Assembly: GCA_905250055.1 (NCBI GenBank)
Contig: CAJNOF010001387.1
Coordinates: 1 to 20,578 of the forward strand
Length of the DNA: 20,578 bases
Direction of reading: 5' to 3'
From: Rotaria sp.
Lineage: Eukaryota
A program made the translations under genes and the position numbers. Positions 1-20,578 of the stretch are shown in pieces; position 1 is the first letter of the stretch; each line of letters opens with the position of its first letter. Below the pieces are notes generated by a model. The model ran no database searches and had not been told where the DNA came from. It worked only from the letters and a program-made list of their open reading frames with translations.

Positions 1-84
1 CCACACCCACACCCACACCCACACACCCACACCAACACCCACACCCCACACACACCCACACCCACACCCACACTCACACCCACG
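1..84. repeat. Telomere-like irregular (CCCACA)n array, the C-rich strand of TGTGGG, at the extreme left end of the window
   Basis: Direct reading gives ccacacccacacccacaccc... with CA/CCA variants for 84 nt, then an abrupt switch to AT-rich unique sequence. The C-rich strand reading 5' to 3' inward is the orientation expected at a left chromosome end. TGTGGG is the telomeric repeat reported for bdelloid rotifers. Confidence 0.7.
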
Positions 85-346
85 AATTGTTATTGATTTT
101 CCTTCCTTGTTTATAATAATTTGAATCTATTCCCGACAAAGTAAGTTTTTCGGAAATTTTCTCATCATCAAAATGCTTAAACTTAATACCTAAACAAAAG
201 TTGACAATTTCATCAGTCTTCAACATATGTGAAAATCCTACAGAAAGCCAACCATATGTCGTTGTATATAATACAACAGTATTCAATGCGATCATTTCAA
301 ATAGAGTTTTATACAAATTGTATTTCGTCAAAAATGGAATATACTG
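74..346 (-). CDS. Terminal exon or fragment of a minus-strand gene that reads into the telomeric repeat; product unknown
   Basis: An open frame of 85+ codons on the minus strand is preceded, in minus orientation, by the acceptor-like ttaatttcag at plus 346. Its stop codon TGA is formed inside a variant telomeric unit (cactcaca). The annotated M in the ORF track is a TTG codon, not an ATG. A possible upstream exon lies at about 509-600 on the minus strand with a GTAAAT donor. I could assign no recognisable domain. Confidence 0.3.
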   Translation of the reverse strand, partial: QYIPFLTKYNLYKTLFEMIALNTVVLYTTTYGWLSVGFSHMLKTDEIVNFCLGIKFKHFDDEKISEKLTLSGIDSNYYKQGRKINNNSWV

Positions 347-615
347 AAATTAAATAGTAAGATTTATCAAAAGATTTTAAGATCGAACTTTAAGAACTCT
401 GTGTATTTTCACGAATTCATAATTAATGAACTGTGCATGCATCTTAACTTCTGTTGTCAGCTTTTAATCGATCCGTTTGTTTCGTTGATGCCAGTATTAA
501 TGATGAATTGCATTAGTGTTCTATTCCATGATTTACCTGAAACTCTACCGCATACTGATTTCGCTGACTTGTGCAATAACACAACACGTATACAATGTGC
601 ATACGTGTTGAGAAC

Positions 616-626
616 TATAAAAAAAA
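616..626 (+). promoter_or_regulatory. TATA-like element (ctataaaaaaaa), candidate core promoter of the PARP4-like gene if a 5' UTR intron ends at 843
   Basis: The motif is tataaaaaaaa. The ATG at 844 is immediately preceded by gattattttcag, an acceptor-like sequence, which suggests a 5' UTR intron. Confidence 0.2.
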
Positions 627-843
627 CACATTTCTATACTACTTTTCTTCTCTTTTTATCAAGCAGCAGATGAATGTATGAATCATCAAAATTTATAATG
701 CTAGTTTTGATACGATTTCACTCTAAAAGTGAAGCACAGACAATATTTATAATATTTTCTTTAAAGATATTAGTCAAGACGAAGGATAACAACTATAACG
801 ATTACATTCGTAGATTGGTTAGAAAGTTTTTGATTATTTTCAG

Positions 844-3800
844 ATGAAGTCGACTGCAGCATCGACTTCATTGTCATCACCATTCAATGGAAAAACTATT
901 GTACTTGAACTTGGTCGTGAAATTAGTTTTAAAGCTAAACAAGAATTAATCAAATATTTACAAGAACAACAAGCACATATTTCATATATTCTTACAGCTA
1001 GTGTATGTTTTTGTTTTATGTGGGATGAAGATGTCACTACATCTCAGTATTTTTAGACTGACTACGTTTTGATCACAAATAATGTAGATAACTATAAGAC
1101 ACGTCGTGCAAAACAACTTGGATTACCACTAGTTAATATTGAATATGTTTATGAATATCGTCGTTTACCACCTGGTCAAACAACGATCGATATAAACAAA
1201 TTTATCATGAAGTCAGTGGAAGATCAAGAAAATTTTACTAACACTGGTACTATATCCGTCATAGGTATGTATCTATCATATTTTTCAATCATATTTAAAA
1301 TGTTTATTTATTAGGACCTCGAGCTAATGCAATCAAAATCAATAAACTCGATTTAACTAAAATTAAAATTTGGAATTCAGATGATGCTAATTTACCTTGT
1401 TTCGATGAGTTAACACATTGTGAAGTTGCAAAATGGGCTATTTTTAAAGTATTGTTTTATTTAGTAGCTTTTGTTCTATCATACATATGACATTTATCAT
1501 AGGAAACGAATGATAATTCAGATGTGTACTTTGCACTTGAACTTCAAGTCATTCCTGAACAATACTATGATCGAACAATGAATGATTATCGAATACGATT
1601 TCGTTATGAAAAACAAACAATTATTAATGATGGACAACAAAAAAATAAAAAAGTATTAATACAATATGCATTCACTGATGATTCCTATGAACAACAACAA
1701 TTGTTTTCTACGTATTATTATCGAGTAGCTACAATGCCACGTGTTACACGAATTCGTGAGATGTTACCTGATAAATTAGGATCAAAACTATTGTTACGTG
1801 TATGTAAAAGAATAATTTTTTTTTTCATCTAAAAAACAATTAGTTTTAGTCTTTATTTACTCATCGTATCGATACACAAATACTTGATGAAAATGTCGGT
1901 CAATTAATCGAATCAATATGGTTAGAATCGATTGGTGATTTGAATAAAATGTTGAGCGTAGCGCCTGAATCAATCACTCTTAAAACAGTATATTTATTCA
2001 TTTTTCTATATTTAAATTCATTTTATTCTTTAATTATAATATAGATTATTGAAGCTGAAGCTGCATTACTTGAATTGAAAACAACGAATGATCCTGCTAC
2101 TGCACTTCGTTTCTATTCACTCATTCCTCATCGATCACAATATAATGTTGATCTTATAAAAAATCGTCGAGCATTAACAGAAAAAATTGATTTATGTCAA
2201 GTATGTATTATTTTATTCAATAGTTAGAAATAATCATTCGTTTGTTCAGATGCTTCGAGATATGCTCACAGTAAACGAATTAACAAATTGGAATGTTAAA
2301 GCACCAATCGAAGCCAAATATCGAGCATTAAAATGTCACATTGAAAATATCGATAGTTCAACACTAGAATTTAGAAATATTACTGAATTGATTCAATCAT
2401 CAACAGACAGGTAAGAAAAAAAAATAAAAGTTGTTTTTATAATGATAGGTTTATTCATTAGTGGTGAACAAATTGTTATTCATCAAATATTCAGTGTAGC
2501 TAAACAAACAGATGCAGTAAATTTTTGTACATCTATATCAAATCAACAGCAATTATTTCATGGATCAAAATATGCAAATTTTCTTGGAATTCTTTCACGG
2601 TAAAAAAAAATTCATTTCAATTTCTAAAACTAATAGAATTATACATATTCAGTGGTTTAGCAATGCCAAAAATGGTAGTAGAAGACTTAGGTGTCACACG
2701 TACTGATATAGGTTGTCTTGGTTATGGACTTTATTTTTCTGATTCTGCTTCAACATCTTTAAAATATACAACAGCAAGTACAACACGACCTGGTAGACGA
2801 TTGTTATGTATTTGCCAAGTAGCACTTGGTGAATCGGCTAATTATTATTCATTTGCACCAACTCTAGTCAAACCTCCTGATGGTTTTCATAGTACACATG
2901 GAGTTAAACGAATCGAAGAAAACAATTCAATGTTTATTGTAAGTAGATTGTAGAGAAAAAATTTCTTGTTAGTTTATATATCTGATTGAGAGAGAAAGAA
3001 AAGGTATGGTTTTTGCTTAGATTTAAATGACTCATATTAAGTTACACGACAAAAATTTGACAATTAATCTTCATTTCAGACTTTTTATCATTAATAATCT
3101 AACTTTAGGATAATGAATATGCAATCTATCAACTTGATCAACAACGTTTACTCTCTATTGTCGAAGTTTCATGGATACTACATGATAATTTAAATATTGA
3201 ATTAGAACGATTGCCAATTATTCATCATCAACAACATGCACTACAATTAAGTGAACATGGTAATAAGAATTAAGTAGTTTTTTATTAAAATGAAATTCAA
3301 TTTGATTATCTCTTATGTTCTAGACGAAGTTCCAATGATAATTGAAGATGAAGTTATTGAAATCGCCGAACAAGATTATGGTTTAATAAATCCATCATCG
3401 GGAAAACTTGTACCACTTAAATCATTTCATATTCGTGCTCAAATTATTGATACTACTGTTGAAGTAATTATATTAAATTTTTTTATTATTAGAGTCATAT
3501 TGTTTTTTTTTTTTTTCTAACATAAAAAGGTTGTTCTCTATCAAGTTTATCATAATACAAGTTCAATACCAATTGAAGCTAAATATGTATTTCCTCTTGA
3601 TGAAAATTCAGCTGTATGTGGTTTCGAAGCACATATCAATAATAAAGTAATAAAAGGTGTTGTCAAAGAAAAAGAACAAGCTAAAAAAGAATATCGAGAA
3701 GCAATTGAACAAGGACATGGTGCTTATTTGATGCATCAAGAACAAGCACAAGTATTTAGTGTAGCTGTTGGTAATTTACCAGCAAATAATGAAGTCATTA

Positions 3801-6800
3801 TTAAAATAACTTATGTTGCCGAATTAGAAATTGAAAATGGTGAAATTATATTTCGTCTACCAGCTAAAATGGCATCATGGCAATCGAAACAAGCACTCGA
3901 AAGTAAAGATCAATCAATCGTACGATCAATTGGTATTGCCGATGAAAAAGTTGAATTTAGTTTCAAAGCATCAATTCGAATGCCATATGAAATAATTAAA
4001 TTATTTTCACCAACACATCATCTTCGACGAAAATTAACTGATTGTATAGCAATGATTGAACTTATTGATAATGTTTTACTTGATCGAGATTTTGTTCTTT
4101 CGATAACACTTAAAACTGCTAATCTACCTCGATTATCAATTGAATCATTATTATTAGATAATGAAAATCAAACAACAATAACATCGAATAATAATGAATC
4201 TCAAGCATGTATGCTTACATTTTATCCACGATTTGAAACATTAACAAAGTCAAACGAACAAGTTGAACTTATTTTTATTATTGATGTATCCAATTCAATG
4301 GATGGTAGTCATGTACAACAAGCTAAACAAATAGCTCATTTATTTCTTACAAATTTGAAAGTCGACGATGGAAATACATACCTTAATATAGTTACATTTG
4401 GATCAGGTATATACAATGCTAATCTATAGAATTATTCTATTGTTTAAATTCGAATTATTTAGATAATGATGAATGTTTCCCAATTTCAACACCAGCAACC
4501 AAAGAAAATCTTGAGAAAGCTAAACATTTTGTTCTAGTTAGTAATTGATTTGTTTTATGTTACTATTGAAATATTATTATGTATTCTTTTATTTTAGCAT
4601 TCACTTGTTCATCGTGGTAATACAGATCTATATGCTGTTCTTCATCGTTATTCACTATTAACACCATTACCATCATCAAAATATGGTCGTCAATTTATTA
4701 TTCTATCTGATGGACATATTCATGATTTTCAATCGATTCTTGTTCTACTCGAAAATCAATCAACTATGCGTCAAGATCGTATATTTACATGTTCAATAGG
4801 TAATGTTGCTAATAAACATGGTTTGAAACAATTAGCAAATGGAGCACGTGGAGGTGGTCTAACGATTGTTTTCGATTCGAATTATCGATCAAAATGGAAA
4901 ACAAAAGTATTAAATCTTCTTGAACAAATTCGACAACCATGTGTAACAAGTATATCAATTGATTGGCATGGAAATCCAGATGAACAACAAAAATTTAATA
5001 TGCAAGCACCAAAAATAATTCGATCATTGTTTAATGGAATGCGATTAAATGTCTATCGATTTATACAAAATTGTCATAAGGCTACATTAACGGCTACTAT
5101 CGATGGACAAGAGTTTGTCACTACAGTATTTAGCAGTTCAACAACAATGACCAAAGGACGTATCTTGCATTGTTTAACGGCTCGAGCAATTATTGATGAT
5201 TATGAAAATGGAATGTTACATGTAGATGAGAGTGAAAATGAATTGATGAAAGTTCAATATAAACAAGATCTCATTGATCTAAGCATAAAACATTCGGTTG
5301 TCAGTACATATACGAGTTTTGTTGCTATCGAAGAACGTGATGCTAAAACAGATGCAAAAACTCTTCAACCAGGTTAGTAAAAAAGTTAAATAAAATAACA
5401 ACCTGGCCTCATAGTTGTCCTATTTTTCCTATATTTCCTATATTTTTGGAATCAGTCCTATAATGTCCTATTTTTTTTTAAATTTTCCTATATTCCTATA
5501 TTTAAAAAAAATGAAGGTTTGTGCCAGAAAAGTTGCATGTTTTGATAATAATAACTATAGATTTATGCGCTTTCAGTAATTTTATTAACATGTGAAACGA
5601 ATTATGTGGATAGTAGTGACAAGTATATAAGTACAACGTGTTTTATTCTTTCTATTCATTGTTTTGATGATTCACTTCTTGTATTTTTTACAACTATTAA
5701 TAGTTGTTTTTTTCTTTGTGCTTTACCCAAAATTCTTTATTAGAAAGATTGATATTTTCTGGATAATGTATGTGGAGTTTAATTATGTTAAATATTGAAA
5801 ATTATAATGAAAGTCGAAACTTTTACTATTCAAAGATATTTTAGATAATATTCAATTGATCAATTATGTGTTTTAATTTTTATTTCATCTCTTATAAAAA
5901 TTAGGATTGTTTCTATTGTACTCAAAAAGTGAGTACACTACTATAATCGGTCTGTATGTCCGTCCGGCCGTTTACACGATAACTATCGAAAAGAGAGTCA
6001 GATTGCGATGAAACTTTCTACATAATTCAGTCTTTAGAATATATCGGTCAAGTTCGAAGATGAGAAGGATCCGTCAAGAAATGGCTGTGCTATCAAAAAA
6101 ATTGTGATTTTTGGCCAGACTATCCCTGAGGGGGGGGGGGTACAGGGATCTTTCGAAAAAAAATTTTTTACTCAGAATTATTCACAAAACACATAAATCG
6201 ACTCAGTTTTTAACGCTGACCCTAAATCTGATGTTACTTTTGAACCAAATCATAGTTTTAATGTACTCAAAAAGTGAGTCCACTATAGAATTGATCAGTG
6301 TTTGCGGCCGGTCAGTTACGTGATAACTTTCGAAGGGAGAGTTAGATCCTGGTGAAATTTTCCACACAGTTCAATTTCATTAATCTTTCGGTCGAGTTCA
6401 AAGATGGATCTGATTGGATGGGCTCGTCCGAGTTATTGTAAAAATGCTGATTTATTCCTATGATTTTCGATGGAAAGATCGTTATATCGTCGCTTTTGTA
6501 AGAAACTTTTCCATCGGAGTTGAATAAAATCCCACCTGAATCATCTATAAGACAAGCTAAATTAAAGAAGAAGTAATTCGAACATTGTCAATGACCTCAT
6601 GAGCCCATAATTCGAGTTTTTTTAATCGGATCAGAGATATGCTACTTCGAGTTTCTCTGGATGAGAGAACTTGAATCTGTACTAGATTTGCTTCAAAGTC
6701 TCATCGGTTGATCAATAACCATTTAAATCAACTTATGACAAAAAATGGTTCTCTTAGAATAATTCAAGACGAGGGGTTCGAATGTGAGTTCTATTCTACT

Positions 6801-7887
6801 GTAAGTCTTTGTGGAGGGGCAGGAGTGAATAGAAGTCGTGTTTATAGAAAAGATGTCTGATGATAATTTTGCTGCTGATGCATTCTAGAATGACTCAATC
6901 TGCCTCATTCACTTTTTGTAGTACACTAAACTTTCGGATAAAATCCGAAGTTTCCGCATTTATTTTTTGACATTGATTCAAATTGTTTTTTTTGAAATAA
7001 ATTATGTGATATGCATATACATATATATATATGTATAGAATTTTATTCAAAACTGATGTCCTATAAATATCCTATATAGGAATAGATGATCCTATATAAA
7101 TGGCGTTTTAAAATCCTATATATTCCTATATGTTTACAAAGTGTCGCTACGAAGCCAGATAACAACTAATCGCTATCAGCAAACACAAAGATAATTGCTT
7201 TATTCTATTTATCTCAGGATACATTTTTTTTCATGCTATTCGTGCTTTTCAAACTCTTTTGATGAAAATTTTGATAAAGAAATTGAACTATGTAATTACT
7301 ATCTATTATAGGTGTTCATCTTCTTGATGTTATGCATGATCGAGATGTTGACTTATTACCATACATAGGATGGGATGGTAATATATCAAATTTAGATATA
7401 ATCAAACAGAAATTAATCGATGCACGTATTTCACTTGAAAGTACATCAATTCAAAGCAAAAAAGAATCTATAGTTGATATGGAAAAACTTTGTGAAAAGA
7501 TTTCTTATCGAGCAGGTGGTGATGCAAAATTTAATTTGATGATGACTGTCATACGTACGTATCGTTATACATTAAATGAGTATGAAAAAGCAAATGAAAT
7601 CGAAAATAAAATGCAAAGCGGTATGTTATATAATTATAGACAAATATTCATAAATTTTAATTCTAAAAGTTAAATAGATCTTAAAAATGAAATGATCAGT
7701 GCAACAACAGAAGAACGACAAGCACTACAACAACGATGTCAAGCTAATGATTTCATCATCGCCAGTGATGAAAAGTATGTAGAAGACAATAGAGGTGTTA
7801 ATAATAATCATAATAAAATTTCATGTTTATTTATTTTTTTATTGTAGTGAATCATTCGTCGATTTTGATGATACGATAAATGGTTAG
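844..7887 (+). CDS. PARP4: Vault poly(ADP-ribose) polymerase (PARP4/vPARP)-like protein of about 1379 aa in 17 exons, with domain order BRCT, PARP regulatory helical, PARP catalytic, VIT, vWA
   Basis: Exons (phase-consistent; total 4140 nt, which is 1380 codons): 844-1002, 1057-1264, 1315-1448, 1503-1799, 1850-1987, 2045-2200, 2250-2410, 2462-2599, 2653-2938, 3109-3259, 3324-3463, 3530-4406, 4463-4536, 4598-5372, 7312-7620, 7678-7774, 7848-7887 (TAG stop). Donors are GTATGT, GTAAGT, GTAAGA, GTTAGT or GTAATT. All introns are 47-67 bp except the 1.9 kb intron at 5373-7311. Domain motifs read from the translation: BRCT-like FNGKTIVLELG...TDYVLITNNVDNYKTRRAKQLGLPLVNIEYV; PARP helical ALRFYSLIPH; PARP catalytic LFHGSKYANFLGILSRG (H-G-S), GLYFSDSAS (Tyr) and DNEYAIYQ (catalytic Glu as in the YNEY of PARP1); VIT domain VCGFEAHINNKVIKGVVKEKEQAKKEYREAIEQG...VFSVAVGNLPANNEVIIKITYVAELE; vWA MIDAS-like IFIIDVSNSMDG...GNTDLYAVL. 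The exact 3' end is uncertain, since a GTTAGT donor overlaps the proposed stop. Confidence 0.85.
5417..5503. repeat. Cluster of TCCTATAT-like short repeats (left boundary of the intronic insertion)
   Basis: Read directly: gtcctatttttcctatatttcctatattttt...gtcctataatgtcctattttttttt...ttcctatattcctatattt. Confidence 0.6.
5928..6926. mobile_element. MITE or foldback-like internal element of about 1 kb with roughly 15-17 bp inverted termini and a diverged tandem duplication of a roughly 345 bp unit
   Basis: The left terminus at 5928-5949 is tgtactcaaaaagtgagtacac. It is itself a small hairpin (gtactc...gagtac). A direct copy sits at 6263-6284 (tgtactcaaaaagtgagtccac). The right terminus at 6910-6926 is cactttttgtagtacac, the reverse complement of gtgtactacaaaaagtg. 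Units 5928-6271 and 6263-6620 align at about 70 percent identity (ccggccg/ccggtc..gataact[at]tcgaa[ag]gagagt[ct]agat...tgaaa[ct]tt..ttcag..atcggtc[ag]agttc[ga]aagatg). Confidence 0.45.
6130..6140. repeat. Homopolymer G11 inside the intronic element
   Basis: ctgagggggggggggtacaggg is a GC-rich island in otherwise AT-rich sequence. Confidence 0.8.
7011..7036. repeat. (AT/TA)n microsatellite
   Basis: Read directly: atgcatatacatatatatatatgtat. Confidence 0.8.
7058..7132. repeat. Second cluster of TCCTATAT-like short repeats (right boundary), including a palindromic cctatatagg
   Basis: Read directly: gtcctataaatatcctatataggaatagatgatcctatataaatgg...aatcctatatattcctatatg, in the same orientation as the 5417-5503 cluster. 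Confidence 0.6.
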
Positions 7888-8617
7888 TGTAGATATTTGA
7901 TCTACTACCAAGTCAATTAACTAAAAGCAGAGCACTAATCTTGAACCTTTCGTATATCTTAGTATATAAGAAACTTTATTAAAGAGCAAATTGAGAGATA
8001 CAATATTCAATTCCATTCTTGAGATTTCACCTTTTGAATCAGTATATAGATGAAGCAACACTTTTAATGTTACTCAAAAGGATCTATTGATCTTTGAGTA
8101 GGAACTTATTTCGACTGAAAATCACCTATGAGAGTATATTTAATTTATTTTATCATATGCCTACTCTAGAATTAACTTTCTATTTAAAAAGAAAAAAAAA
8201 CAATGATAAAATTTATTAGTTTAATGGATTTTCTGACGTATTCTTCAAAATATGTTAAAATTTTGCTTATCTCATTGAGTTCAGTTCAAAAGTTCAAGAT
8301 AAACTTAAATTAAAATATGATTTTCAAAAAAATGATAGCTTTTTCTAATTTTTATGTTTAAAAAATACCTTAAACTACTTAACAGTCAATATTCATTCAA
8401 TCTCGTTAGTTCTATTTAATTATTTATGAATTCAAAGTAATATTTTACATTATTTTTCTAAAGTATTAGTCTTTTGTTACATTAATATATATGATTAAAT
8501 CTCATTATTTACATTTCTTTCATAGATATATATGTATATGAACAAATTTAATTTTAAAATAAGAGTTTGATTTCGTAGTAGAGATACAAACAATTTTGAC
8601 AAGTTTTACTTTTCAAT

Positions 8618-8958
8618 ACATATGGACGTGGGCAACCGACATGGTATCCCATTTTGATTCAGTTCTATAGTGAGGATAAAATATGCTAATGTCCGGGTCA
8701 TATGAGAGAGGATTCAAGATAATCTTGGTTTGGCTTGAACAACACCATGATTTACCGTTAGAATAAAGATGTAAAGCTAGAAGCTTATAGTGTTAGCTGA
8801 TAGCTTTTCTCGATTATTCTAACGATAAAATATGGTGTTGTTCAGGTCATACCAAAGTTATCTGGAATCCTTTCTCATATAACCCGGACAATAGTATGTT
8901 TTCTCCTCACTATAGGACTGAATCAAAATGGGATACCATGTCGGTTGCCCACGTCCAT
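8618..8958. repeat. Long near-perfect inverted repeat (hairpin or foldback) of about 340 bp, centred near 8785 (agctagaagctt)
   Basis: The outer arms atatggacgtgggcaaccgacatggtatcccattttgattcagttctatagtgagga (8620-8677) and tcctcactataggactgaatcaaaatgggataccatgtcggttgcccacgtccatat (8904-8958) are reverse complements with 1 mismatch in about 58 bp. The inner arms (about 90 bp each) are about 85 percent complementary. The structure ends about 60 bp upstream of the ATG at 9020. Confidence 0.85.
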
Positions 8959-9019
8959 ATATATGTTATAATTAATTTAATGTCCAAATTAATTACTGTA
9001 TATTTTTCATTAAGAGAAA

Positions 9020-12000
9020 ATGATACTGAACAAAATGTATGAAGATAGCTCACCAATGATATCCGACGGCGACGCAGAAGAGGAAGAAGGAGACGATATG
9101 GGTTTTGGCTACTTCGATGACATGCCACAGTCTTTTTGCTCAATCTCTCGTAAGTTTTACATTTGATATGATATACGATCTAAAAGAAAAGGATATTGAT
9201 ATATATATATATAGTAGACATTTAATATCATTCTTCTTTTATTACATCTCATGAATATTAAACAACACAAAATATATATTGAGTTAATCATTTAGGTTCA
9301 CATCCATATAAATATATTTTAATGTTGCTTTTTAAAAAAATCAATCTAGAGAGTATATTATTATATAATATTTAATGACAATAATTGAATCTCAATATAC
9401 TGATTTCGTGGAGAAACTGGAAGTGATATTTTGATGTTTAGAAATAAAAAACTTGAATTCTGTTTCAGAGCAACAAATATTCTTATCATAATTTCATGTT
9501 CAACAATCAGTTTCGATATTCTGTATTTTTCTTTTAGAAATGAAGGCCGGAGGTCCAACAATAGAATCCGTCGACGAGGCGGAGGATATGCGCTTCGACT
9601 TATTTGGTATGCATACATCAACTATAGTATTTTTTACAGAAGTATCTGATGTGCTATTGAGATTTTATCAAAGAAGATTAAACAAGAAATTTGAAGTATT
9701 GAGAGTAGAAACTTGTATGACTTGATCAAGATCGTGACAAACGTTATTGATATATGAATACAGATCATATATTAGTAATAGCTTGCTACGATATATCAAA
9801 ACTTCTTTATTATTAATATTGCAAGAGATTTATGAAGAAGTTATTTGTATCCACTATAGGGGTCTAAAAAATAAATCAATGATCGTTTATCTATTTCAAT
9901 ATATAATCTTTTCATCGATGACTGAAGCTCACTCAGGAATCAAAAATTTATAATAAATTAGTTACTTGTTTCTATATATAATTCTACTTATTTCATATTT
10001 GGAATGCAACTATTCCTTTTAGAGTACATGCCTGAGCAAGAACCGAGTTCAATATCAATACAAGAAGCGTCGGAATTAATAGAGTCAGACAAACGAGTCG
10101 ATGATATGGATTGGAGTGTTTTGGACACGATGGATGAGTCCTCCATTGTTTATCCCCGTAAGTAATACAACTTCTATTATAATAAGATCCTGTCATAGTT
10201 TCGTCTAAACGAGACATTTTTTTTTTGTGAAAATTTGCGCATAAAACATTGTTATCGATCGAAGCAATTTCTATGCTAAATGTAATCAAAAATTACAGTT
10301 GATTAATAGAATAAGTTTGTTCTTTCATAATTTAAAAAATTTAATTTTTAAAATTTCACAATAAATCACGGTAATGCAACAGCAATGATTCAGAGAAAAA
10401 TCATTGTACTCAATTTGAATGACATAAATTGATCTTTAAAATTAAAGTCTACTCAAATATCTTGCATAAAAAGTTATTGAACTTCTTTTCGGCTAGATTA
10501 TCAAGCACTATATCTTTAATAATTCCATATCATTTATTCAGACCCAACATATTTCGGCAAAAAATTGCTCATCGTACTAATTTTGTTGTAATATTTTCTT
10601 TATAACTCGTAGTAGTTGTCTTTAGTGAAAAAAAAGTGTTTAATTTTGAACTGCTATGAAGCTATAACTGGGAATTGATTTTTAGCGAAAGAATATCGAT
10701 TACAATTCGCATCAATAATAAATTTTCCGGAAGAACAATCGTCTGTGCCACATATACCTGAGTTACGCAGCAGAGATAGTGTTGGAGGTAGTGATTTGTC
10801 TTATGCACGATTCACCGATACGCGTAAGTCTCCTTTAATGGATTATAAATTGGCTACTATAAAAATCATTTCAGGTGCTGATGAAGAAGTTTCCATGAAA
10901 ATGAAAGAGAGTGAGAACATAGAGAAGATCGCTAATGGCATTATATTTATTTCATAATATTCTTTTTATAGAACCTGTGCCTGCACCACCACCACCACCA
11001 CCACTATTTGCATCAACAACAATGGCTCCCCAACTATCAACACATACTACTATGAAGCAAGCGTCTGTATTTCCTGTAGTATATAATGTAATCATTAGCA
11101 TTTCCTATTAGATTGCCGACTAAAGGAAGACTGCCAAAACCATCTTCAGCAAAAATATCTATGTCTGAATCATTGATAAGACCTCTTGGTAGCATCAACT
11201 ATTCTATGGCTCAACCTCAAGGTAAAACCTAAATTTTGATCTACCAATGCTTATATTCACTTTTGATGCCATATAAATTCTATTTATGTTCGGATTTCTT
11301 GAAACTGACTGTTTATTAACAAATTATCTAAAATTATGACTACGCCCAAACTACAAAAGAGATTAATTTTTTAATGATGTTTTTTGTTTTTTTCAAGTGC
11401 ACATGAACTAATCGAACGTATTTCATGTTTTTTTTTTGTCTTTGGAATTGAACTTGAATTGACAGAATAATGATTTCTATAAGACATCTTACCACTCGCT
11501 GTTCAGTGCTTATGTTGATCAAAATTATAACATTTAGAATTTTTCCTATAATAGAAAATATAATAAACTTGGCAGAAAATGCATTCATAAAATACAAAAA
11601 AGAGAAAGTCAAAGTTTCAAATAACTTAAGAAATAGATCAAAGAAATGTCTTCGTCTTTAGTACTTAAAGAAAAACAAATTAGTAATAAAAAAAACTATG
11701 TAAGATTTGCATTGACAAATAATGTATCGATTTACATATCTTTTTTAACGTAAATACAAAATCAATAATTAACATGACAGATATTTCTTTGAAACCGAAA
11801 TTTACTTCGTTCACATATACCTAGACATTTATTGACCGAAAAATTTCACACGTTAAATTTAAAATGTTCAAAAATTTTTGCAGTTAAAAAACAAAAATTG
11901 AATTTTGAACATCAGCACTTTTTTCTTGTTTTTCCTCAGTGTCAAAGACTTTACAGTACAGTGACATTATCCCTAGAAAATATACTGCGTTAAGGGTACC

Positions 12001-14499
12001 CAAAAAAGTACCCTGATACCAGTATGTCACAGGAACTTTTAGGTACCAAAGTACTTGTAGGTACCTACAGGTACTTAAGTGGTACTTTGGCAAGTACCCT
12101 GCTGGAAAATACACAGTAATTGGATACCTCAAGGTACTGATCAAGTTCTGAATTGGGTACCATTGTATAGTATTTCTAAGTACCATGTTACCAAATTTTC
12201 AGTATCCCAGGATCGAACCTGATCTTTGACTCTCTAAACGTTTTCTTTTTCTTGAGATATTTTACTGAATTTTTTTTAAATTTTATTCAACTTAATTTTT
12301 TTATTCAATTTTAGTTCTTTTATTCAATTTAATTCTTTTTATCCAATTTAACTTTTTTCAATTCTAAACACTTATCAGATGCTATGTCGGGATCCGACTT
12401 GACTTGAGTTGATCGTAGACCACTTCAGGATAGTCCAATCTTAATTTACGACCAAGCTCGGCATTTTCTCCACTAAGAAATAGTCAAGAAATAATTTAGA
12501 AAAAAATTAGTATGAAAATAGATTAATTTCTTATGATTTATCGAGTTGTTTATATACAGTCATGCATAAAAAAGAAAGCGGTGAACGAATAGTTGCCACA
12601 CAGAACGCGACAAATTTCAGATACCTTGTCGAGCTTTCCTCAGTAAAGTTATAGACTTGAGTATCCATGCAGGTACTTATTCAGTAAATGTACTTTTACC
12701 GGTACCCCAAACAGTACCTACGTCAGTAAAATTACTGAGAATTTTCAAAGTACCTTTACTGGGTACCCTACTAGAGCTTTCTCAGTACATGGGTACCCTG
12801 AACTCAGTAATTTCTCTAGAGATATTACAAATACAAAAATGAATTTTCTACATGCTTGATAAATGTTTTCAAGAATTGTATCGTAATACATGAAACATTA
12901 AAAAAAATGAGTTTACTGATTAAATACCTCTTTTTTTTACTTTGTCCTTCTCAATATATTTGAATGAAATTCTATTAGAATCTATCAGTCGTTCTCTTTT
13001 AGTTGGGGCTTTAGCTGACCCCTACTATATGTACTATTCACCTGGTGCTAATTTACCGCCTATTTCTCGTAAGTTACAGTTAGAATGATATTTATTTATT
13101 TTTATTTTTGTTTGATATCATGAGATTTCTAATCAATTCAATATGGCATGAATTCATTTAGAGTCAACAACTGTTGGTACTGCTCCTCTACCACCTTTCC
13201 CACGAATGCCTCCACCACCACCTCCTCCACGAATGCCTCCACCACCTCCTCCACCATCTTTTCCACAAATGTATTCATCATATGCTCCACTGCCTCAAAA
13301 ATCAACAGTAGCATCAACAACGTCATTCTCACAAGGTGATTATTACCAACAGACTTCATTCGATAGAAACATCTTACAACTAAGTAACAGTAGAAGTTTC
13401 ATTTATTCATATCTATATCAGTTTTATTTTTCAGTTAAATTTCCCCATATTTTATTTTTATTTATTATCTTCTTTGAAAGTTAAACAGTTTTATGCATCA
13501 AAGAAAAATAGTATAACAAATATGTTAACATATGTTGAAGATTTCAGAATAGTGTTAAGTACTTAAAAATATAAGCAAAATACATATATTTCATTATATT
13601 AATTCGTTTCAAATCTATGATACTATCATTTTCAATATTTCTAAGGTTCATTCACTAGTCTTTTATGTTGTTAGCCAAACATTGCAATTAAATGTTTTAC
13701 TAACAAAAGAAAAGATCACTATAATGAATGTTGAATTAAGTATTCATTAGATTTCACCTATTTTTTCATTCTTGAGAACTGCAGATATGAATGCATGTGT
13801 AAAATTAGCCAAATGACTCTTTAATTGAATAATAACCGCAGAAACTAAATCCTCAAAGTATAAACTCGTGTTCAAGACTAAATTGGAGCAAGCTTACTAT
13901 TTGAGTGGTCACTTATAAAACTACTTTTCCTTTTGCAGCTCCTCAAATGGAACTTCCAAACGCACTTCAAGCACAATCATTGTTACTAGACGAGTCAGCA
14001 GCTCTATATGGTAGTGAAGGTAGTCGTATGGAATCTTCAGCGACACAAACAACAACAACAACAACAACAGCAATGGCATTACATCCTTGGGCAAGTACTA
14101 GTAAGTCTCATTCCCTATGAATTTCCTGGTTATCTCTGTGAATATAATATGAAGGTGGAAAAAGTTTGCCACGTAGTGCTCAACATGGCAAATCAATGAT
14201 TGTTGCCAAGAAATCACAAACTTCAATGGATGGTAAGTTAGTTGAGATCATTTATTTATTTACTCTAAGTTCTTCTCTACAGATGAAGAGAGATGCGATG
14301 AGCGAATTGATATGAAACGCGGTGCTTCCATGAAAAAGTCATTCGCCTTCATCGGAGTACGTACATTCATATGGAACCCTTTAATGAATATTTCGTTTTC
14401 TTCTAGAAGAAAGTGGACAACAGAAAGATGAGAAGTGGTCTTTTCAACGATGGAGAATCGCATTTTACAGCTTTTAAGAAGAAAACAATCACACCGTAA
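9020..14499 (+). CDS. Multi-exon gene encoding an acidic, proline-rich low-complexity protein with no recognisable domain; it may continue by splicing into the Hsp70 SBD exons that start at 14557
   Basis: Proposed exons: 9020-9149 (MILNKMYEDSSPMISDGDAEEEEGDDMGFGYFDDMPQSFCSIS), 9538-9606 (MKAGGPTIESVDEAEDMRFDLF), 10023-10157 (PEQEPSSISIQEASELIESDKRVDDMDWSVLDTMDESSIVYP), 10686-10823 (SVPHIPELRSRDSVGGSDLSYARFTDT), 10972-about 11062 (PVPAPPPPPPLFASTTMAPQLSTHTTMKQ), 11112-11221 (LPTKGRLPKPSSAKISMSESLIRPLGSINYSMAQPQ), 13003-13068, 13162-13335 (alternatively to 13383; FPRMPPPPPPPRMPPPPPPPSFPQMYSSYAPLPQK), 13939-14100 (poly-Thr from (ACA)n), 14155-14232, 14283-14356, 14407-14499 (TAA). Donors are GTAAGT, GTATGC or GTACGT, and phases are consistent except at the 5/6 junction, which needs a weak GTCTGT donor at 11063. 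The 5' introns are unusually long (390-1780 bp). Whether this is one gene, and the exact boundaries, are uncertain. Confidence 0.5.
11993..12195. repeat. GTAC/GGTACC-rich diverged repeat block in the 1.78 kb intron (copy 1)
   Basis: gggtacccaaaaaagtaccctgataccagtatg...ggtaccaaagtacttgtaggtacctacaggtacttaagtggtactttggcaagtaccctg contains more than 12 GTAC cores, several of them as the palindromic GGTACC. Confidence 0.6.
12670..12810. repeat. GTAC/GGTACC-rich diverged repeat block (copy 2, same orientation as copy 1)
   Basis: ccggtaccccaaacagtacctacgtcagtaaaat...caaagtacctttactgggtaccctactagag...catgggtaccctgaactcagtaat. Compare ggtaccccaaacagtacct here with ggtacccaaaaaagtaccct in copy 1. Confidence 0.55.
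14046..14069 (+). repeat. Coding (ACA/AAC)n trinucleotide microsatellite giving a poly-Thr run
   Basis: acaaacaacaacaacaacaacaacag translates in frame as TQTTTTTTTA. Confidence 0.8.
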
Positions 14500-14556
14500 A
14501 TTTTAATTTATATCACGTCAATACTTAAGATCAATTATTATTTTATTAAAATTTAG

Positions 14557-16099
14557 CATTCAATCATCAATAGAACTATGTTCAATAGTTGACGAATCTG
14601 TAGATAATATCCTTCTTCTCGATGTTTGTCCACTTGGTCTTGGTATTGAAGATATTCATGGTCAAATGCACACATTTATTCGTCGTAATACTACCATTCC
14701 AACATGTACACAATTCTATCCAATATTCACCAATGCTTATGCCTATCAAATAACAGCTACTATTCGTATATTTGAAGGCGAACACAATCTTACAAAATAC
14801 AATGTATGCATATGCAGTTTTCGCAATTTAATAGCTTCTTTTTTTTATTGTAGAATTTTTTGGGTGAGTTTAACCTTTGTGGTCTGACGAGTAATTATGC
14901 TGCTCAGACACTTGAAATCTCTATTCGAATGGATCTTGATGCTAATGGTATACTTCATGTCGACGCTGAAGAAACACGTTCGGGTGCCAAAGCTTCCTTT
15001 ACTATCACATCTAATGATCATCAAAGTATAATAATTCTATAATTATTTGATATCGTAATCAAATCGTATTTATATTTATGTAGGATTAACAAAAGATGAT
15101 ATTGAGCGACATATTACATATGTTAACAGTGATCCAAGTTTTGCAGCTAAATCAGGTGAGTCCGAAAAATATAAATGATATTTAATTATTATTATTATTT
15201 TCTAGTTTATGATCGCAAATCCAATGATCCATTGTACAAGGTTTCTACTATGACATTTTTTTTTCTCAGTTCAGCCATTTACTTCTCGGATATTTTTTTA
15301 GCTCGATGGTGAAACTGAATCTGTACTACACAATTTTTCTGGTGAAACCATGGATTCATGTGGTAATTTATTAATTGTCTTTATAGAAAACGATAATATT
15401 TCAATTTAGATCAAATGTCTAACGCACCTCTTCTTAGTAAACTGAAAGATGTTCGATCTTCTGCAACCATGATTGAAGAACTTTTCAAACTTCAATCTAA
15501 GGTTACATGATTTTGAAATTTCATTAAATATTTATTGTTTTGTATTTAATTCGAATATAGGATGGATCGTTTACATTGAATAAAGATTTAGCTGATGTAT
15601 TTCAAATTGATGTTGGTACTTTTAATGGTCTTGAAAATTACTTACGTGAACAAGGTTTCAACTCATTCGGTACTGTTTAATAGTTTATTATTAACCTATA
15701 GAAATATGAGATTTTTCGTTCTTTTTAGCATTGAATATACGGAATGAAATACTTTGTTTAATTGGCACAGGTGTTATTCTTATTTGGCTTACTCTTCAAA
15801 CACTAGTGTCACAACAAAATACATTTCAATTTTTATTTGATATTGAACAAATGAAAGTAATCAATGGTTTTTTTTTGTTAATTTTTCATTTCCTACATTG
15901 ATTTCTATATATATTGAAGATTCATCTTTGCAATCATTTACCTGCTAATGTGAACCATCAAATAAATAAAGCGATCGAATTCTATCAACGAACAAATCAA
16001 CGTATTGACCTGTATTGCCAACAATTAGAACTAAGTGATTCATCATGGAATATGTTTATTCAGCGTTTACTTATTGGCGTCGATCGCAGCCGCAGCTAA
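14557..16099 (+). CDS. Divergent Hsp70-family substrate-binding domain (SBD-beta and start of lid) plus a novel C-terminal region; no nucleotide-binding domain present
   Basis: Exons: 14557-14803, 14854-15025, 15084-15155, 15206-15240, 15302-15362, 15410-15501, 15561-15654, 15771-15856, 15920-16099 (TAA). The translation SIVDESVDNILLLDVCPLGLGIEDIHGQMHTFIRRNTTIPTCTQFYPIF...IRIFEGEHNLTKYNNFLGEFNLCGL...EISIRMDLDANGILHVDAEETRSGAKASFTITSNDHQRLTKDDIERHITYV lines up with canonical Hsp70 [37 protein letters not shown]...[23 protein letters not shown]...IEVTFDIDANGILNVSA...[20 protein letters not shown]. The first in-frame ATG (14666) falls inside the beta-sandwich, so a separate start is unlikely. 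The acceptor at 14556 is in phase 2 and matches a GTAAAT donor at 14496, which overlaps the TAA of the upstream gene. Downstream exons are phase-consistent but use weak donors (GTTTCT, GTTACA, GTTTCA). Confidence 0.65.
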
Positions 16100-17183
16100 A
16101 ACTAATGACCAAACAGTGACTTGTTTAATTTTTTTTAGATGTGGGTTCTTTTTCACGCTCTTATTATTCTAATCATGAAATGTTTTGATAAAAACTAATA
16201 ACAATTTTAATGTATTAATATACAAAATAAATTTCATATAGTTAGAAAAAATCTGATTTCAATTTTGGACCATTAATATCTTCACCAATATTCGAAAACA
16301 AAACAAACTTTTAGTAACGAGATCGTTTAAAATGTTCATTATATGCTGATCATTTTCCGATAGAATATGAATCGAACTCTAGATTTTCTTTTAATATTGT
16401 CTAAGTATTTTCTTGAGAAATATTGTACTAAATATTAATAAGGCAAATCCCTATCAATTCACCGTGCGCACGCCTTCAGATATGGAAATCAAAATAAATA
16501 ATTTATTTTTGATATTGAATTGTATTCTCAATTCTATAAACTTATTTCAAATCTACTATATTAATATAAGATCTTGTACAGATAAAAACAAATAATTTTT
16601 GTGACAGTCAATATATGAATACATTGAGATATATTAACAAACAATAATAGTCATTCAAATAAATATGACAAAAAAATATCTTCAATATTTCATCTATGGT
16701 ACTCAAATATAACAAAAATAATATATTAATAAAATCTTGAGCATTGTTGATAGTCAAGAATCGAAGGCGAATGTTCAGAATTCGTTTTTATGTTCTCTAG
16801 GAAAGCTTACCTTTTCGTTATGATTCTACTACTAGTATTTAGTCACTTGAAAGAATCATTTTGTATTAGTAGAAAATTTTTAAATGTTAGATTGTTTTAT
16901 CTAATTGAATACATGTAAAATAAAGTTAATGAATAAAATAATTAAAGAAAAATCTTCAAAATCTTAGCTATGGTTTTAGTTTTTCCTTATATTTCGTAAA
17001 ATTTTATTATAAGCAATTTTTTCATTCAAATTATTCATCATCTGAGAATATGACGTTATATCAATAAATATATTGCCACGTCTACCAAAATTTATATTTA
17101 GGCAATAATAACAGCAAAAGAATTAGTAATGTTATTTCATCATAATTGCACAAGTTTGTTTTCAGAATTACTCATCTGCTCAC

Positions 17184-17190
17184 TATAAAA
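17184..17190 (+). promoter_or_regulatory. TATA box (tataaaa) about 57 bp upstream of the ATG of the UBA-NYN gene
   Basis: cactataaaaggttcgac. The spacing to the ATG at 17247 suits a TSS near 17215 and a short 5' UTR. Confidence 0.55.
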
Positions 17191-17246
17191 GGTTCGACTT
17201 TTCTGTTGTGTTTTTCATTTCACTTTATTTCCAAGTAAGTACAGTT

Positions 17247-19151
17247 ATGGATACAAATCAACAACAATACGATGAACAATTACAAATTCTTCAAGAACGT
17301 TATCCACAAACATCAAAAGACAAATTAATTCGTCTTTTACAACGACATAATAAAGATGTCGATCAGGTATATAATAGAGGATTTTTAGTTTTGAATTTAC
17401 AATACATTTCAAAGCCCGCTAATACCTCCCATGCGGGTGAATGGAGGTTGCTCAATACATATATATCGAGCGTAAAACATTTTGAAATAATTTTGTTATT
17501 TAGATTCAAATTTATCTGTTTATTTATTAACATTTGTAAATATAAATATGAATATTTTGATTAGGTTTGTGCACGCCTTATTCAAAAAGAAGATCGTGCT
17601 AATAAACGTAATACACTTGAAACACGTTTCGGAACTGCATTAACAGCATTACAGCAAGAACTACCATGGATTCAATCAATGAGACGCATTCGCTTATTGA
17701 AAATGATGGAGCGTTTCAATGGTGATATTGAACAAGTTCGAAAATTTTTACAAACTTCATTAGAAAGACATCGTAAACATGGTGAAAGTTCGAACGTATC
17801 TAAACTTGAACAACAAGAAGAACTAAAAGCAAAATATGCAACTCAATTAGCTGAATTAAGTGCAGCTGGTATTGATATTAATTGTTCATGTATACTTCGA
17901 CGATTGGAGAAAAATCAAGGTGATATTACTAAGGTAATATATTTCTTTGTATTTCAAAAAATATAATAATACATAATTAAATATCGAAATTCAATAATAG
18001 ATTATGGAAAAAATCTCGCACCGCGCAGCAAAGAAAGAAAAATTAGCAATGCTTGATAAAAAATATACGCATGAAATAGCCCAACTCGAAGCTGATGGTG
18101 TTGTTGTTAAAAATAAACATAATTTAATACGTTTATTAGAAAAAGCGAATGGACAAATTGATGTTGCTAAACAACTTTTAAATGAAAAAAAAGAAAAACA
18201 TGATAAAAAACATCGAGATAAAACAAAAGAAAAAACTGATGAAAAAGATTCAAAATTAAGAAAACGACGTGAATTAAGTGCTGATAATATTAATAATCTT
18301 AAACGACTTCGTTCAGCTGGTGTTCATGGAAATCCAAAAAAAATACTGGCAATATTTCATGAATGTAATCAATCAATTGAAGTGGCAATTGCTCGGAATC
18401 ACGAAGAACAAGAACGACGCCATCAATCTCAACATGAACGAAAATTAGTAAGAATTTATTTTAAACTTAATTCTTTTAATATTTTATTCTCTGATAGAAA
18501 CGCCAACTATTAGCTGAAGCTGAAAATAGTTATATAACAATCAATAATCGTGATGATTGGCCAAAAAATATTGAAAAAGTTTATTTAGATGGAAACAATA
18601 TGATGTTTGTCGTTGATTCTCTTCGTCGTTTATGTTTAAATCGTGCTGGTAAAAAAACTGAACGTGCTTTAGGAGAATTAGCTTCTGCATGGAATGAACA
18701 AATGCATATACAATATGTTGAACTTATCTTTGATTCAACACATCAATTAGATCAAATTGGTACAATTAAAGTTTCAAGTGCTCAACCTAAATATCGAACA
18801 ACTGATGATATGTTAGTTGAAATAGCACGACAAGATGACAATCGTGAAAAAAATAATCGTACCGTTGTTGTAACATCTGATCGAGGTTTAGCTGCACTTG
18901 TAAGTTTATATATATTGTTTGTTTTATTATTTCAAACTTTATTTTTCTGTCCTACTCTGTAGTTACAACGTGAAGGATGTTTATTGGTTAAATCATATCA
19001 TTGGTTTGCACATTGTGTTATGACTTTGGCACCGGATTTGATTGATTTTGAAGAATTAAAAGATAAGACAATAGCAACAACATCAGCAAAAAAGAAAAAT
19101 CGTTATAATTTTGATGAACTTCTCCATCGTATTGCGAATATTGATATATAA
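17247..19151 (+). CDS. Protein of about 508 aa with five tandem UBA/CUE-like three-helix repeats followed by a YacP/Rae1-type NYN (PIN-like) ribonuclease domain
   Basis: Exons: 17247-17366, 17565-17933, 18001-18447, 18498-18899, 18963-19151 (TAA). Donors are GTATAT, GTAATA, GTAAGA and GTAAGT, every junction is phase 0, and the total of 1527 nt gives 509 codons. Repeats: DKLIRLLQRHNKDVDQV, RRIRLLKMMERFNGDIEQVRKFL, CSCILRRLEKNQGDITKV, HNLIRLLEKANGQIDVAKQLL, KKILAIFHECNQSIEVAIA. The NYN region KVYLDGNNMMFVVDSLRRL...VELIFDS...RTVVVTSDRGLAAL parallels bacterial YacP LLVDGYNMIGAW...VIVVFDA...IHVATSD. Confidence 0.8.
17415..17448 (+). other. GC-rich interleaved complementary segments (pseudoknot-like) inside the 198-bp first intron of the UBA-NYN gene
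   Basis: cccgc(17415-19)...acctcc(17424-29)...gcggg(17433-37)...ggaggt(17443-48) gives two stems arranged a-b-a'-b'. This intron is 4 times the usual length. Confidence 0.25.
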
Positions 19152-20491
19152 ACTTTGACATTCGAAATGATATTATAATTCAGAATATTTCTTTTTAACG
19201 TTTTTTTCTTCTTATATTGATTACATATTCGAAATAAAATTTTAAACAAAAATATCAAGATTTTTCCAAAATAGATATAGACTACAGATATGTAAATTTA
19301 ATCAATGTAGACTATCGTAAAAAAAAATTATGCTTCATTTTTCCTCATGTCACGATCATATGAATCATCAACAAAAAGAGAATAATAGGATGATTATGAA
19401 ATACAATACTTGGAAACAGTTGCTCACTACATTCATATCCTTTAAAAAACCATTATTTATATTTAACCGTCAAAATTATAACATTTACTATAAAATCATT
19501 TATTTACTAATATTTACATTGTGTTCAGAATACTAAACTAACTTGTTTCTTATTAGTAATTACCATTGTTCGTCTGTCTTGCAGGCATCTACAAAACGAA
19601 TGTATTTGCCTATATTACTTGACGATAATATTGATACATTTTTATTTTCTTTGCATCCCTAATATAAAAGTACAGCCACTAACTAAACAGTTGACACATT
19701 CTCATGTCTAGTAAAATTCGTTATTGAATTGGGCAATTTTTCATATGATAAATAACAATAAACTGGTTACATCAATTTAGAAATGTCTGTAGATATAGTT
19801 GTTAGAGCTTCAGTGTTTCTTCAATACTTATCATACCTACATTTTCATAAATAGTTTAGATAATTTTTATAATACGTAATGCTCAATACGGCATAAAAAG
19901 TAATCAGAAATAATGTAAAACGATAAGTTTTATAATGACGAAATAACAAATATTTTAAGTAACACACGTGTTCGAAAAATGAATCGTATTGAAGTTCTCA
20001 AAGTGGAAATTCAATAGTGATTTATATTTCAAATTACATTGGATTGGTTCGAAGTCTAGATTGTGCACTTGCAGTAATTCATATTCGTATACTTTTAGAA
20101 AAAAGAAATACTTTCCAGTGATGATATGATACAATTTCTTGTTCAATCTTTATATTTAAAAAAAGATGATATGTCAAATATATCAGTGAAACATAGTAAT
20201 AGCAATCTATTTTTAATGATCTTCATGCCATTTATGTGAAAGGGACCAAAGCAATACCATCCTTACAATTATGCAGTAACATTTCTGTGATTTGCTATTA
20301 TTTATTCATAAACTTTGAATGATTATCAATTTTTCAGAACCAAAAACTTTCGACTGTTTGTGGATAGAATTTTTTTTCAACTGATTGGAATATCTTAAGT
20401 ATTCTATCTACAATGAATTCAACATATTTATAAAAGATTAGAAGACTATTTTAGTATATCTGATCATTATTTTGCAGTAAAATTTTCTTAC

Positions 20492-20578
20492 ACTACGCAA
20501 TTCAGACTTGTCTTTTATTTCAGATTTTTCTTTTTCAATAGTATCACAATAATGATTTGTGTATTCTTCTAACGACTA
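20492..20578 (-). CDS. Possible partial exon of a minus-strand gene entering from beyond the right edge
   Basis: The minus-strand reading SLEEYTNHYCDTIEKEKSEIKDKSELRS is followed by a GTAAGA donor (plus 20486-20491). Downstream exons were not resolved. Confidence 0.2.

Follow-up and report, generated by a model that had tools for sequence, protein, structure and literature searches.

The first 83 bases of the window, the 20,578-nucleotide stretch of Rotaria sp. DNA that was analysed as a whole, consisted of telomeric repeat joined directly to unique sequence. This junction was best explained as an ordinary boundary between telomere and unique sequence, a chromosome end or the relic of one, with a chance open reading frame beside it (probability about 0.68). 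Positions 1–83 would be the innermost repeats of a bdelloid (TGTGGG)n array of telomerase type, seen from the C-strand, at a place where a chromosome end, present or former, borders on unique chromosomal DNA. The array would cap this end, or would once have capped it. Positions 84–495 would form a non-coding spacer, followed at 496–843 by the conserved promoter or leader of an intact PARP4-like gene whose transcription leads away from the end. On the minus strand, the frame 349..77 would seem to run into the telomere only because the telomeric repeat has no stops. The first-pass annotation had seen in this frame the signature of a gene broken and capped by de novo telomere addition, with an interstitial telomeric tract as the alternative. 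The broken gene was not supported, as neither a homologue nor a coding signal was found. Since no gene was shown to be truncated, nothing sets the junction apart from any ordinary telomere/subtelomere boundary. The features of the region were assigned as follows.

Positions 1..83, G-strand (TGTGGG)n on the minus strand and C-strand (CCCACA)n on the plus strand: irregular telomeric repeat, by sequence reading, TRF and probe count.
Positions 74..76, minus strand: the TGA that closes the open frame, part of the variant unit TGTGAG (TCA on the plus strand).
Positions 77..349, minus strand: open frame of 91 codons, regarded as a chance ORF; a candidate 'exon' starting behind the AG at 345-344 would span 343..77.
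Positions 83..84, no strand: junction between telomeric repeat and unique DNA, by direct reading (G-strand ...ACAATTC/GTGGGTGTGAG...).
Positions 84..495, no strand: unique AT-rich spacer of 28–30% GC, with no similarity to the upstream region of any relative.
Positions 496..843, plus strand: conserved block in front of the PARP4-like gene, taken as its promoter / 5' leader, by similarity to relatives.
Positions 844..1005, plus strand: PARP4-like gene, coding exon 1; the gene extends to at least ~7.8 kb.

The tract was recovered by TRF over 1–83 with a period of 6, 13.7 copies, 85% matches and 7% indels. The probe CCCACACCCACA, with at most one mismatch, gave nine matches, all on the plus strand and within 6–78, against 0.01 expected from dinucleotide-preserving shuffles, and it matched nowhere else in the window. 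Isolated TGTGGG hexamers outside the tract were found only twice in 20.5 kb, at 1019 and 16140. Read on the G-strand from the junction outwards, the tract was composed of GTGGG, TGTGAG, three copies of TGTGGG, TGTGTGTGGGG, TGTGGG, TGTTGG, TGTGGG, TGTGTGGG, two copies of TGTGGG and TGTGG. Nine perfect hexamers were present, together with the variants TGTGTGGG, TGTTGG, TGTGTGTGGGG and TGTGAG, and the first base of the window fell in the middle of a repeat unit. The G-strand pointed 5' to 3' toward the left edge of the window, which is the orientation of a left chromosome end, provided that the left edge is an end. An irregular CCCACA-type repeat in left-end orientation had been described in the first-pass annotation, and this description was borne out by TRF, by the probe count and by the presence of the C-strand on the plus strand. 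The length given there, 84 nt, was reduced to 83, as base 84 (g on the plus strand, C on the G-strand) is non-telomeric.

The telomere unit of bdelloid rotifers is TGTGGG (PMC7943196, PMC8494291). The (TGTGGG)n repeat is attributed to Gladyshev and Arkhipova (2007) in a citing passage of PMC7943196, and every scaffold of the A. vaga AV20 assembly carries TGTGGG at its ends (PMC8494291). A bdelloid host was indicated by the relatives of the neighbouring gene, the best named of which are from Rotaria, and the 29% GC content and the short introns of the window were consistent with it. The tract 1–83 is a bdelloid telomeric repeat, since its unit, tandem arrangement, orientation and host all fit. 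It shares with the (TGTGGG)n ends of bdelloids the same hexamer, a tandem array, a G-strand running outwards at the edge of the sequence and the bdelloid host, whereas only 83 nt are visible here, the units are irregular and the terminal position is inferred. No telomere dimer was found in ~140 kb of related loci, so that tracts of this kind are not a dispersed feature of ordinary DNA.

The window begins within the tract, from which we infer that position 1 lies at or close to the end of the contig or that the tract is part of a much longer array. A random window boundary would fall inside an isolated tract of ~84 nt less than 1% of the time, and the right end of the window was ordinary unique sequence. 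The end of a contig is no proof of the end of a chromosome. In A. vaga the subtelomere is rich in transposons and foreign genes, whereas here core-like genes followed immediately, with no transposons or foreign genes between them and the telomeric repeat.

The irregularity of the tract bears on whether the junction is an artefact. A chimeric read or contig join, or a neotelomere carried by only some of the animals or cells and assembled as a contig end, could give the same picture, with the irregular units as uncorrected long-read errors. Irregular units ran through the whole tract (85% match, 7% indels), which is also seen where contig ends are poorly polished. Real telomeres, however, commonly have degenerate inner units, and the variants in the tract included substitutions besides indels. 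Transient, heterogeneous neotelomeres have been proposed for A. vaga (PMC13564844). An artefactual origin of the junction was considered very unlikely on this evidence.

The orientation of the tract fits a retroelement-extended end equally as well as a true chromosome end. Bdelloid chromosome ends are often extended by Athena/Terminon elements (PMC6431247, PMC2861651), which are endonuclease-deficient Penelope-like retroelements whose sense strand ends with a hammerhead ribozyme and then (ACACCC)n, the latter pairing with the G-overhang (PMC6431247). A former end at position 84 might thus have been extended later by such an element lying to the left of the window, which would make the tract interstitial while the ORF would still be noise. 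An (ACACCC)n sequence on the plus strand, reading inwards, is in the orientation found at the 3' end of the element (PMC6431247), and an element of this type leaves a junction in which the repeat has the same strand and orientation towards host DNA as the tract (PMC6431247; PMC2861651). Bdelloid subtelomeres also typically have short telomeric stretches between retroelements and host genes (PMC2861651, PMC6431247). The second unit from the junction, CTCACA on the C-strand, loosely recalls the (TCACCC)n tails of some Terminons, but the variant reads TCACAC rather than TCACCC. Any element would, moreover, have to lie wholly to the left of position 1. The 20.5-kb window itself contained no hammerhead ribozyme, reverse transcriptase or other retroelement signal, as Rfam gave no match and the survey of ORFs and Pfam domains gave none either. 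An interstitial tract of this kind was regarded as a tentative alternative, with perhaps a quarter of the weight of belief placed on it.

The repeat adjoined unique DNA directly at 83/84, and the sequence at 84–495 was unique and free of repeats. On the G-strand, the last unique bases were TTC and the first added bases were GTGGG. No G/T-rich seed was present at this point, although a seed is not strictly required. Chromosome healing, the formation of a neotelomere at a double-strand break, is known from yeast, ciliates, nematodes and mammals. The junction resembles healed ends in that telomeric repeat is joined directly to unique, non-subtelomeric DNA. The documented cases, however, require that the interrupted sequence continue in an unbroken copy, whereas the gene supposed to be interrupted here had no homologue and no coding signature.

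The healing explanation in its full form holds that a double-strand break cut a minus-strand gene after its N-terminal exon or exons, that telomerase added TGTGGG de novo, and that the truncated ORF now reads into the repeat as far as the stop in a variant unit. It depends on the minus-strand frame 349..77, which was bounded upstream by a TAA at 352..350 and ended in ...NNN-S-W-V-stop. An acceptor-like sequence, ttaatttcag, was located at 353..344 on the minus strand, in phase with the frame. The first-pass annotation had correctly noted this acceptor, although the AG lies at 345-344 and not at 346. Sites of the form TTT[CT]AG were found 30 times on the plus strand and 19 times on the minus strand of the window, and this frequency of T-rich ...YAG sites weakens the acceptor-like sequence as evidence for a gene. 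A possible ATG...GTGAAA mini-exon was present 69 nt upstream of the frame and would fit the short introns of bdelloids. The in-phase acceptor together with this mini-exon is plausible and counts against a chance frame, as it allows models with a short upstream exon and intron.

The stop of the frame carried less information than had been supposed. The canonical unit TGTGGG encodes C-G, V-G or W-V and is stop-free in all three frames, so that any frame reaching the junction stays open until it meets a variant unit. The earlier observation that the frame has no native stop and is closed by a variant unit was accurate (TGA in TGTGAG), but it is uninformative, and a stop in a variant unit is expected of any frame, whether or not a gene had been broken there. 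The length of the frame was the point that remained. A stop-free run of at least 264 nt towards a random point, in any of three frames, had a probability of 0.005 in an order-2 Markov simulation, and the same run beside a random point on the minus strand of the window itself had a probability of 0.011. An open run of this length beside the junction is uncommon and longer than expected for noise, which speaks against the ordinary-boundary reading, yet on its own it is not decisive.

The frame was searched for homologues at several levels. No Pfam family matched it at E<=10, and a word-indexed search gave no candidate among 5.8 billion clusters. When 1.84 billion representative proteins, a collection that includes ORFs from rotifer assemblies, were scanned exhaustively with HMMER, none matched at E<=0.001. 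An exact 23-mer taken from the ORF was absent from the metagenome contigs. Neither in 16 related rotifer loci, all of which carry the PARP4-like gene, nor in the rest of the window did tblastn or tblastx detect a counterpart. When positions 1–843 were compared with these 16 loci by tblastx and blastn, only the promoter block 496–843 matched. The Pfam, cluster, HMMER and related-locus searches together thus returned what the first-pass annotation had named as evidence against its own proposal, an ORF that is non-conserved noise with no homologue.

Codon usage was examined with a model built from ~1,090 codons in homology-supported exons of this window, which represent two or three soluble-protein genes. 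The model was conditioned on the absence of stops, so that an open frame received no credit for its openness. The frame scored -0.117 nats per codon against non-coding trinucleotide frequencies, a total log-likelihood ratio of -10.3 nats. The model discriminates less well where a gene is hydrophobic or young, and the N-terminal half of the ORF is hydrophobic. All eight verified exons were positive in leave-one-out scoring (+0.11 to +0.28 nats per codon), while 41 of the 42 chance ORFs of at least 50 codons from presumed non-coding parts were negative, over a range of -0.40 to +0.15. The score of the frame lay in the upper part of this chance-ORF distribution. As the partly hydrophobic character of the ORF could lower its codon score, the synonymous component was scored apart, and it gave -0.052 for the ORF, +0.07 to +0.16 for the exons and -0.14 +/- 0.11 for the chance ORFs. 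G+C at third positions was 27% in the ORF and 13% in the exons. The small codon training set and the hydrophobic N-terminal half of the ORF temper this result and count to that extent against the ordinary-boundary reading. A single-sequence AlphaFold2 prediction of the ORF gave one long helix of low confidence (pLDDT 60.6, pTM 0.30), which was uninformative either way. The frame 349..77 was judged to be a chance open frame in AT-rich spacer, with codon usage of the non-coding type.

A second ORF, of 90 aa, was found at 401-673 on the plus strand and was rejected as a gene; its codon score was -0.24 per codon, it had no Pfam match and it overlapped the conserved promoter block. The occurrence of two ORFs of at least 90 codons in one 760-bp non-coding spacer is mildly unusual.

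Taken over the whole of this evidence, a healed break in a real gene appears improbable. The open frame is longer than chance would lead one to expect, the acceptor-like site is in phase and admits short upstream exon and intron models, the repeat directly adjoins unique sequence, and the region is internal in relatives. Neotelomere signatures have also been reported at deletion breakpoints in Adineta vaga (PMC13564844). Against these points stand the failure of the protein and related-locus searches to return a homologue of the ORF, the non-coding type of its codon usage and third-position composition, and the lack of a confidently predicted fold. In addition, only ~150 nt (350-495) separate the frame from the promoter block, so that a promoter and a first exon would have little space, and no microhomology was seen at the junction. 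A very young orphan gene could look like the frame 349..77. A recent neotelomere that telomerase formed ~410 nt upstream of the PARP4-like promoter block and that cut a lineage-specific orphan gene, through a break in a normally internal and gene-dense region of a desiccation-tolerant bdelloid, is given only about the chance of one outcome in ten. If it were true, it would be a case of naturally fixed chromosome healing, which has so far been inferred mainly from irradiated or mutation-accumulation lines. Neotelomere formation has been suggested for the mutation-accumulation (ME) lines of A. vaga (PMC13564844).

The loci of relatives were compared with the window to place the junction in its genomic context. 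Similarity to relatives began at 496-500 and ran to the ATG of the PARP4-like gene; further left, beyond 496, there was no conservation. The upstream block 496–843 was common to five relatives and is intact in the window. Within it, the motif TTGTGCAATAAC (569-580) was kept in all four of the relatives checked for the motif. The acceptor-like sequence TTATTTTCAG (834-843) stood directly before the ATG in the window and in the related loci L001 and L002, but not in L003. From the sequence, its position suggests a 5'-UTR intron or spliced-leader trans-splicing.

The upstream neighbour of the PARP4-like gene differed in every relative examined, except for two loci with identical sequence, and synteny therefore cannot name a gene lost at the junction. 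The downstream order was conserved in L003, which also matched the window at 14612-16077. From the PARP4-like locus to the upstream end of the contig, the distance was at least 88 kb in L003 and ~65 kb in L001. The orthologous regions in relatives were thus internal, lying 60–95 kb or more from a contig end. The core-like genes beside telomeric repeat here, with no subtelomeric transposons between, hint at a lineage-specific terminal loss, which counts against the ordinary-boundary reading. This arrangement is lineage-specific and compatible with a terminal loss at some time, but it does not demonstrate that a gene was cut. A pogo/Tc5-type transposase (HTH_Tnp_Tc5 + DDE_1) was located at 2664-4014 of L001, ~2 kb upstream of the PARP4-like gene. 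This transposase and the differing upstream neighbours mark the region upstream of the PARP4-like gene as a point of recurrent rearrangement. In L002, an odd tRNA-like gene with a two-base anticodon (ARAGORN) was found on the minus strand at 3195-3270, immediately upstream of the conserved block. The window contained no equivalent of this gene, and no tRNA was found there.

The PARP4-like gene begins with an ATG at 844, ~760 bases from the telomeric tract, and reads away from it. The first-pass annotation had placed a PARP4-like gene within 1 kb of telomeric sequence, and both the position of this ATG and the presence of PARP catalytic, VIT and VWA domains agreed with it. Above the Pfam cut-offs, the ORF matched PF00644 (E=2.5e-10) and PF00092 (E=4.5e-06), and the match to PF08487 (VIT) was partial and below the Pfam cut-off (E=5.6e-04). 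Precomputed Pfam hits of the homologues list VIT and VWA, and the order PARP catalytic, VIT, VWA was found. The closest relatives were ORFs with 80–85% identity, and others were annotated as poly [ADP-ribose] polymerase; the best named relatives were from Rotaria sp. Silwood1 and R. sordida, with 80% identity. The gene appears intact. It resembles PARP4, the vault poly(ADP-ribose) polymerase, in having a PARP catalytic domain followed by VIT and VWA, but it has no part in the mechanism of the telomere junction.

Were the tract terminal, it would mark the end of a chromosome, and the ~760 bp between telomere and conserved PARP4-like gene would be an unusually short distance. A terminal tract would then be useful for scaffolding and would be a minor data point on the dynamics of bdelloid chromosome ends. 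Earlier work on bdelloids has already described the telomere repeat, short internal tracts, ends extended by retroelements and the formation of neotelomeres. The junction raises no new question, and the truncated gene that a documented healing event needs was unsupported.

Several other features were observed in the window. About 1.9 kb at 5400-7140 had no equivalent where relatives have the corresponding intron of the PARP4-like gene, the interval 5380 to 7298 of the window corresponding to 11716 to 11752 in L003 and to 2282 to 2390 in L004. This insert was flanked by TCCTATAT(T) sub-repeats at 5418-5503 and 7060-7135 and contained a duplicated 30-nt hairpin-like unit, at 5911-5940 and 6256-6285. 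Its GC content was higher (0.37), and it contained no ORF longer than 70 aa. By these sequence characters, the insert is probably a non-autonomous transposable element in the intron. A palindrome was found at 8616-8964, with two 170-nt arms (8616-8785 and 8795-8964) that were 86% complementary and separated by a 9-nt gap. This palindrome, which lies within the region of the PARP4-like gene, may represent a foldback or MITE-like element. Finally, a 27-nt coding tandem repeat (CTCCACCACCACCTCC.CCACGAATGC) was located at 13183-13272, where it encodes a proline-rich PPPPPPPRMPPPPPPP stretch in the plus-strand ORF 13206-13484.

Follow-up and report, generated by a model that had tools for sequence, protein, structure and literature searches.

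Results

The hairpin lies within a predicted intron of a PARP4-like gene

The window, by which we mean the whole 20,578-nt stretch of DNA analyzed here, has a GC content of 25–36% and short introns with GT-AG borders. A VIT/VWA ORF at 3728–4429 finds its best matches, at 80–85% identity, in Rotaria species and rotifer metagenome contigs, and on these grounds we take the window to be bdelloid-rotifer DNA, Rotaria-like. Relatives of this ORF bear the JGI name poly[ADP-ribose] polymerase. An HSP70 substrate-binding-domain-like segment is found at 14591–15000, and between the two lies a long hairpin with the following surroundings and parts.

7848–7882, + strand: conserved mini-exon of the PARP4-like gene (…ESFVDFDDTIN), 35 nt (alignment A3)
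7883–9014, + strand: predicted host intron, 1,132 nt, which holds the hairpin (donor G/GTTAGT at 7883; acceptor tttttcattaAG/ at 9013–9014)
8620–8623: left flank ATAT, candidate target-site duplication (direct reading)
8624–8676: left terminal inverted repeat, near-perfect outer stem (GGACGTGGGCAACCGACATGGTATCCCATTTTGATTCAGT...) (mismatch map, 24-mer)
8677–8785: inner left arm, with about 80% complementarity to 8795–8903 (gapped alignment, mismatch map)
8786–8794: apical loop or spacer TATAGTGTT, symmetry axis at 8790 (repeat search, fold)
8795–8903: inner right arm (repeat search, gapped alignment, mismatch map)
8904–8956: right terminal inverted repeat (...ACTGAATCAAAATGGGATACCATGTCGGTTGCCCACGTCC) (repeat search, mismatch map, 24-mer)
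8957–8960: right flank ATAT, candidate target-site duplication (direct reading)
9015–9149, + strand: next exon (…EKMILNKMYEDSSPMISDGDAEEEEGDDMGFGYFDDMPQSFCSIS), which includes ATG 9020 (in frame with the mini-exon and the exon at 9538)

The orthologous loci used for comparison, L001–L007 and L009–L014, come from other rotifers, and alignment A3 combines the window with five of them (L001, L002, L003, L009 and L010). Throughout this alignment, the final PARP4-like exon with strong conservation (…ATTEERQALQQRCQAN…SDE) is followed by a GTATG/GTAAG donor, an intron of 60–73 nt with a pyrimidine tract and an AG end (7775–7847 in the window, 73 nt), and the mini-exon with its TAG acceptor. A second donor follows the mini-exon. 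It reads GTAAGA in the five other loci; the window has ATACGA at that site and a GTTAGT donor 12 nt downstream of the mutated sequence, with the phase kept. Retention of a donor at this point argues that the upstream gene does not end with the mini-exon.

Splicing from 7882 to 9014/9015 (tttttcattaAG/AG), which is the first possible acceptor downstream of the in-frame stop, gives a frame that reads without a stop into …EKMILNKMYEDSSPMISDGDAEEEEGDDMGFGYFDD, and the next junction, from 9149/GTAAGT to ttcttttAG/9538, is in frame with the ORF …MKAGGPTIESVDEAEDMRFDLFG. In L012, some 35 residues separate the motifs DFDD and DMGFGLFDD, both of which a single ORF (12581–12928) spans without interruption, and a local alignment of L012 with the spliced window model scores 63, compared with 31 ± 5.7 for shuffled sequences. 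In L011, YDFDE…DDDMGFCTFD is contained within a single 259-codon ORF, after which further called ORFs reach the HSP70-like part. The DMGFG motif of the 9015–9149 exon is kept in L012–L014, with the variant DDDMGFCTFD in L011, and the order PARP-VIT-VWA, acidic motifs, polyproline and HSP70-like part is syntenic across L009–L012. Given the conserved splice sites, the open frames, the single-ORF orthologues and the synteny, we predict that the hairpin resides in a 1,132-nt intron of a PARP-VIT-VWA (PARP4-like) gene.

This placement differs from that in the initial annotation, where the hairpin ended about 60 bp ahead of a separate, proline-rich gene and, being promoter-proximal, might affect that gene's transcription. 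The distance itself was accurate (56–60 nt from the hairpin to ATG 9020), and the ATG does open a 48-codon ORF preceded by an in-frame stop at 9011–9013, but a gene starting here would have to be reconciled with two donors and, between them, an intron (73 nt in the window) and the 35-nt mini-exon, all conserved in five other rotifer loci, with in-frame junctions on both sides of the exon (mini-exon to 9014/9015, and 9149 to 9538), with DFDD and DMGFG motifs that share a single ORF in L012 and, similarly, in L011, and with the shared order from PARP-VIT-VWA to HSP70-like part in L009–L012. Judging from the splice sites, frames and single-ORF orthologues, ATG 9020 is probably internal to an exon and not a gene start. 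The proline-rich part is best read as the downstream part of the same PARP4-like gene, and we regard a promoter-proximal role for the hairpin as very improbable.

The 3′ end of the hairpin lies about 50–60 nt from the 3′ splice site, and this gap, 50–58 nt, leaves room for a branch point. Other delimited introns in the window measure about 50–390 nt. The only other long intron, at 5375–7310, is about 1.5–1.8 kb longer than in relatives and carries a TE-like insert in which TCCTATA sub-terminal repeats occur in clusters. A more intriguing by-product of the comparison concerns the host PARP-VIT-VWA protein itself, which carries a DMGFG[LY]FDD motif that is ribosomal P-stalk-tail-like.

Pairing and stability of the hairpin

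A repeat search of the window identified an inverted repeat with arms at 8616–8785 and 8795–8964, each 170 nt long and 86% complementary to the other across a 9-nt spacer. The foldback spans 8616–8964 in total (349 bp), with a hairpin core of about 333 bp at 8624–8956, and all remaining inverted repeats in the 20.6-kb window are 31 nt or shorter. RNA folding, a check that had been proposed for this region, gave a minimum free energy (MFE) of −242.5 kcal/mol for the + strand of 8610–8970, compared with −81.4 ± 5.1 for shuffled sequences (z = −31.8), and the predicted + strand structure is a single continuous stem. The − strand (−225.3 kcal/mol, z = −29.9) and the DNA form (−138 kcal/mol, z = −28) fold with similar significance. 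The 340-bp hairpin described initially is thus real and far beyond chance expectation.

The two parts of the stem differ in quality. In a position-by-position mismatch map, 8620–8663 and 8917–8960 pair perfectly, a single mismatch occurs at 8664/8916, and pairing is again perfect to 8676. The resulting count of 1 mismatch in 57 bp agrees with the 58-bp, single-mismatch outer stem noted earlier. When the outer arm is counted as 8616–8673, 2 of 58 positions are mismatched, one of which (8619) belongs to the AT flank, compared with 22 of 112 in the inner arm (about 80% paired; Fisher p = 0.004), where a gapped alignment adds one indel. One 24-mer is matched exactly by both arms. The symmetry axis falls at 8790, in the loop TATAGTGTT, and not at agctagaagctt (8775–8786), where the centre had been placed. 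TRF detected no tandem sub-repeats in 8500–9100 at a minimum score of 30.

The mismatch profile is therefore a step (2% versus 20%) and not a gradient. Such a profile fits conserved terminal repeats flanking a looser interior, as expected of an element whose ends are long terminal inverted repeats, whereas a newly made inverted duplication should accumulate changes evenly along its arms. In this respect the structure resembles that of a transposon. Among the mismatches, G:U-compatible transitions number 8 on the sense strand and 4 on the other, a difference that is not significant, and nothing in the sequence indicates selection for a hairpin RNA structure, for which conservation is lacking as well.

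Whole-genome amplification and long-read libraries are known to produce palindromic joins as artefacts, and a chimeric fold-back read could in principle account for a hairpin. Fold-back artefacts are perfect copies, however, and the arms here differ at 24 of 170 positions and by an indel around an asymmetric 9-nt centre, while the intron sequence on either side is unique and continuous. An assembly or amplification artefact is hardly credible at this locus.

Each arm had also been credited with a T7-class promoter core, CTCACTATAGG, judged probably coincidental. The 11-nt core is exact in the right arm only (8906–8916, + strand); the left arm has CTCACTATAGA (8664–8674, − strand), which matches at 10 of 11 positions. 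The T7 consensus TAATACGACTCACTATAGG (17–23 nt, including the −17 to −5 specificity region) was not found in the window with 3 mismatches allowed, and only its 11-nt core is present. We take the match to be coincidental.

Base composition and flanking sequence

The hairpin differs in base composition from the intron in which it lies. Its GC content is 37.5%, compared with 23% in the upstream intron sequence and 20% in the next intron, and a rise from 23% to 37.5% speaks for insertion. The borders read ...CAATACATAT/GGACG on the left and CGTCC/ATATATATGTT on the right, and the terminal sequence of the hairpin is GGACGTGGGCAACCGACATGG. These flanks are compatible with a duplication of TA (with element ends TGGACG…CGTCCA), of ATAT, or of CATAT(G/A), and since ...ACATAT/ and /ATATATATG form part of a (TA)n run, a duplication and an extension of the repeat look alike. 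Under insertion, the intron site before the event would have read ...CAATACATAT(AT)ATGTTATAA.... Bdelloids are degenerate tetraploids, and an intron such as this one is expected to have one homologous and two homoeologous counterparts in its own genome.

The (TA)n target is itself palindromic, and for this reason we name no superfamily. To our knowledge, termini of the form GGACGTGGGCAACC... are unlike the canonical ends of Tc1/mariner (CAGT / TACAGT), hAT, piggyBac and PIF elements. The arms of Drosophila foldback (FB) elements consist of tandem sub-repeats, and FB insertions carry 9-bp duplications. The window hairpin differs on both points, in that TRF found no tandem sub-repeats and the 9-bp flanks, AATACATAT and ATATATATG, are unequal.

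Searches for copies, families and coding content

In the window, we found no second copy or solo terminus of the element, no single-copy source for an arm, and no sense or antisense target of the arms. Two terminal 20-mers had 0 matches in JGI metagenome contigs, and one terminal 20-mer had 0 matches in GTDB genome contigs. A 17-mer had one match in viral contigs, which lay in GC-rich DNA and was dismissed as chance. No family in Rfam 15 reached its gathering threshold. The best was MIR8706, a structure-only match at 30.2 bits against a threshold of 95, and the remaining matches, at 24.5 bits or less, each fell under their own gathering scores.

Read outward, both arms have an open frame of about 55 codons. 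Neither ORF matches a Pfam family, and the right-arm translation has no word-sharing homologue in an index of 5.8 billion proteins. A phmmer search of the right-arm ORF against all representatives returned three weak matches (E = 3e-6 to 7e-5), to two nSTAND-WD40 proteins and a Big_7/PKD (Ig-like) repeat protein; the alignments cover one WD40 unit at 28–30% identity (SGHT..IW..FS.NPD...RT..KWD). The same signal reaches only 0.5 bits in the left arm, the Pfam WD40 model does not match the arm ORF, and protein searches found no rotifer parent gene for it. If real, the phmmer matches would point to a gene fragment as the origin of the hairpin instead of a transposon, and they are the only hint of a gene-fragment or hpRNA origin. 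We judge them to be repeat-inflated. With two unrelated folds among the matches, no rotifer parent gene and 0.5 bits in the left arm, we consider the WD40-like signal an improbable mark of such an origin.

Comparison with other rotifer loci

The interval after the mini-exon contains no inverted repeat in L001, L003 or L009–L014, and the hairpin accordingly appears lineage-specific. DNA homology to L001–L003 and L009–L012 ends at about 7881, even with sensitive blastn, and the introns are too diverged for base-level alignment. Beyond that point there is a weak match of window 9440–9605 to L003 (62%, E 7e-4), and one to a foldback in L002. Two segments of the window (6134–6243 and 8193–8300) also align with the L002 foldback, at 68–78% over 51–114 nt, but these are AT-rich and were discarded as unreliable.

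Foldbacks with unrelated sequences occur in two of the other loci. L002 carries a 2,048-bp insertion (10947–12994) with a 1.5-kb foldback core, whose main arm segments, 415 and 176 nt, have 95–96% complementarity. The insertion is flanked by a duplication of approximately TAAAATT, and L001, a related contig from the same sample, has the uninterrupted empty site (13615–13623). L010 has a 358-bp palindrome with 83% complementarity. These two cases indicate that such elements are mobile in the bdelloid group. Like the window hairpin, they come from the same host group and have long imperfect arms around a short centre; the L002 insertion also lies downstream of the conserved mini-exon, in what is probably the matching portion of the gene, and the L010 palindrome is of similar size and arm identity (83% compared with 86%). 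Neither has sequence similarity to the window element. The L002 foldback, moreover, forms the inside of a larger element that has short termini of its own and a 7–8-bp duplication, and no such enclosing outer termini were found for the window hairpin. A likeness between the window terminus GGACGTGGGC and GGACGGGGGC in the L002 foldback was set aside, as the latter is internal and the true ends of the L002 insertion are different.

These comparisons bear on whether the hairpin could have been formed in place, as a local palindrome left by fold-back or hairpin-capped repair of a double-strand break and later roughened at its centre by mutation. Bdelloids are desiccation-tolerant, which makes break-repair palindromes plausible. 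The copy in the window is the only one seen, with none in the JGI metagenome contigs and GTDB genomes that we searched, an unambiguous target-site duplication was not seen at its flanks, the whole element is palindromic and does not consist of termini around an unrelated interior, and a palindrome of unrelated sequence in L010 is as large and as decayed. A repair palindrome would, however, be copied from adjacent sequence, and an element with 37.5% GC in an intron of 20–23% GC was not; the window contains no single-copy source for an arm; the mismatches are stepwise (2% versus 20%), neither uniform nor confined to the centre; and a foldback of this general type, present in L002 and absent from L001, can be shown to belong to an insertion flanked by a target-site duplication. 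Taken together, these observations make a local, non-transposon origin unlikely.

Discussion

A MITE- or foldback-type insertion as the preferred explanation

The hairpin had been proposed to be either a foldback or MITE transposon or an hpRNA locus, and the transposon option is the better fit. The combination of near-perfect termini and a degenerate interior, the GC jump, the absence of conservation at orthologous positions and the foldback insertions of relatives lead us to prefer it. In our view, the hairpin is probably a small, non-coding DNA-transposon remnant of MITE or foldback type, known from one copy and situated in a (TA)n run of the PARP4-like intron; we hold this reading with some confidence and short of certainty.

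In several respects the element resembles a MITE. It is small (333–349 bp) and without coding capacity, having no Pfam family and no word-sharing homologue; its near-identical termini form terminal inverted repeats in which 8620–8676 pairs with 8904–8960 with a single mismatch; its target is an AT-rich (TA)n run at a genic, intronic site, where a TA or ATAT duplication is possible; and, if transcribed, it would fold as a single long hairpin. It also resembles foldback elements, including those of bdelloids: almost all of it is a single long inverted repeat around a short centre, and it is a rare insertion in TE-poor, gene-rich bdelloid DNA. MITEs have been found among the unclassified repeats of bdelloids (PMC7943196), and a "foldback-like" insertion in bdelloid gene-rich contigs is reported in PMC2861651, citing Arkhipova & Meselson 2005.

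On the MITE/foldback reading, the element would have arrived by cut-and-paste transposition, and recognition of termini of roughly 57 bp by a transposase would have left these near-identical while the interior diverged. Lying in a sense-strand intron, it would be transcribed within the host pre-mRNA, which would fold into an imperfect dsRNA stem of about 170 bp and so loop the element out of the intron. The stem could then be diced into siRNAs directed against sister copies. The expanded RNAi gene sets of bdelloids, together with the precedent of MITEs that became miRNAs, are the basis for considering it a Dicer substrate. At the DNA level the element would be inert, and a host function need not be assumed.

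A possible source of small RNAs

We also considered a functional hpRNA/endo-siRNA or young miRNA-like locus, perhaps produced by inverted duplication of a gene fragment, whose small RNAs would regulate a target or silence transposons. Like animal hpRNAs and MITE-derived miRNAs, the hairpin is a long intramolecular dsRNA-forming repeat inside a transcribed region: on the sense strand of the gene its stem has very high predicted stability (MFE −242.5 kcal/mol), and the gene model that makes it intronic implies its transcription. Bdelloids have expanded Dicer, Argonaute and RdRP sets (PMC7943196), and MITEs are known to seed miRNA genes, as when Made1 gave rise to hsa-mir-548 (PMC1784062). Animal pre-miRNAs, however, have much shorter stems, and none of nine other rotifer loci (L001–L003 and L009–L014) has the hairpin at the corresponding position. 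Rfam families, the miRNA models among them, all remained under threshold, no antisense target was found in the window, and the G:U-compatible transitions (8 versus 4) give no significant sense-strand bias. The weak resemblance of the right-arm ORF to one WD40 repeat unit would favor a gene-fragment origin, but an Ig-like repeat protein of unrelated fold matches as well, the resemblance is seen neither in the left arm nor with the Pfam WD40 model, and protein searches found no rotifer parent gene. A functional hpRNA or miRNA-like locus is thus the weaker half of the original proposal, and we consider it distinctly unlikely.

A more specific version joins the two ideas. A recent foldback, co-transcribed with the PARP4-like gene and diced by the bdelloid RNAi machinery, might act as an intron-embedded, lineage-specific generator of siRNAs. 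We regard this as a long shot. If it were true, the output could police sister copies or feed back on the host transcript, by way of splicing of the adjacent exon or nuclear silencing of the locus, which would then show, in an animal, a MITE on its way to becoming a small-RNA gene.

Significance

Small palindromic relics of DNA transposons are commonplace in introns, foldback-like insertions in bdelloid rotifers are already known, and the hairpin matters little on its own. Its placement does correct a risk of mis-annotation, in that the PARP4-like gene is predicted to run through the region of ATG 9020, which is probably not a gene start. It also adds a datum to the view that the few long introns of compact bdelloid genes are long through TE insertions, and its 170-bp intronic dsRNA stem would provide a clean test substrate for Dicer activity in bdelloids.

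Foldbacks in related rotifer contigs

The hairpin of the window lies in the predicted intron that follows a conserved 35-nt mini-exon of the PARP4-like gene, and a larger foldback sits 3′ of the same mini-exon in a related contig. There (L002 10947-12994), a 2-kb insertion has short TCTC..ACTTTGRCCG ends and a target duplication of approximately TAAAATT, and the site is empty at 13615-13623 of L001, a related contig from the same sample. The core of this insertion is a 1.5-kb foldback in which the main segments of the arms (415 and 176 nt) are 95-96% complementary. L010 carries a 358-bp palindrome (2048-2405; 83% self-complementarity) that is unrelated to the window's hairpin and equal to it in size and state of decay.

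A few kilobases 5′ of its PARP4-like gene, L001 also contains ORFs with HTH_Tnp_Tc5 and DDE_1 domains (2664-4014), a pogo/Tc5-like transposase. Comparison of this transposase locus with the window's hairpin revealed no terminal similarity.

Both hairpin arms have an outward reading frame free of stops for about 55 codons. Translation of the right-arm frame (8797-8958, + strand) gave weak, nominally significant phmmer matches to WD40 and Big_7 repeat proteins (E = 3e-6), which were judged probably spurious; the left-arm translation gave no such matches.

Intron and exon changes in the window

In the alignment, a GTAAGA donor 3′ of the mini-exon is kept in five other rotifer loci. In the window (7871-7882) its equivalent is mutated to ATACGA, and a GTTAGT lies 12 nt further 3′ with the reading phase retained. 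The position and phase of this downstream site imply that the mini-exon has been lengthened by 4 codons in the window's lineage.

Intron 5375-7310 exceeds its counterpart in the relatives by about 1.5-1.8 kb. Inside it, a stretch of about 1.7 kb resembles a TE insertion, and the intron has the following features:

5414-5510 and 7056-7135, TCCTATA sub-terminal repeat clusters bounding the insert
5906-6062 / 6252-6406, internal duplication of 157 bp, 75% identity

Extent of the host gene and its acidic motif

Window 800-15000 (+ strand) appears to be a single long gene encoding PARP, VIT and VWA domains, acidic motifs, polyproline tracts and a segment resembling the HSP70 substrate-binding domain, an order that is identical in L009-L012. 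The separate proline-rich gene of the initial annotation is probably the downstream half of this long PARP4-like gene.

about 10980 and 13206-13260, + strand, polyproline tracts
14591-15000, + strand, HSP70 substrate-binding-domain-like segment

Further downstream, successive ORFs at 17200-18520 (+ strand) carry a repeated unit of ~40 aa, of the type LIRLLEK.NG.I..A/V (examples: …LIRLLQRHNKDVDQV, …MMERFNGDIEQVRKFL, …LRRLEKNQGDITKVI, …LIRLLEKANGQIDVAKQLL), an arrangement that resembles small helical domains in tandem.

Within the PARP-VIT-VWA host protein we observed an internal acidic motif, …EEEEGDDMGFGYFDD, and a second, degenerate copy, DEAEDMRFDLFG.

Window 9074-9121 and 9560-9606, two copies of the acidic motif
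L012 12701-12748, acidic motif
L011 about 12800-12830, acidic motif

By sequence comparison, the motif is kept as SDDDAGTDMGFGLFDD in L012-L014, and the L011 version reads DDDMGFCTFD. We take it to copy SDDDMGFGLFD, the tail that is conserved at the C-terminus of ribosomal P-stalk proteins. Carried by a protein with a PARP domain, such a putative stalk-tail mimic could bring in translational GTPases.
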